From a virus (Duplodnaviria; Caudoviricetes): a stretch of 64,000 nucleotides of DNA. Where the stretch lies: positions 1 through 64,000 of IMG/VR virus record IMGVR_UViG_3300021256_000085. One strand, 5' to 3'. The translations under genes and the position numbers were made by a program. This document shows, piece after piece, positions 1-64,000 of this stretch. The notes beneath the pieces are model-generated. The model saw nothing but the letters and a program-made list of their open reading frames with translations, did not search any database and was not told the DNA's origin. Numbering within the stretch: the first letter of the stretch is position 1; each line of letters starts with the position of its first letter.

Positions 1-462
1 CATTATGATAGTGTTTTTTGTTATTTTTTAGGCCCTAATCGTGTTGAAACTATGACTCGAAAAGAATTTAAAGAACTATATGGATTCGAAGCAAAATTTA
101 AAGATTGCTCTTAAAACAGAAATAGATGTTAAAGAATAAAATTATGACAAAGGAAGAAGTTATTAAACAATTACAATGGAAAAGGGACAACGTATGTAAT
201 ATACGTAGTACTGATGATAAAGAACTTAAACTTATATGTAAAGTGCAAAGGGATGCTTATGATAGGTGTATTAAATTAATTGAGCAATAGATAAGTTATA
301 ATTATGACAGACAAGAATATTAGCATGTGGAAGGTAGAGGAGTTTCTTATTGATAATCTTAAGGAGCTTCCTATGGGAAATGGTAAGTTCAAGTTAAAAG
401 CAGAGTGTTCTCTTGCTGAATTTCTTGAAAAGTTTGAAAAATATATAAAAGAAGAATAAGAT

Positions 463-657
463 ATGGATCATTTTGAATTTATTTGTTTGCTTCTTTATTG
501 GCAGTTTTCTTCAGCATATATGATGAAGACGCTTAGAATTGAACATGAAAATAATATTGTAGATAGAATATACTATTGTTTCATTGGTTTAACATTAGGT
601 GCTTTATTGACTCCTTATCATTTGGCAATAGATATTTATGATAAATTACATAAATAA
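463..657 (+). CDS. small hydrophobic hypothetical protein
   Basis: ORF in co-directional run; two hydrophobic stretches. Confidence 0.55.
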   Translation: MDHFEFICLLLYWQFSSAYMMKTLRIEHENNIVDRIYYCFIGLTLGALLTPYHLAIDIYDKLHK

Positions 658-669
658 ATTTGTTATATT

Positions 670-897
670 ATGAATAAAATTATAAAATGGTGGAAACGTA
701 GAAAATTACGTAGAAATTTTGATTTACGACAAGCCTGTATAGACAAATACTCTAAAGAGTTTGGTGAAGAAGCAGGAAAAGAAATTGGAGAAATGTATGA
801 TTCTATAAATCGTGGTATTCCTATAGGTGGGTTTTTAGAAACTGCTGCATTTTTAGATATGGTTGAAAAAGTTAAAAAAGAAAGTGGATTATATTAA
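670..897 (+). CDS. hypothetical protein
   Basis: ORF in tightly packed + strand run. Confidence 0.6.
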   Translation: MNKIIKWWKRRKLRRNFDLRQACIDKYSKEFGEEAGKEIGEMYDSINRGIPIGGFLETAAFLDMVEKVKKESGLY

Positions 898-911
898 TAT
901 AAATATAGAAT

Positions 912-1148
912 ATGGATGATAATGAGAAGATAAGCGCAATGCTTATTAGACATATAAGACAAGAAAGAGGAAGTTTATCTAATGATGAAGCAACAGAGGC
1001 TATAGCTTGGATCGAAAAGCAAGCTGAGAAGTCTTCCAAGTGGAGTGAAGAAGATGAAAAGATGGTGAATGATATAATAGCAGCTATTGATACATTATAT
1101 TATCATGGAATGGTGAATTGGCTTAAAGGCCTCAAATCAAGAATATAA
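912..1148 (+). CDS. hypothetical, WSEEDE-repeat family
   Basis: WSEEDE..V..II...WLK motif shared with 1158 and 4969. Confidence 0.7.
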   Translation: MDDNEKISAMLIRHIRQERGSLSNDEATEAIAWIEKQAEKSSKWSEEDEKMVNDIIAAIDTLYYHGMVNWLKGLKSRI

Positions 1149-1157
1149 GAATAAATT

Positions 1158-1760
1158 ATGAAAGAAATGACGACTGAGCAAAAGGCAAGAGCCTATGATA
1201 AGGTGCGAGAAATAATTGCACTAAAATTTGGTTCTAATGCGGTAGAAGAAATCTTTTCCAAATTTGAAGAGCCTGAGAATGAGAAAATAAGGAAAGCTCT
1301 AATCAATGTTTTTGCTACACATAAAGATTATGAGATGTTTTTTGGTGTATCTGTAAAAGATATTCTTTCCTGGCTCGAAAAGCAAGATGAGCAGAAGTCT
1401 GTTGAGTGGAGCAAGGAAGATGAAAAGTATATTTACAATATTGCTTATTTTCTTGAACATCCAACTATGTTAGGCGAATGTAATAAACATATTGCTATAG
1501 AAATGATTAATTGGATTAAATCTATCAAAAATAGAATGCAACCACAAGAGTGGAGTAAAGAGGATGAAGTAAATTTAAATGAAGCACTTTCTTATATTAA
1601 AGATGATGCTTTAAAAGAGTTTATTAGATCTCTTAAATATTATAAGAAGTGGAAGCCAACTGAAAAACAGATAAATGCTTTGTGTGATGTTCTATATCTA
1701 AAAGATATTAAGTATGATATATTATCTGAACTTTTGAAGTGTTTAAAAAAATTAAAATAG
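1158..1760 (+). CDS. hypothetical, WSEEDE-repeat family (2 repeats)
   Basis: WSKEDE twice; EQKARAYD N-terminus. Confidence 0.75.
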   Translation: MKEMTTEQKARAYDKVREIIALKFGSNAVEEIFSKFEEPENEKIRKALINVFATHKDYEMFFGVSVKDILSWLEKQDEQKSVEWSKEDEKYIYNIAYFLEHPTMLGECNKHIAIEMINWIKSIKNRMQPQEWSKEDEVNLNEALSYIKDDALKEFIRSLKYYKKWKPTEKQINALCDVLYLKDIKYDILSELLKCLKKLK

Positions 1761-1920
1761 TAAAACTATGAAAAACCTTAGTATAGAACAAAAGACTGAA
1801 GCCGATGATGAGGCTTTTATAGAAGTAAGTTATTCATCATCTGCAGAAGGTTTTGTTTTTAATGGTTGGAGATATTTTTGGTTGGGTATAGATAGTTACG
1901 AATTGTTATATTATTGAATT

Positions 1921-2382
1921 ATGGAACCATATATTAGTAAAGCCGCTTTAATGGCAAAGATTAGAAACCGCTTACTACCAGTAATTAGAGATAAGCATTA
2001 TGATGAATTTGAAGAAGGGCAAAATAGTGAACGTATAGCCATACTTAACATTATTGACACTCTTGAAACAAAAGAGGTCGATATTGAAAAAGAAGTTATA
2101 GATTGGTGGAATGCTTATTATTCTTCAAAAGCTTATACATTTGAAGGATATACTGGGCATTATCTTGAAAATTCTACATTAATTAAGATTGCCAAGCATT
2201 TCTTTGAATTAGGACAGCTTAATACAATGAAAGAGGTGGACTTAGATAAACTTGGAGAAATAGCAAGACATCTTATAGCTGTAAAAGAGCATATTGAAGA
2301 TATGCGATTGTATGAAGAAGAATGGCTTATACTTGAAAAAATTGGTTATCCAGAAAGATTTAAAACCAAGAAAGGAGAATAA
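1921..2382 (+). CDS. hypothetical, EVDLEKE/IAKHFFELG family
   Basis: MxxYISK..., EVDIEKE, IAKHFFELG motifs shared with 4268, 4699, 20477. Confidence 0.75.
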   Translation: MEPYISKAALMAKIRNRLLPVIRDKHYDEFEEGQNSERIAILNIIDTLETKEVDIEKEVIDWWNAYYSSKAYTFEGYTGHYLENSTLIKIAKHFFELGQLNTMKEVDLDKLGEIARHLIAVKEHIEDMRLYEEEWLILEKIGYPERFKTKKGE

Positions 2383-2400
2383 AAAAGTTATATGAATTTA

Positions 2401-2450
2401 AAATTTTAATATAGTTTGAATTTTTTGAATGTTCTTTACTATATTCTAAA
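2401..2450 (+). promoter_or_regulatory. repeated early-type promoter element (copy 1, ATATAGT form)
   Basis: AATATAGTTTGAA-N-TACTATATT; TTTG-N21-TATATT spacing resembles Bacteroidota sigma-A -33/-7; 9 similar copies, each about 25-60 nt before an ATG. Confidence 0.7.
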
Positions 2451-2477
2451 TATAATTAATTTAAAAAATAAAGTAAT

Positions 2478-2861
2478 ATGACACCATTTATTATTGAAAT
2501 TGTAATTAGAAACGGTAAAGATGAAAAGTCAGTGATTAATCAGTTTTCCATGAATGATATGGTTAAGTTTGCTTCATTTATTGCAATGATTAAGCAGAAT
2601 CTGGAACATTCTGATTATTATAATTGGTTTAAGAAGTTACCAACTAAATATGAATATGAAAATGATTGTTCTGTTCTTGATATTGATAGAATAAGGGAGC
2701 ATTTCATAATTCAGTTTGGATTTTATTTTGAAGATTATTTAGAAGGTTCAGAATCTAACAAAATCAATTCTTTCAAGGAATTTTTCTATAGATTTACCCC
2801 AGATGGAGCTGATGAAATTATTGATATTAAATTATACAATGTTGATGAACTTAAATTTTGA
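2478..2861 (+). CDS. hypothetical protein
   Basis: first gene after promoter element. Confidence 0.7.
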   Translation: MTPFIIEIVIRNGKDEKSVINQFSMNDMVKFASFIAMIKQNLEHSDYYNWFKKLPTKYEYENDCSVLDIDRIREHFIIQFGFYFEDYLEGSESNKINSFKEFFYRFTPDGADEIIDIKLYNVDELKF

Positions 2862-2869
2862 ATTAAAAT

Positions 2870-3073
2870 ATGAAACAACTTAAAGTTACAACTACCGCAT
2901 CATCTATTGTTACTCTTGATGGACTTGATGTGGATGATGTTATTAGACAGGCTGCAAATCTTGCACATGAAGTATTAGAGGAATTATCTATTTATAGACA
3001 ACAAAATAATTTAGATGATACATTTTCTTGTGAAGGGTCAGCTTGTGAATTTCTTGATTTGATTGATGATTAA
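2870..3073 (+). CDS. hypothetical acidic protein
   Basis: ORF in run. Confidence 0.6.
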   Translation: MKQLKVTTTASSIVTLDGLDVDDVIRQAANLAHEVLEELSIYRQQNNLDDTFSCEGSACEFLDLIDD

Positions 3074-3261
3074 TTATGGAAAAGACATTTGAAACTATAG
3101 AAGATATTTGTTATAAAGAAGCAAATGAAGGGAGTGAGTTGATATCAGTTTCTCTTGTAGTAAAAGATAGAAATTCAGGAGAAATAAGAGTTTATAATTC
3201 AAATGAATATTACGGAATAAGTGAATATAATTCTGATAATTAAAAAGTTAAAAATTAAATT

Positions 3262-3774
3262 ATGGATCAATATATTAATAAGTATTTACATATTACTTTA
3301 GAAGGTAATAAGGTGAATGTATTATGCGCTTATGATGGGGTATTTGGATATTCTGCCACGTTAAAGGATTGGCAGGATTATGAGAGATATTGCGATGAAA
3401 GGGCAAATGATTGGATATCATCTCCGTATGCCAATTATGATAGTTACAATAAAGAAGATAGAGAAAAAATATCTAAGAAATGGATTGAAGCAAAGAATCT
3501 TAGAGAAGGTTCCTATGAGTATTATTTCAATTTAGAAGATCCTAAAGAGTGTTTCCGTAATGAAGTTGCTGAATTAGCTAAACGTATGGGAATAACTGAT
3601 GAAGATATTTTAGAAATGAAAGAAATAGATTTAGAGAAAGAAATTAAAGATTATATCTACACACTTCCACATTCACGTACTGGTATTCCTGGAGGTTGGA
3701 AATGTTCTTGGCCAGAGGAAGAAGTGATAAAAATTGTAAAACATTTTTTAGGAAGTTATGGCAAAAAAGGGTAA
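3262..3774 (+). CDS. hypothetical with C-terminal EIDLEKEI...IVKHF module
   Basis: family motif at C-terminus. Confidence 0.7.
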   Translation: MDQYINKYLHITLEGNKVNVLCAYDGVFGYSATLKDWQDYERYCDERANDWISSPYANYDSYNKEDREKISKKWIEAKNLREGSYEYYFNLEDPKECFRNEVAELAKRMGITDEDILEMKEIDLEKEIKDYIYTLPHSRTGIPGGWKCSWPEEEVIKIVKHFLGSYGKKG

Positions 3775-3892
3775 AAGAAAATATGAAAGATGTTGTTACA
3801 ATTGTCAATATAGATGGGCTGATTGTAAAGAAAAGTTCAAAGTAGAGATTTGTGATAGATTTAAATTTGATTCAACAAGTAAGTCAATGTAA
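3758..3892 (+). CDS. 44-aa Cys-rich microprotein
   Basis: own translation: MAKKGKRKYERCCYNCQYRWADCKEK...ICDRF; below ORF-track cutoff. Confidence 0.5.
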   Translation: MAKKGKRKYERCCYNCQYRWADCKEKFKVEICDRFKFDSTSKSM

Positions 3893-3966
3893 AAAATATG
3901 ACACGGTACATAAATAAATTAAAAGGAGAATATAAGGATTAGAATATAAATCGTAATTTACAACTT

Positions 3967-4284
3967 ATGGGAAAGTTAATAGATAAAGATATTTTAGCAA
4001 CAGAGATTATTAAATTAAAAGGCAAAGTGTGGGATGGTTCTTCTTATTGCATTGGGTGGCAACATGCTTTGCGTATGCTAGAAATAGAACTCAATACTAT
4101 TGAAACAAAAGAGGAAGATGTAACTGATAAGAAAACTGAATGGGCACCAAGTAAAAAACAAATGGATTCTTTAGAAGATATGTTAAAGTGGAACATTGGT
4201 GACTTTGATTATCAAAAATGGATGGAAGTCCATTTACTTTATAACGACTTAATAAAACTAGTAGATTATGAAACTAATAGATAA
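3967..4284 (+). CDS. hypothetical, MGKLIDKD...W.PSxxQ family
   Basis: N-terminal motif like 4268/9754; C-terminal WAPSKKQ like 1158/4969. Confidence 0.7.
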   Translation: MGKLIDKDILATEIIKLKGKVWDGSSYCIGWQHALRMLEIELNTIETKEEDVTDKKTEWAPSKKQMDSLEDMLKWNIGDFDYQKWMEVHLLYNDLIKLVDYETNR

Positions 4285-4702
4285 AGATAAAGTTGCAGTG
4301 GAGATAGATGAAAGGCTTCATAAATACGAACAAGAATATGCGGAATGTGCTCGTGATGAATTTTGGGGTACAGCAAGAAAGATAAGACCAAAAATTGAAG
4401 AATTAAAAGATTTCCGTTCTTTCATTGATAATATTGAAGTGAAAGAAGTAGATTATGATAAGGCTCTTGAAAGAGCTAAAGGTGAATATCAAACACATAA
4501 ATCCTTTAATGGGTTTCGAGAAATGTTAGTTCGTATTTTCCCAGAACTTCATGAAAATGAGAATGAGATGGAATTAGAAAAGAAACTAACTGGGTTTCAG
4601 AATAGATATGCTTATGAAAATAGTGGAGAGTTACCATCTGCTATTGAAATAGCCAAACATTTCTTTAAATTAGGATTAACACAAAAAAAAGAATATTTAT
4701 GA
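4268..4702 (+). CDS. hypothetical, EVD/IAKHFF family
   Basis: MKLIDKD, EVKEVD, IAKHFFKLG. Confidence 0.75.
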   Translation: MKLIDKDKVAVEIDERLHKYEQEYAECARDEFWGTARKIRPKIEELKDFRSFIDNIEVKEVDYDKALERAKGEYQTHKSFNGFREMLVRIFPELHENENEMELEKKLTGFQNRYAYENSGELPSAIEIAKHFFKLGLTQKKEYL

Positions 4703-4959
4703 AATATATTGACGTAGAAAAACTAAAAGATGCAATAGAAAATATTAGTTTGAATCCACAAACAAGTGCTGACTATAATGATGGACGTAATGATATAAAG
4801 ATGATGATTCTTGACATCATTGACTCTCTCCAACGGGATAGCTCGGAAATGGATTTAGAAAAAGAAATTACACGGGTATCAAAAAATGAGTATTTTGATT
4901 TTACTGATTGGAAGTCTATTGCTCGTCATTTCTATGTATTTGGATTAAAAACAAAATAA
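4699..4959 (+). CDS. hypothetical, DLEKEI/IARHF family
   Basis: family motifs; ATGA overlap. Confidence 0.7.
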   Translation: MKYIDVEKLKDAIENISLNPQTSADYNDGRNDIKMMILDIIDSLQRDSSEMDLEKEITRVSKNEYFDFTDWKSIARHFYVFGLKTK

Positions 4960-4968
4960 TAATAAGTT

Positions 4969-6138
4969 ATGAAAGCAAAAATTGATTTAGAGAAATTTAT
5001 TTGTTCTTATGTAAAATATAACAATATACAGGATGCCTTGAAAGATCAAGGTTTGAAATGTTGTAATGATGAGATTGTTGAAATATCACAAGAAAGCGAT
5101 GACAAGATAAAGAAAGATATTGTTGCAGCCGTAGAGACTTATGGTGACTTCACACAACATCGGAAAGAGGAAATTTATGCTTGGCTTAAAAAGCAAAATG
5201 AGACACCTATGGATGTTATGGATATTGAAAAGCAATATGATATAGATGTTCTAGAAAAGCATATTACGAAAGATTCTATTTCTGAATTAGCGCATACAGT
5301 TATTGTTCGTAATGGTTGGGAAATAGTTGATGCAAAAGAACAAAAACCCATTGAGAAGAAAGAATTGAAAAAAATTGTTGTTCCTATTTTTAATATTGGT
5401 GATACTATTATAGATAAAGACTTTTATGAATGTGGCACCGAAACTATTAAGGACATTAAAGACGGACAATATATTTTTACTGATGGTTATAGTATAAACA
5501 TTGATGAACAAGAGGGTTGGCAACTTGTTAAAGCTTCTGCCAATATTGAGCGAAATTCTACTGAATGGAGTGAAGAGGATGAGGGTTTTTTGAATTTACT
5601 TTTAGCCATATTTAAAGTTGAGCACCCAAATGGTATTTTCTCAACTGGCAATATAACTGTATTTAATGGGGATAGTGTCACTTCAAACAGAATTATTGAT
5701 TGGATCAAATCCATCAAAGATAGAGCACAGTCAAAATTCACTAAGTGGACTGAAGAGGATGAAAGAATAAAAAATCATGTACTACAAATAATCAAAAAAT
5801 ATTGGAATTCCTTGCCTGATACGGATTATGACGAAAATGAAATATCTGAGTCTTGTTATAATTGGATAGAATCTTTCAAGGGCTACATTCAACCCCATTC
5901 AAAACAAGAGTGGACTGAAGAGGATGAACGTATATATCAATCTATAATTGATGATACAGTGCAAGAAAACCAATTAGATGATAAACAAATAAATTGGCTT
6001 AAATTACTCAAACAAAGATATGGGTGGAAACCAAGTAAGGAGCAGATTATTGCTTTAAGATGGGTACTAAATAATATTCCATATAATAAACATAAAGAAG
6101 AAATAAGCGGATTACTTGACCAAATAAAAAACCTATAA
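4969..6138 (+). CDS. multi-module hypothetical with three W(S/T)EEDE repeats
   Basis: WSEEDE, WTEEDE x2, small beta module (FNIGDTI), terminal WKPSKEQ. Confidence 0.8.
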   Translation: MKAKIDLEKFICSYVKYNNIQDALKDQGLKCCNDEIVEISQESDDKIKKDIVAAVETYGDFTQHRKEEIYAWLKKQNETPMDVMDIEKQYDIDVLEKHITKDSISELAHTVIVRNGWEIVDAKEQKPIEKKELKKIVVPIFNIGDTIIDKDFYECGTETIKDIKDGQYIFTDGYSINIDEQEGWQLVKASANIERNSTEWSEEDEGFLNLLLAIFKVEHPNGIFSTGNITVFNGDSVTSNRIIDWIKSIKDRAQSKFTKWTEEDERIKNHVLQIIKKYWNSLPDTDYDENEISESCYNWIESFKGYIQPHSKQEWTEEDERIYQSIIDDTVQENQLDDKQINWLKLLKQRYGWKPSKEQIIALRWVLNNIPYNKHKEEISGLLDQIKNL

Positions 6139-6331
6139 GTTATGAAAAAAGAAGAATATGAATTAATAAAATTGTGGTTTGAGCATATTGCACAAATTGC
6201 TGATGATAGGAAAACACTCACCGGTGTTGTGATGGATGATGCCCATGCTCTTGATGAAATCAGAGCAATTGCTAAGGATAGTATTTATTTTATTGAACAT
6301 CATATGTATAACAATTAAAATTTTAGAAATT

Positions 6332-6712
6332 ATGAACACATTGTATTGGATGAACGTACTTGGAAACATTCGTGGATTTGCATTTGTTTTGCTTGTTATT
6401 TTGATTATTTTTTATATTTTTATGTTAATATCAGTACTTGTAACATGCTGTGAAACAGATTTTGATGAATTTCCAAAGAGACATTTAAACATCTTAAAAA
6501 AGACAGTAATACCTGCAATTATTGTTGTGATGCTATCAATATTTATTCCAACCAAAAAAGAGTCTTTATTTATTTATGGAGTTGGAGGAACATTTGATTA
6601 TATTAAAGAAAATCCTACTGCACAAAAATTACCTGATAAGTTTATTAAAGTGATGAATAATTGGGCAGATATGGAACTTAAAAATGATTCAACTATAAAT
6701 ATTAAAAAATAA
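6332..6712 (+). CDS. membrane hypothetical protein
   Basis: start moved to MNTLYW; two hydrophobic helices. Confidence 0.65.
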   Translation: MNTLYWMNVLGNIRGFAFVLLVILIIFYIFMLISVLVTCCETDFDEFPKRHLNILKKTVIPAIIVVMLSIFIPTKKESLFIYGVGGTFDYIKENPTAQKLPDKFIKVMNNWADMELKNDSTINIKK

Positions 6713-6716
6713 AATT

Positions 6717-7550
6717 ATGAAACTTGGAAATGTAGTACTTCTTTGTAAAGGGTGGTATAAAATGCGTCATAATACCCGTCTTGATTTATTTTGGATGGAT
6801 ATGGCGCATGCTATTAATGCCGATGGTTGGACGGTGAAAACTAAAAATGATGTATCTACTTGGTGTATATATCGTCTTGATGATATGCGTAATAATCCTA
6901 AACTCGATAATTATAAAAACCAATTTACATTTGCATATATTCTTGATTCTATTAATGGTTGGATTCGACGTGCTTCATGGAGTAATATTGAATTGAGTCA
7001 AGAAGATGCAATCATTTGGGTATTTAGAGATATTGTGCAGGGATTAAGTAAAGATTGTTTTGATGAAGAGCTAAAGCCAAATCCAAATGTACTTCCGGTA
7101 GATCTACAAGAATCATGGTTAGATGATGGTAAATATAGTAAAACACCAAAGTTTTATTTTAGTCAGTTGATGTGTGAGTATATGGATATGGTTAATGAAA
7201 GTATGCCAAATGCAAAAGAACAAGATATTGATGAAGATGATTATGATTGGATAGAAAGTTTCTTGAATAAAGAATCTTGGAAAGATGTACAAATTGAACT
7301 TGGTGAAGATAATTTGAATGATTGTATTGAAGTAGAATGCAGAGCTTTTGATTTGAAAAAAAGAAATATTCCATCTCTTGGAGAATATTATATTGAACTT
7401 GGAAAATTTGAAAATTGTAAAGACTTAGAAGAATGTAAAGATTTCAATAAGAAGTTTATTGTTCGTCTTTATAAGGAAATTACTCATTATAATACTCCAG
7501 AATGGGAAGATGATATTACTTATTATGTAAAATCAATTCGTGAAGTATGA
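6717..7550 (+). CDS. hypothetical protein
   Basis: 277-aa ORF, no recognised motif. Confidence 0.7.
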   Translation: MKLGNVVLLCKGWYKMRHNTRLDLFWMDMAHAINADGWTVKTKNDVSTWCIYRLDDMRNNPKLDNYKNQFTFAYILDSINGWIRRASWSNIELSQEDAIIWVFRDIVQGLSKDCFDEELKPNPNVLPVDLQESWLDDGKYSKTPKFYFSQLMCEYMDMVNESMPNAKEQDIDEDDYDWIESFLNKESWKDVQIELGEDNLNDCIEVECRAFDLKKRNIPSLGEYYIELGKFENCKDLEECKDFNKKFIVRLYKEITHYNTPEWEDDITYYVKSIREV

Positions 7551-7711
7551 CCAAAGAAGAAATTATAAAGAAGTTTCCATTTTCTGTCGATAATCATTGT
7601 TATGGAGAAATGGGAGTTTGTACATTATGCTCTTATTTTGAAATCTGTGATAAGATGTTACCTGGATTTACAAAACCAGGAAAATGTGGAGGACCATTTT
7701 ATAAAAATTAA
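7547..7711 (+). CDS. 54-aa Cys-rich microprotein
   Basis: ATGA overlap; HCYGEMGVCTLCSYFEIC...KC. Confidence 0.55.
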   Translation: MTKEEIIKKFPFSVDNHCYGEMGVCTLCSYFEICDKMLPGFTKPGKCGGPFYKN

Positions 7712-7750
7712 ATATAGTTTGAATTTTTAATGTTTTTGTACTATATTATT
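7705..7750 (+). promoter_or_regulatory. repeated early-type promoter element (ATATAGT form)
   Basis: AATATAGTTTGAATTTT...TACTATATT. Confidence 0.7.
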
Positions 7751-7772
7751 TATGTAATTAAAATAAATAAGT

Positions 7773-8063
7773 ATGAAGACGATGACACTTGAAGAAGAAA
7801 TGAAGCTTTGGGAAGAACGTGCTAATGATGAGTTTGGTACTATTCTCAAGCAAATCAAAGAAGCAACTAAGGATTATCTTTATTCTTGGGAAGAAATGGG
7901 AATTGAGTATAATGTTCTTTCTTCACCAATTACTATGTATGCTTTAAATGGTAATCGTAGATGTGTAGCGGTTTCAATCAAGCATATTCTTACACAATAT
8001 GATATCCTTGGTAATCATCTTGAAGTAAAAAAATTAGTTAATAAATTATTTAAATTGTTTTAA
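7773..8063 (+). CDS. hypothetical protein
   Basis: first gene after promoter element. Confidence 0.7.
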   Translation: MKTMTLEEEMKLWEERANDEFGTILKQIKEATKDYLYSWEEMGIEYNVLSSPITMYALNGNRRCVAVSIKHILTQYDILGNHLEVKKLVNKLFKLF

Positions 8064-8189
8064 TTACATGGTAGAAAAATATCGTAATGATTGTTTTGTA
8101 GGTTATCCTTTCGAGGATTACAATGATTGGCTTTTTGAACGAACTCTTCGGATTATTGAAGAAAATGAAGTTGAAGATTAAGTAAAAAT

Positions 8190-8537
8190 ATGAAAAAGCC
8201 ATTTAATACTTATACAAATCGAAATGGTCAGACACTTCCTAAGTCAGCAACCATTCCATCAAGTCCTGAAATTCTGAATTGGCTTAAGGAAAATTTCCAT
8301 TTTGCCTGGGCAAATTCTGGAAAACTTATTGATGAAAGTAAACCTTATATTATCATTGGTATAAGTGCTTCACATCAAGGATATATCTATTCTCATATTT
8401 CCACTTGTGATGAACATGAAATCTCTATGTATGACCCACATATGATTAAAGACTTTACCGATGAGGAAGCATTTAAGAAGTATTTGAATTGGGCTAGTAA
8501 ATTTCCTAAGAAACTTGTTAATGCAAATTTTGATTAA
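8190..8537 (+). CDS. hypothetical protein
   Basis: ORF in run. Confidence 0.65.
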   Translation: MKKPFNTYTNRNGQTLPKSATIPSSPEILNWLKENFHFAWANSGKLIDESKPYIIIGISASHQGYIYSHISTCDEHEISMYDPHMIKDFTDEEAFKKYLNWASKFPKKLVNANFD

Positions 8538-8543
8538 ATAAAC

Positions 8544-8795
8544 ATGAAAAGAATTCGTAAACAGATACTTAAAGATGCTTGTTGGTATTTTGTCGAGAAA
8601 GTTGACAAGAAGCCAAAGTTCTTCAATGACATCACAAATACCATTAACACTGCTATTGAGATCGAAGGAATTATTGAAATAGATGAAAAGCTTATTCAAG
8701 ATATTTGTGACTATTGTGAAAACGAAGCAATTTATGATAAGCTTGGTCAATATGGAGATTTCTATTATAAACTTGCAAGATATTTTTGGATATAA
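8544..8795 (+). CDS. hypothetical protein
   Basis: ORF in run. Confidence 0.65.
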   Translation: MKRIRKQILKDACWYFVEKVDKKPKFFNDITNTINTAIEIEGIIEIDEKLIQDICDYCENEAIYDKLGQYGDFYYKLARYFWI

Positions 8796-9100
8796 ATAAA
8801 ATGATTAATTCAATTTTACTTAACTGGACTGAGGAAGATAATAAGCGAATTGACCGTATTTGTGGATTTATCTGGAAATCAAGAAAAGGTGATACCGATG
8901 AAATATTTCAACAAGAACAGGATATTAAATGGTTACAAAGTCTAAAACATTAAAATGGAAAAAATAGATTACGGATCACTTTATGGTGTAAGACCAGGTG
9001 AAAGAGATTTTTCCGGTGCTATTCAAAGATCTCTAAATAATGGGATTAAACACATCGATATAAATTTTATTCAAATGTATGAAAATTTTCGCAACAAATA

Positions 9101-9280
9101 ATGAATGAATTAGAATATTTATTAACCAAATGTGGTCTTGAATGGAATTATCCAAATTGCCCGGGTAAAGGAATATGTTCTACATGTGATAATAAAAAAC
9201 AAATAGAATATAATTTAGATAAGTATAAACATAAAGAAGTAAAATTGGTTAAACATAAAATTAAGGTTATTCTATTTTAA
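9101..9280 (+). CDS. 59-aa Cys-containing microprotein
   Basis: own translation: KCGLEWNYPNCPGKGICSTCD. Confidence 0.45.
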   Translation: MNELEYLLTKCGLEWNYPNCPGKGICSTCDNKKQIEYNLDKYKHKEVKLVKHKIKVILF

Positions 9281-9296
9281 TATATATAAATCTAAT

Positions 9297-9638
9297 ATGA
9301 ATAAGATTTGTACAGATATAAACCAATCCAAGAAACTAATAGAACTTGGGATTAATATAAATACCGCTGATATGTTATGGACGTATGATTTTATGGTTAA
9401 TGATATTAATGGACTTAACGTAATATCAGAGCAACTTAAACCAGAAGAAAAAGATATTCCTGCTTGGAGTCTTTCTATACTGTTCAGAATGCTCCCGAAA
9501 TCAGCATATTTAGAAAGAGGTTCTTCTACGGAATTATGCCGAGTAAATCTACCAATAGAACTCAAATGCTCTGATTGGTATTTAGATCCAATTGATGCAT
9601 TATTTGAAATTACATGTTCACTTTTAGAAGAAAAATAA
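9297..9638 (+). CDS. hypothetical, MNKICTDINQ...IPAWSLS family
   Basis: paralog of 12347 and 18596. Confidence 0.75.
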   Translation: MNKICTDINQSKKLIELGININTADMLWTYDFMVNDINGLNVISEQLKPEEKDIPAWSLSILFRMLPKSAYLERGSSTELCRVNLPIELKCSDWYLDPIDALFEITCSLLEEK

Positions 9639-9737
9639 ATATAGAAGGAATCCAGGTTAGAATCCTGTTTGGAAACAGACTACACATCACTGTTTGCCTG
9701 TTTGGTGTATAGAATTTGAAATAGCACATCTATATTT
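9637..9737. ncRNA. candidate structured intergenic RNA element with T-arm-like hairpin
   Basis: 9-bp closing stem AAATATAGA/TCTATATTT; CAGG-TTAGAAT-CCTG hairpin; AAACAG/CTGTTT and TACAC/GTGTA pairings; locally GC-richer. Confidence 0.35.
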
Positions 9738-9753
9738 TAAAAAAATGATTATT

Positions 9754-10221
9754 ATGAAACCTATAGACAAAGATGCTATAATAGCAGAGATAGAGAGATT
9801 GCAAAATGATATAAAAGCAACCGCTATTGATGGTAGAATAAGTAAAGAACAAGCCGAAGCATATAAAGTATGTGTAAAACTAAGAAGTTTAGTTGAAGAC
9901 ACCCTTGAAGTGAAAGATGTGAAAAAAGAGACTATGAGTGATGATTTGGAGGAAGCAATAGGTCAATCTTTTATCTACCATGAGAGTCATGGTGACGATT
10001 TTAGAAGTGACAAGCAAATAGAAACCGCATACATATGTGGTTTTAAGACTGGTGCAAAATGGGCTGATGAACATTCGATTGAGGTGAAAGAAGTGGATTC
10101 GGATAAAGAACTTGTTGAGGAAATCTACTCTCATATTGATAATATTAAAGATACTGCTGATAGAATGGCATGCGGTAATTTGATGCACCACATATTAGAT
10201 TTAATTGGTCTTAAAGCATAG
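9754..10221 (+). CDS. hypothetical, MKPIDKD/EVKEVD family
   Basis: start moved to MKPIDKD by family alignment. Confidence 0.7.
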   Translation: MKPIDKDAIIAEIERLQNDIKATAIDGRISKEQAEAYKVCVKLRSLVEDTLEVKDVKKETMSDDLEEAIGQSFIYHESHGDDFRSDKQIETAYICGFKTGAKWADEHSIEVKEVDSDKELVEEIYSHIDNIKDTADRMACGNLMHHILDLIGLKA

Positions 10222-10228
10222 ATAAATT

Positions 10229-10573
10229 ATGACGCGGAAAGAGATAGAAATGATCTTAAAAGACCTTGGAGGTAGATTACCTTATGGAACAATTTATGAT
10301 ATTAAAATTGGTGGAGTAACATATGTAAAAGTATCATTAAATGCATTTTATTATAGTTTAATTGAAAAAAAATTTAATAATGGACAATTACAATCAATAA
10401 CTCCATATCTTAAAAAAATTGATACATCATTTGAACATAAAGGTTTTTATTTAGAAAATCTTAAGGATGTAATTGATTATTATAATTCTAATTATATTGA
10501 TTATAGAGGATTTATTGAACAAGGACTTGCAAACGAAGCGCCAGAAGGAATGTATGAAAAGAAAGAAAGATAA
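10229..10573 (+). CDS. hypothetical, GRLPY...EAPEGMY family
   Basis: paralog of 10946. Confidence 0.75.
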   Translation: MTRKEIEMILKDLGGRLPYGTIYDIKIGGVTYVKVSLNAFYYSLIEKKFNNGQLQSITPYLKKIDTSFEHKGFYLENLKDVIDYYNSNYIDYRGFIEQGLANEAPEGMYEKKER

Positions 10574-10945
10574 GATAGATATTATAGATTTTAATAAGAA
10601 GATTATTAAATCTAAAATGAAAAGTTCTTTATATATCCTAAATGATTTAGATAAAATATTGATGAATATTGGTTTTATATCAAAGAATAAAAAGAAAAAA
10701 ATAAACTATGGCACAAGAAGAAAAAGACTTGTTTGAAAATTTATACAACAATGCTATTAAAGATAAAGGGTATCAATTTTTAAGTGATAAATCTACTGCA
10801 TTTTATTGGTTCAAAAAAGGTAAAGAATTATGATAAAATATAATAACGATAATAAATTTGATGATATTTGCAAAAAATGTAGATTAGCAAATGGGATATT
10901 AACTTGTATATTAGGTTATTGTTATAAATCAAAAGAGCAACAACT

Positions 10946-11308
10946 ATGACACAAGAAAAACAATTATTACTCCAAGATATTTGTGGGAGATTACCTTACA
11001 GAGTAATAGGTTTAATACGTATTGTCAACGGTAATGATTATAATATAATTATTACTGGTGGTGATATTGATTTATTATCGCAACATTTTATAACTATAAA
11101 ACATTATCTTCGCTCGATGTCTTCAATGACTAAGGACGAACAGGAAGAATTAAAACGAGTTGCTCTGGTTGATAATGAAGGTGTTCCTGGAGATATTCCA
11201 GCATATATTGATTGGCTAAACAAGAAAATGTTTGACTATCGTGGTTTAATTCCTATGGGTTTAGCTCTTGAAGCACCTGAAGGAATGTATAATTTAAAAG
11301 TTAGATAA
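10946..11308 (+). CDS. hypothetical, GRLPY...EAPEGMY family
   Basis: paralog of 10229. Confidence 0.75.
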   Translation: MTQEKQLLLQDICGRLPYRVIGLIRIVNGNDYNIIITGGDIDLLSQHFITIKHYLRSMSSMTKDEQEELKRVALVDNEGVPGDIPAYIDWLNKKMFDYRGLIPMGLALEAPEGMYNLKVR

Positions 11309-11442
11309 CTATGGCAAAAGAATTAATAAGAAGTTTTCGTGACTCAAGTGAAGGATGTGTCTATGATGTATATTATGACACAAATACTGGACGTTATTCT
11401 CAATGCAGAAGAGGTAGAGAGGATGAGGATGAAGAGGATATT

Positions 11443-11494
11443 GATGAAAGTTCTTGGCACGTACAAGGAATAATTAGATAATTTGAATAACTAT
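11443..11494 (+). repeat. 52-bp dispersed repeat (second copy 29969-30020)
   Basis: GATGAAAGTTCTT..CACGTACAA.GAAT.ATT.GATAATTTGAATAACTAT, 47/52 identical by eye. Confidence 0.85.
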
Positions 11495-11861
11495 GATTAA
11501 AGAAGCATATTGTTCTTTTGAAGTAGCCAAGCTGCTGAAAGAAAAAGGTTTTGAAGGTGATATAAGTGCTTATTATCATATATGGGATAATGGTAGTAAA
11601 GTATGTTCTGCACAAGAATTTAATCATAGTGAAGCACCTCATCTTTATATTCCAGCACCAACCCACCAAATGGCAATGAAGTGGTTGAGAGAAGTGCATA
11701 ATATTTTTATAGTTATTGAACCTTATTCTAATACAAGTTGTTATTTCTCTTTATGGGAAGGTGATAACTATTATGAGAATCCTTTAAGGAAAGGTTTTCC
11801 TTCTTATGAGGAAACAGTTGAACAAGCATTAAAATATTGTCTTAAAAAAATAATTAAATAA
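11493..11861 (+). CDS. hypothetical, EAYxSFEVAKLLKEKGF...PTHQ family
   Basis: paralog of 11863 and 30064. Confidence 0.8.
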   Translation: MIKEAYCSFEVAKLLKEKGFEGDISAYYHIWDNGSKVCSAQEFNHSEAPHLYIPAPTHQMAMKWLREVHNIFIVIEPYSNTSCYFSLWEGDNYYENPLRKGFPSYEETVEQALKYCLKKIIK

Positions 11862-11862
11862 T

Positions 11863-12270
11863 ATGATAGAAGAAGCTTACGTTTCATTTGAAGTAGCGAA
11901 GCTACTCAAAGAGAAAGGATTTGATGAATACTGCCGTTATTTTTATGATTGTGAGACACCAAATACTGGTTATTTGTCAAATAAAGGATATGGAGAATCT
12001 GTTCATAATAGTAAAGTATATGATGGTCGTAATTTAGCAGCTTGTCCAACCCACCAAGTGGCAATGGCTTGGTTGAGAAAAAACCACAATATCTGTATCA
12101 CCATATATCCTGATAAAGAAAACGGGTATGAAGCGGTCTTATATGACATAAAAAATGATGTGGAAATAGTATTGCAATCTTTTGGAGTTTATGGTATTCA
12201 TATCTATAAAGAAAATTATGAAGAAGCTGTTGAATCAGCTTTGAAGTATATATTAGAAAATTTAATTTAA
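11863..12270 (+). CDS. hypothetical, EAYxSFEVAKLLKEKGF family
   Basis: tandem paralog. Confidence 0.8.
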   Translation: MIEEAYVSFEVAKLLKEKGFDEYCRYFYDCETPNTGYLSNKGYGESVHNSKVYDGRNLAACPTHQVAMAWLRKNHNICITIYPDKENGYEAVLYDIKNDVEIVLQSFGVYGIHIYKENYEEAVESALKYILENLI

Positions 12271-12277
12271 GAATTAA

Positions 12278-12325
12278 TTTTTTAACTATATTTGAATTTT
12301 TTATATATTTAGACTATCTTAAATA
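12278..12325 (+). promoter_or_regulatory. repeated early-type promoter element (ACTATAT form)
   Basis: TTAACTATATTTGAATTTT...GACTATCTT. Confidence 0.65.
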
Positions 12326-12346
12326 TAGATATAAAAATTAAATAAT

Positions 12347-12715
12347 ATGAATAAAATTTGTACTGATATCAACCAATGTAAGAAATTTATAGAACTTGGG
12401 ATTGATATAAATACTGCTGACCTTACGGTTATAGATCTTCCAATTCAAAATGGAGATCGATTTAAGTTTATTCAGAATAAACTACCTGGTGATATATTTC
12501 CTTCTATTACAGATGGAAAATCAGAAAAGATTCCTGCTTGGAGTCTTTCTAGATTAATGGAATTAATACCAAAAAGTATGATTTCAACTCCAAATCCATT
12601 GAGTACAAATTATTGTTGTCGAAATGTAGAATTTGATATGGAATTTTATGCTGACAATGCAGTTGACGCTGCATTTGAAATGGTGGTTTGGCTAAAAGAA
12701 AACGAAAAGCTATGA
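12347..12715 (+). CDS. hypothetical, MNKICTDINQ family
   Basis: paralog of 9297. Confidence 0.75.
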   Translation: MNKICTDINQCKKFIELGIDINTADLTVIDLPIQNGDRFKFIQNKLPGDIFPSITDGKSEKIPAWSLSRLMELIPKSMISTPNPLSTNYCCRNVEFDMEFYADNAVDAAFEMVVWLKENEKL

Positions 12716-13251
12716 GAAAGAATAAAGGTTATCAACAAGATATATATAAATCTTGTCGAAGAAAAGAACGAATTAATAGTTATGCTAAAGGGTCAAATTT
12801 AACTCTTGAACAATATATTAATGAGGAAAATAAATATTTTGATAACTATATCAAGACATGTAAAGAAGAATATGAAAAGATTTCAACTTTAACTACTTTA
12901 ACTAATAAAGAACTTCGAAAATATTGTTGGGACAATATGATGTGGGAAGTTTATTTTGATGATAATGATAATTTGATTCCATTGGAGAAAGCTATTGAAA
13001 TAATTGAAAAGAATAGACGTAAGAATATTAGTAGACGTCTATATAGTGATTGGAGCGGTTATCAAAAACGAATTGTAAATAAAGATAATCAGAAATTTGT
13101 ATATAATACAGGAGGACATACTGGACATATCACTTCAATTAGGGTTCCATCATTAAAGAGATCTAATAGTGTTTGGAAACGATTTTATGAGTTATTTCCA
13201 GAAGCAAAAGGTTTGAAGACATTTAGAGGTTGTAAATTGAAAAAAATATAA
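12712..13251 (+). CDS. basic hypothetical protein
   Basis: start at ATGA overlap with 12347 gene. Confidence 0.65.
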   Translation: MRKNKGYQQDIYKSCRRKERINSYAKGSNLTLEQYINEENKYFDNYIKTCKEEYEKISTLTTLTNKELRKYCWDNMMWEVYFDDNDNLIPLEKAIEIIEKNRRKNISRRLYSDWSGYQKRIVNKDNQKFVYNTGGHTGHITSIRVPSLKRSNSVWKRFYELFPEAKGLKTFRGCKLKKI

Positions 13252-13264
13252 AATAATAAATATT

Positions 13265-13660
13265 ATGAGTATTAGTGGTTTATTTAATTGTTGTGAATAT
13301 GAAGATGAGAAGGACTATATTGAAAATGGTCCAGCTATAACTATTTGTGAAAAATTGGATTTCTTTTGTGCTAAATGGTATTTGAATGACCAATTTAGGA
13401 AAACCGGATATGGGATTGTTGTAACTCCCAAATCAATTTGTGATCCAATATATGTAGGACCTGATGAAAACGGTAAACCACAATATCAAAGTGTATTTCA
13501 AATTGCAAATGTAATTCCAGATTATCAAGGTGGTTATATTATAGAGCCAATTGCCGAATGGGAAGATTGTTTGGAACAAATGACAATTTATAATCGCAAA
13601 AATATTCCATTTTATGAAGAAAATTTTAAAGAAGTTTATAAAGCATTAAAAAATAAATAA
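13265..13660 (+). CDS. hypothetical protein
   Basis: ORF in run. Confidence 0.65.
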   Translation: MSISGLFNCCEYEDEKDYIENGPAITICEKLDFFCAKWYLNDQFRKTGYGIVVTPKSICDPIYVGPDENGKPQYQSVFQIANVIPDYQGGYIIEPIAEWEDCLEQMTIYNRKNIPFYEENFKEVYKALKNK

Positions 13661-13664
13661 TATT

Positions 13665-14261
13665 ATGCCAAAAATAAAAACAAAGATATTTTATAGCAGG
13701 AATGGAATAAAATATTATAAGATGGAGAATGTTGATAAAATTCCTCCAAAGAACCCTAGGGTTGATTCAAAGGTACGTATTCATGCTTTAGATCAAATTC
13801 AACAAAATAATAAGCATAGTCATTATAGTTATGAAACTAAAAAATATGAATCTAAGCTAGGATTTTATTATTATAAACGTGAATATCATAATTCGATAAA
13901 AGTTGAAAAAAAATGTACAATTAAGTTTTTTGATATTCAATTAGGAAGTACTGAATATCATTTTGAATATCCTATAGATTATACCAGAAATGGAGAAACT
14001 CAAAAAATAAATATTGAGATGCGTCCTTGGGATATTTTACCTGGATATACCGGGATGCCCGATAATATGATTGATGCTTTAGTAAAAGAAGCAAATAATT
14101 TTATTGATATTTGTGAACCTTACAATAAAGAAATCAGAAAGGAAATTATGACCGATTTGTTTGGTTATCCTGATGGTCCTAAGATTCAACCTAATAATAT
14201 CAAAATACTTGCACATGGATTTGATTTGAAAACATCATTTAGAAAGGATAAAGAAAAATGA
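13665..14261 (+). CDS. hypothetical protein
   Basis: ORF in run. Confidence 0.65.
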   Translation: MPKIKTKIFYSRNGIKYYKMENVDKIPPKNPRVDSKVRIHALDQIQQNNKHSHYSYETKKYESKLGFYYYKREYHNSIKVEKKCTIKFFDIQLGSTEYHFEYPIDYTRNGETQKINIEMRPWDILPGYTGMPDNMIDALVKEANNFIDICEPYNKEIRKEIMTDLFGYPDGPKIQPNNIKILAHGFDLKTSFRKDKEK

Positions 14262-14992
14262 AAATAACAACATATTGGTATAATAGAAAAGATAATTGGA
14301 AACCAACCAAAAGGTATATTTTGATTTTCAATACATTTACAGATTCTAAAGTTATTTCAATATCTATTTCTCAATATGATAATTGGAAAGATTGTATGGA
14401 TGAATCTGTAGAATTGGATTCAATGTATAAAACTCATAAACTTCCAATTGAAAAGAAAGAGTTCTTTATTGGTGCAAGCAAGAAAAATAGAATGAATAAA
14501 TCAGAACGAATAAAGACTATATATGATTTCTCTGATAATCGTAGTTGGTGGGGATATATAATTCTTGATATGCATGATTGCAAATGTCTTAAAGTTGGTG
14601 GATATGGATTTAGATTTTATGTATCAAAACGTATTAGTACAAGTGAATCTATTAATGTCATAAAAAATACAAAACACATCAATAATTCAGTTTATATATT
14701 GGATTATTTTTTCAGAGATACAAATGTTTGTCCAGATGAATATGAATTTGATGGGATTGAAGAATATGAAGGATGGATTCAATATAGATGGGGTGATGGC
14801 AAAAATGCTATTAATTATGTAAAGCCACCAAAGACGAAATCAATAAATAAAAAAATAGTTTCTGAGATTGATGGATATGATATTGAAACCGGAGGATTAG
14901 ATGATTACTTTAAATATGAATCATTAGAAAATAAATTTTCCGATTTGATTAATAAAGAAACTTATAAAAGATTAATGGAAAAATATAATTAA
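14258..14992 (+). CDS. hypothetical protein
   Basis: ATGA overlap; 244 aa. Confidence 0.7.
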   Translation: MKITTYWYNRKDNWKPTKRYILIFNTFTDSKVISISISQYDNWKDCMDESVELDSMYKTHKLPIEKKEFFIGASKKNRMNKSERIKTIYDFSDNRSWWGYIILDMHDCKCLKVGGYGFRFYVSKRISTSESINVIKNTKHINNSVYILDYFFRDTNVCPDEYEFDGIEEYEGWIQYRWGDGKNAINYVKPPKTKSINKKIVSEIDGYDIETGGLDDYFKYESLENKFSDLINKETYKRLMEKYN

Positions 14993-14994
14993 AA

Positions 14995-15270
14995 ATGAAT
15001 TCAATAGAATTAACAATTTGGATTATAATAGTAATAGGTATCTTTATATTTATTATATCCCAAAAGAATTTATTAAATGTATATAATTGGAAACAAGATT
15101 ATATAACAATTGGTTTATGTGTCAGATGCAAATATTTTGATAAGCATTCAAAAAGATGTTTTAGTGGAGAACATTCAAGGTGGAGCAAAAGACAAAACAC
15201 ATATATCTATTGGTCAAATACTCCATGTGATGGAATGAGCAGTTGTATGGATTTTAGAGAAAATGAGTAA
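14995..15270 (+). CDS. N-terminal TM, Cys-rich hypothetical
   Basis: hydrophobic N-terminus; CVRCKYF..C...C...C. Confidence 0.6.
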   Translation: MNSIELTIWIIIVIGIFIFIISQKNLLNVYNWKQDYITIGLCVRCKYFDKHSKRCFSGEHSRWSKRQNTYIYWSNTPCDGMSSCMDFRENE

Positions 15271-15292
15271 TATTAACTAATAAAAAAAATAT

Positions 15293-15634
15293 ATGGAATA
15301 TAGAGGTAAGATTTATAAGACAATGGGTGAAGTATTCAATGAAGCACTTCGCCTTGCAAAGACAGATTCTTATGAAGCAAAAGAATTTTTTAAAGAGTAT
15401 ATTAATTGTATTGCCAATGATAACCATTATTCTTGGGATAAAGCTACGGAAATAGCAAAGTCTAATTTTGGATATTTTGCAGGTTATTATGATGAAGAAA
15501 CTTGTGACATAATCTATAAGACTTATCAATGTTCACACCCTATCTTTGGAGATAAACCATTTTCAGTATCACCAGAAGAAGCATATAATAAGGGATTAGA
15601 AATTGGATATAAATTAAAGGAAAGTAAGTTATAA
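15293..15634 (+). CDS. conserved-looking phage hypothetical (NFGYFAGYY...HPIFG)
   Basis: motif-rich ORF. Confidence 0.7.
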   Translation: MEYRGKIYKTMGEVFNEALRLAKTDSYEAKEFFKEYINCIANDNHYSWDKATEIAKSNFGYFAGYYDEETCDIIYKTYQCSHPIFGDKPFSVSPEEAYNKGLEIGYKLKESKL

Positions 15635-15858
15635 TGTGGTTTTATGTAATTTTTTATATATTTTTAGGCTTATCAATATTTTGTTCATTTAACGCTTTCT
15701 TTGATAATGAAAAATTTTATAAGATTTTTAAGAAACGTTGGATGCGAATTATTTGTAGATTGACTTGGTTATTTCTATGGCCATTATGGTGTTTATTATT
15801 TGCAGTTATATTTTTAGTTTTTTTATTTAGAATATTTATTAAAGTTCTTACTAAATAA
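15634..15858 (+). CDS. small membrane protein
   Basis: two strongly hydrophobic segments. Confidence 0.6.
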   Translation: MWFYVIFYIFLGLSIFCSFNAFFDNEKFYKIFKKRWMRIICRLTWLFLWPLWCLLFAVIFLVFLFRIFIKVLTK

Positions 15859-15902
15859 TTTTAACTATATTTGAATTTTTGAAGTCTATTTACTATATTG
15901 AA
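15858..15902 (+). promoter_or_regulatory. repeated early-type promoter element (ACTATAT form)
   Basis: TTAACTATATTTGAATTTTTGAAGTCTATTTACTATATTG; TTTG-N20-TATATT. Confidence 0.7.
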
Positions 15903-15923
15903 TATGTAATTAATTTAAACAAT

Positions 15924-16211
15924 ATGGGAGTAATAATTAAAGATTTCAAGAGAGGTCAGTTAACTCATGAAGAAGTTTTCAATAAGCTTCAGAATGGATA
16001 TTTGAAACTAATGTGTGGAGATACACAATACTCACGATATCCGAATGGAAAGATTGAGAAGGTCTATTTTGACAAGAATGGGGATTTGCAATCAGAAATC
16101 TTTGATTTCAATTGGCCTAATGTTTACTTGATGTTTCACCATACTTCCGATGAATATCCTACACTTCCGTATGGACCGTGGTATGAAGGATATATTAATG
16201 ATATATTTTAA
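15924..16211 (+). CDS. hypothetical protein
   Basis: start moved to ATG 15924 because the track start lies inside the promoter. Confidence 0.65.
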   Translation: MGVIIKDFKRGQLTHEEVFNKLQNGYLKLMCGDTQYSRYPNGKIEKVYFDKNGDLQSEIFDFNWPNVYLMFHHTSDEYPTLPYGPWYEGYINDIF

Positions 16212-16448
16212 TTGAATATTATGATCTCATTTGAAGAAGCTAAGAATATAGTTATTAAGGAAGCTTATCATTATCATTTGAATAAATTAGTTCCTAATAT
16301 TAATATTGATAATATTTCTTCGGCTCATGATATCGAGGATTTATGTGATACTATAGCATTATATTATACTGGAGAATATAATTACATGGCACGACGTAAG
16401 TATATTATTCCTAAGAAGTTGTTTGATTATATAATTTCTACTTATTAA
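16212..16448 (+). CDS. hypothetical protein
   Basis: ORF in run. Confidence 0.55.
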   Translation: MNIMISFEEAKNIVIKEAYHYHLNKLVPNINIDNISSAHDIEDLCDTIALYYTGEYNYMARRKYIIPKKLFDYIISTY

Positions 16449-16472
16449 TTTGATGATCATTAAATATCAAAA

Positions 16473-17027
16473 ATGACTATTATATATTGTAATTGGAAAG
16501 ATCCAGATTCTATACCTTTGCGTTCTGTTTTTAATAATCTGAATGCAAAGGTTATTGAGTTAACTAAAGACTCTATTGATTGGGAAGATATGGTTGATAA
16601 TGCCATAAGTGCCGAGGAAGATACTTTAGTGTTTCTTGGACATGGATCTTCTTATGGCTTATATTTCCCAAAGGATGATTATTCAACGTATGTATTACAT
16701 GAGAATAATGTTCATTTGATTCATGCCAAGAGAGTTGTCTATATTTGGTGTTATGCTTCGGATTTTGTTAGAAATAATCATCTACATGGATTTGCGACAT
16801 CTATGTTCATATCTAATGAGAAAGAAGCATATAATGAGTTTATTTATGGATATGACCAGCATTTTATTGATTTAATTGGAAAATATTTTTTCGAAGAGGT
16901 TTATGATTTACTCAAGAATAATGTCCCATTAGAAGATTGGGTAATGATTCTTGGGGCACACATGGATATTGAAAATGATATTGACGTATTTAATCGGCAA
17001 GGACTTTATTATCAAAAATTAATATAG
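16473..17027 (+). CDS. putative clan CD (caspase/gingipain/CHAT-fold) cysteine peptidase-like protein
   Basis: LVFLGHG followed by VVYIWCYA: His-Gly and Cys after hydrophobic strands. Confidence 0.45.
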   Translation: MTIIYCNWKDPDSIPLRSVFNNLNAKVIELTKDSIDWEDMVDNAISAEEDTLVFLGHGSSYGLYFPKDDYSTYVLHENNVHLIHAKRVVYIWCYASDFVRNNHLHGFATSMFISNEKEAYNEFIYGYDQHFIDLIGKYFFEEVYDLLKNNVPLEDWVMILGAHMDIENDIDVFNRQGLYYQKLI

Positions 17028-17060
17028 TTTGAATTTTTGAAGTCTCTTTACTATATTTTA
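17016..17060 (+). promoter_or_regulatory. repeated early-type promoter element (ATATAGT form)
   Basis: AATATAGTTTGAATTTTTGAAGTCTCTTTACTATATT. Confidence 0.7.
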
Positions 17061-17086
17061 AATATAATTAATAAATAATTAAGAAT

Positions 17087-17356
17087 ATGAAGATCATTAC
17101 CAGTTTTATTGAGAGACTTACCATTTGTTGGAAAGTTTTGACACTAAAGAATTACATTTACTTTGGAATTAAAAAGAATCTTATTGCTTGGGATGAGAAT
17201 GGTAAGTATGCCGGTTTAATACCTGGTGCAACAAGCTGCTATTGGGATATAGATAAATCATATAAGTTCTATATTAATGATAATGAACCTTCTACTCTTA
17301 ATAAGATTATTTGGAAGGTTGTAGAGCAAATAGCTAAAAATGAACAAGAAAAATAA
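17087..17356 (+). CDS. hypothetical protein
   Basis: first gene after promoter element. Confidence 0.65.
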   Translation: MKIITSFIERLTICWKVLTLKNYIYFGIKKNLIAWDENGKYAGLIPGATSCYWDIDKSYKFYINDNEPSTLNKIIWKVVEQIAKNEQEK

Positions 17357-17377
17357 ATAAAAATTTTAAATACAATT

Positions 17378-17572
17378 ATGACAAAGTTTGACATCAATTT
17401 CAACAGAGTTTTACTTTTCTTTTGTGCATTTATGCTTATTTTTAATGTGTTTGATAATAAAGCACTAGATCGTAAGATTGATAATTTGACTGAACAAAAC
17501 GATTCTCTGCAGGCAAAAGTTGATAGTTTGACAAATGAAGTTTATTTAATGAATGTAGATATTTATGATTAA
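17378..17572 (+). CDS. small TM + coiled-coil protein
   Basis: hydrophobic helix then heptad pattern. Confidence 0.55.
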   Translation: MTKFDINFNRVLLFFCAFMLIFNVFDNKALDRKIDNLTEQNDSLQAKVDSLTNEVYLMNVDIYD

Positions 17573-17867
17573 ACCAATTACACCAGATGAAGTTAAGCAT
17601 GTCATTCCTGATTTTGTTATTAAAGCAGTTAATAAGCTAATTACAGAAAAATGGAATGGAAAAGAAGCAATTGTTACACAAAATGAAATAATGAGTATTA
17701 TTTCAAGTAATGATCCTGATGATGATAAGCCATCACGTTATACTGTTTTTGATAAACATTGGCTTGATTTTGAAGATCTATATAGAGAAGCTGGGTGGTA
17801 TGTTGATTATGATAAACCAGATTGGGGTGAAAATGGCACAGCTTATTACAAGTTTACAAAGAAATAG
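17565..17867 (+). CDS. phage hypothetical (WLDFEDLYREAGW..YDKP)
   Basis: ORF in run. Confidence 0.7.
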   Translation: MIKPITPDEVKHVIPDFVIKAVNKLITEKWNGKEAIVTQNEIMSIISSNDPDDDKPSRYTVFDKHWLDFEDLYREAGWYVDYDKPDWGENGTAYYKFTKK

Positions 17868-18037
17868 ATAATTAAGTTTAGATTGTAAAAATATGGAAAA
17901 AACAAAGCAATCAAAAGTTAAGAAGAACAAGAAAATCCCATATTGGAAGCAAAAAGGATTTAATTCCAAGAAAGAATATGATGAATGGTATAATGAAATA
18001 CTAGATGATATTAGGCATGGCTATTGTTAAAGAAATA

Positions 18038-18082
18038 TTTTTAATATAGTTTGAATTTTTGAAGTTTCTTTACTATATTCTA
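18038..18082 (+). promoter_or_regulatory. repeated early-type promoter element (ATATAGT form)
   Basis: TTAATATAGTTTGAATTTTTGAAGTTTCTTTACTATATTC. Confidence 0.7.
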
Positions 18083-18111
18083 AATGTAATTAATTTAAAA
18101 AACAAAAAGAT

Positions 18112-18429
18112 ATGAAATTTACAATTGGAATCAAACCGACAATTCTAACTGGGTGGGGAACGACTAAAGATGCTAAAGCCCGTTTTCGTGAATCAATTAG
18201 CGGATGCTTCTGTTATTCATCTAATTTTGGTTCAGCATGGACGAACTCTTATGTAACAAATAATACTACGGTATATGGATATAATATTGAGGTCTTCAAG
18301 CGTGGCAAGCATCGTCATAACAAGCATTTCGTAGTTTACCGTTATGCGTTTCCTATTGAGATGTTCAAGCTCTTGAATATTGAAATTAAACAAGGTCCAA
18401 GAACTTTTAAAATTGTTCCGAAGAAATGA
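18112..18429 (+). CDS. hypothetical protein
   Basis: first gene after promoter element. Confidence 0.7.
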   Translation: MKFTIGIKPTILTGWGTTKDAKARFRESISGCFCYSSNFGSAWTNSYVTNNTTVYGYNIEVFKRGKHRHNKHFVVYRYAFPIEMFKLLNIEIKQGPRTFKIVPKK

Positions 18430-18595
18430 ATAGAGAAATATTAGAGAAACTACAAGAGCTTCAAGTAGAAATGAAGGCATATGCGAAATACTTAGAAGAG
18501 TCTACATATCATCCTTTTGATAAGGTTGAAAGTTTTGCATCAACATTAAAAAATATTATTAATGAAATTGAAAATTGATTAAAAATAGAAATGAG

Positions 18596-18946
18596 ATGAA
18601 AAACTGTACAGATTTAAAACAGTCAAAGGATTTGTCAAAGTTTCTATCATTTGAAAGCGCTGATATGTGTTTTAATACAAGAAATAAAATGCCACCTTTG
18701 ATGACTCCTTATGGTAGGTTTGATGAATTTTATGATATAAGTCCAACTCCGAGCTTTCTAATTCCTTGTTGGAGTCTTACTGCATTGATGGATGTTTTAG
18801 ATCGTGGAGCAGTGTTTAAGACACCACAAGGATGGGCATGTCAAACTTATACAGATTTCAAAGCTATTACAAGTGACTATTATAACAATCCCATTGATGC
18901 TTGCGTTGCTATGATAGAGAATTTACACGAACAAAAACTTTTGTGA
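18596..18946 (+). CDS. hypothetical, MxxCTDxxQS...IPxWSL family
   Basis: paralog of 9297/12347. Confidence 0.7.
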   Translation: MKNCTDLKQSKDLSKFLSFESADMCFNTRNKMPPLMTPYGRFDEFYDISPTPSFLIPCWSLTALMDVLDRGAVFKTPQGWACQTYTDFKAITSDYYNNPIDACVAMIENLHEQKLL

Positions 18947-18947
18947 T

Positions 18948-19142
18948 ATGGCATTTGTTAAATTTGATAATAGGAAAAAAAATCTCAAAGATTTAGTTAA
19001 AACCACTAAGATTCATACTTGTATGTGGGGATATTTTGAGATTGGAACTGAAGTAGAAATTGTTGATGTTGACCCGATTAGAGGATATACTATTAGAGAT
19101 TTTGAAGGTAATACTGTAAGTGAAATTGGTTGGGTTATATAA
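18948..19142 (+). CDS. small SH3-like hypothetical
   Basis: beta-rich pattern IGTEVEIVDVD..RGYTI. Confidence 0.5.
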   Translation: MAFVKFDNRKKNLKDLVKTTKIHTCMWGYFEIGTEVEIVDVDPIRGYTIRDFEGNTVSEIGWVI

Positions 19143-19174
19143 AATTGAAATAATTAAAAAATAATTAAATTAAA

Positions 19175-19588
19175 ATGAATAATATGAAGAATTTGAAAAT
19201 TGATTTACGAGCAGTTCCTTTTGGTAGTGGTGATAGTCATGTATTGGAATATAGGATTAATCCTAATCAAGATTTGCGCTATTATAAGGAACATAAATGG
19301 TTATGGGGTTTAATTAAGTTTGGAACGGTACATAAGTATAGTACTAAATGGATTCAACCAGTAAGATTTTTTAATTGTCTTACTTCATATAGATATAATG
19401 AAAATGATTCTTTTAACAATAATCATCCAATATTTGTAGATTCTAAAGAAGAATTAGAGAAATTTAAGAATATGTTTCAAACTTATGGACAATTTATGGA
19501 TTGGTATTTGGAAGAAGATTGCAAACAACGTTCAGAATATTGGAAAGAACGTAAGGCATATTTAGAAAAAATGTGTATTTGGGAATAA
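19175..19588 (+). CDS. hypothetical protein
   Basis: ORF in run. Confidence 0.65.
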   Translation: MNNMKNLKIDLRAVPFGSGDSHVLEYRINPNQDLRYYKEHKWLWGLIKFGTVHKYSTKWIQPVRFFNCLTSYRYNENDSFNNNHPIFVDSKEELEKFKNMFQTYGQFMDWYLEEDCKQRSEYWKERKAYLEKMCIWE

Positions 19589-19589
19589 T

Positions 19590-19874
19590 ATGAGAACCGA
19601 AGTAAGAACAAAAATGGTGCCACAAAGCTATAAAGTTTATATAGCAAAAGATGGAAAGGAATATAATTCTGAAGAGGATTGTAAACATCATGAAATGATT
19701 TTAGATGGAACACGTATAGTTTGTCCAGATTGTAATGGAAAGGGGAAATGGAAAACTATTTATGTTCCTGAACATGAATCTTGGGAAGGCACTATGGGTG
19801 GTTATTGGGAATATGAAACATGCAAACGATGTAAAGGAAAAGGATATTTAGAAAAGAAAGTAACTTGGGAATAA
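19590..19874 (+). CDS. DnaJ-type zinc-finger small protein
   Basis: CPDCNGKG and CKRCKGKG (CxxCxGxG x2). Confidence 0.7.
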   Translation: MRTEVRTKMVPQSYKVYIAKDGKEYNSEEDCKHHEMILDGTRIVCPDCNGKGKWKTIYVPEHESWEGTMGGYWEYETCKRCKGKGYLEKKVTWE

Positions 19875-19901
19875 AGTAGAGATTATTAAAATAAAATAAT
19901 T

Positions 19902-20150
19902 ATGTACAAAATTTTAACATCAAAAGCAAATGAGCATGAGATAAATACTGTATTGTTGTATAATGAAGAAGATTATTTATCATATATAAAAGATAATAAT
20001 CATGTACAAGAAGAAGATTTTAAAGATATTCTATTTGGAAAGCCAAGTCATTATCCAGCAATTTTGGTTACTCATTTTAATATTTCAATGTGTAAGTTTA
20101 TTAATCATAAAGTATATGGAGAATACATATATCCTTCTTCATTTGATTAA
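19902..20150 (+). CDS. hypothetical protein
   Basis: ORF in run. Confidence 0.6.
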   Translation: MYKILTSKANEHEINTVLLYNEEDYLSYIKDNNHVQEEDFKDILFGKPSHYPAILVTHFNISMCKFINHKVYGEYIYPSSFD

Positions 20151-20174
20151 AATATAAAACAGTTATTATAGATT

Positions 20175-20474
20175 ATGATATTTATCAATCCTTGGGCATC
20201 TTATGATCCAGATGATATTCCTGATTTGAATCCTCAAGATAATGAAGAAGCAATAGGATGTATTTGTGGTGTATGTGGATATATAATAGCATCAGCAATT
20301 TTTGTATGGCTTATGCATTTTATATTGAATTTGAGATTAAATGATATAATAAGTACAGATGTTCATTTTATATTGATTCTTATTAATTGTATAATAATTT
20401 ATCCAATATTAACGATATGTTTGATGAAATTATCATTTAAGATTGGAGACAAAATATATAAAAGAAAAGGTTAA
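20175..20474 (+). CDS. two-TM membrane protein
   Basis: hydrophobic segments. Confidence 0.6.
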   Translation: MIFINPWASYDPDDIPDLNPQDNEEAIGCICGVCGYIIASAIFVWLMHFILNLRLNDIISTDVHFILILINCIIIYPILTICLMKLSFKIGDKIYKRKG

Positions 20475-20476
20475 TT

Positions 20477-20824
20477 ATGGAACAATACATTAAAAAATCC
20501 GACATACTACCAGAGATAAAGAAAAGATATGAGTATTGGAAAGAAAAAGAATTTAATTCTCATAGCATAGAATCTGAAATAAGAATGTCTGAATGTCAGC
20601 ATTTAATGCTTCTATTAAATAACCTTAAAGCAAAAGAGGTAAACTTGAAGGAAGAAATAAAAAATAGAATAGATAGCCTTTCCAACTTATATTGTTATAT
20701 GGAAGATTTATTTAATGGTAACGAGGAAGAAGGTGTCTATCCTATTCCTGAAAAGGTGTCAAATGAGTTGGTTGAGTTCGCAAAGTATTTCTTTGAACTT
20801 GGGTTAACACAGAAAAAAGAATAA
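20477..20824 (+). CDS. hypothetical, EVNLKEEI/FAKYFFELG family
   Basis: family motifs. Confidence 0.75.
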   Translation: MEQYIKKSDILPEIKKRYEYWKEKEFNSHSIESEIRMSECQHLMLLLNNLKAKEVNLKEEIKNRIDSLSNLYCYMEDLFNGNEEEGVYPIPEKVSNELVEFAKYFFELGLTQKKE

Positions 20825-20847
20825 TTATAAGTATTTTTGGATAAAAT

Positions 20848-20861
20848 TATTTTTATATATA
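20848..20861 (+). promoter_or_regulatory. candidate late promoter motif TATTTTTATATATA
   Basis: same motif at 23190, 38053 (1 mismatch), 38751, 55496-55509 (-) and variant at 32782, all 17-30 nt before leader-bearing or structural genes. Confidence 0.55.
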
Positions 20862-20891
20862 TCTTGATAAATTTATAAATAAGTATATTAT

Positions 20892-21527
20892 ATGAAAACT
20901 TTACAAAATTATATTTTTGAAGAATCTAAAACATTTGATTCCAAGGTTCCTACTAATATTTATAAAATTTGTGATCAATTAACCCGCCACGTTGATTATT
21001 CTAAACTTCAAGAGATTAATGATGATGATCCAAATAGGTTTGACAAATCAAAAGAAAATGAACAACAATTTATAGATAGTTTTACCAATTCAAATACTGA
21101 ATATAAAGCTTTAAGTACACAAGAATATTATGCATTGATTAATCCAAATTCAAAATGGGAAACCTTATCTGATAAAGAAAAGGCAGATTTTGATGCAAAA
21201 AATGGAGATATTATTATTCTTGATAAAAATGATAAACCTATTTGTTTTATAGATATTAAGATATCTAATACAATACATTTAGGAGCAATTTCTCTTGGTT
21301 CACTTGTCAATTTTAACTCAAATGGATATTATATTTGTGTTTCTAAAAAGAATCATATTCCAAAGTTTATATCACATGATGCATTGGTAGATGCCGTTAA
21401 GAATAATAAAGAATTATTATTCCCAGTAGTAAAAGGAAGAAAAAAGGGTTATCCTGTTACATGGGAAGGAGAAAACTTAACTTCCGAATATTTTATACCT
21501 GGTAAAAAATTAGCACAATTTAAATAA
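20892..21527 (+). CDS. putative PD-(D/E)xK nuclease with capsid-targeting-like leader
   Basis: N-terminus MKTLQNYIFE; GDIIILD-x7-FIDIK motif. Confidence 0.5.
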   Translation: MKTLQNYIFEESKTFDSKVPTNIYKICDQLTRHVDYSKLQEINDDDPNRFDKSKENEQQFIDSFTNSNTEYKALSTQEYYALINPNSKWETLSDKEKADFDAKNGDIIILDKNDKPICFIDIKISNTIHLGAISLGSLVNFNSNGYYICVSKKNHIPKFISHDALVDAVKNNKELLFPVVKGRKKGYPVTWEGENLTSEYFIPGKKLAQFK

Positions 21528-21542
21528 AAGAATATATTTAAT

Positions 21543-21585
21543 AAAAAAAAGCTTCTCAATTAATTTTGGGAAGCTTTATTTTTTT
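21543..21585 (+). terminator. intrinsic terminator, AAAGC(C/T)TCTCAA...TTGGGA(G/A)GCTTT family
   Basis: hairpin plus T-run; near-identical to 23137 and 28736. Confidence 0.8.
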
Positions 21586-21619
21586 AACTATATTTCTAAA
21601 TTCATTTAATTTCTTTAGA

Positions 21620-21665
21620 AAATTAAACTATATTTGAATTTTTTAAGTTTCTTTACTATATTGTA
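21620..21665 (+). promoter_or_regulatory. repeated early-type promoter element (ACTATAT form)
   Basis: AAACTATATTTGAATTTTTTAAGTTTCTTTACTATATTG. Confidence 0.7.
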
Positions 21666-21692
21666 TATATAATTAAATAAACAAAAAATAAT

Positions 21693-22064
21693 ATGGAATT
21701 AGTAATTAAGAAACTTAATAAGAAATATGGTAAACGTAAAATTCAAGTTTATAATGGCAAGAAATTATTTGGAGAGATAACCGAATTTTGCCATTGGATA
21801 TCTATTGACCCAAAAGAGCGTGGAACTAAGGAAATTACTTTAGAAAACTGTATGAAACTTCGTAAGATAGCAATGGAGAATCTTTGGTGGTTGCTTCATA
21901 CTGATAATCTTGCTGAAGATGTTACCGAAGACGAAGCTTGGAAAGAAAAAGTTGATAGATGGAACAAAGGTCATGGATTCAATGGTGGATCAAGTATAGA
22001 TTCATTATTTTTTCCTGGAGAATATGAAATTGCTTTAAATTCAATTAACAACAAATATAATTAA
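21693..22064 (+). CDS. hypothetical protein
   Basis: first gene after promoter element. Confidence 0.7.
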   Translation: MELVIKKLNKKYGKRKIQVYNGKKLFGEITEFCHWISIDPKERGTKEITLENCMKLRKIAMENLWWLLHTDNLAEDVTEDEAWKEKVDRWNKGHGFNGGSSIDSLFFPGEYEIALNSINNKYN

Positions 22065-22068
22065 GAAT

Positions 22069-22416
22069 ATGAATAACGAACAAAATTATCTTCCGAAGTA
22101 CCGAAACATGGCTTGGTGGCGTCATAACGAAATGTATAATGACCTCATGAAGAAGATGGAAAATCTATATTGCAAGTGGTATGGATCAGCTTGGGGATTG
22201 AGTCATAACGATGTGCGGAATCTTATGGAAGATATTATGACCGGTAAGACTTCATTTAGCAAGTGGAAGAAGGAATTTGAAGAAGCTAATATACGAGCTA
22301 ATATGGGTCTTGGGCCAAATGATCCAATTCCTGAAACTCCAAAGCGTAAGGTAAATTTATCTAAGGTATCTACTGAAGATTTGATTAATGAACTCAATAA
22401 GAGAATGAAGTCATAA
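22069..22416 (+). CDS. hypothetical protein
   Basis: ORF in run. Confidence 0.7.
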   Translation: MNNEQNYLPKYRNMAWWRHNEMYNDLMKKMENLYCKWYGSAWGLSHNDVRNLMEDIMTGKTSFSKWKKEFEEANIRANMGLGPNDPIPETPKRKVNLSKVSTEDLINELNKRMKS

Positions 22417-22687
22417 ATTTATTATAGATATGGAATTTTCACAAACAAAAGCAATAGATGCATTTGTAAAGCAACTTGACAAAATACTTAAAAGTCATAT
22501 CAAAGATAAAGATACGGAAATTTGCAAGTTTGCACGAAGACTTTACAATTCAGGATATTCTGAAGGATATCGTGATGGTAAACGTGATTTGGATGGATAT
22601 TAGAAATTAACTTATATAAATATATAAAATAAATAAAATACTTAATTTAAAACCTCGTCGATGTATAGGTAATCGCAAATAAGATTT

Positions 22688-23110
22688 ATGAAGAAGACTA
22701 TTAACAACAAGCGTCACTTCAATATTAGCGGTTTGAACAAGGAACAGATGGTAATTCCTGCAGTTCTTAGAACACTTATTCGTTGGTCTCAAACTTCTTG
22801 GGACAAGAAACATACCTATGAAGAGCTGGCTAAAGCAGTAGGTTATAAATCTCCTCGTATGGGACGTATTCTTGATATTGCTGATAAGACATTGAGACGT
22901 CTTGAAAAGGCAACAGGTAAAAAGATTCCAGTTCTTGGTGGATTAATTTATGCGAAAGGAACTAATTTACCAAGCTATGGATTTGGATATGTTATTCCAG
23001 GATATGATACACTTTCAGATGAGGATAAAATTAATGCGGTTAAAAAGTATAATCGAGATGCTTGCGCATATGATTGGGGATGGGTTATGGATGAATTGTA
23101 CCTGCGATAA
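22688..23110 (+). CDS. winged-HTH-like DNA-binding protein
   Basis: TYEELAKAVG...MGRILD...PVLGGLI..K...PSYGF pattern. Confidence 0.45.
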   Translation: MKKTINNKRHFNISGLNKEQMVIPAVLRTLIRWSQTSWDKKHTYEELAKAVGYKSPRMGRILDIADKTLRRLEKATGKKIPVLGGLIYAKGTNLPSYGFGYVIPGYDTLSDEDKINAVKKYNRDACAYDWGWVMDELYLR

Positions 23111-23136
23111 ATTAGTTCTTTAAATATCATTTTATT

Positions 23137-23169
23137 AAAGCCTCTCAAAATATTTTGGGAGGCTTTTTT
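23137..23169 (+). terminator. intrinsic terminator (repeat family)
   Basis: AAAGCCTCTCAAAATATTTTGGGAGGCTTTTTT. Confidence 0.85.
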
Positions 23170-23189
23170 ATATTTATAGAATAATTTAA

Positions 23190-23203
23190 TATTTTTATAT
23201 ATA
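23190..23203 (+). promoter_or_regulatory. candidate late promoter motif
   Basis: TATTTTTATATATA 27 nt before ATG 23231. Confidence 0.55.
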
Positions 23204-23230
23204 CACTATATTATATATAAGAATTATTAA

Positions 23231-26200
23231 ATGATTTCTATAAGACAATATTTAACTGAAGGTAGAAGACCTAAACAAGAAGCGCAAAAGGTTATTGAAG
23301 GTACTAGTATTCTTGACAAAATAATGAATAATGAACAAGATAATGTCAAAGAATTTGTTCAAGAATTCATAAGACCTAATGGACCAACTATATATGCATT
23401 CACAACAGATAAAGTAGATTCAGCAGTTAAGGTTGGATATACAGATCAACACCCAGAGAAGCGTATTGAGCAATGGAGAGAAATATATGGTAAAGAGGAA
23501 GGTGAAGTTGTTCCTTTAGGATATTGGAGCTCAGAAGAATTTGATAAAGCCGGAGAACGTGTATTCTTTTGGGATCATGCTATTCATAAGAAATTACAAG
23601 GCAAAGGATATAAGCAATTATCACGAGATGAGTTTATGAATACTTTAACAGAAAAAGGTAAGCAACTTGTAGATATTCATTATTCTCGTGAATTCTTTTC
23701 TAAATATAAGAAATTATTACAAGGACAATTAAGTGATGAAGATAAAGAAGAATTATCTGCTCAATTATTAGAAGACTTAATTAATCAAATGAAGCTTAAT
23801 ATCAAAAATGGAACTGCAGATTTTAAGTTATATAAGTTTGATGAAGAAGGTAGAACTTCAGGTAAGCAAGCGGATAAACAATGGGGTTCTCCAGATACTT
23901 ACCAAAATACTGATTTACAAGAAAATGCTATTAAGAATGGTGTAGAAGCTATTAAAGAAGGTAAAAAGAATATATTGATGGCTGCTGTAATGAGATTTGG
24001 TAAGACTCATGCATCATATGAAATTATTAAAGAAGCAGGATTGAAAAGAGTTATCGTTTGTTCTGCTAAAGCTGATGTTAGAACTGCATGGAGAGAAGAT
24101 ATTAATCATGTTCATTTCTTTAAAGATTTTATATTTATAGAAGTACTTGGACCTAACAACTGGGATGTTACTTATTCTAAAGATGGTAAATCATTAGTTA
24201 CTGAACATGGTATACCAGATATTGAAGCTTTAGAAAAATCCGGTAAGACTATGATTTATTTCTTTACTTTACATGATTTAGGTGGCTCTGTAAAAGAATT
24301 GAAAGCAAAGCATAAGGGATTATTTGACAAGAATTTTGATATGATGATTGTTGATGAAACCCATTATGGATCTCATGCTAATACTTTTGGACAAGTTACC
24401 GGATTAGGAAGAAAGAAAATTGAAGACGATGATGAAGATAATGCACAATTAGAAGAAGAGCAAAAATTAGCTGAAGAATCAAAGAAAGTTATTGAATCAT
24501 TGAATGTAAAATATGATAGAGTTCTTCAAGTTTCTGGAACACCTTATTATATATTAGCTTCAAATGAAATGATTGATAAGGATGCCGCAATTATTTCTAA
24601 AGTTTCTTATACAGATATGCTAAATGCTCGTGATAAATGGGAAAAAGAACATAAAGGAGAAGATGAAAGTAATTCACCATATTTTGGAATACCTACATTA
24701 CATAAGATTGGCTTACGATTAAATAAGGAATGCCGTAAAATTATGGAAGAAGCAGGATATACTGATTCTATGACAGAATTATTCAAAGTCAATGGACAGA
24801 AATTTGTAAATGAGAAAGCCATACGAGGATTGATAAAAGGTATATTTGGAGATGGAAAGAGTAGTTCATTAGCATTCTTGAAGAATAAAGATGTGGATGG
24901 CAATAAAGTTTGTAAGCATACAATAATGGTATTACCTCGTGTTAAAGCATGCCGAGCTATGAAAGAGTTGTTGAATTCCATGATAGATACAAATGAACGT
25001 AAAGTATTTTGTATAGTAAACAATTGGGGTGGCATTACTGATGTGAAAGATGTAGATGACTTGAATAACCAATTAGAGAAATTAGATAGTGAAGGAAAGA
25101 AAAGTATTATATTGACTGTCAATCGATTTATGACTGGTGTATCTATGCCTTGTGTAGATAGTATGATATATTTAAAGAATGCAAGTTCACCACAAGAATA
25201 TGACCAGAATATATTTAGATTATGTACAAGAAGAGTAAAGAAAGTAAAGGATCCAGATAATGAAAGCAGATCTAAGAAAGTCAATATGAAAGATAACGTA
25301 TATTTGATTGACTTCAATATGAGTAATATGTTCAATATGGTTGCAAATAGTGCTCGTATGAAAGCTGCTGCTGAAGGTAATCCAACTACAAAACGAATCA
25401 AAGAATTTATGGAAGATGATCTTAAAGCTGTTCCAATATTTGCTGAAGATAAAGCTAGTTCAGAAATACTTGGAAAGATGCATAAGATAACTTCCAAAGA
25501 TATGATGGAACTATATACAAGATATAACAAGAACAAGAGTATATCTGATATAGTGAATGATGAAATTGATTTGTTTGGAGAATTATTCAAAGATAAAGAT
25601 TTCCAAGATATAATAGTTGGTATAAATATAGATGGTGACAAGAGTAAGATAACTGTTGGAGATAAAGATGAAAATGATGGAGAAACTATTGACAATATAC
25701 CAACAAGCAAAATTGACAAGAAACTAAAATCATTACAAGACAAGATTAAAGATTCTCGCATAACTGATAAAGATAAGAAAGAATTTGAGAGATTAACTAA
25801 AGAGAAATTCAAAGCTATTACTAAGAACTTATTATATTGTGACTTATGCTTAGATGAACCTTGTTTTGATATTGAGGGAATTATTGAGAAAGCTAAAAAG
25901 GATTCAGAATTCAAGAAAATGCTTCATGAGTTTAAGATTGAATTGTCGGATATAGAGAAAGTATATAAAGTGATGGACACTAATTATAAACAAGCTTACA
26001 ATTCTTTATTGACTAGAATGGCATTACTTGCACAAGACAAGAGCAAAGAAGGATATGATAAGTTTAGTAAAGCTCTTGAAGGATTAGGTAGACTTGGTCA
26101 ATCTGAAGTTGTAACACCGCCTGAAATTGTTGAGAAAATGATTAACAAACTTGATGATTCAGAATATCGAAAAGCAAAGAGCATATTACTGGTGAATGAG

Positions 26201-27340
26201 AAACAAGCAGAGTTTGCAATGGGATTAGTTAAGAAATTCGGTAAAGACATATTAAAGAAAGTTAAGATAGTTGCAAGTTCTGAAATTGGTAAACACTTAA
26301 CTAAAAAAATGTTGAAAAGCGTTATGAATTCTGACTATATTAATAATATTATACTAAATATAGAAGACACAGATGGCAATGGCTATTATGATGTCAAAGA
26401 TTTTTTACATATGAAGAATGAAGAAATTTTGAAAGAGAATGATGGAAAGAAATTTGATATAATTTTGTCTAACCCGCCCTATTCTAATACATTACATTTA
26501 CAATTTTTAGAAAAGTATTGCGAAATTGCAAAAAATATTATATCAATACAACCATGTGAATTTATTACAAGAACACATTTAAAGCCAACATATAAAAAAC
26601 AAAAAGAAAAATATAAAAATTCTATTGGTAAACATTTATATGATTTAGAAGTATTAAAAAAGAACCCATTTGATGCCGGCATAGACACAAATATTGGTAT
26701 ATATGTTCTTAATGAAACAGGAGGATTTAATTATGATAATTTTTATAAAGAATATGATAAACATTATTTAAATATTGAATCTAAATTTAATACAGGAATA
26801 ACATTTAATGAAAAATTAGAAAAATATGATAATCAAAAATATTTTGTTCCTATAAGAACAGATGGTATATATGAAAGATGGTGGACATTACAATTAATTA
26901 ATTATTTAGATATTATTGTTGATGGAAAAGTTTATTCTGGTGATTATAAAGGATTAACAATTTCGGAAGCAAGAAAAAAGAATCCGCATGAAAACCCTAG
27001 AAATTCTGATAGAACAACAATGGGTGTTTCATTTAATTCATTAGAAGAGGCAATCAATTGTAGAGATTCTTTAAAAACAGAAGCATATATGTTTATAATT
27101 GCTTTATTTAAAACTACACGAAAGAATCCATTAAATAAAATACCTTTCTTAAATTATAAAAATCATTTATCTAATAATGATATATTTGATTTATTTGATA
27201 TTAATAATGATTTAAGAAAAGATATTATAAAAGAAATGCAACCATTTATGAGTAAATCATCAATGAATGGTTCAGAAATAGGAAAAACATTAATAAATAT
27301 TCAAAAAAAATATTTAGAAGAATTAAATAAAAATAATTGA
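23231..27340 (+). CDS. single-chain restriction-modification-like enzyme: T5orf172/GIY-YIG-like nuclease + SF2 (ResIII-like) helicase + Eco57I-like N6-adenine MTase/TRD
   Basis: TIYAF..VKVGYT..PEKRIEQ; MRFGKT, IVDETH, SGTP, QNIFRLCTR; EVVTPPEIV; FDIILSNPPY; N-terminus MISIRQYLTE. Confidence 0.85.
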   Translation: MISIRQYLTEGRRPKQEAQKVIEGTSILDKIMNNEQDNVKEFVQEFIRPNGPTIYAFTTDKVDSAVKVGYTDQHPEKRIEQWREIYGKEEGEVVPLGYWSSEEFDKAGERVFFWDHAIHKKLQGKGYKQLSRDEFMNTLTEKGKQLVDIHYSREFFSKYKKLLQGQLSDEDKEELSAQLLEDLINQMKLNIKNGTADFKLYKFDEEGRTSGKQADKQWGSPDTYQNTDLQENAIKNGVEAIKEGKKNILMAAVMRFGKTHASYEIIKEAGLKRVIVCSAKADVRTAWREDINHVHFFKDFIFIEVLGPNNWDVTYSKDGKSLVTEHGIPDIEALEKSGKTMIYFFTLHDLGGSVKELKAKHKGLFDKNFDMMIVDETHYGSHANTFGQVTGLGRKKIEDDDEDNAQLEEEQKLAEESKKVIESLNVKYDRVLQVSGTPYYILASNEMIDKDAAIISKVSYTDMLNARDKWEKEHKGEDESNSPYFGIPTLHKIGLRLNKECRKIMEEAGYTDSMTELFKVNGQKFVNEKAIRGLIKGIFGDGKSSSLAFLKNKDVDGNKVCKHTIMVLPRVKACRAMKELLNSMIDTNERKVFCIVNNWGGITDVKDVDDLNNQLEKLDSEGKKSIILTVNRFMTGVSMPCVDSMIYLKNASSPQEYDQNIFRLCTRRVKKVKDPDNESRSKKVNMKDNVYLIDFNMSNMFNMVANSARMKAAAEGNPTTKRIKEFMEDDLKAVPIFAEDKASSEILGKMHKITSKDMMELYTRYNKNKSISDIVNDEIDLFGELFKDKDFQDIIVGINIDGDKSKITVGDKDENDGETIDNIPTSKIDKKLKSLQDKIKDSRITDKDKKEFERLTKEKFKAITKNLLYCDLCLDEPCFDIEGIIEKAKKDSEFKKMLHEFKIELSDIEKVYKVMDTNYKQAYNSLLTRMALLAQDKSKEGYDKFSKALEGLGRLGQSEVVTPPEIVEKMINKLDDSEYRKAKSILLVNEKQAEFAMGLVKKFGKDILKKVKIVASSEIGKHLTKKMLKSVMNSDYINNIILNIEDTDGNGYYDVKDFLHMKNEEILKENDGKKFDIILSNPPYSNTLHLQFLEKYCEIAKNIISIQPCEFITRTHLKPTYKKQKEKYKNSIGKHLYDLEVLKKNPFDAGIDTNIGIYVLNETGGFNYDNFYKEYDKHYLNIESKFNTGITFNEKLEKYDNQKYFVPIRTDGIYERWWTLQLINYLDIIVDGKVYSGDYKGLTISEARKKNPHENPRNSDRTTMGVSFNSLEEAINCRDSLKTEAYMFIIALFKTTRKNPLNKIPFLNYKNHLSNNDIFDLFDINNDLRKDIIKEMQPFMSKSSMNGSEIGKTLINIQKKYLEELNKNN

Positions 27341-27345
27341 TTTTT

Positions 27346-27560
27346 ATTGCGTTATTTCAAAGAAAAATATTATTATTAATTATAAAGGTTTAATAATATT
27401 TGGAGTAACGCACAAATTAAAAACCAATTGAATTTAGATATAATTAGAAAACAATTATATATTTAGGGTATTTAATAATTTTTGGTTGTGCGTTACTTTA
27501 GACCAAATATTTATTAGATACCTTTTTAATTTAATAAATATATCTCATATAGTAACGCAT
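27346..27560. promoter_or_regulatory. nested inverted-repeat / long hairpin leader upstream of HNH gene
   Basis: TGCGTTA at 27348 and 27489, TAACGCA at 27406 and 27553; arms 27384-27416 and 27486-27526 are largely complementary. Confidence 0.6.
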
Positions 27561-28187
27561 ATGATTAATAAAGGAAGTGTAAATTTATATTGTAATGGAG
27601 ACATTACATTAATTGAAAATTATTATGAAGCAATAAACGATTCTAATGAAACTTGGATATGTCACCATAAATTAGAAATTGAATTGCAATTATTTTCTTA
27701 TGAATTAATTAAGAAAAATTTATATTTTAATAGACCTCCAGAAGAATTGATGTTTATTAAAAGAAATGACCACATGAAATTACATGCTTCAAAACATAAT
27801 TCATTTAAAAACAAACATCATACACAAGAAACAAAAAATAAAATTAATAATACAAAGTTAAAAAATGGAACATGGCCATCTGGAGAAAAAAATCCAATGT
27901 ATAAACATGTTTGGACAGAAGAAGAATTAGAACATTTAAAACAAGGAGCATTAAATAGAGATAATACAAATATAGGTAAATATGAAAGGACAGAAGAAAT
28001 AAATAATAAAATGTCTAAATCACTTAAAGGTAAAATGGCTGGAGAAAAAAATCCAATGTACGGTATTCGAGGAAAAGACAACCCAAATTATGGATTACAT
28101 TGGTATACTGATGGAATTAATTCGATTAAAGCAAGAGAATGTCCTGAAGGATTTAAACCAGGACGAATATATGCATTAAAAAAATAA
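27561..28187 (+). mobile_element. free-standing HNH homing endonuclease with NUMOD-like repeats
   Basis: WICHHKLE...NRPPEELMFI..NDHMKLH; KHHTQETKNKI; GEKNPMY x2; NPNYG. Confidence 0.8.
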
Positions 28188-28227
28188 TTAAAACTTACTA
28201 TATTAAATATATAATAATTTGAAAAGT

Positions 28228-28713
28228 ATGAATTTGACAGATTTTAATATACAGAAATTTATAGATATAGATTACGCAACAGAAGATCGTAAATCTCGCC
28301 GAAAGGGCTCAGGAGGGACTCAAGAATTTTTTACGCCTTATAGTATTGTAAAAAAGATGTGTGATAAAGTTCCTGAAGAAGATTGGCAAGATCCTACGAA
28401 ATTATTTTGTGAACCATGTTTCGGAAATGGAAATTTTGTATTGGCTATTATTTATTATAGAATTTTAAATGGTATAGACTGGAAAACGGCATTAGAAACT
28501 TGTTATGGTGTAGAACTTTGTGAAGATAACGTTTACGAAACACATGGAAGAATCATTAAGCTTTTTGATGCATTAGGAATAGATTATGATGAAGATGTAG
28601 CTATGGACATAATGCTTCGTAATCTTGTTTGTCATGATTTTTTTAAATGGAATTTCGAAGAATGGCGGCCAATGACTGAAGAAGAAATCAAACAAAGCAA
28701 GAAAAAGAAATGA
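28228..28713 (+). CDS. short DNA methyltransferase SAM-binding subunit (motifs X, I-III; no NPPY)
   Basis: QEFFTPYSIV; FCEPCFGNGNF; CYGVEL; LVCHDFF. Confidence 0.75.
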   Translation: MNLTDFNIQKFIDIDYATEDRKSRRKGSGGTQEFFTPYSIVKKMCDKVPEEDWQDPTKLFCEPCFGNGNFVLAIIYYRILNGIDWKTALETCYGVELCEDNVYETHGRIIKLFDALGIDYDEDVAMDIMLRNLVCHDFFKWNFEEWRPMTEEEIKQSKKKK

Positions 28714-28735
28714 ACAAATTATAGAAATTATTTTT

Positions 28736-28767
28736 AAAGCCTCTCAAATTATTTTGGGAGGCTTTTT
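28736..28767 (+). terminator. intrinsic terminator (repeat family)
   Basis: AAAGCCTCTCAAATTATTTTGGGAGGCTTTTT, differs from 23137 copy at one loop base. Confidence 0.85.
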
Positions 28768-28835
28768 AGTGTTTATAATCTTAAATATATATAAGAAAAT
28801 TAACTATATTATATTTAAAATAGATATGATGGTTT

Positions 28836-29300
28836 ATGGGCAAAAATACTAAACATATTGATTATTTAGAAAAATGGATTTCTAATTGTGTTGATGATAT
28901 CGATGATTTACACAGTGTTTTTGAAATAGAATTTATAGATAAAGAAATTAGTCGAATCATAGCATTAAGTACATATACAATAGCTTTTACAGATAATTTA
29001 CTTATTATAACATTTCAAAAGTATGATTTTTTAATTGGGCAAACTAAACAACGTAAAGTATTATCTGAAGAACAAATTAAAGAAGCATTTAATCATAAAC
29101 AAAAAATCAAATTAAATGTTGCAGATAGAAATGGCAAAATTGTTAAAATATATGAATTTAATGATTGTGAACTAAATTGCATAACTGATAATGTGTATGA
29201 TTATAGATTAGATATAAATACAAATAGAACATCATGCTTAGTATTTACATATGCATCAAAAAATATAATAAATAAAAATAATAATAATTACTATGGATAA
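28836..29300 (+). CDS. tail-tube-fold-like (gp19/48/54-like) hypothetical
   Basis: C-terminal pattern IKLNVADRNGKIVKIYEFNDC...VYDY...LVFTY. Confidence 0.35.
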   Translation: MGKNTKHIDYLEKWISNCVDDIDDLHSVFEIEFIDKEISRIIALSTYTIAFTDNLLIITFQKYDFLIGQTKQRKVLSEEQIKEAFNHKQKIKLNVADRNGKIVKIYEFNDCELNCITDNVYDYRLDINTNRTSCLVFTYASKNIINKNNNNYYG

Positions 29301-29558
29301 AGATATTGTAAATGGATATTTAAAGAGTATATCAAAAAATTTAAAAGATTGATTAGCTGAAATTAATAAAGAAGAAACATATCCTGATACTTGGAGTAAA
29401 GATGATGATAAAATTGTAAAAGATATCATTGAATATCTTGAGTGTTGGAATGATTTCGATTGTGGAGATGAACCATATGAGGAATATTGTGCAAGATTTG
29501 AACAATATATTGAATGGATGAAACGAATTAAAAATAGACTTATTCAATATTATAAATA

Positions 29559-29762
29559 ATGGTAAAAAATAAAATGAATGAATATATTATTTTTGAACAT
29601 GAACTACCTTGGTGGTTCTTTTTAATCCGTCCATTTGATACGGATGGTATGATTATGGCGAATTATGGTATGTTATATTATGCAACACCTCCAAAACAGT
29701 ATATTAAATACATTAAGAATAGATATCCAGAATTAGTAAATCAAAAAATAAATAAATTATGA
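29559..29762 (+). CDS. hypothetical protein
   Basis: ORF in run. Confidence 0.55.
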   Translation: MVKNKMNEYIIFEHELPWWFFLIRPFDTDGMIMANYGMLYYATPPKQYIKYIKNRYPELVNQKINKL

Positions 29763-29983
29763 CAAAAGAAGAAAAAGATAAAAAATTTATGTGGTTGATG
29801 AATGGTGGTCCTTATAATGATGATGAAATCGCAGAAATGGCAGAATCTTGGGCACATGATAATTCAAATGGTCTTGAAGATGAAACAGCAAAATACCTTG
29901 GATATGTTGCTGGTTTCAGAGAAGCCTATGGATTAGGTGTACAGGATGCAGTAAGTATTTTTGATGAAGATGAAAGTTCTTAA
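29759..29983 (+). CDS. hypothetical acidic protein
   Basis: ATGA overlap. Confidence 0.6.
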   Translation: MTKEEKDKKFMWLMNGGPYNDDEIAEMAESWAHDNSNGLEDETAKYLGYVAGFREAYGLGVQDAVSIFDEDESS

Positions 29984-30020
29984 CACGTACAATGAATGAT
30001 TGGATAATTTGAATAACTAT
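29969..30020 (+). repeat. 52-bp dispersed repeat (first copy 11443-11494)
   Basis: direct comparison. Confidence 0.85.
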
Positions 30021-30063
30021 AACAACAATTAAAAATCAAAACCATCAAGAAAGATTAAAATGT

Positions 30064-30408
30064 ATGATAGAAGAAGCTTACGTTTCATTTGAAGTAGCGA
30101 AGCTACTCAAAGAAAAGGGATTTAAAGAAGAGTGTTCATATAGATATGTTGCAGAACCAGATTATAAAACACCAGAATTTGTATGTTCTCCAATTGGAAA
30201 TGGTTCTAAATATCTTTATAATGCCCCGACTCATCAAATGGCAATGCGATGGTTGCGTGAAGTACATGATATTAAAATAATGATTCGTCCATATGTTGAT
30301 GGAACTTATAGTTATGAAATTCTTAATGGCTTTTGGTATGTCAATTTTGATTCTTATGAAGATGCTACAGAAGAAGCAATTAAATATTGTCTTGAATATT
30401 TAATATAA
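30064..30408 (+). CDS. hypothetical, EAYVSFEVAKLLKEKGF family
   Basis: first 50 nt identical to 11863 gene. Confidence 0.8.
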   Translation: MIEEAYVSFEVAKLLKEKGFKEECSYRYVAEPDYKTPEFVCSPIGNGSKYLYNAPTHQMAMRWLREVHDIKIMIRPYVDGTYSYEILNGFWYVNFDSYEDATEEAIKYCLEYLI

Positions 30409-30437
30409 CAATTAAAAAAAATAATAGAAAGTAGAAT

Positions 30438-30773
30438 ATGAAAAAAGGAATTGAACTAATTGCTGAAGAACGTCAAAGACAAATTGATGTTGAAGGTTAT
30501 AATGCACAACATGACTCACAACACAATGCAAGTGAATTTATTTATGCCGCTATTAGCTATATTGAATCCGCAAAAATTGGTGTGAACTGCACTGAAATTG
30601 GTTATACCGATGAGAATGAAATTATGAGAAGGAAAACAGAAATGGGAAAATACTATCCATTTGGGTGGTTGTTCAAACCTTCAACTGATATTCATGACTT
30701 AGTTAAGGCAGGTGCATTGATTGCCGCAGCAATTGACAGATTAGAGTCAACTAATATATTATCCACAAAATAA
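30438..30773 (+). CDS. widespread phage hypothetical (AEERQRQI..EG...HD...LVKAGALIAA)
   Basis: recognisable motif set, function unknown. Confidence 0.7.
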   Translation: MKKGIELIAEERQRQIDVEGYNAQHDSQHNASEFIYAAISYIESAKIGVNCTEIGYTDENEIMRRKTEMGKYYPFGWLFKPSTDIHDLVKAGALIAAAIDRLESTNILSTK

Positions 30774-30787
30774 ATAAATTATGATAT

Positions 30788-30946
30788 ATGGGACATTGTA
30801 ATTTAGAAATGAGTGATAAATGCTATGGTTGTGGTTACTATGGTACAGGTGATATTGAAGGATGTAAATTAACTATTGCTTTTCATAAGAAATACCCAAA
30901 CCATACAGATGAAGAATATGAGAAATATATGAAATCTCAAAATTAA
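30788..30946 (+). CDS. 52-aa Cys-rich microprotein
   Basis: own translation: MGHCNLEMSDKCYGCGYY...GC. Confidence 0.5.
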   Translation: MGHCNLEMSDKCYGCGYYGTGDIEGCKLTIAFHKKYPNHTDEEYEKYMKSQN

Positions 30947-30952
30947 AAAAAA

Positions 30953-31249
30953 ATGAAAGAACAAGAACTTAGTGGCAAAATAAAAGAACTCAAAAGTTTA
31001 AGAGAAAAATATCGGTATTTTCAAGTTGGTATTGATACTATAAAAAAAGAATTTTTAAATCCTCCTTATGACTATCCAAATCTTGACAGAGACATTTGGG
31101 AAAAACAAACAATAGAAGAAATAAAATCTAGAGGGCAAGTATTAAAGGATCTTGAAGAACAAATAAGAGAAGTAAAGAAACATATCAAGAAACTAAATAA
31201 AGAACAAAATGAGAGAAATAATACCAAACAATTTAGAGCAGGTAATTGA
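30953..31249 (+). CDS. coiled-coil hypothetical
   Basis: ORF in run. Confidence 0.6.
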   Translation: MKEQELSGKIKELKSLREKYRYFQVGIDTIKKEFLNPPYDYPNLDRDIWEKQTIEEIKSRGQVLKDLEEQIREVKKHIKKLNKEQNERNNTKQFRAGN

Positions 31250-31472
31250 ATATTTAGATAAAGAACTTACTAAAAGAGATAAAGAATATCTTTTAGAAAA
31301 TGGGGCATTATCAGTTCATCATTCATTAGGAAGATGGATTCGTAATAATTGGGGATTTTGGAATGAAGAAGATAATGAACTTAAAGCTAATTTAAAGAAA
31401 TTGGGTTATGAACATCCTGATGATATGTCAAATTATATAATAGAACAGTATATAGAACATTTGAAGAATTAA
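31209..31472 (+). CDS. DUF6794-like protein
   Basis: HHSLGRWIRNNWGFW...HPDDMS. Confidence 0.5.
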   Translation: MREIIPNNLEQVIEYLDKELTKRDKEYLLENGALSVHHSLGRWIRNNWGFWNEEDNELKANLKKLGYEHPDDMSNYIIEQYIEHLKN

Positions 31473-31473
31473 T

Positions 31474-31776
31474 ATGAGCAGACGAAGATTTAAAATAACA
31501 ATTCAATACGATAGCAATGTAGGATATACCGGAAAAGATATAATTTATTGTCTTCAAAATAATTCATCTGACTATAGATATTTTCTCGATGAAAATGGAA
31601 ATTTTATAGAATGCTATGGTACAGATTCGTGTTGTGACTATTTGGCATATGCACTTAAGCTTGAAACTTTTATAGACAAGATATTCCCAAATGGTGAGTG
31701 GTGGGATTGTAAAGTTGAAGAAATTGGATTTAGTGAATTACCTGAACTAATAAAAGAAAAATATGACAGAGGATAA
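31474..31776 (+). CDS. hypothetical protein
   Basis: ORF in run. Confidence 0.6.
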   Translation: MSRRRFKITIQYDSNVGYTGKDIIYCLQNNSSDYRYFLDENGNFIECYGTDSCCDYLAYALKLETFIDKIFPNGEWWDCKVEEIGFSELPELIKEKYDRG

Positions 31777-32128
31777 TATGAATAAAAAGAAAAAACTATT
31801 TGAACCTATAAGACGTGGAGCACCAAGTTTGCTATTTGATTTCGCGGAGGCATTAAAGAAAATAGAAGCTGAAAAGGAAGAAATTGAAAATATATATAAA
31901 CAAAAATTATATGAAAGAAACAATGAATAAAACAATTAATGGGTTATTATCTTGGGCTATATATTCTTTAGTAGTTTGTATCTTATTAGGTATTGCTGAA
32001 CCAGATTTAACAGTAAGACAATATGTAGGATATTCATTTATGTTTGGTTTACTTATTGGATCAATCAATAATTTAGAAAGGGTGATACGTGAAACACATT
32101 AGAAAATATTAATAAAGAATATAAAGAT

Positions 32129-32386
32129 ATGGATAATATTAACGAATTATTAGGATTAGGTAAAACAAGATTACAAAAATTAATTAATGCATTAGAAGTA
32201 AAGCATTGGGATGAATTACATGTAAGTGGACAACATGCTATTACTACATTAATTGAGGCAATTGATTATATTGAAGATAATTATGATAAATTCACTGAAT
32301 ATAAAAGTGTTGAAAATGTGGTAAGAGATGCTGTAAATAATGCGTTAAGTGAAAGTGGATATGATTATAACAATTATAAAAATTAA
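32129..32386 (+). CDS. hypothetical protein
   Basis: ORF in run. Confidence 0.6.
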   Translation: MDNINELLGLGKTRLQKLINALEVKHWDELHVSGQHAITTLIEAIDYIEDNYDKFTEYKSVENVVRDAVNNALSESGYDYNNYKN

Positions 32387-32393
32387 TTAATGT

Positions 32394-32765
32394 ATGGACA
32401 ATAAAGAATTTGATTATACAAGACTTAAAGCATTAATGGTAAAGGTGCAAGAGTTTATTCATACTTTACCTAATAAAATGGATGAAAATAATGGTTTCTC
32501 AATGATTCTTGTGGCGAGAGATGTGATGAATGGGGTTTCAGGTATATGTACATTAACAGATGAAAAAGATGCAAGAGAATCAATTGTACAATGTTTTGAT
32601 AAGGCTTTATCTAAATCATTAGAAGGTAAAAAGGATAATGAGGAAGCATTTGAAGTTGTAAATGGAATGGCAGAATATATAATGAGGTTATGTGCTATGT
32701 TTCCTGAACTTTATGATAATTTTCAAAAAGGTGTAGAATATTATAAATCAAAGAATGAAAACTAA
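32394..32765 (+). CDS. hypothetical protein
   Basis: ORF in run. Confidence 0.65.
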   Translation: MDNKEFDYTRLKALMVKVQEFIHTLPNKMDENNGFSMILVARDVMNGVSGICTLTDEKDARESIVQCFDKALSKSLEGKKDNEEAFEVVNGMAEYIMRLCAMFPELYDNFQKGVEYYKSKNEN

Positions 32766-32812
32766 TGAATGATTTTGATATTATTTTTAAATAAATAATT
32801 TATATAATCATA

Positions 32813-33477
32813 ATGATTTCGTTATTAGAAAATATATACTTGAATCAATATCATCTAAAGAACTTATTAAAGATATAGAAATTAAAAAAGTAAAAGACAA
32901 TACCAATATAGTATCAAAAAATATACAATGATTAGGTGTAAATGATATTGATGAACTATATTTATTTCAATATTCAGATCATTATCAATTAATATATAAA
33001 GAACAAATATTAGGTGTATTTGGTTTATATGATTTTAAGAATAGCCCACAAGATAGAATTAGCAGATGGGTATATCAATTTTTCTCAGAAATATATCCAG
33101 ATTCTGATAAATTCAATAAATTAAGTTTATATGTTACTTATCTATTAATGTTTCCAAATGCATCTAAAATGTTGGATATTAATTCAATTGCCACAATTAA
33201 AGTATTTTTTGATAAATTAAAAAAATACAGTGAATCATTAGGTAAAGAATTTATTATTGCAAATGGTAAAGATGATAAAACAACAAAACTTTATGCTAAA
33301 TGTGGTGGCTTCAAACGATATATTGAATTTTATCCAGATGAATATTTAAAATCAGTTAAGAATGATGATATCCATAATATCGTTATTCAAACAGGTGTAA
33401 TATTTTCAATACATAATAAATATTCAGAACTTAAGTTTAAAAATTACAATAAATTTTCAAATAATAAAAGACATTAA
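32813..33477 (+). pseudogene. disrupted leader-bearing gene (5' frameshift and in-frame TGA)
   Basis: ATG ATT TCG out of frame with (I)RKYILES at 32824; same frame continues through TGA 32929-31 into ORF 33148-33477; late-motif variant upstream, palindrome downstream. Confidence 0.65.
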
Positions 33478-33485
33478 ACTATATC

Positions 33486-33515
33486 AAATTCCATCTATTA
33501 TAATAGATGGAATTT
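33486..33515. terminator. perfect 30-bp palindrome / terminator
   Basis: AAATTCCATCTATTA-TAATAGATGGAATTT. Confidence 0.75.
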
Positions 33516-33592
33516 TTGTAAGTTATTATTTTAAATGTGGATGTTTAAGTTTTCTATATTTAAATGAATTATAATTGTTTTAAGTATAGAAT

Positions 33593-34351
33593 ATGGATGG
33601 ATTTGATAAAAAAATATTTGATGTTTATTTAGATAAATTAGCACAAGAAGCTCGTAAAAATCAAGAGTTTCGCCAATATATAGAACAAAAAGCAAAACGA
33701 GAAGCTATATATAAAAAAATTACCAAAGACATAAAGTTTGTAAGTAAATTTGTCAAGAAATGTCAATCTCGTCAAACCGGTGAGAAAACAGTATTCTATG
33801 ATATTGATATTGAGAAAATGCCTTTGTCAAAACCTTATGGAGAATTTCATAATCTAATCAATAAATATAATAAAATTATTGGTAGAAGTACTAATTTAAG
33901 TATGTATGCTTGTATTAAGTATGATGAATTACTTGACAACTCAATATTGACTTATATTATTCCAGCTGTAAAATGGGCTTATGAGAATTATGTCAGGGAA
34001 AATTTCTATGGGAAAGAAATAGAATTTGAGGGAGAAATATGCAAGGCTTTTCAAATTGATTGGTTTGATGAAGTATACGTTGCCGATGAGAAGATTCCGA
34101 CAACATTCCAAAAGAAAATTGAAGAAATAGAAGAGAAATATCGAAACAAACCATATTGTAATTATTATGAGAAATATAATCCAGAAAGTTGGGAAATGGC
34201 CTGGATTGATTACGTTGAAAGATATGATATACATAGATATGTCTTTGATTGTCAAAATATGAGAAAACACCCCAAAGAATATCCACATATTAAGAATCAT
34301 AAGGAATACTTAAAAGAAGCAGAGAAAATATTGCATAAGAAATTTATATAA
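33593..34351 (+). CDS. hypothetical protein
   Basis: 252-aa ORF. Confidence 0.7.
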   Translation: MDGFDKKIFDVYLDKLAQEARKNQEFRQYIEQKAKREAIYKKITKDIKFVSKFVKKCQSRQTGEKTVFYDIDIEKMPLSKPYGEFHNLINKYNKIIGRSTNLSMYACIKYDELLDNSILTYIIPAVKWAYENYVRENFYGKEIEFEGEICKAFQIDWFDEVYVADEKIPTTFQKKIEEIEEKYRNKPYCNYYEKYNPESWEMAWIDYVERYDIHRYVFDCQNMRKHPKEYPHIKNHKEYLKEAEKILHKKFI

Positions 34352-34359
34352 AAAAGAAT

Positions 34360-34710
34360 ATGAAAAGTCTTAGAGAAACACTTGAAACAAGAGATATTGT
34401 CATAACCTTACCAAGTAAGATTGAATGGTCAGATTATGAAAAAGAACTTGAGACGGTAAAAGATGAATCTCAAGTAATGAATTTTAAAGTACCATTTCTA
34501 CCTAAATATAAGCCTGAAAAAGTCTATATTTGTCATAGAGGTAATATTATAGGATGGATGAAATGTTGTGGGATGGTTGATGGAAAATCATTTGATTGTA
34601 CAACAACTGGTCAACATTGGGAAGGAAAATTTATTCAACGTACAGGAGAATTCCATAAGATTGAACCAATCCCAATGAAAGGATTCCAAGGATTTAGATA
34701 TTTTGAATAA
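34360..34710 (+). CDS. PUA/ASCH-like protein with leader-like N-terminus
   Basis: MKSLRETLE; C-terminal EPIPMKGFQGFRY. Confidence 0.4.
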   Translation: MKSLRETLETRDIVITLPSKIEWSDYEKELETVKDESQVMNFKVPFLPKYKPEKVYICHRGNIIGWMKCCGMVDGKSFDCTTTGQHWEGKFIQRTGEFHKIEPIPMKGFQGFRYFE

Positions 34711-34740
34711 ATAAAAACATAGAAATTTATTATATAACAA

Positions 34741-35688
34741 ATGAAAGATATTAAAGAATATTTATCAAGAATAACAAAACAGAATTATACAGAAAAAGAT
34801 CATAGCTATATAAAAGAAGATTATGTAGGAAATAATGAAGTTATATGTCAATTAGATAATGGAACAATATTAAATGATTTTGATGAGTTTATTAAAGAAA
34901 ATCATATATCCAATATTGACAAGAATACTTATTACTTTTTCTTAGATTCTATATATGATAATCATTTATATAAATATATAGACAATCCATATACATATTC
35001 AGATTATCAAAAAGGTGTGTATATGTTTGAAAATATACTTCATTCGTATAGTGCAAAGAATCTATACAGTAAGTTATTAGATATATTTGGTGAAGATATC
35101 ATAGATGTAAATTTTGTTAATCCTAAAAAGGAAATAACTCAATTTAAAATTATTATAAAAGATTCATCAATATTATATAAAATACTTAATGATGATAGAT
35201 TTTGGTCTACATTAAGATTATATAATTATTATGATAAAATTATAAATGATACTGAAAATGAAGTTAGTATTATTTTAGATCCATATAAACCACAAGATAT
35301 AACCAATAAAATATATAATGAATTTGATGGTATTATTTATCATGTAACTTCACAAGAAATATACATAAATAATATCAAAGATAAAGCAATTAAACCAAAA
35401 TGGAAAATACCAAATGAATACTCAAAAATCTTTAGAGATGGACGAATATTCTTTATAACAAACAATGATGAAAATAAAATACAAAATCAACTTAAGTCTA
35501 TTGCAAACTTAAAAAATATACCAGATCCGATTGTACTTAAAGTTAATTTAAAAGAATATCGAAATAAGTTAAGATTTAGAATAGATTCTTCTGCATTTAG
35601 TTATGATGCTTATTTTACAGAAGAACCAATACCAGATTTTTGTATAACCTGTCTTGATTTAAATACATGGAAAGAATATACTTTTTAA
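34741..35688 (+). CDS. protein with C-terminal ADP-ribosyltransferase-fold (Tpt1/KptA-like) domain
   Basis: IYHVT...IK..AIKP...RIFF...IVLKVNL...AYFTEEPIP..I; N-terminus MKDIKEYL. Confidence 0.5.
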   Translation: MKDIKEYLSRITKQNYTEKDHSYIKEDYVGNNEVICQLDNGTILNDFDEFIKENHISNIDKNTYYFFLDSIYDNHLYKYIDNPYTYSDYQKGVYMFENILHSYSAKNLYSKLLDIFGEDIIDVNFVNPKKEITQFKIIIKDSSILYKILNDDRFWSTLRLYNYYDKIINDTENEVSIILDPYKPQDITNKIYNEFDGIIYHVTSQEIYINNIKDKAIKPKWKIPNEYSKIFRDGRIFFITNNDENKIQNQLKSIANLKNIPDPIVLKVNLKEYRNKLRFRIDSSAFSYDAYFTEEPIPDFCITCLDLNTWKEYTF

Positions 35689-35763
35689 ATCCTTCATTTG
35701 TGTTTAATTAATATTTTTATTGAAGTTTTTTTACCATTCAATTTTAATTTCTTATAATCTTCA

Positions 35764-36237
35764 TTATTTTTCAAATATAGATTTTATATACTTATAAACA
35801 ACTTCTGCAAAATCTTTACGTGATTTTATTTTATCATTTCCAAACCATATAATATTATTTTCTGATCCATGGAATCCGCCATTTGTATAATAGTCAGTGA
35901 TTTCCTTTGTTGGTTCTTCTGGAATTAATGTACGAGATTTAGAATCCATAGGAAGCCATCCAATTTGGAAATGACGATTTTTTCCATAAGGTCTAGTTAT
36001 AGTTGCTTTATATATTCGTACATTATAATTCTTTTTACAGAAATTGACAATATAATAAGCACCCATATTTTCTCCCTCACCTGGGTACCACGCTTTAGCA
36101 AACTCTTCTACGAATTTATCTGGTTCATAAGTATATTGTTTATTATCTTCATACTTCAAACCTGTCTTATACAAGTTATCTGAAGTTATTCTTAGTTTCT
36201 CTTGAGATTCTAAAATATATTGCTTAATATCTTTCAT
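35764..36237 (-). CDS. hypothetical with capsid-targeting-like leader
   Basis: MKDIKQYILES; TATAAATA upstream on minus strand. Confidence 0.7.
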   Translation of the reverse strand: MKDIKQYILESQEKLRITSDNLYKTGLKYEDNKQYTYEPDKFVEEFAKAWYPGEGENMGAYYIVNFCKKNYNVRIYKATITRPYGKNRHFQIGWLPMDSKSRTLIPEEPTKEITDYYTNGGFHGSENNIIWFGNDKIKSRKDFAEVVYKYIKSIFEK

Positions 36238-36272
36238 TTCTTAATATTTATATAATTAATTAAAAATAAATT

Positions 36273-36710
36273 TTATGAAATTAATTTTATTGCGTTTTCT
36301 TTATTTATTTGGGTTCCATAATAATGCCAAAACTTTTTAGGTGAACTATTTATTCTATTAATAATTCTTTGTTTTAATAAATGATATTCTTCAATAGTTG
36401 GAATATAATCATTAAAATATTTTGTATTAATGAACTCTTTCCAATTATTTGAATAATCTTCAATATTAAATCCTCTATTGATTAGTTCTTGATGGATTTC
36501 TTGATATCTATTATATATGAATTTTTGTTTATCTAGAAAAAACTTTACATGTCCGGTACCTAATGTAAATTGATTAGGTATTTTATTAATAGATCCACAT
36601 TGTATTGATTTCTTCAAACAATTAGGAATACGTTTGATTTCTCGATGTTCAGCTAATAGATGCTCATCAGTTAATTTCTTTACAGGAATATTTGAATTAA
36701 TTCTAGTCAT
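36273..36710 (-). CDS. denV: pyrimidine dimer DNA glycosylase / endonuclease V
   Basis: MTRIN...LTDEHLLAEHREIKRI and TLGTGHVKFF match the T4 DenV pattern. Confidence 0.92.
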   Translation of the reverse strand: MTRINSNIPVKKLTDEHLLAEHREIKRIPNCLKKSIQCGSINKIPNQFTLGTGHVKFFLDKQKFIYNRYQEIHQELINRGFNIEDYSNNWKEFINTKYFNDYIPTIEEYHLLKQRIINRINSSPKKFWHYYGTQINKENAIKLIS

Positions 36711-36811
36711 GTTCAAGTAAATTTAAAATAATATTTAAATATAGTTATTCAATATTCTATATTATATTTATAATGTTAAAAATATTCAAAACTTATTAAA
36801 TAAAAAATATT

Positions 36812-37237
36812 ATGGACCGAGATTTACAAAAACAAATAATTGAAAGTATCAACAATGATATCAATAATGGAGAATTTGATGAAGATTTGTTACATGATTT
36901 GAAAGATACAATTGAAATAATGTCATCTCAAAATTCTATTGTTAGGAATTATAATAAATTTATTAAGTTATATAGAGAAGCTATATTGTTAGAAAATTAT
37001 CTTATAGATAAGAAAGATCAGATGAATTTCGATATTTGGCAATATTTTTGGGATAGATTATTTGAACAGGGTGGATATAGAGATCAAGTATTTAAAATTT
37101 ATCCATTCAAATATTGTGATGTAGATTCATCATATGAAGATGAAGTATCATTTTTTATGAGTGGGTGGCGTACTGCATGTGAAACCGTTCAATCATTATT
37201 AAAAGTAGAAGAAGAAATGTATGAAACAAATAAATAA
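36812..37237 (+). CDS. hypothetical protein
   Basis: ORF after CTATATT promoter box. Confidence 0.65.
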   Translation: MDRDLQKQIIESINNDINNGEFDEDLLHDLKDTIEIMSSQNSIVRNYNKFIKLYREAILLENYLIDKKDQMNFDIWQYFWDRLFEQGGYRDQVFKIYPFKYCDVDSSYEDEVSFFMSGWRTACETVQSLLKVEEEMYETNK

Positions 37238-37315
37238 AGATCGATTAAAAGGATTTGGGTGTGTCCTTATAGTATGGATTATTTTATCTATTTTATATTT
37301 TATTTTAAGTAGTTT

Positions 37316-37609
37316 ATGAAAGCTGAATATGGTAAATATTATGAATTAGATAATCGTAAATCATATTTTGTTCCAGACTTACAAAGAAGAGTTAAGTTTC
37401 CTGATAAGTTATGTGTGAAATGTGATAGTGGATATGTCTATGATGAGAGTTTTCATTTTGGGAAACTCATTAATCTTGGATTAGGTATATATTCTGATAT
37501 TGTGACTAATATTGATATTGAATTTTTGGATAATGATGTATTGAATGAATATCAATTACAAACCAATAATATAGATTGTCCTGGTAAAAGGTACATTAAT
37601 TATGAATAG
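37316..37609 (+). CDS. hypothetical protein
   Basis: ORF in run. Confidence 0.6.
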   Translation: MKAEYGKYYELDNRKSYFVPDLQRRVKFPDKLCVKCDSGYVYDESFHFGKLINLGLGIYSDIVTNIDIEFLDNDVLNEYQLQTNNIDCPGKRYINYE

Positions 37610-37745
37610 GAAAAAATTTGATAGATGTAAAAATGATATATTGTATTTTATAGAGCATTATTGTTTGATTAATGGTACCCATATTAAATTAAAAGATTAT
37701 CAAAAGGATATGTTAATGAAATTTAATGAACATAAATATAAATAA
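37602..37745 (+). CDS. 47-aa protein resembling the N-terminal part of T4-like large terminase gp17
   Basis: RCKNDILYFIEHYC...IKLKDYQKDML vs remembered T4 gp17 KCRDDIVYFAETYC...VQLRDYQRDML. Confidence 0.55.
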   Translation: MNRKKFDRCKNDILYFIEHYCLINGTHIKLKDYQKDMLMKFNEHKYK

Positions 37746-37797
37746 ATTATTTTTGACAACTATATACAATTAGACCCTAATAAAAGCAATAAGAATA

Positions 37798-38046
37798 ATG
37801 GCAAAAATATTTCACATAAACAAATATAAATATAATGATGAAATAACAATAGAAGAGCGTCATTATGAATGGTATAACACAACGGAACATATTATTAATG
37901 GTGAGTTATGTTATCCTAAGTATAGAAGAACTTATACAGAAATAGTTGGTGTATCATTAAAAACAAATGTGGTAGTTACACATAAGCATTCTACTTATAT
38001 TGATCTATTTGATGAATTAAAAGAATTGGGATATAAAATAAAGTAA
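37798..38046 (+). CDS. hypothetical protein
   Basis: ORF in run. Confidence 0.6.
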   Translation: MAKIFHINKYKYNDEITIEERHYEWYNTTEHIINGELCYPKYRRTYTEIVGVSLKTNVVVTHKHSTYIDLFDELKELGYKIK

Positions 38047-38086
38047 AAATATTATTTTTATATAAAATATACTTACTTTAATATTT

Positions 38087-38368
38087 ATGAAAGAACTTAA
38101 TAATTTTATAAATGAAAAATTGATAGTTGGTAAAAATATCATTCATACAGTAAAATCTAAATACACTCTTAAAGATCTTCAAGAAGCATTAAATTATTAT
38201 GAAGAATATTATGATGAATTTCCTGAAGAAAAAGGTGAATATCCTAATTGGGGAGAACTTGATAATTTTTTCAGTAATGAAAAATGGTGTGAAGCTTTGA
38301 TGAATGGAGAAGATGATTCCCTTGTAAAAATTGTGGATGCAATATTTGATATATTATATAAAAAATAA
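38087..38368 (+). CDS. small acidic protein with extended leader (EKLIVGKNIIH)
   Basis: MKELNNFINEKLIVGKNIIH; D/E-rich body; late motif at 38053. Confidence 0.75.
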   Translation: MKELNNFINEKLIVGKNIIHTVKSKYTLKDLQEALNYYEEYYDEFPEEKGEYPNWGELDNFFSNEKWCEALMNGEDDSLVKIVDAIFDILYKK

Positions 38369-38388
38369 TATTCAAATAAATAATTTTT

Positions 38389-38718
38389 ATGAAACAATTA
38401 CAAGAATATATTATGAATGAAAAATTAATAATTGGTAAAAATATCATTCATAAAAAAGATAAACGATTTCAGAATGATGATCCTTGGACTGAAGATTGTT
38501 TATCAAAACTTCAAAATAAATATGATTCTAAATATGTAGTTGTATTATCAAGATTAGGTGCTATTGCATTTTATAAAGGTCGTACTCAATCTTTAAAAAA
38601 TTGTATTTGTATTCTTTGGGGAATTGATAAAAATGGAGAATTAATAGGAGATTGGGGACCTAATGAAAATTTAAAATCAACATTAGGAAAAGAAATACTT
38701 GAGACATTATTAAATTAA
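38389..38718 (+). CDS. hypothetical with extended leader (EKLIIGKNIIH)
   Basis: MKQLQEYIMNEKLIIGKNIIH. Confidence 0.75.
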   Translation: MKQLQEYIMNEKLIIGKNIIHKKDKRFQNDDPWTEDCLSKLQNKYDSKYVVVLSRLGAIAFYKGRTQSLKNCICILWGIDKNGELIGDWGPNENLKSTLGKEILETLLN

Positions 38719-38751
38719 ACTTCTAAAATTTGATTTTAGAAGTTTTTTTTT
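38717..38751 (+). terminator. intrinsic terminator
   Basis: AAACTTCTAAAA-TTTGA-TTTTAGAAGTTT plus T-run. Confidence 0.75.
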
Positions 38752-38788
38752 ATTTTTATATATATAATATTATTTATTAAACATATAT

Positions 38789-41700
38789 ATGAAATCATTA
38801 TCTAATTATTCAAAAACACAATTAAACTATTTTAATTCATTTAATAGTACTAATATATATAACCAACAAATTGCTTTAAATGAATCTCAATTAATATTAT
38901 CACATGGATCTAATATTGATTCAGTTTTGTATAAGTTGAATAAATGTACTTCAAGATATAATGAGAATTTATTTTTTGAAAATCAAGATGACGTATTATT
39001 TACTATAGATGAGCAATATGCAGCTCGTGATATATTATTGTTGACTTGTAAATTATATGTTGAATCATTATGTGAAGAATATAATATTGAAGTTCCAATT
39101 TTAGAGTCTACTGAAGATACAGTTAAAAATCTTAAAGGATTTATCAATAAAGTTGGTCAATATGCAAAAGAAAAGGGTGAAGAATTTAAGGATGAGGTAA
39201 ATAAAATTGGTGATAGAATTAAAGCTGTTAAAGAATTCATTCAACAAATTACTTCTAAAGCAATTAAGAGTGCTAAAGAATTAGCTGAGAAATTCTTAGA
39301 TTTAATGATTTCATTAAAGAGTCGTTTATCAGATATATTATCTAAATTAGGTGCTAAGATTGATGAAATCCAAGAAGAATTTAAAGAAAGTATTCTTAAT
39401 GTTATCAATAATAAAGCTGATAGACCTAAAGAAAATATTTATGAGAATTTACAAAATGCTTTGAAATCCGGTCGTCAATTAGATGAAGATTTAATTTTAG
39501 AGTTTTCATTGTTTGGTAAAAAGAAATCTAAGGAGGATGGTGATAATAAAGATGAAAAGTCTAAAGGTAGAAATGAATATGAAAAATCACTTGATCCAGA
39601 TAAGAAAAAAGGAATTAAATCTAAAGGCAAGACAATCATTGTTGGTATATTGAAGCAAATTGCTATATCAACAACTATATTAGTTTTATTACCTTCATTA
39701 ATAGGATGTGTTTGGGGTCCAGCTGCCGCTATGATTGCCGCAACCATTGCAAAAGCAGCTATGACTGGATATGGTTTCTATAGACTTTGTAAAAACATTT
39801 ATTTGACTATTAAATCTTCAGAGTGGAAAGAAAAATCCAAGTGGGCTAAATTAGGTCATGTGATTATTTGGATGTTGTCATTTGCTTTATTAGCATGGGG
39901 AGCATCAAAAATGAAAAATGATTTTGTGAAGATTTGGGATGCATTCTCTAAAGGAAACTTAAAAACTTTGGTACCAGATGAAATGGTCCAAGGTGGTATG
40001 AAAATCATCAATAATATTTATAAAGCTTTGACTGGTAAAGATACTCCTGGATTTGAAGAATTACAAAAAATAACTACTGAAGGTATCACTACATGGGAAA
40101 GCAAAGAAGAAGTCAAAGGAAAAACTAATGATAATTTCACTTCTAAAGAACTTAAAAACTTAGGTGATACAAATGATTTCAAGAATATTGAAAACAACTT
40201 AGGTAAAGAAGTTACTGATGAATTGAAGAAAGCAACTGAAGCTACTTTAAAATCTTCAAAGAGTGTACAAGATGCTTTCACCAATGCGGTTGATCCTTCT
40301 AAACTTCCATCAGATACACATATTGTATTTGTAGATGGTAATACCGCAGCTAAAATGGTCAGAACTGGGTTGATTGGTAATACTAATGGTGCTGAGGTTG
40401 CTGTTAACCAAATTACAAATACTTCATTACAAGCAGCTACAAATGGCCAAGCTGGTACAATGTTCATGGTTGCTATAAAAGGTTCTAAAGATGCCGCTAC
40501 AGATATTCTTTCACAAGCTTCATCAGCTGCTGGTAAGCATGGTGTTGATTTCTTAGGTAAAATGATTAGCGGTACGGCTACAGAAACAGTTGTAACACAA
40601 GTTCCACATACAGTTGCCGCTACTGCCGGTGGTTTTGCTCCTATTGTTGGGTTACCTATTATTACAAAGAAAAAAGTCGATAAAGGATTTTTACTTAGAT
40701 TAGGTTCTTCTCGTTCTAAAAATAAAGTTTATATTATTAGAGAAAATGATATCAAAGGTATGGCTTTTAAAGATATTGAATCTAAATATGGATCTAATAA
40801 TACATCTGTATTTGAAGAGATGAAGAAGATTATCAATAAAAATTACAAGACTTTAGAAAAGGCTAAAGAAAATTTAGAGAAAAAATCTAATCCAAGTAAA
40901 TCTGAGAAAAAATTAATTGAAGGTATTACTAAGCAATTAGAGAAAATGAAAGATGGAATATCTGAATATGAATGTTTAGTATTTTTTTCAAAAAAAGATG
41001 TTGAAAGTCAAAATACAGAGAATCAAACAAATGAAGGATTATTAAATAAACTATTTGGTAAAAAAGATAAACCAGAAGTTAAAGAAATTGAATATCAACC
41101 TGTAATGTTTATAAATCCTATTTGTATGGCTTGTGGTGATTTAGCTAATATTACTGAGAAAAAAGGTCCTCGTAAAAATCCAATCTATTTGAAAGGACTT
41201 TTTGCAAGTTATGAATTCTTGCCAGGTGAAGAAGGAATGACTGAGAAAGATATTAATGAAATGCTTCAATCCATTGCATTGGAATCTCTTAAGACAGCTT
41301 GGAATATGAGTGCAGATGCCCCATGTACTAAGAAAGCATTCAAGAAATATGTTGAGAATGAAGAATCTATATTCAAAGATCAACCTCGTGATGATTTTGG
41401 TAAACTGACAAATAGTGAAATTACCGAAATATTCAATAATCCATCTTCAATCACTAAATATATGGGTGGTAAATATTCTACTAAGAGTACTGTTGAGAAA
41501 GAAAACACAGAAAATCAAAAGAAACGTAAAGAGAATGCTAAGAAGGAATGGAAAGACAATATTGAGAATAATGATGAAATAAAGAAAATTATTGATGATT
41601 CACCTTCATTGAAGAAAAACTTGGTTGATAATGATGGTAAAGTAAAAGATGGTGCATTAGATGATTTAAGCGATGCTTTCTTGAGAATGGAGACATCTTA

Positions 41701-42055
41701 TAATAAAGGTAAATCTAAAAAATCTCTTTGGAAACGTATTAAAGATTTCTTTACAGGTGGTGATGATGAAGATAAAGAAAAAAGTAAATATGATCCAGAT
41801 GAAGTTCAAAAATTAGCATATAAGTTAGCTTCATTACATTCTAAAAATTTAAAATCTAAACGTTCATCTGAAGAAGTTAAAGAATCATTGAATATAGAAT
41901 TAATTGAAGAATTGGATGAGTCAATCAAATACTTTGATATGAATTTAGAAGATTTGTTATCAGAAGAATTCTATGATTTCTTGAATAATAAAGATATGGT
42001 TATTGAATCCTTAGATGATGAAGATGATGAAATAATTTTATATGATGAAATTTAA
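38789..42055 (+). CDS. large putative virion internal/ejection protein with membrane segments
   Basis: late motif at 38751; MKSLSNY start; several xxE|S or xxE|G sites; hydrophobic ISTTILVLLPSLIG...AAAMIAA and VIIWMLSFALLAWGA. Confidence 0.45.
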   Translation: MKSLSNYSKTQLNYFNSFNSTNIYNQQIALNESQLILSHGSNIDSVLYKLNKCTSRYNENLFFENQDDVLFTIDEQYAARDILLLTCKLYVESLCEEYNIEVPILESTEDTVKNLKGFINKVGQYAKEKGEEFKDEVNKIGDRIKAVKEFIQQITSKAIKSAKELAEKFLDLMISLKSRLSDILSKLGAKIDEIQEEFKESILNVINNKADRPKENIYENLQNALKSGRQLDEDLILEFSLFGKKKSKEDGDNKDEKSKGRNEYEKSLDPDKKKGIKSKGKTIIVGILKQIAISTTILVLLPSLIGCVWGPAAAMIAATIAKAAMTGYGFYRLCKNIYLTIKSSEWKEKSKWAKLGHVIIWMLSFALLAWGASKMKNDFVKIWDAFSKGNLKTLVPDEMVQGGMKIINNIYKALTGKDTPGFEELQKITTEGITTWESKEEVKGKTNDNFTSKELKNLGDTNDFKNIENNLGKEVTDELKKATEATLKSSKSVQDAFTNAVDPSKLPSDTHIVFVDGNTAAKMVRTGLIGNTNGAEVAVNQITNTSLQAATNGQAGTMFMVAIKGSKDAATDILSQASSAAGKHGVDFLGKMISGTATETVVTQVPHTVAATAGGFAPIVGLPIITKKKVDKGFLLRLGSSRSKNKVYIIRENDIKGMAFKDIESKYGSNNTSVFEEMKKIINKNYKTLEKAKENLEKKSNPSKSEKKLIEGITKQLEKMKDGISEYECLVFFSKKDVESQNTENQTNEGLLNKLFGKKDKPEVKEIEYQPVMFINPICMACGDLANITEKKGPRKNPIYLKGLFASYEFLPGEEGMTEKDINEMLQSIALESLKTAWNMSADAPCTKKAFKKYVENEESIFKDQPRDDFGKLTNSEITEIFNNPSSITKYMGGKYSTKSTVEKENTENQKKRKENAKKEWKDNIENNDEIKKIIDDSPSLKKNLVDNDGKVKDGALDDLSDAFLRMETSYNKGKSKKSLWKRIKDFFTGGDDEDKEKSKYDPDEVQKLAYKLASLHSKNLKSKRSSEEVKESLNIELIEELDESIKYFDMNLEDLLSEEFYDFLNNKDMVIESLDDEDDEIILYDEI

Positions 42056-42111
42056 ATTTTTAAAGTTTATTGACTATATTATATTGTAATTAATTTAAAA
42101 ACTTTAAAATT

Positions 42112-42198
42112 ATGACTTGTTTAGAAACTATTATTTACATCGTTGGTTTTAGTGTTATGATTGCTTGGTTTAACTATACTGAAAGCAAAATGAAATAA
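42112..42198 (+). CDS. 28-aa single-TM peptide in its own transcription unit
   Basis: MTCLETIIYIVGFSVMIAWFNYTESKMK; promoter box at about 42050-42085, terminator at 42221. Confidence 0.55.
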   Translation: MTCLETIIYIVGFSVMIAWFNYTESKMK

Positions 42199-42220
42199 AC
42201 CTAAAAATTAAAAAAAATAT

Positions 42221-42260
42221 AAGAAGTATGTATATTCAAAATATATATACTTCTTTTTTT
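42221..42260 (+). terminator. intrinsic terminator
   Basis: AAGAAGTATGTATATT-CAA-AATATATATACTTCTT plus T-run. Confidence 0.75.
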
Positions 42261-42325
42261 TATGATTTATTAGAAATTTTGACTATATTAATAATTATCA
42301 TTAAACAATTAAAATTTGAAATATT

Positions 42326-43267
42326 ATGGTAGAGAATTTTATTAAGCAAACATTGAAGAAGGAATTTGACCAAGTGAATTTAGGAGATATTAATGCTATT
42401 CATGGTAATACTATTTCGGTAAAAATAGTAATGCCTTGCTATTGTCAAGCAAATTGTCCATTTTGTTTTAACAACCAAACTATCTCGACTCAAATGCATG
42501 ATTGGGATGAATTTGAGAAAAATCTTATCAAATCATTAACATTTATTGTTAAGAATCTTGATAATCGGAAGATTACATTGGATATTACTGGTAATGAACC
42601 AACATTCAATATCAACCATTTTAAGAAATTTATGAATTTAATTTATAATTTCAGAAGACAATATTCTGATAAGATTGATAAAGTAGTATTGACAACTAAT
42701 GGATTTCATTTGTATGAATGTATACCTTATCTATATCCAACAATTGATATAGTGAATATTTCATTACATCATTATAATTATTCGGAACGTCGTAATATTT
42801 TTAAGACTAAATATATTCCATCTAATGAAGATTTGAAATTGATGATTCAAAAGATGAATTCATTACAAATGACGGTAACATCCGTAGCTGTAATATATAA
42901 TAATGTTTATATTAAAAAATTTGTTGAGGATTTTGCTAATTTCTCAAAAGAATTGGGTTTTAAGGATTCAAGAATTAGATTCAATTTCACTTCTAATAAT
43001 ATAATAGTGCGAAATCAATTCTATCATGAATTTACTAATAATGATCAAATAGTTGAAAATGCCGGGTTGTCAACCAAATACTTGGATTATGATGGATATA
43101 AAGTCAATCTTTATTTGGGTGTACCTGATTTGATTGATTATGTGATTGGTGTAGAGTTTGTAATAGATGACAATGGAAAACTATATTTAGATTATAATAA
43201 GAGATTTGAAATTACTGATCCTCAAATGATCAATGATTTCGATAAAAATATATATTTGATTAAATAA
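42326..43267 (+). CDS. radical SAM protein
   Basis: CQANCPFC (Cx3Cx2C); TGNEPT; LTTNG; VNISLH. Confidence 0.9.
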   Translation: MVENFIKQTLKKEFDQVNLGDINAIHGNTISVKIVMPCYCQANCPFCFNNQTISTQMHDWDEFEKNLIKSLTFIVKNLDNRKITLDITGNEPTFNINHFKKFMNLIYNFRRQYSDKIDKVVLTTNGFHLYECIPYLYPTIDIVNISLHHYNYSERRNIFKTKYIPSNEDLKLMIQKMNSLQMTVTSVAVIYNNVYIKKFVEDFANFSKELGFKDSRIRFNFTSNNIIVRNQFYHEFTNNDQIVENAGLSTKYLDYDGYKVNLYLGVPDLIDYVIGVEFVIDDNGKLYLDYNKRFEITDPQMINDFDKNIYLIK

Positions 43268-43269
43268 AT

Positions 43270-43722
43270 ATGAATATCAAAAAGTATTTTTCAAATTTAT
43301 TTTGTTTACATGAAAAATTAGAATTTGTTGCAAATATATATGGGGACCAAATAAATATCCATCATGGGAAACGTTCTGTTTGGAAATGTAAATCTTGTGG
43401 TAAATTGATTTATAAAGATAAGTTATATTATAGAGATAGTTTATCTGAATTCTTAAATAAATTATCAGAACAATATTATACTAATTTACAAAATAAATGG
43501 GAACAGGAACATAAGCAAACGTTTGACAAAATAACCAATCAAATGTGTGAAGCCGCAAGTAATGGTAAATGGTCAATAGATTATGTTATATCATTTAATG
43601 AGAATGATTGGTATAAATTTAAAAAATATTGGGACAAGCAAAAAATTCGTATAGTTGATGTTGAAGTATCAAATCCGGATGTTGAAATTAAATTATATAA
43701 ATTTAAATTTGTATGGACGTAA
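43270..43722 (+). CDS. hypothetical with Zn-ribbon-like N-terminus
   Basis: CLH...WKCKSCGK. Confidence 0.65.
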   Translation: MNIKKYFSNLFCLHEKLEFVANIYGDQINIHHGKRSVWKCKSCGKLIYKDKLYYRDSLSEFLNKLSEQYYTNLQNKWEQEHKQTFDKITNQMCEAASNGKWSIDYVISFNENDWYKFKKYWDKQKIRIVDVEVSNPDVEIKLYKFKFVWT

Positions 43723-43943
43723 ATAAAGTTTATATATTAAAATGTATTGGAGATGAAAAATTTTTTAATGGCCATTTTAATGTAATATGTAAAATGGCAT
43801 TTAAAGAAGATCCATTAAAAACAGATAAATACAATAAAGAAGTAGAAGCATTCTTGAAGGAATGTAAAAATGACAAAAAATATTTATCTTGTGTAGAAGA
43901 AGGGACTGAACAATTAATTTCATTTGAATTACAAATAATATGA
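43713..43943 (+). CDS. hypothetical protein
   Basis: overlapping ORF in run. Confidence 0.55.
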   Translation: MDVNKVYILKCIGDEKFFNGHFNVICKMAFKEDPLKTDKYNKEVEAFLKECKNDKKYLSCVEEGTEQLISFELQII

Positions 43944-44377
43944 AGTATCATTTTCCAAATCCGGATAATAATGAATGGATTAATAAATATAATGATTTAG
44001 TTGACCAAATAGCTGAACAAGAAGAATATTGGAAAGAATATAAGAAACACCAACCTAAAAGAAATGATAAAGATCTTGATTGTTGGAAAACTACTAAAGC
44101 AGTCACAATACATCATATTATTCCAAAAAAGATTGATATGTCTTTATTAAAAGATAAAAACAATCTTTTATATGTTCCATTCAAAGAACATTGTGATCTT
44201 CATTATTATCTATGGAAATCAAATCCTAAATATGCATCACATCTTTGGTTTATTGGTATTGCCGGTCGTAGATTAGGAATTTGGGATTTACCTAATGGAG
44301 AAGAAGAATATAAACAATTAGCTAAAGATACTTCATTATCACGAAAAAAGAAAAAAATAAATGAAAAGAATATTTAA
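43940..44377 (+). mobile_element. HNH endonuclease (free-standing homing type)
   Basis: IHHIIPK...NNLLYV..KEHCDLH. Confidence 0.75.
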
Positions 44378-44981
44378 GAAATTTTTAGATATAATGAATA
44401 TACATGCTGATGATAATCAAAAATGGTTATTGATTAGTATGTTTATTTCCGGATTATTAGCAACATATATATCTCCTGCAATCACTAAAGCAATCATTAC
44501 AGAATTACCAGCTGAATGGATTGCATTTGAGTCTTTATTCTCGGCTATTGTTGGATTATTATTAGGAATAATTTGGCAAGGAAAATTTCGTCATAATATT
44601 ATTCGGTATTTTGTTATTTTTTGTATTACTGAATGTATACTTGGATTTCTATGTGCTATGTATCTTTGTTTTATTCACTATAATGTATGGGTATTCGCCG
44701 TCAGTACGTTGATTTATGGTAACCTGATAACCTCATTAGTCGGTAAGTGTATAATGGCGTTTAAAGCGAAACTATGGCCGGAGAAAGAACGAGAAATATA
44801 TGATAATAACTTAAGTATTGTTGGTGGTATTACTTGTATTATTGGATTTGCATTAGCATTATTTATGATGCCATCTTTAAAGGTTGCCTTGTTTATTTGG
44901 GGATTAGGTTGTATTGTTGATGATATTGGTTGGATTATTGTATATATTAAAAACCAAAAAACTTTAAAAACAATACAATAA
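44361..44981 (+). CDS. polytopic (about 6 TM) membrane protein
   Basis: six hydrophobic helices; half-MFS-like size. Confidence 0.7.
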   Translation: MKRIFKKFLDIMNIHADDNQKWLLISMFISGLLATYISPAITKAIITELPAEWIAFESLFSAIVGLLLGIIWQGKFRHNIIRYFVIFCITECILGFLCAMYLCFIHYNVWVFAVSTLIYGNLITSLVGKCIMAFKAKLWPEKEREIYDNNLSIVGGITCIIGFALALFMMPSLKVALFIWGLGCIVDDIGWIIVYIKNQKTLKTIQ

Positions 44982-45025
44982 ATTTTAATATAGTTTGAAT
45001 TTTTTAAAGGAATATACTATATTAT
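44980..45025 (+). promoter_or_regulatory. repeated early-type promoter element (ATATAGT form)
   Basis: AATTTTAATATAGTTTGAATTTTTTAAAGGAATATACTATATT. Confidence 0.7.
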
Positions 45026-45411
45026 TTTGTAAATTAAAATATATAATATATGAATAAGATTATTAATATCCTCGTAAAAAGAGATGGGATTACAAGAGAA
45101 GAAGCCCAAGAAATGGTTAAACGTGTTCAAGATATGATTATCTTAAATCCAACAGAAGCCATTGAGATTATCCAAGATGAGCTTTATCTGGAACCAGATT
45201 ATTTGGAAGATTTGTTTAATTATTAAAAATTAAAGAATATGGATAAGCTAACATTTCTCGCCTATGAAGAGGCTCGTCAATCCGGAGAATTCAATATGAT
45301 TATGGATGCCCATTCTGTCATGGCCCAATACGGAATTTCTTCCGATGATTATTGGGATATTATTAAGAATTATTCTAAGTATGCTAATCAATATCTAAAA
45401 AGTTAAAAGTT

Positions 45412-45699
45412 ATGTTTATTCTTATTCAGCGTTCAAATGTTGTTGGATTTTTCTCTACAAAAGAGAAAATGAGAATGGTGATTGAATTAATCATCCAACA
45501 GGAAAAAGAAAAAAATGGAACTCCTCTTGGAAATTTAAGTTTTCGTTATATTGAATGTGAACTTGATGATCCATTTTTTAGAGATCCGTATAATCCAGAA
45601 ATTATAAAAGCAATTTTCAGTTTGTCAACACTACATACTGAATACTTCCCAAATGAAGTAAAAACAGATTGGACTACAGGAGAAATTATTAATCTTTAA
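45412..45699 (+). CDS. hypothetical protein
   Basis: ORF in run. Confidence 0.65.
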   Translation: MFILIQRSNVVGFFSTKEKMRMVIELIIQQEKEKNGTPLGNLSFRYIECELDDPFFRDPYNPEIIKAIFSLSTLHTEYFPNEVKTDWTTGEIINL

Positions 45700-45712
45700 A
45701 ATATCATTCAAA

Positions 45713-46111
45713 ATGGAAAATGTAAATTATCTTAAAAGAAGAATTCGACCAGACTCGGAAAAGTTTCGAAATTATTTGAATAACCTTAAAGTTGGTGATA
45801 ATGTATATTGGAAGTCTTTAGATAATAATCAAATTATTGAAGAGGTTATCCAGAATATTCAGTATGGAACTAATAATGAAACTAAATACTTTATTTCCGA
45901 AGATATGTATTTAGTGGAGACTAATCTATTAGATCCTAATTCTGAAGAAGTAATGGAGTATTTAATTCGAAAAAACAATAATATTTTGAAGAATATTGCT
46001 AAACAATTTGACAATAAAGATATTTATAATCATTTTATTTCCAAATTAGTTAATAATGGATTTGATGAAAAAGTAGCTAAAAATATTTTAAACATTATGA
46101 TTTATGGATAA
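45713..46111 (+). CDS. hypothetical, paralog-like to 46104
   Basis: LKVGD.VYW... pattern shared with 46104 (IKIGDKFTW). Confidence 0.65.
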   Translation: MENVNYLKRRIRPDSEKFRNYLNNLKVGDNVYWKSLDNNQIIEEVIQNIQYGTNNETKYFISEDMYLVETNLLDPNSEEVMEYLIRKNNNILKNIAKQFDNKDIYNHFISKLVNNGFDEKVAKNILNIMIYG

Positions 46112-46475
46112 ATATCCAATAAAGATAGGTGACAAATTTACTTGGGTAGATTTAGATGGAGATATCCACATTAATACATGTGTAGATATTGAAAATCAAG
46201 ATTCAGATCAAATAGAAACAATGTATTTTATTCATCGTTCGGAAAATGGTGGTGGTACATTTGTTACAGAAGATGATATTATTTCAATGGATTCTCCTAC
46301 GGTAAAACAATTTTTAAAAGAAACCAATATCAAAAAAGCTAATAAGTTCTTTACAGAAAATCGTAAAGATATTCTTGTTGATATGATCTATAACAATCTT
46401 TTAGATGGTGACTCATATGACAAACAAACAATTAAAGAATATTTGAATGAGTTAATAAATTCCGGAGATTTTTAA
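46104..46475 (+). CDS. hypothetical, paralog-like to 45713
   Basis: similar domain layout. Confidence 0.65.
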   Translation: MDKYPIKIGDKFTWVDLDGDIHINTCVDIENQDSDQIETMYFIHRSENGGGTFVTEDDIISMDSPTVKQFLKETNIKKANKFFTENRKDILVDMIYNNLLDGDSYDKQTIKEYLNELINSGDF

Positions 46476-46479
46476 TATA

Positions 46480-46525
46480 AAATTTAAACTATATTTAAAT
46501 TTTTAAAGATATATGTCTATATTAT
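46480..46525 (+). promoter_or_regulatory. repeated early-type promoter element (ACTATAT form, degenerate)
   Basis: AAACTATATTTAAATTTTTAAAGATATATGTCTATATT. Confidence 0.6.
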
Positions 46526-46552
46526 TTTGTAATTAATAAAAAATATAGATAT

Positions 46553-46843
46553 ATGGCACGAAATATTAGTTTTTACAAGGTCACAAATAATGTTGTAAAA
46601 CGTCATTCATTAGTATTTGATATGAATGGCACACATATTTCAAGTAAAGAAATCCGCGAAAAGGCTATTGAGTTATATAATAAATATAAATGTGATGGTA
46701 TTTTAGTTGTCACGGTCAAGAAAAATCTATGGGGTGATCCTATTGGTGGTGGTGAACTTTATTATAATGGTGCCAAGTTTTCTCGTGATACTTTAGAAAT
46801 ATCTTTTGTCAATGGTTGGAATATTAATTACAAAAAACATTAA
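46553..46843 (+). CDS. hypothetical protein
   Basis: first gene after promoter element. Confidence 0.65.
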   Translation: MARNISFYKVTNNVVKRHSLVFDMNGTHISSKEIREKAIELYNKYKCDGILVVTVKKNLWGDPIGGGELYYNGAKFSRDTLEISFVNGWNINYKKH

Positions 46844-47232
46844 GAATGTCTTTTTGTATAATTCTCCCAATTAAAATAGGTGAAGATATATTTTAACCAT
46901 GTATAATGTTTACGTGTATTAAGATATGATGGATTGTTTTCATTATAATAAGCTTCTTGTTCAAAAGATATAGATCTATATGGATAATTGAAATTATATT
47001 TAGAAGTATCTTTAAATAAACAAGAAATCAATTTGAACAAATATTCAATAAAATACAAAATATAAAAACCAATATATCCTAATTCTTTCATTTGTAATGT
47101 ATGAATATATTCATGAGTATAATCTTTAGATGATAGAATAATATGGTTATCGTTTCTAGTAAAAAGAATACCAAATAAATTAATATATTTATATCCTTTC
47201 CAAGGAATATATTTGTTACTTATAATTTTCAT
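46840..47232 (-). CDS. HExxH metallopeptidase-like membrane-associated protein
   Basis: THEYIHTLQ, hydrophobic helix, ISFEQEAY. Confidence 0.6.
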   Translation of the reverse strand: MKIISNKYIPWKGYKYINLFGILFTRNDNHIILSSKDYTHEYIHTLQMKELGYIGFYILYFIEYLFKLISCLFKDTSKYNFNYPYRSISFEQEAYYNENNPSYLNTRKHYTWLKYIFTYFNWENYTKRHS

Positions 47233-47381
47233 TTTTTAAAATAAAGATAATTTTTTAATAATAATTTTGAATCTATTTGAAATTTAAACTATATTAGTGT
47301 ATCAAACAAATAAATTATGACAAATTAAATCAATTAAGAGAACAATACTAATAAAAACAAAAACAAAAAGGAGAAAAAACT

Positions 47382-48824
47382 ATGAGTAAAATTAATTCCA
47401 CATCTATGACAAAGAAGTTGTCAACAGTTCAAACAAGTGTTGGTGAAATTGCAGGACAGGTTACAAATACCGCTGCAGCTCAATCAAATATTGCTCTTCT
47501 TCGTAGAGCAGTTCTTGCAAATCTTCTATGGGAGAATATTGCATACATGGATGGTCAACGAGTGGCTGATGAGATTAAGCGACTTATTCCATTGTGTGAT
47601 CCGGCTTTTGTAGCTCAACTTGTCGTTGAAGCTCGTACTATGCAAAAGCTCCGTCATACACCTCTATTTATTGCGGTAGAGATGTGTAAGTATGACACAA
47701 CTCGTCCTTATGTAAAGGATATTCTTCCGAAGATTATTACCCGTGCAGATATGCTTACCGACTTCTTGGCTCTTTACTGGGCCGATGGAAAGTGCCCTAT
47801 TTGTAACTCGGCTAAGAAGGGTCTTGCACAAGCATTCCATAACTTCAATGAGTACAAGTTTGCCAAGTATGATAGAAATACTCCTATCAAGTTGCGTGAT
47901 GTAATGTTTATGGTTCGTCCAAAGCCTGAAACCCCACTTGAAGCTGAACTTTACAAGAAGATTGCTGACCGTACTCTTGAAACTCCTGAGACATGGGAGG
48001 TACTTCTTTCACTTGCACATACAAATAAGGAAAAGGTAGCAGTTTGGACCAAGCTTATTAATGAAGGTAAGATTGGTGGTAAGGCTATGCTTATGAACCT
48101 TCGTAACATGCAGAATGTAGGAGTTCCTCGTCCTGTTATTACAAAGGGACTTAAGGAGCTTAAGGGAGCTATGCTTCTTCCTCTTGACTTCTTGAAGGCT
48201 ATGCGTGAGAGCAATGGTCTTGACAGGGAAATTGAGGATGCTATGCTCAATACATACAAGGATATGCCAAAGCTTCCTGGAAAGACTTTGTTCATTGTAG
48301 ACGTATCTGGTTCTATGGGATCACTTACATCTGGTGGATCAGTATTCTCTCGTTTGGATCAAGCTTGTTCAATGGCAATGCTCGCAGCCAATCAATGTAC
48401 TGACTTTGAACTTGTATGTACAGCAGGTTCAGATGGTGATCGTAGTGAGGAGCAAATCCGTATTGAATATCCTTCAAAGGGATTCCAGCTTTTCCAAGAG
48501 ATTCAAGATTCACGTCGTACTGTAGGAGGTGGTGGTATCTTCACATACCAATGTCTTGAAAAGCTTCGTAAGAAGCTTGGTAACAAGATATATGATTATA
48601 CACGAATCATTGTATTCTCTGACTCTCAGGATATTGATGTAAGTTGTGGATCCAATAAGAAGCCTCGTCCATTTGGTAAGTACAATTACATCTGTGATGT
48701 ATCTTGCCATACTCGAGGTATCAATTACAATGGTGTATGGACCGCAGAAATTTCTGGATGGTCAGAACACTTCCTCACATACATTGCTGCCTTTGAAGGT
48801 ATTGAGAATACCTTTGATGAATAA
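47382..48824 (+). CDS. TROVE domain (Ro60/Rsr-like) ribonucleoprotein with vWA domain
   Basis: LRRAVLANLLWE, LRHTPLF, FAKYDR...IKLRDV, PETWEVLLS, AMLMNLRN; vWA FIVDVSGSM; IIVFSDSQD. Confidence 0.9.
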   Translation: MSKINSTSMTKKLSTVQTSVGEIAGQVTNTAAAQSNIALLRRAVLANLLWENIAYMDGQRVADEIKRLIPLCDPAFVAQLVVEARTMQKLRHTPLFIAVEMCKYDTTRPYVKDILPKIITRADMLTDFLALYWADGKCPICNSAKKGLAQAFHNFNEYKFAKYDRNTPIKLRDVMFMVRPKPETPLEAELYKKIADRTLETPETWEVLLSLAHTNKEKVAVWTKLINEGKIGGKAMLMNLRNMQNVGVPRPVITKGLKELKGAMLLPLDFLKAMRESNGLDREIEDAMLNTYKDMPKLPGKTLFIVDVSGSMGSLTSGGSVFSRLDQACSMAMLAANQCTDFELVCTAGSDGDRSEEQIRIEYPSKGFQLFQEIQDSRRTVGGGGIFTYQCLEKLRKKLGNKIYDYTRIIVFSDSQDIDVSCGSNKKPRPFGKYNYICDVSCHTRGINYNGVWTAEISGWSEHFLTYIAAFEGIENTFDE

Positions 48825-48856
48825 AAAATGGAAGGTTTCAAAACCTTCCATTTTTT
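48823..48856. terminator. bidirectional terminator
   Basis: AAAAAATGGAAGGTTT-CA-AAACCTTCCATTTTTT between convergent genes. Confidence 0.85.
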
Positions 48857-49334
48857 ATTTTTTAAGTTCTTTTATATATTTCTTAAGGCATTTTAATTCA
48901 TCATCATGAAATCTTCCATCCAATATTTTAAATCCCCAAGAACATGCTTTGTCTGATGATAGTTCTTGAAGGTCTTTATCATCTACAAGTTCTTTATTAT
49001 ATAAAACCCAATATAATGTTGATTTTCCAATATATTTGTTTTTGTTTTTCTGAACATATATACCCCTTTTGTCAAATTTTAATGTTTTAAGAAAATCATT
49101 CCTATCTGCATATTTTTCATCAAGATATTCAACAACTATATTATTTTTAAGGACTTTTACAATTTTGACCATTTCTCTAATCTGAGCGGCATAATGATGT
49201 GTGTCATATTTAATTAAAATACATTCATCACCAACATTAAAAGTAAAATCATCATCCGTACGACGAGAAGTTAATCCTAAAAACATATGTTCGGTATTTT
49301 TAGATTCATAAATAAAATCTTTAATATCTTTCAT
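48855..49334 (-). CDS. hypothetical with capsid-targeting-like leader
   Basis: MKDIKDFIYES. Confidence 0.7.
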   Translation of the reverse strand: MKDIKDFIYESKNTEHMFLGLTSRRTDDDFTFNVGDECILIKYDTHHYAAQIREMVKIVKVLKNNIVVEYLDEKYADRNDFLKTLKFDKRGIYVQKNKNKYIGKSTLYWVLYNKELVDDKDLQELSSDKACSWGFKILDGRFHDDELKCLKKYIKELKK

Positions 49335-49336
49335 AT

Positions 49337-49612
49337 TTAAACTTCATGACCAAATATTTTTATATCATCACAATATAAAGTTTGTGTTTTCTTGTTATAT
49401 GTTCCAATATGCTCCATCATCTTGTCTTTATGATTAGGTACATATACAACTTCTAAATCAGGATCACTTTCATAATTACCAACTAAAACATCTTCTTTAG
49501 TTTCTTTCTTCCATTTATCCCAATCTGATTTTGTATATTTTACTTTTTCACTAAAAGCATTACCAGAAAATTCATTTACTGATTGATTAATATATTCATT
49601 AATTTGTTTCAT
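49337..49612 (-). CDS. hypothetical with capsid-targeting-like leader
   Basis: MKQINEYINQSVNEF. Confidence 0.7.
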   Translation of the reverse strand: MKQINEYINQSVNEFSGNAFSEKVKYTKSDWDKWKKETKEDVLVGNYESDPDLEVVYVPNHKDKMMEHIGTYNKKTQTLYCDDIKIFGHEV

Positions 49613-49636
49613 ATATATACTTATAATTATATTTCT

Positions 49637-50338
49637 TTACCATCTTTTAAATTCATGGCTTTCATATTTTTTAGTTGGCATTTCATTATTAATAAATTTG
49701 GCAATAATATCTCCTTTAGTAAATGGGCAATCTAATCCCCATAAATCATCCCACCAAGAAGGAACTTCACGATATTCTACCATTTCCCAGTGTGGACAAT
49801 TTTTACATCTCTTATAATGGAATTGATATTCTTTATGTCCAGTTCCAGATACGTGAATTCCTGCACCAACAGGGCCACCTGAAAAATATTGATATACAAT
49901 ATCTACTAAACCAGTTTCTTTATATTCCATTTCTTTAGCACATGAAGGACAAATTAATCCTTGTTTTCTTAATTCTTCATATTTGTCTTCTTCAACATTA
50001 TCTAACCAAGCCTTGAATTCTTTGATTCTTTTATTGATAACTTTAATAACAGCTTCCATTCCATAGTTTTCATATTGGAAAACTAATTTCCAAAGTTGTT
50101 CTTTAATAGCTTGAGTAGTCTTATTATTGTCAAATGTATTTTGCTCTTTACCTAAAACAATATCATATTTTTTGAAAGCATCTTTTAATGTTTGCTCATC
50201 TTTATATGATTCAAGAGTTTCAATAAGTTTAGCAATATCAAATTGTGGTTGAATAGTTCCTAAACAAAGCATTTCTTCTTTAGGTTCAAAAAACAATTTA
50301 TAAATAAAAAATTTAATCTTATTCCAAATCTTTTTCAT
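49637..50338 (-). CDS. hypothetical with Zn ribbon
   Basis: ICPSC...RCKNCPHW. Confidence 0.7.
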   Translation of the reverse strand: MKKIWNKIKFFIYKLFFEPKEEMLCLGTIQPQFDIAKLIETLESYKDEQTLKDAFKKYDIVLGKEQNTFDNNKTTQAIKEQLWKLVFQYENYGMEAVIKVINKRIKEFKAWLDNVEEDKYEELRKQGLICPSCAKEMEYKETGLVDIVYQYFSGGPVGAGIHVSGTGHKEYQFHYKRCKNCPHWEMVEYREVPSWWDDLWGLDCPFTKGDIIAKFINNEMPTKKYESHEFKRW

Positions 50339-51219
50339 TTTATAACTGATTTTATAAATTTATCATCTTTAAGTTTATTCAATGCAGAGCCACGTTGATT
50401 TGGTAATGCCGATTGTTCATCATTTTTCTTAGTTCCACCCTTAAATGTTTGTGGCATATTTTCTCTAGATGGAGAATTCTCAGCTGGATAATTATTTGAT
50501 TTAATATCCATCAATCTCTCACATAACCAATCAACAATACTTTTAAAATCTTTGCATTCATCTATATAATTAATATAATCATCAATAAGATCTTTATTAA
50601 AAATATCTTCTATATATTTTTGAAGTTTTGCCTTCGTCATTTCATCATCATATAAGTTTGGTCCAGAAACACTATTATATGGTAATTGATGCACATCTTG
50701 TTTAGCTTTTACGGCGGCAATTGTTCCTTGTACGGCTTTTAACATTTGAATAGGTGAAATATCTCCATCATAATTAAAAGATAATATTTTACCATTTGGA
50801 TTTAATATAATAGATTGAGCCCATGAATGATGTCCATCTATAATATAGTTTTCTCTAAAAGTCACAATTGGTTTATGATTAATAACTATTGGTTTATCAA
50901 ATGTTTGTTTAAAAGCTTTTTTCTGTGTCAATATATATTTTAAAGACTTATTTAAATCAATGTCTGATTGAGTTGGGATTAATTGAGAAACAGGAATTTC
51001 TTTGACAGAAAAAACTAATTTTGTATCACCTAATTCACCACCAAATCCATCTTCTAATAATGCTTTAGCCTTTGGGTCATCCAACATTTTATTTAAAGCA
51101 TCTACATAATCAATATATTTCTTATGTTTCAACCAAGATTCTAATTCTTTCTTACGTTGCTTGTTTGAATTAGTTGATATACCAGAAGACTCAAATATAT
51201 ATTGAGAGAATATTTTCAT
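50335..51219 (-). CDS. ParB/Srx-like domain protein with capsid-targeting-like leader
   Basis: IPVSQLIPTQ...PIV...YIIDGHHSW; MKIFSQYIFES. Confidence 0.65.
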   Translation of the reverse strand: MKIFSQYIFESSGISTNSNKQRKKELESWLKHKKYIDYVDALNKMLDDPKAKALLEDGFGGELGDTKLVFSVKEIPVSQLIPTQSDIDLNKSLKYILTQKKAFKQTFDKPIVINHKPIVTFRENYIIDGHHSWAQSIILNPNGKILSFNYDGDISPIQMLKAVQGTIAAVKAKQDVHQLPYNSVSGPNLYDDEMTKAKLQKYIEDIFNKDLIDDYINYIDECKDFKSIVDWLCERLMDIKSNNYPAENSPSRENMPQTFKGGTKKNDEQSALPNQRGSALNKLKDDKFIKSVIK

Positions 51220-51228
51220 TGTTAATAT

Positions 51229-54200
51229 TTATTTGATTAATATTTTTTTATTGATTTCTTGAGTATTCAACACATTATTATCTAATGAATATTTAATAGA
51301 TAAATCATAATACCCTTTATCATAAGTATTATTAGAAGTAATTGATATAATTGCGGTGTTTGTATTAGCATAAATTATCTTTGATGTATTTGCACCAAAT
51401 GTAACTGGTTTGATATTCCATTTTGAAGATATATTCAAGTTAACCGGTAACATTTTGTTATTATATAAAGAACAAACAATAATATCATCTTGGTTAAAAT
51501 GATATATATTCTCTTTATAGTTTATTTTCATTCTATTAATTAAAAACAAATCACGTTTAGATTGATGTTTTAAATAATATTCTTTAAAGTTTATCTCTTG
51601 AGGATATTGATTTAACTCAACTAAATTATCAAATAAATTACAAGTATTTTTAGAAATAAACATAATGTACCAATATTCTTCTACTTCTTGTCCTTCAATA
51701 GGTAGAGTTTCTGGTCCATGCATTAAATACATATCATATTCCTCATTATTTGTAATATGTATATATGAATCCCAAATTTCTTTGATAGTGTTTGACTCAT
51801 TAGTTTCCGAATTCAATAAATCAATTGAATATCTCTTATAATAGAATTCTTTATAAAAATCAACTAAATTCTTATCATAATTCTTATCTTGATCTTTAGG
51901 TAAGTATTTGATTTTTTGATTAATTTCCCAATATTTATATAAATGAGGAATAACAGTAAATGTGGATGATGAATAGTTTGAATTAATCTTAAAATATAAT
52001 AGAACTTGTTTTTCTTTTCCGGTTAATTCTAATCGTTTAAATTGATTATAATTTGAATTAGTCTCTAAGATATTATCAAATTCTTGTATATCTAAATGAT
52101 TGTCATTTTCATCAATTATATCTACACAAATAACAAATAGATTTCTCTTGTCACCATTCTTGTTAAACTCACAACAAGGAATGAAATTTCCACTTAACCC
52201 TGTAATATTTTTGCATAAATAATTGATATATTTAAAAGTATAATTCTCATCATTATCAAAATCAGCATTTTCTATTTCATTATAATGGTATAAATTATTC
52301 TTGTTAATATCATCAATCAATACATTATTCTCTTCATCATATGTTGCCCAATATAATGAAGGATTATCACCAGATAATTCGGTTAATTTATCTATATATT
52401 TAGAATCATAGTATCTAATATATTTACTAGATTTAATCAACGGAACATTAGTATATTTTGTAAAACCTCCATTTTTATTTGGAAGATTTAAAGTACAAGT
52501 TGCTGAATTATCATCAATCTTTACAAAATCTTCACTTAATGGTTTTACATTATTAATTAATGATTCACTATAATAACCATATAGATTCAATATCTTGATA
52601 ATGTCATAATAATAGAAATCCAATCTAGCATATATTGATCTGTCTACTAATTCTGAACTTTTCATTCTTTGATAAAGTTCTGGAGTATATTGAACAAATT
52701 GATCTTGATTATTTGTTTTAATTTTTAAATATGGTGTAAAATGGAAATATAATAAATATTTATAATCTTCTGTTGTATAATATAGTTTTTGATTTAATGA
52801 GTCATATTCAACATTCTTATAATTGAAATTATCTAACATTGAAGATAATATTGGTTCTTTAGAAAAATCAACATTTAAGTTAATATTTGATTGATTATCT
52901 CTAATTTCATCAATTTTATAGATAAAATATCCTATATTGATTTTTTTATCATGATCTTCTTTAATAGTATATAATGAATCAGCGGATTGTATTGGAGTTA
53001 TAATATTACCATTTTCATCTCTTGATAATATATAATACCAAGCACTATCTTCTTTTAATGTAATACTATTATTCAATTCATTAAACTCTTCATTCAAATA
53101 ATAGTTATAGTCATCTTTAGTATTTATTTCTTTACTAATTTGATTAACAAAACTAATACGTAATGTATTGTCTAATGGTGAAGATCTTTCAATTAATATA
53201 TTATCACATAAAGCTCTAAGATTTGATTTAAACTTCAACAAATCTAATATATTACCAGATTTATCTTTCAATGATAATTCTTTTTTATATAAATCATAAA
53301 GATGTACTCTATTCAAATATTTAGAGTTATGACTGATATTAATATTTTCTTGATATTTGTTTACTAATTCAGTTATATCCTTCTTGATAGATTGGCTGAT
53401 TTCACTATCTAATAAATCTTTATATTTCTTTTGGTATAATCCAAATTGTGTACTATTCACATGTACAAAATCTGAATCATTCATATAAGAATTGAAATGA
53501 ACTTGATTATCATCAATATAATCAATTTGGGTGAAATTAGAAAAATATTTAGTTGGACTATCAAAAAAATCTTTATTTTCAATATATTCGGTAATATCTA
53601 ATGAATCATCCTTTTGACCATCTTCTTTATTATAAAAATTAAAGATAATTTTAGTATTATTCACATATGATATTCTTCCTAATGAATCAACATTTTTTAT
53701 AATTTCTCCATTTTCATCTTTTTGACTATTTAAATGATAAAGATAATTAAAATAGTTAATATCATTAATCCAATATTTATATTCCAAAGTACCAATATGA
53801 ACATCTAATTCATGTATTTTTGAAGTAAATGTATATTCATACCAATAGTTGTTTACATTCAAATAAACTGTATATGATTTATTCACATAAGTATATAAAT
53901 GCAAATTAGATAATTCTTCAATCATCTTTGGATAAAATACAAATCCATTATATGTACAATTCTGATTTGATACAAAAGAGAATTGTGACTTATATATAAT
54001 TTGATTCAATAAATTATCTTTTAATATAAAAATACAATTATAATATCCAAATTCTGGAAATTTGATTGGGATAAATAGACACGTATCATTAATCAAATAT
54101 TGGGTATTATTTGTATTTAAATATTTTATCTCATTAAAGTTTTTATCAACTAAATGTTTTTGATGTGTAAAATACAAGAAATTCTCTTTACTAAAAGTAA

Positions 54201-55473
54201 TATTTAACTTATCTCCACAAGCATCAATAATAGGTTCATAATAATGATCATGAACATAATTCAATTCTTTATAGTCATTAGCATATACTTTATATTCAAC
54301 ATTCAAATTACGTAATGTAATGAACATTGGTAGAAAATATGTTTGGTAATAATATGCCAAACAAGATAATTTGAACATCAAGTCATATAAAGAGTATTGA
54401 AAATATGTTGATAAATATTTGAATTGTTGATCTTCTAAATATTCTTCAGTTGATATAATTGTTTCTTTATTTGTCAAATCTCGTAATTTTGGTAAACCTT
54501 CACCCCAAAATTGATCTTTTATAGATTGCTTATATCTTTCTCCGGTATCTTCATTCAATTTGAATTGGAGAGATATATATTGAGTATTGATAAAAAATCT
54601 AAAGGCTTTAATTAAATCAGTATGAATTTCAAAATAATCACGTACATATTGATTTTTGAATTCATTATCAGTTTCAATTAACTTATATATATTTAAGTAT
54701 TTACCAAATCCAAACCACTTTAATGATTGAATTGCAGAATTATAATTACCACATTCTCCTTTGATTCCCATGTAGTTAATCATATATTCTTTTAATTTTT
54801 TATTATACAATTCTTCATCAAATACATCATTATCAAATGGAGTTCCATTAATAGCTTTCAATATTTCATGTGGTAAATTGACACCCATATTTCTACCATT
54901 AATAGTCAAAGATTCATATTCAGCATTGAAAATTCCACCAATGGTAATAGGACACCAAACTTCTTTGTTTGAATATTTGTTATTAATATGAATTAGTATA
55001 TTTGACAACCATGTTCCAACATATTTTGCATTTGCTACAACATATATTGGGATCATAATATAATTCTTATCACCTTCTGAAACTTTTAAAATCAATATCT
55101 CATCATCTTGATTTGAATCTAGTTTTTGATATTTATTACTTTCAGATATCAAGATGTTATTTAATATTGATTTTTCTTGATGTAATGCATTTTGAAATTC
55201 ATTGACTTTAATCATACTAAATATTTCTGATTCTAAAGTCAAGTCAATATCATATATATTAGAAATAACTGTATTTTCTAAATCTGTAATATTATCAACT
55301 TCATATAAAATATTAATTATTTTCCCATAATAATTATTGATTGACAAATGATTGTTATTGTTGGAATCATTAAACCAAAAAATATAATCTTGTTCATCAT
55401 ATTCATATCCAATTGGATTTTGGGTATACTCTTTTAAATTAAAAATATGAGCGCTATTATCTATAAATTGCAT
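51229..55473 (-). CDS. large virion structural protein (baseplate-wedge-like)
   Basis: 1414 aa, N/Y-rich; YMGIKGECGNYNSAIQSLKWFGF resembles wedge-protein KG...S...L..fG pattern; late motif upstream. Confidence 0.4.
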   Translation of the reverse strand: MQFIDNSAHIFNLKEYTQNPIGYEYDEQDYIFWFNDSNNNNHLSINNYYGKIINILYEVDNITDLENTVISNIYDIDLTLESEIFSMIKVNEFQNALHQEKSILNNILISESNKYQKLDSNQDDEILILKVSEGDKNYIMIPIYVVANAKYVGTWLSNILIHINNKYSNKEVWCPITIGGIFNAEYESLTINGRNMGVNLPHEILKAINGTPFDNDVFDEELYNKKLKEYMINYMGIKGECGNYNSAIQSLKWFGFGKYLNIYKLIETDNEFKNQYVRDYFEIHTDLIKAFRFFINTQYISLQFKLNEDTGERYKQSIKDQFWGEGLPKLRDLTNKETIISTEEYLEDQQFKYLSTYFQYSLYDLMFKLSCLAYYYQTYFLPMFITLRNLNVEYKVYANDYKELNYVHDHYYEPIIDACGDKLNITFSKENFLYFTHQKHLVDKNFNEIKYLNTNNTQYLINDTCLFIPIKFPEFGYYNCIFILKDNLLNQIIYKSQFSFVSNQNCTYNGFVFYPKMIEELSNLHLYTYVNKSYTVYLNVNNYWYEYTFTSKIHELDVHIGTLEYKYWINDINYFNYLYHLNSQKDENGEIIKNVDSLGRISYVNNTKIIFNFYNKEDGQKDDSLDITEYIENKDFFDSPTKYFSNFTQIDYIDDNQVHFNSYMNDSDFVHVNSTQFGLYQKKYKDLLDSEISQSIKKDITELVNKYQENINISHNSKYLNRVHLYDLYKKELSLKDKSGNILDLLKFKSNLRALCDNILIERSSPLDNTLRISFVNQISKEINTKDDYNYYLNEEFNELNNSITLKEDSAWYYILSRDENGNIITPIQSADSLYTIKEDHDKKINIGYFIYKIDEIRDNQSNINLNVDFSKEPILSSMLDNFNYKNVEYDSLNQKLYYTTEDYKYLLYFHFTPYLKIKTNNQDQFVQYTPELYQRMKSSELVDRSIYARLDFYYYDIIKILNLYGYYSESLINNVKPLSEDFVKIDDNSATCTLNLPNKNGGFTKYTNVPLIKSSKYIRYYDSKYIDKLTELSGDNPSLYWATYDEENNVLIDDINKNNLYHYNEIENADFDNDENYTFKYINYLCKNITGLSGNFIPCCEFNKNGDKRNLFVICVDIIDENDNHLDIQEFDNILETNSNYNQFKRLELTGKEKQVLLYFKINSNYSSSTFTVIPHLYKYWEINQKIKYLPKDQDKNYDKNLVDFYKEFYYKRYSIDLLNSETNESNTIKEIWDSYIHITNNEEYDMYLMHGPETLPIEGQEVEEYWYIMFISKNTCNLFDNLVELNQYPQEINFKEYYLKHQSKRDLFLINRMKINYKENIYHFNQDDIIVCSLYNNKMLPVNLNISSKWNIKPVTFGANTSKIIYANTNTAIISITSNNTYDKGYYDLSIKYSLDNNVLNTQEINKKILIK

Positions 55474-55495
55474 TACTTTCTAAGTTATCTAATAT

Positions 55496-55509
55496 TATAT
55501 ATAAAAATA
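55496..55509 (-). promoter_or_regulatory. candidate late promoter motif
   Basis: TATTTTTATATATA on minus strand, 22 nt before ATG 55473. Confidence 0.55.
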
Positions 55510-55598
55510 AAAATCGAGTTTTATATAATCTGGATTTTTTGAAAATAATTAATGAAATTAAACTATTTTAATTATTATAAATATATTTATAAAGTTCA

Positions 55599-55961
55599 AT
55601 GGAAAATAATAAAGTTCTTGGATTAGATGGGAAATTATATGATCCAGCTCCTGAAAATGTTAATGTGTTTGAAGATAATACTCCTCCAACTCCACAAACC
55701 GGTATGATTATGGATAATATTGATAACCCATTAGAAAATAAAGAAAATACTCAAAGTTTAAATGAATTAGAAAATAAGACTAAAATTGATGCTAAAGCAT
55801 TACAAAGATTAATGAGTTATCAAAATAGATTACCATCGGTTAGAGAATTTCCAAAAATAGGTAGAAATGACCCTTGTCCTTGTGGTAGTGGAAAGAAATA
55901 TAAGAACTGTTGCTTATCTTCAGGAAAATATGAAAAACTTGTAAAACAAACTAAAAAATAA
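55599..55961 (+). CDS. SEC-C motif protein
   Basis: [20 protein letters not shown]. Confidence 0.9.
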
Positions 55962-55994
55962 AAAAAATGGAAGTTTAAAAAGCTTCCATTTTTT
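55961..55994. terminator. bidirectional terminator, similar to 48823
   Basis: AAAAAAATGGAAGTTT-AAA-AAGCTTCCATTTTTT. Confidence 0.8.
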
Positions 55995-58900
55995 ATTCAT
56001 CAAAATTAAATAATGAATATTGTGAATTATTTTTTATAACCTCATCATCAATAATATTATCTGGAATATTCATGACATTACTTAAATGATTAGTATTCTT
56101 TTGTTTGTTCATAAATCTAGTATTAGATCCATCTAATTCAGAATACTTGTAATAATCAAATGGTTTATTCACTATATTCACAATATCATCTTTAATATCA
56201 TCTAAAGTTAATTTTTGTGTATGTGGTAATTGATAATCATATATGAATCCATTATTATCATCTTCAGTTGGTTTCATATTATTCACCAAATCTTGTAAAA
56301 AGAATTCTTTAGTGTTCATATATCCACCAAATATATCATCTACATCAATTTTCTTTTCCCAAATCAATGTGAATGGTTCAATATGTATAATTCCTTGTTT
56401 AGATTCTTTTTTAATGACAATCACATCAAATAAATCTTTAACTAAATCATACATTGAATCTAAATATCCAATATCATCAACCACCACATTCTTTACCACA
56501 TTACATATCTTTGCTGTATAATTACCAATCCATTGTTGAATATCCTCTTTATTCAAATATGGATTTTCCTTAGCAAATTTTTGTGCATCAACAATAAATT
56601 TATAAATTGGTAAATCTATTCTATTCTTACGACGATTATCTTCAATAATTACAAATCTCTTAATTCTTGTCAACTTTGAATAATTAATTCTTCCAGATTT
56701 TCGTTCTTGACAATACTTGAATATCTTTACAATAATTTCAGGATCATAGAATTTATATAATGTCAAATATATTGGTAGATTCTTTAATACAATCTCTAAA
56801 TCTTCAGCATATAGATTATTTTCTTCTCGAATTTCTTTATATTCATCATCAGTAAAAATACTATATGAACCTTTTAATATATCTTTATAAATATCAATAT
56901 TTGAATCATCAATGTGTTCAAGAAATTTAAATGTCTTAACAGTATTCTCACAAAAATGATGATTTCTACAATCTTTGATAATTTGTTCAGCTGAATCTTG
57001 ATCTAATATAATCTCATCCGGATTATCATGAGTTTTTATATTTATAGTATATCCATAATATTTCAAGCTATTCATCAATACTTGTAATTGTTTTGAATAT
57101 TCTGAATATCTTTCTTCAAATATTTGTAATTTAAAAGCTGTCTCATCAATATAATATTTAGCATCATTTTCATCATACTTTATATATTTATTAGTTGATA
57201 ATAAAGATGATATCAATGGATTATATTTTGATTCTTCTTCATTACGTTCAATCATATCATTACAAGTTTGAATAAAATCTTTTATTAATAACAAAGTAGA
57301 ATTATCAAAATCTAAATTCAATCTATTAGTAGTATAATATGGTATACGATTATTATTTGAGTCAAACATCTCTAAGAATATCTTGATATATAAATCATTA
57401 TTACGTACTCGGTTTGCAAATTGCTCTATATCTTGTGGAATCCATAATTGACTAAAATACACTGTAAAATTATATTTATCACAAATATCAACACCAACAG
57501 ACAAATAGTTTGAGCACATAATTAAATCATTATTACCAATTGACTTATTGACTTCAATATTCACCATTGACTCATTACCATAATTAGATTTCTTGTAATA
57601 AAATGACTTTAAAGGTTTCTTATATCCTTTCTTTAACAATATATCTGAAAGTACACCAATCAATTGATCATAATATAGATTACCATTATTACATGGATAT
57701 ATGATTTTTTTACCATCTATTATATCATCTGCCATATGTTGACACATAATCACTAACTTTTCATTTTTAGTTTGACACATATGTATCTCAACATCTTTGA
57801 CACGATGATCTTCTTTAATCACTTTGATATTCTTGATTCCAGGAAAAAACAATATTTCACCAGTTGGAGTACCAGTCATCATGATAATCTTTGCGCTATG
57901 ACAATTAGCTAATCTTTGAATTGTTGGGGACATTACATCTCGATATGATGAAGTATATAATAAATGAGATTCATCAATAACAATATATTTAAAGTTAGCT
58001 TGGTCAAGTTCCATGATATTCAATCTTGAGAATTTATCAATAGTCATAGCCATATTGTTATCACTTAAGATTTCTTCCAAAGTTGGGCGTTTATTACCAT
58101 AGTAATATAACCAATCTTTAGTTACTTCAGATGCTTCAACTTTAGCTTTAATAGTAGAAGTGAAAGGTAAAATCAATAATGTCTTTTCTTTTAATGACTT
58201 AATCATCTCAGTTTTACCATATCCAGCACCAGCTTCTAACAAAGTTATATTTTCAAGATTATCTAAGATTTGTGATTTGATATCGGATAAATATTGATTA
58301 GATTTCAAATAAAGATATGTCTTGTCAATATTATCATTCAATACTTTAATTGGATCAATACTATTATCTATTTGGTCAATCTTTTCTTGTAATTGATTTA
58401 TCTCATCATTATATACACTATTATTGACTTTGATATTAAATCCATGATCTTTATTTAAAGTTTCAACAGCCCATAAAGATATAGGTTTATTATGCAATGC
58501 CGCCGTCTTGATGTCTCCTTTTAATTCTTGATATGGAGTATTTGCACAAATATCTAATATTAATGCTAATGCTTTTTGTTCACCATATAATGCAGTTAAT
58601 GTATTAGCTATTTGCCAACGTTGAATATGTTTATAGTGAATTTTCTTATTCTTAGATATATCTCGTTCATCAACATTTAGGATATTTTCTACATCAATTG
58701 GTTGGTTGACTCTATCATTTGAGAACCATTCTAGTTTCTTGAAAATCTCTTTTAACTCAGGATGATATATCCAATTAATTGACTCAACTCCATTATTTAA
58801 AGCTGGTTCAAAATTTACATCTAATCTTTGATTGTTAAAATTTGTGTTAATTAAGATATTATAATCACTACCAATGAAAATACCTTGTTGTGGTTTAGCC

Positions 58901-59604
58901 ATTGCCATATCAATAAAACTAATCACATCCTCATGGGTATATTCATATTTTTCACAAAATCTAGTCAAAATCAAATATATATAAGAATATTTGTGCCTAA
59001 AATTACAAATATACTCTATTTTTCGTTGGTCATGGTCAATGGTAATAGGTTGTATTTTAGTCCATATATGTAAAGATTTTCTTGAAGCTGACAAACTAAT
59101 ACTTAAAAACCAACTATATTTAGACAAACAATTGAATAATTCTGGTTTGAGTTTATTTGCTAATTCAGCATTCTTGATATCTAAGTCAATAATCTGAACA
59201 CCATTCCAAATATCATAACCCATCTCACCAATTGGACGATCAATTGAACGAGTTGGATATATTACTTTACGTTTGTTTTTTTCAATGTCATAATAAGACT
59301 TATCAATAACTAATTCAATAACTTGTCTAAAATCCCAAATTGAACCTTGTTTTTGGCGAATATTGTTAATCACCAAAGTCTTATTATTCTTAAGTTGATT
59401 ATCAATGAAATATTTTCTTTCATTTTCTGGACACTCAAAAAAATTATTAGAAGAATATATAAACTTAGATTTATTTTCTTCTAATGAATTATTTGAAGAT
59501 AATTGTGAAAATAAATTTAATATATCTGTTAAAGATTGTTTTTTATCTGAAACTTCTTTATAAAAATTATATAATTTGGTTATATGGTTATTAATTACTG
59601 ACAC
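55993..59604 (-). CDS. primase-like (AEP/BT4734-type) domain fused to SF2 origin-binding (UL9-like) helicase
   Basis: IIDLDIK...SLSASRKSLHIW; QRWQIANTL; LEAGAGYGKT, VIDESH, MTGTP, SVGVDI. Confidence 0.6.
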   Translation of the reverse strand: MSVINNHITKLYNFYKEVSDKKQSLTDILNLFSQLSSNNSLEENKSKFIYSSNNFFECPENERKYFIDNQLKNNKTLVINNIRQKQGSIWDFRQVIELVIDKSYYDIEKNKRKVIYPTRSIDRPIGEMGYDIWNGVQIIDLDIKNAELANKLKPELFNCLSKYSWFLSISLSASRKSLHIWTKIQPITIDHDQRKIEYICNFRHKYSYIYLILTRFCEKYEYTHEDVISFIDMAMAKPQQGIFIGSDYNILINTNFNNQRLDVNFEPALNNGVESINWIYHPELKEIFKKLEWFSNDRVNQPIDVENILNVDERDISKNKKIHYKHIQRWQIANTLTALYGEQKALALILDICANTPYQELKGDIKTAALHNKPISLWAVETLNKDHGFNIKVNNSVYNDEINQLQEKIDQIDNSIDPIKVLNDNIDKTYLYLKSNQYLSDIKSQILDNLENITLLEAGAGYGKTEMIKSLKEKTLLILPFTSTIKAKVEASEVTKDWLYYYGNKRPTLEEILSDNNMAMTIDKFSRLNIMELDQANFKYIVIDESHLLYTSSYRDVMSPTIQRLANCHSAKIIMMTGTPTGEILFFPGIKNIKVIKEDHRVKDVEIHMCQTKNEKLVIMCQHMADDIIDGKKIIYPCNNGNLYYDQLIGVLSDILLKKGYKKPLKSFYYKKSNYGNESMVNIEVNKSIGNNDLIMCSNYLSVGVDICDKYNFTVYFSQLWIPQDIEQFANRVRNNDLYIKIFLEMFDSNNNRIPYYTTNRLNLDFDNSTLLLIKDFIQTCNDMIERNEEESKYNPLISSLLSTNKYIKYDENDAKYYIDETAFKLQIFEERYSEYSKQLQVLMNSLKYYGYTINIKTHDNPDEIILDQDSAEQIIKDCRNHHFCENTVKTFKFLEHIDDSNIDIYKDILKGSYSIFTDDEYKEIREENNLYAEDLEIVLKNLPIYLTLYKFYDPEIIVKIFKYCQERKSGRINYSKLTRIKRFVIIEDNRRKNRIDLPIYKFIVDAQKFAKENPYLNKEDIQQWIGNYTAKICNVVKNVVVDDIGYLDSMYDLVKDLFDVIVIKKESKQGIIHIEPFTLIWEKKIDVDDIFGGYMNTKEFFLQDLVNNMKPTEDDNNGFIYDYQLPHTQKLTLDDIKDDIVNIVNKPFDYYKYSELDGSNTRFMNKQKNTNHLSNVMNIPDNIIDDEVIKNNSQYSLFNFDE

Positions 59605-59749
59605 TAATAAAATCTAATATATTTTTTGTTAATATATATTTGTAATGAGTCAATTTTCAATCATTCAAAAAATAATTTTTTTAATAATCTTTAATTCAAT
59701 AATATACCATAAATTAAATTTATTATTAAATAAATATAGTATATTTTAC

Positions 59750-60589
59750 ATGAGTTGTACTACAAATAATATCCCTAAAACATCAGAAGATATTGTAAAA
59801 TTAAATGCTCAAATTGAAGATCAAACTGACTATCAATTTATACAACGAATTATACAAGATTTAACCCAATCTTGTGCATTACCTTTACCAATACCGGCAG
59901 CTGCTATTCCTCCATTAATCTTACAAGCGGCTCAATTTTTCTGGGAAAACTATGATTTTGCAGTTGAAGAAAGATATTATTGTGTAAAAAATGCAGATTT
60001 TTGTAAATGTGGTCCAAATAGAACTATTACCCTTCCACAAAGAATAATATCAGTATTTGGTGTATATAAGACAACTAACACTTTTGCTTATGGAGCATTA
60101 GGTGATTTCTCATTAGAGAGAATGTTGATTAATAACACTACTATGGCTGGTGGTATGGGTAATATTGGAGGGTTTAGTGATTTTTTTGGTGGTTCTGGAT
60201 ATAATTTGACTGATGTTATGGGTGCTATATATGAAGTTCAAACTTTTAAAAATATGTTTGAAGCTCCATTGACATATAACTTTAATCCATATTCTCATAA
60301 ATTAGTTATATTAGGAGATCTTGGATATTCAGATTTAATTTTACAAACATACTTAAGATGTAAAATTCAAGATTTATACCAATTATATTATTTCTTCAGA
60401 CTTTGTGTTTGTTTAGGTAAAAAATCCATGGCTACTATTCTTGGAACATTTGAATATAAGTTACCAGGTGGAATTACTTTAAATTATGCACGATTTGAAG
60501 ATAGTGCTGACCAAGAAATAGAAAAAATTGAAGAATGGTGTAGAAGTCAACATTCAGCTGATTATTTCTTTAATACAATTACAGTTTAA
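59750..60589 (+). CDS. T4 gp13-like neck (head completion) protein
   Basis: start moved to MSCTT; QAAQFFWENYDFAVEERY, LPQRIISVFGV, YNFNPYSHKL, LPGGITLN pattern of gp13 homologs. Confidence 0.75.
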   Translation: MSCTTNNIPKTSEDIVKLNAQIEDQTDYQFIQRIIQDLTQSCALPLPIPAAAIPPLILQAAQFFWENYDFAVEERYYCVKNADFCKCGPNRTITLPQRIISVFGVYKTTNTFAYGALGDFSLERMLINNTTMAGGMGNIGGFSDFFGGSGYNLTDVMGAIYEVQTFKNMFEAPLTYNFNPYSHKLVILGDLGYSDLILQTYLRCKIQDLYQLYYFFRLCVCLGKKSMATILGTFEYKLPGGITLNYARFEDSADQEIEKIEEWCRSQHSADYFFNTITV

Positions 60590-60592
60590 AAT

Positions 60593-61273
60593 ATGAAAAA
60601 TTTAGATAGTTATATAACTGAGAAACTTGTTATTGGTAAAAATATCATTCATAAGAAAATTACAGTTTCAACAAGGAATGAGCTTATAACAATATTAGAA
60701 GAGCGTTTAAATAAAGATAAAGATGCCAACTTAAATGATTTAGATGTTAGCCAAATAACCGATATGTCAGAGTTATTTAATGGTTTAGATCCACATAATA
60801 TTAAAATTGATCTATGGGATGTCTCAAATGTTAAAGATATGGATAGTATGTTTTACCGTTGTCTAAATTTTAATTTTGACTTAAGTAAATGGGATATCTC
60901 TAATGTTAAAAATATGCATGGTATGTTTTATCTATGTAAAAAATTTAATTCTGATTTAAGTCATTGGGATGTATCTAATGTAGATGAAATGGGTAGGATG
61001 TTTGAAGGTTGTGAAAATTTCAATTCTGATTTAAGTAATTGGAATGTTTCAAATGTTGAAAATACATCTCGTATGTTTTATGGATGTAAAAACTTTAATT
61101 CAGATTTAAGTAAATGGGATGTGTCTAAAGTTAGATATATGAGTAATATGTTTTATCATTGTGAAAAATTCAATTCAGATATAAATCAATGGGATGTATC
61201 TAAAGTTAAAATTATGGATAATATGTTTAATGGATGTAAATCATTAAATGAACCAAATTGGTGGAGAGAATAA
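60593..61273 (+). CDS. DUF285/BspA-type repeat protein with extended leader
   Basis: repeats W(D/N)VSNVxxMxxMFxxCxxFNxDLSx (about 6); MKNLDSYITEKLVIGKNIIH. Confidence 0.9.
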   Translation: MKNLDSYITEKLVIGKNIIHKKITVSTRNELITILEERLNKDKDANLNDLDVSQITDMSELFNGLDPHNIKIDLWDVSNVKDMDSMFYRCLNFNFDLSKWDISNVKNMHGMFYLCKKFNSDLSHWDVSNVDEMGRMFEGCENFNSDLSNWNVSNVENTSRMFYGCKNFNSDLSKWDVSKVRYMSNMFYHCEKFNSDINQWDVSKVKIMDNMFNGCKSLNEPNWWRE

Positions 61274-61298
61274 AAATAATTTTGAATTAATCTAAAGA

Positions 61299-61604
61299 AT
61301 GAAAACCTTAGATAGTTATATAACTGAGAAACTAGTTATTGGTAAAAATATTATACATAAAGAAAATAAATCTTGGGATAAACTTATTCAAGATTGGATA
61401 GATGAATGGGCAAAAGATGATTTTGAATATCTAATGTTATTGATTGATAGATTTTTAGAAGATGATACTTTTGAAGGAGATACTCAAGATGAATATGAAC
61501 CATTCTTACAATATGAGAAAAATAATAAATTTAAAGAATATTTCAAAGATAAAATTCTTAAATTTAAATTAGATGTGGAAAATCAAATAAAAAATATGAA
61601 ATAA
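61299..61604 (+). CDS. small acidic protein with extended leader
   Basis: MKTLDSYITEKLVIGKNIIH; D/E-rich body. Confidence 0.75.
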   Translation: MKTLDSYITEKLVIGKNIIHKENKSWDKLIQDWIDEWAKDDFEYLMLLIDRFLEDDTFEGDTQDEYEPFLQYEKNNKFKEYFKDKILKFKLDVENQIKNMK

Positions 61605-61612
61605 AATAATAT

Positions 61613-62665
61613 ATGGATAACTTAATTAATTATATTAAAGAAGGTTTTATTGATGAGATGCTTGATAAAATTAATAATGAGATAATTACTGAATCTTTAA
61701 ATGCTAAAGTATTACAGGAATTAGCTAAACAATTAATAGATCAAGTAAATCAAGAGAAAAAAGAAAAAGAAAAAGACTCTTATAAAAGTATTTATAATCA
61801 TACATTCAAAAATGTTTTTGGTGAATCTCACATAGTTTGGGATAAGATTTCTGATAGTGATATTCAAGAAATTGAACCACAATCATGGGATGTGAAGAAA
61901 ACTAAGATTGCTAATGAGAAACTTATTAGAAGTGTTATTAAAGGAGATAAAAATTCTATTATATTTAGTCGTGATCCGGAAACTAAACAATTTGAATATG
62001 TGATCTTGACTTGGGGTCAAGTATATACTTTAAAACCATTATGGGGTCAAGCCGCTGGTAGAAGACTTGGAAGTGGATATGGAAGACATTTTAAAGATTT
62101 AACCCAACGAGAGAAAATTGATTTGTTCCAAAATAAAATTGTTTATGTTATTGATAAAGTTCAATTTGATTCAACAAAAATTAAAACAGATCGATACAAT
62201 AATCGACAAGGAATGATTAATTTTGATAAATATTCATTATCTAAAATTGCCCAAGACAATAAGGATAGATATAAAAAAATAATATCACAAAATAAAGCTA
62301 AAAATGCATCTAATGATCAATTATTAGAAGAAACTACTGAAATAATTAATAAAATTACGGAAATTACTGTCAAAGTTGCTAAGAATCCAATTAAATATTT
62401 AGATATTTATTATGATGTTCAATCATTATCTAAGTTAGTTTATGATGAGAAAAAATATGTAGAACCAACTAGATATAATAAAAAAGGATATTATACTGGA
62501 TTGAATGGATTACTTAGATTAGTTGCTAAATATATTGAAGCAGTTAAAGATAGTAAAGCCGGATATTCTTGGGGTACACAACAAATGGATAATACAGTTA
62601 AAGAAATCAAAGAAAGAATTCAAAAAGCTAAAGAGTTAATTGATAAGATTGAAGAACTGATGTAA
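61613..62665 (+). CDS. hypothetical with leader-like N-terminus
   Basis: MDNLINYIKEG...IITESLN. Confidence 0.75.
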   Translation: MDNLINYIKEGFIDEMLDKINNEIITESLNAKVLQELAKQLIDQVNQEKKEKEKDSYKSIYNHTFKNVFGESHIVWDKISDSDIQEIEPQSWDVKKTKIANEKLIRSVIKGDKNSIIFSRDPETKQFEYVILTWGQVYTLKPLWGQAAGRRLGSGYGRHFKDLTQREKIDLFQNKIVYVIDKVQFDSTKIKTDRYNNRQGMINFDKYSLSKIAQDNKDRYKKIISQNKAKNASNDQLLEETTEIINKITEITVKVAKNPIKYLDIYYDVQSLSKLVYDEKKYVEPTRYNKKGYYTGLNGLLRLVAKYIEAVKDSKAGYSWGTQQMDNTVKEIKERIQKAKELIDKIEELM

Positions 62666-62776
62666 ATATCTTAAAAAAATTATTATAGGCATATCTAGGA
62701 CGCCCACAGAGAGCGGAATAATATCTCAATGATAAATTATATATTTTAATAATTAAAACTCATTTAAAACGTAAAT

Positions 62777-62814
62777 AAAGGAAGAATCTTAAAATAAAGA
62801 TTTCTTCCTTTTTT
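62777..62814 (+). terminator. intrinsic terminator
   Basis: AAAGGAAGAATCTT...AAGATTTCTTCCTTT plus T-run. Confidence 0.75.
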
Positions 62815-62869
62815 AAATTTTTTCTAATTAAAATCTATATATAAAAATATAGAACATAAATATAAAATA

Positions 62870-63739
62870 ATGATAAATATATACCCAAAAATATTAATTA
62901 TTCCAGATGTTCATGGTAGGACATTTTGGAAATCAGCTATAGATCAATTTCCATATGATCTATATCCTGATTTAGTGATTATTTTCTTAGGAGATTATTT
63001 AGATCCATATACCGGATATGAAGATATAACACCTAAAGATGCTTATGAGAATTTCTTAGAGATATTGGATTATGCAAAAAAAGATAATCGTATAGAACTG
63101 TTGATTGGAAATCATGATTGGCATTATTTTGTCAATTTAGATACTTGTCGACTAGATAGAGCTCGTTCTAGAGATATTGAAAAATTATTTATAAACAATC
63201 TTCAAAAATTTAGATTATCTAAAATTCATGAAGTAAATGGGATTAATTTCTTATTTAGTCATGCTGGATATACAAATGGATTCTTACATGATATTAGTGA
63301 TTTAGCTTTATCTGAAATTCAAAGATGGAATCCAGGTAACATAGATCCTTCTAAAGATGAAAAATATCAATGGATTTTGAAAGTCTCTCAAATTCGGCAA
63401 ACTTTGGATTTTGAAATATTTGAGAAATGTCTTCAAAATTATGATAATCCATTTTATAGTTGTATTCCGAGTATGGTATCTAGATATAGAGGTGGATGGA
63501 ATAATAGTGGTTCAATGATATGGGCAGATATACATGAACATATGGAACATATATATCATATTAAAGAATTTGATGAGAAATACTATCAAATATTTGCCCA
63601 TACAATATCTTTTCCGAATGACTCACAATATGATTATTATATTGGACAATTTTATGCTATGTTAGATGCAAGTCAAGCATTTATTATAAATAATGAAGGT
63701 ACAATCAAATTATTAAATGATAAAAATTATGAGAAGTAA
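62870..63739 (+). CDS. calcineurin-like metallophosphoesterase
   Basis: PDVHG, GDYLD, GNHD, SHAG motifs. Confidence 0.9.
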   Translation: MINIYPKILIIPDVHGRTFWKSAIDQFPYDLYPDLVIIFLGDYLDPYTGYEDITPKDAYENFLEILDYAKKDNRIELLIGNHDWHYFVNLDTCRLDRARSRDIEKLFINNLQKFRLSKIHEVNGINFLFSHAGYTNGFLHDISDLALSEIQRWNPGNIDPSKDEKYQWILKVSQIRQTLDFEIFEKCLQNYDNPFYSCIPSMVSRYRGGWNNSGSMIWADIHEHMEHIYHIKEFDEKYYQIFAHTISFPNDSQYDYYIGQFYAMLDASQAFIINNEGTIKLLNDKNYEK

Positions 63740-63971
63740 AAAAGAAAGAATTTTATCTAAAATCAAGGAATTTAATAAAAGACTTAAAAATTGTAAAGCA
63801 TCTTGGTGGTATAATAAATCTGATATTGATACAATCAAACAACATACTGATATACCACATAGTTTAGGTTCAAATTATTTAAATAAATATGATACAAAGA
63901 AAATAAGAAATAAAAGAAATCGTCTCAAAAATAAAATAGATTTGAAAATGGAATTGGAAGATTTTGATTAA
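63717..63971 (+). CDS. basic hypothetical protein
   Basis: ORF overlapping phosphoesterase end. Confidence 0.5.
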   Translation: MIKIMRSKKERILSKIKEFNKRLKNCKASWWYNKSDIDTIKQHTDIPHSLGSNYLNKYDTKKIRNKRNRLKNKIDLKMELEDFD

Positions 63972-64000
63972 TCTTCCAATTTATTTTTTAATGAAGAATG

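Follow-up and report, generated by a model that had tools for sequence, protein, structure and literature searches.

The question raised by this locus is how many gene products make up the DNA methylase of a phage-borne, restriction-enzyme-like machine. Within the 64,000-nucleotide stretch analyzed here (the window), which derives from a Lak-like giant phage of the gut or rumen, a large gene (23231-27340, + strand) encodes a 1369-residue protein (P0001) predicted to carry a nuclease, a DNA motor and a DNA methylase on a single chain, as a restriction enzyme might. A small gene located downstream encodes a protein (P0002) with the motifs of half a methylase. In our favored reading, to which we assign a probability of roughly 0.58, the two genes constitute a restriction-modification-type module in which the small subunit supplies or enables cofactor binding and the large protein is probably packaged. 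A literature search retrieved no biochemical study of such a nuclease-motor-methylase protein paired with a half-methylase.

Domain order of the large protein

The large gene was divided into the following features:

23231-23260, + strand: N-terminal leader MISIRQYLTE (residues 1-10), similar to T4 capsid-targeting sequences and ending in L-T-E (ortholog conservation)
23372-23710, + strand: T5orf172/GIY-YIG-like nuclease domain, residues ~48-160 (invariant residues, Pfam matches of orthologs)
23906-25330, + strand: SF2 helicase-like ATPase, residues ~226-700 (Pfam ResIII, invariant motifs)
25331-26080, + strand: linker/coupler region, residues ~701-950 (by position only, as in Type ISP enzymes)
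26081-26758, + strand: gamma-class N6-adenine methylase domain, residues ~951-1176 (AF2 model, fold search, motif columns)
26759-27340, + strand: hypervariable C-terminal target-recognition region, residues ~1177-1369, and stop codon (identity profile, alignments)

The predicted succession of nuclease, SF2 motor, coupler, gamma-class N6-adenine methylase and fast-evolving recognition domain is that of the Type ISP restriction enzymes (PMC4666363), and bears out a preliminary description of the locus as encoding an RM-like machine. LlaGI and LlaBIII (PDB 5ffj and 4xqk) display the same order in one chain. However, their nuclease is of the Mrr/PD-(D/E)xK type, whereas a T5orf172/GIY-YIG-type nuclease would occupy the Mrr slot here. 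Other differences from these enzymes are the missing glycine loop in methylase motif I, the constant presence of a distinct small gene for a front half, the location on a phage genome and the leader at the N-terminus. A phmmer search of the large protein against PDB chains gave no sequence-level match.

Of the Pfam families expected from the preliminary description, ResIII matches the large protein itself (residues 227-389, E 1e-9), while neither T5orf172 nor Eco57I does at E<=0.1; these two are recovered in orthologs that pass the respective cut-offs (P0240 and P0224 for T5orf172, P0199 and P0204 for Eco57I). In the proposed T5orf172/GIY-YIG-like domain, residues Y55, G69-Y70-T71, R78, H116, H119 and E154 are invariant in 37 orthologs, and the top three VIA matches of the N-terminal model are the GIY-YIG nucleases HIGLE and Slx1, with weak Z scores of 3.1-3.7. 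The SF2 helicase assignment holds: motifs I, II and III (MRFGKT, residues 254-259; DETH, 375-378; SGTP, 435-438) and the QxxFRLCTR motif are invariant among the 37 orthologs, some of which also match Helicase_C weakly. The linker/coupler region has no family match and a mean identity of 52%. The C-terminal region falls to 21.8% mean identity, versus 62-68% in the catalytic domains, and aligns to the target-recognition domain of CamA in the fold search and to the middle part of permuted single-chain methylases.

An N6A methylase, an SF2 helicase and a T5orf172 protein also occur together in the DnmA(YeeA)-YeeB-YeeC clusters of B. subtilis and Vibrio crassostreae, which associate with defence islands and are anti-phage in V. 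crassostreae (PMC9973331). These clusters, likened here to the large protein by their activities, consist of three separate proteins in another order, and their MmeI-like methylase is self-contained, without a half-methylase partner.

The small protein and the methylase domain

28228-28713, + strand: small protein, 161 residues, the canonical motif X/I/II/III half of an N6-adenine methylase (motifs, homologs)

The start of the small gene was set at the ATG at 28228 by comparison with homologs. As described before, its product contains motifs X (EFFTP), I (EPCFGNGNF), II (YGVEL..DN) and III (VCHDFF) and lacks NPPY. Residues T39, P40, G69 and N104 (the last in motif II) do not vary among 50 homologs, nor does motif I across the family, and 952 relatives were found, at 68-100% identity among the matches listed (120 of 952). 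The methylase domain of the large protein has its own motif X (EVVTP), motif III (DFL) and motif IV (NPPY, residues 1081-1084), which, with the complete gamma-class fold of the AF2 model, upholds its assignment as an N6-adenine methylase. Its motif I, ILLVNEKQAEF, is non-canonical and has no G-x-G; hhalign places LLVNEKQAEF opposite P-x-x-G-x-G-N-F of the small-protein family, as if the glycine-rich cofactor loop had been lost from this front half. The motif had been called degenerate, which is correct as to its form; yet ILLVNEKxxEF is invariant in the 37 orthologs and is not decaying.

Homology and synteny support a two-subunit methylase formed by the large and small proteins. Fused, permuted single-chain homologs are colinear with residues 1074-1325 of the large protein followed by the small one: the large protein from NPPY onward corresponds to their N-terminal part and the small protein to their C-terminal part. 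In the profile phrog_11371, which represents permuted methylases of T4-like phages, positions 3-257 are matched by residues 1074-1331 of the large protein and positions 288-368 by residues 33-118 of the small protein. A 384-residue methylase of Aeromonas phage vB_AdhaM_G2 and the metagenomic P0298 are likewise colinear with both (1.9e-13 for the large, 1.2e-23 for the small protein). P0310, which has the canonical order, shares 41% identity with the small protein and only 23% with the large protein's own front half. All eight contexts examined have the small gene downstream of the large one, with an 8-nt overlap in three of them (L010-L012). Split pairs also occur in P-SSM2, as a clean two-gene split of an N6A methylase (PSSM2_036/037, 193 and 132 residues), and in Vibrio phage PVA23 (a 552-residue GIY-YIG-NPPY protein and one of 162 residues), and ACG-2014f has a three-gene version. 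These permuted and split forms fit fission-and-fusion and duplication as routes to methylase permutation (PMC3320104). Unlike in the T4-like permuted and split methylases, the back half here keeps its own divergent front half, fused to motor and nuclease, so that a single back half is matched by two front halves in the module.

This retained front half qualifies the earlier proposal that the two proteins form one methylase. The AF2 model of residues 940-1176 is a complete methylase domain (pLDDT 88, above 90 in the internal front half), and the model thus does not show a protein simply waiting for its absent half; a second front half would have no obvious docking place. Over its residues 1-237, the model gives VIA Z scores of 15-17 to known methylases, with LlaGI (5ffj, Z 16.5) and LlaBIII (4xqk, Z 15.9) tied with HsdM, DrdV, CamA and TaqI.

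Alternatively, the large protein could methylate on its own, its motif I being unusual yet functional, and the small protein, otherwise employed, would only travel along: as a regulator, as a sensor or buffer of the cofactor, or as a subunit pairing with itself or another partner. We regard this as unlikely, though worth weighing against the two-subunit reading. It draws on the fold predicted without the small protein and on the invariance or near-invariance of ILLVNEKxxEF, T962-P963, D1057-F-L and NPPY; the invariant motif I together with intact motifs X, III and IV could form a functional cofactor site. The motif I of M.TaqI-type enzymes also deviates from a strict G-x-G-x-G. The NPPY protein of ACG-2014f has a short front segment of its own (IIGDPSG) besides a small partner, and bacterial genomes contain related front-half proteins of ~210-260 residues without an NPPY neighbor. 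However, the permuted homologs join a small-type front half to a large-type back half as one enzyme, the NPPY protein of P-SSM2 has nothing ahead of that motif and so cannot be a whole methylase by itself, and the constant synteny, with its overlaps, argues against a mere fellow traveler. Moreover, the motif II acid of the large protein (E or D in 25 of 37) is lost in 12 of 37 orthologs, 11 of which have M, Q or S in its place.

In the favored two-subunit reading, the small protein would be a canonical front half from the same methylase lineage that binds the cofactor and is encoded on its own, associating with the methylase module of the large protein and supplying or enabling S-adenosylmethionine binding, so that methylation would need both products.

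Gene spacing, promoter-like boxes and the leader

23137-23166, + strand: terminator-like hairpin, upstream cassette boundary (13-pair stem and T run)
23205-23213, + strand: ACTATATTA 9-mer, 26 nt before the large-gene ATG (9-mer count)
27561-28187, + strand: free-standing HNH/NUMOD3 homing-endonuclease gene, 208 residues, an insertion (Pfam NUMOD3; CHH...NDHMKLH motif)
28197-28205, + strand: ACTATATTA 9-mer, 31 nt before the small-gene ATG (9-mer count)
28736-28765, + strand: terminator-like hairpin, downstream cassette boundary (the sole terminator-like site between 23167 and 29000)

The present spacing of the two genes is a by-product of the insertion of a homing-endonuclease gene after the stop codon of the large gene. 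This gene also occurs in a 98%-identical contig and is absent from L007 and L010-L012; homology to L007 resumes at 28179, ~840 bp past the large-gene stop (27340) and about at the end of the inserted gene. It was missing from the preliminary description. In relatives without it, the large and small genes overlap by 8 nt or sit 41 bp apart. Ancestrally they would have formed a single operon, whose 41-bp spacer the endonuclease gene entered.

The leader of the large protein, noted before, is a conserved feature: the pattern M-x-S/N-[IL]-x-x-[FY]-[IL]-x-E is kept in most of the 37 orthologs, E10 is invariant, and residues 1-25 have pLDDT values below 50. It was not seen at the predicted N-terminus of the Lak-C1 ortholog, and the small protein has none. 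The gp21 protease of T4 cuts propeptides after Glu at ITE/LTE (I/L-x-E) motifs (PMC5694885). Capsid loading of the large protein is plausible given this conserved leader, the 11 contig genes that share the pattern (0.69 expected) and the T4 gp21-type protease (Peptidase_S77) encoded by Lak relatives; the protein would then probably be a late product that enters the head. The in-frame TAG codons of the Lak-C1 and Lak-A2 large genes, detailed below, count in favor of this reading too. On the other side, the 85.7-kb contig (30% complete by CheckV) yielded neither a prohead protease nor a capsid gene. DarB of phage P1 unites methylase and helicase domains and, unlike the large protein, has no nuclease domain. 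DarB is a packaged 250-kDa anti-restriction protein with a packaging signal at its N-terminus (PMC9024508). Like DarB, the T4 internal proteins and Alt are large or enzymatic proteins that reach the head by such a signal and leave it together with the DNA. They have no detected sequence similarity to the large protein, whose packaging is predicted; a tblastn search with it against 50,697 phage records matched six, P1 and T4 not among them.

A stronger version, in which the packaged and injected large protein becomes an active methylase in the next cell only once an early promoter yields the small subunit, seems improbable to us. The leader confined to the large protein, the parallel with DarB and the ACTATATTA box at 28197, correctly reported upstream of the small gene, are in its favor, as are the 1.5-2 kb separating the two genes in Lak-C1 and Lak-A2, where in-frame TAG codons are abundant only in the large gene (29 and 27, respectively, versus zero in the 148-residue form of the small gene). 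However, the supposed contrast between early and late promoters is not borne out: ACTATATTA precedes the large gene as well, and the 70 nt before position 23231 contain no exact TATAAATA. The 9-mer (17 copies in the window, 2.85 expected) also stands upstream of the next gene, at 28803, and is not conserved in L007, which reads ACTACGTTTA at the site homologous to that of the small gene. Sigma-70-like matches are at background (44 versus 46.5). No terminator was found between the two genes, and their overlap or 41-bp spacing in relatives, widened here by the insertion, further argues against gating by an early-made subunit.

Least probable of all is a non-methylating module that only recognizes sites for a motor-nuclease degrading host or competitor DNA or acting in recombination, with the small gene a separate orphan: the non-canonical motif I, the variable motif II acid, the recombination role proposed for the T5orf172 family in jumbo phages (PMC7824862) and a B. 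subtilis DnmA-YeeB-YeeC without RM or anti-phage activity (PMC9973331) would fit it, but the invariance of NPPY and motif III, the high conservation of the small protein and the hypervariable recognition domain, which selection on specificity would produce, speak against it. At the cassette boundaries, a 31-nt copy of the upstream hairpin (30 of 31 positions identical) recurs only at 28737-28767.

Cassette organization and genomic setting

The cassette comprises three genes on the plus strand:

23231-27340 (+), large gene, encoding the 1369-aa nuclease-helicase-methylase chain P0001
27561-28187 (+), gene of a 208-aa HNH/NUMOD3 homing endonuclease (HEG)
28228-28713 (+), small gene, encoding the methylase front half P0002

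The length of the large gene's product agrees with the preliminary description. Comparison with homologs places the start of P0002 at the ATG at 28228, giving 161 aa. The window, with a G+C content of about 27%, covers the initial 64 kb of a source contig that is 85.7 kb long and has a CheckV completeness of 30%. The contig uses the standard genetic code; stop-codon recoding was rejected, given the long ORFs under this code and TAG as terminator in only 6 of 113, and recoding is limited to the orthologs of Lak-A2 and Lak-C1. The nearest named relatives of both proteins are those of the Prevotella Lak megaphages, with 37% identity over 83% of the length for P0001 and its Lak ortholog, and 54-56% for P0002 and its Lak homologs. 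Much closer relatives come from metagenome contigs, the longest of which has 472 kb. A megablast search of the cassette region against phage records returned no DNA match, and the members of the large family at NCBI carry no informative names.

In all contexts compared (n=8), the small gene is located downstream of the large one.

Table. Arrangement of the large and small genes in the contexts compared.
Window: large, HEG, small; the 98%-identical contig is arranged likewise and shares the insertion
L007 (relative locus): large, small, 41-bp gap, HEG-free
L010-L012 (relative loci): large and small overlapping by 8 nt, HEG-free
L020 (relative locus): 97-aa ORF between large and small
L022 (relative locus): small domain with a 135-aa N-terminal extension
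Lak-C1, Lak-A2: large and small 1.5-2 kb apart

The ORF between the two genes matches NUMOD3 (1.1e-4) and contains a readable HNH motif. Its HNH and NUMOD elements, its intergenic position and its presence or absence among relatives (the 98%-identical contig has it, L007 and L010-L012 lack it) identify it as a free-standing homing endonuclease. Homology to the HEG-free locus L007 resumes at 28179, just past the HEG gene. About 840 bp have therefore been inserted between the stop codon of the large gene and a conserved 41-bp spacer, and the present 0.9-kb separation of the two genes is thus secondary. The idea that the homing endonuclease split one gene in two was discarded, as every HEG-free relative has a separate small gene and the HEG occupies the spacer. 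The TGCGTTA/TAACGCA repeats pointed out earlier are located in the AT-rich stretch at 27346-27563, which separates the stop codon of the large gene from the start of the HEG; this stretch is part of the inserted element, not of the ancestral spacer. In Lak-B4, the helicase fusion is absent and a 463-aa NPPY protein lies directly upstream of the small gene. On its opposite strand, Lak-A2 also has a relic (286 aa) that corresponds to the NPPY half and in which NAPY replaces NPPY.

Split, permuted and canonical forms of the methylase

As had been read from the sequence, the small protein ends after motifs X and I-III, without NPPY. Residues T39, P40, G69 and N104 are the same in all 50 homologs compared. 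P0002 has 952 near-length relatives, of which the 120 listed are at least 68% identical, and clustering at 50% identity divides the wider family into at least 1099 groups, almost all of 130-200 aa. Longer homologs join both halves in a single chain. In P0310 (480 aa; 41% identical to P0002, E 3e-25), NPPY comes immediately after the front half, the canonical order, while P0298, P0332 and P0353 begin with NPPY and end with the front half, the permuted order. Residues 2-283 of P0298 align with residues 1074-1325 of P0001 (1.9e-13), and residues 320-445 with residues 20-150 of P0002 (1.2e-23). Aeromonas phage vB_AdhaM_G2 has an annotated methylase of 384 aa that displays the same colinearity with P0001 and P0002, as does the PHROG profile phrog_11371. 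The back half (motifs IV-VIII and the recognition part) and the front half are thus colinear with a single-chain permuted form, which defines a split/permuted family whose stand-alone front halves are represented by the profiles phrog_21201 and phrog_4376. The family fits both textbook routes to circular permutation (PMC3320104), and the form made up of P0001 and P0002 looks like an intermediate in the process.

Split versions occur in other phages. Prochlorococcus phage P-SSM2 encodes a 193-aa protein beginning at NPPY and an overlapping 132-aa front half; P0001 has no significant match to P-SSM2 genes 035, 038 and 039. Vibrio phage PVA23 combines a 552-aa GIY-YIG-NPPY protein with an overlapping 162-aa front half. 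In hhalign comparisons of the small family with the single NPPY proteins of PVA23 and Lak-B4, an internal front half was not significant. The system of Synechococcus phage ACG-2014f (L019 2581-6150) consists of three adjacent genes, all annotated as hypothetical: a front half of 134 aa encoded by the first gene, a 691-aa protein whose helicase part matches residues 512-663 of P0001 (2.8e-12) and whose N-terminus, judged by eye, is T5orf172-like, and an NPPY protein of 337 aa whose short front segment reads IIGDPSG. The PVA23 pair (L004 3465-5148) lies directly upstream of 7-deazaguanine genes (QueD and QueC homologs), a neighborhood that hints at a link between this type of methylase and DNA hypermodification. 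A bacterial front-half subfamily of about 210-260 aa is present in Sphingomonadales, Limosilactobacillus, Saccharibacteria and others (L033-L037, L041, L044, L053 and L061); it has a conserved C-terminal extension and, in a scan of bacterial genomes, usually no NPPY gene upstream.

The large protein and its two candidate front halves

Type ISP enzymes are built in the order nuclease, SF2 ATPase, coupler, gamma N6-adenine methylase and recognition domain (PMC4666363), and P0001 has this domain order in its single chain. The nuclease, however, is of the Mrr-family PD-(D/E)xK type in Type ISP, whereas the N-terminus of P0001 is T5orf172/GIY-YIG-like. Likewise, the Type ISP methylase is self-contained with a canonical motif I, whereas P0001 has ILLVNEKxxEF at this position and the downstream gene encodes a canonical half of its own. 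Type ISP action involves ATP-driven translocation, with cleavage when enzymes from head-to-head sites collide. Among studied systems, the closest one that links a T5orf172 protein, an SF2 helicase and an N6-adenine methylase is DnmA-YeeB-YeeC (PMC9973331). A survey of jumbo phages (PMC7824862) mentions permuted EcoKI-like methylases and T5orf172 proteins, though not the large-small pair, and our literature search found no biochemical study of this pair.

The helicase motifs named in the preliminary description are present in P0001 and invariant in an alignment of 37 sequences, with a Pfam ResIII match at 1e-9. Of the other Pfam domains named there, T5orf172, family PF10544 of the GIY-YIG superfamily, and Eco57I have no match in P0001 itself at E≤0.1, and both are found in full-length orthologs with 46-50% identity: T5orf172 at the aligned position in P0240 (27 bits) and P0224 (25.9 bits; cut-off 20 bits), and Eco57I in P0199 and P0204 (25.9 and 26.2 bits; cut-off 25.3). 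In the N-terminal domain, I54-Y55, G69-Y70-T71, R78, H116/H119 and E154 are invariant in the 37 sequences and fit the GIY-YIG pattern, with the tyrosines of GIY...YIG, the arginine and the putative metal-binding glutamate as candidate catalytic residues. The AlphaFold model of this domain has a pLDDT of 78, and its best fold matches are the GIY-YIG nucleases HIGLE and Slx1, at weak scores (Z 3.1-3.7). A Foldseek search with the same model gave nothing at E≤0.001, and phmmer searches of P0001 and P0002 against PDB sequences gave nothing meaningful.

The AlphaFold model of residues 940-1369 is of higher confidence (pLDDT 88, pTM 0.81). Its residues 1-237 align with DrdV, Type I HsdM, LlaGI, LlaBIII, M.TaqI and MmeI at tied scores (Z 15-17), including LlaGI 5ffj (Z 16.5, rmsd 2.9, 208 aligned residues) and LlaBIII 4xqk (Z 15.9), and the match to CamA extends over the recognition part as well (313 aligned residues). 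As modeled, the methylase end is a complete gamma-class N6-adenine methylase fold, and the large protein is therefore predicted not to be missing a front half. The motif order X-I-II-III-IV with NPPY and the Rossmann-type fold are those of the gamma class; the large family lacks the glycine-rich motif I of this class and has its acidic motif II residue in only part of the sequences. Its motif I reads V-N-E-K-Q-[GA]-E-F, opposite P-x-x-G-x-G-N-F in the small family, and position 1018 in motif II is E in 24 of 37 sequences, D in one and another residue, mostly M, Q or S, in 12. Motifs X (T-P), III (D-F-L) and IV (N-P-P-Y) are invariant or nearly so. Within the motif I region, I985, L986, N989, K991, E994 and F995 are invariant in the 37 sequences, a conservation indicating that the non-canonical loop is under strong selection. 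The earlier characterization of this motif as degenerate is therefore only half right, since the loop is indeed non-canonical but is not decaying.

The pair thus presents a structural puzzle, with one back half and two front halves, the first attached, confidently folded and non-canonical, the second free and canonical. The small subunit may dock elsewhere on the large protein and enable cofactor use, or it may displace the internal front half; alternatively, the large protein, complete in the model, may work alone. On the sequence evidence, the cassette is best read as a Type ISP-like restriction-modification module whose methylase would work together with a cofactor-binding subunit encoded by another gene. 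Should the small protein be this subunit, the pair would represent a large, unstudied two-polypeptide way of building DNA adenine methylases, and canonical, permuted, split and "two front halves" forms would all be displayed by one family, making the permutation routes directly testable.

When a second NPPY partner was sought on the contig, the sole other NPPY (FLNPPYDYP) was in a 98-aa ORF at 30953-31249 of the window; with no other methylase motif, it is probably a chance occurrence. The last ~200 residues of the P0001 family have a mean identity of 21.8%, compared to 62-68% in the nuclease, the motor and the methylase front half. This hypervariable end looks like a specificity domain in an arms race, which would be one over DNA sites.

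Packaging, expression and a possible division of labor

A more specific reading, to which we assign about one chance in eight, is that, with the methylase split in two, modification and restriction take place at different times and in different places. The producing cell would have both subunits, and progeny DNA would be methylated at whichever site the hypervariable recognition domain specifies. The head would take up the large subunit alone, which bears the leader, so that the injected enzyme would be methylation-incompetent but motor- and nuclease-competent; it would cut unmethylated host, plasmid or rival-phage DNA and could not protect such DNA by methylating it. Head loading of the large protein through its leader would mean that giant phages of the gut and rumen inject a restriction-type motor nuclease along with their DNA, a new type of weapon or shield comparable to P1 Dar and the internal proteins of T4.

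The capsid-targeting sequence of T4 is an N-terminal pattern of about ten residues, M-K-x-x-x-x-F/Y-I-x-E, with an I/L-x-E protease site at its end. The N-terminus of P0001, MISIRQYLTE, is a leader of this type, closely resembling the targeting sequence of the T4 internal proteins, and fits M-x-S/N-[IL]-x-x-[FY]-[IL]-x-E. Most of the 37 orthologs retain this pattern, and E10 is invariant, although mean identity to P0001 across the leader and the following linker is only ~40%. On the contig, 11 genes, the large gene included, begin with the strict pattern, against 0.69 expected; the ten others start at 20892, 36237(-), 38087, 49334(-), 51219(-), 60593, 61299 and 61613 in the window and at 66125(-) and 70529(-) beyond it. 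In L022, the gene after the small-domain gene also has a leader-type start, MKSIEEYIKE. The leader is absent from P0002, and the cyanophage (ACG-2014f) homolog of the large protein is also without it, beginning directly with a seemingly nuclease-like domain. The final L-T-E of MISIRQYLTE corresponds to a cleavage motif of T4 gp21 (PMC5694885); a gp21-type protease (Peptidase_S77) is encoded by Lak-C1 and Lak-B4, with none seen on the 85.7-kb, 30%-complete contig. P1 DarB provides a precedent for the packaging of a protein this large (PMC9024508). Overall, we consider the odds of head loading of the large protein to be roughly even.

Different promoter classes, late for the large gene and early for the small one, had been proposed; the sequence lends them no support, the same 9-mer ACTATATTA being found before both genes. 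This 9-mer has 17 copies in the window against 2.85 expected (e.g. at 7740, 23205, 28197, 28803, 42073 and 45016), several of them 26-33 nt upstream of start codons, which makes it a candidate phage promoter element; it is not conserved at the homologous position of L007. The contrast between the two genes in Lak phages points in the opposite direction. The orthologs of the large gene in Lak-C1 (L001 4752-9068) and Lak-A2 (L002 4752-9071) contain 29 and 27 in-frame TAG codons, respectively, read as Gln, while the small gene is readable without TAG and the 155-aa gene upstream has none. If TAG-rich genes of recoded phages are translated late, the large protein would be a late product in these two phages.

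Only two terminator-like hairpins occur between 22600 and 29000, one at 23137-23166, before the upstream region of the large gene, and its copy at 28736-28765, just after the small gene (30 of 31 positions identical). They bracket the large-HEG-small cassette, and each is followed ~37 nt later by ACTATATTA. Copies of this 9-mer are found ahead of the large gene, of the small gene and of the gene after it. Upstream of the large gene, the gene content differs from that of the 98%-identical contig, which has a 183-aa DUF4468-like ORF and a 51-aa ORF there, and in L007 and L010 the cassette has entirely different neighbors. This arrangement suggests that the cassette moves between regulatory repeats.
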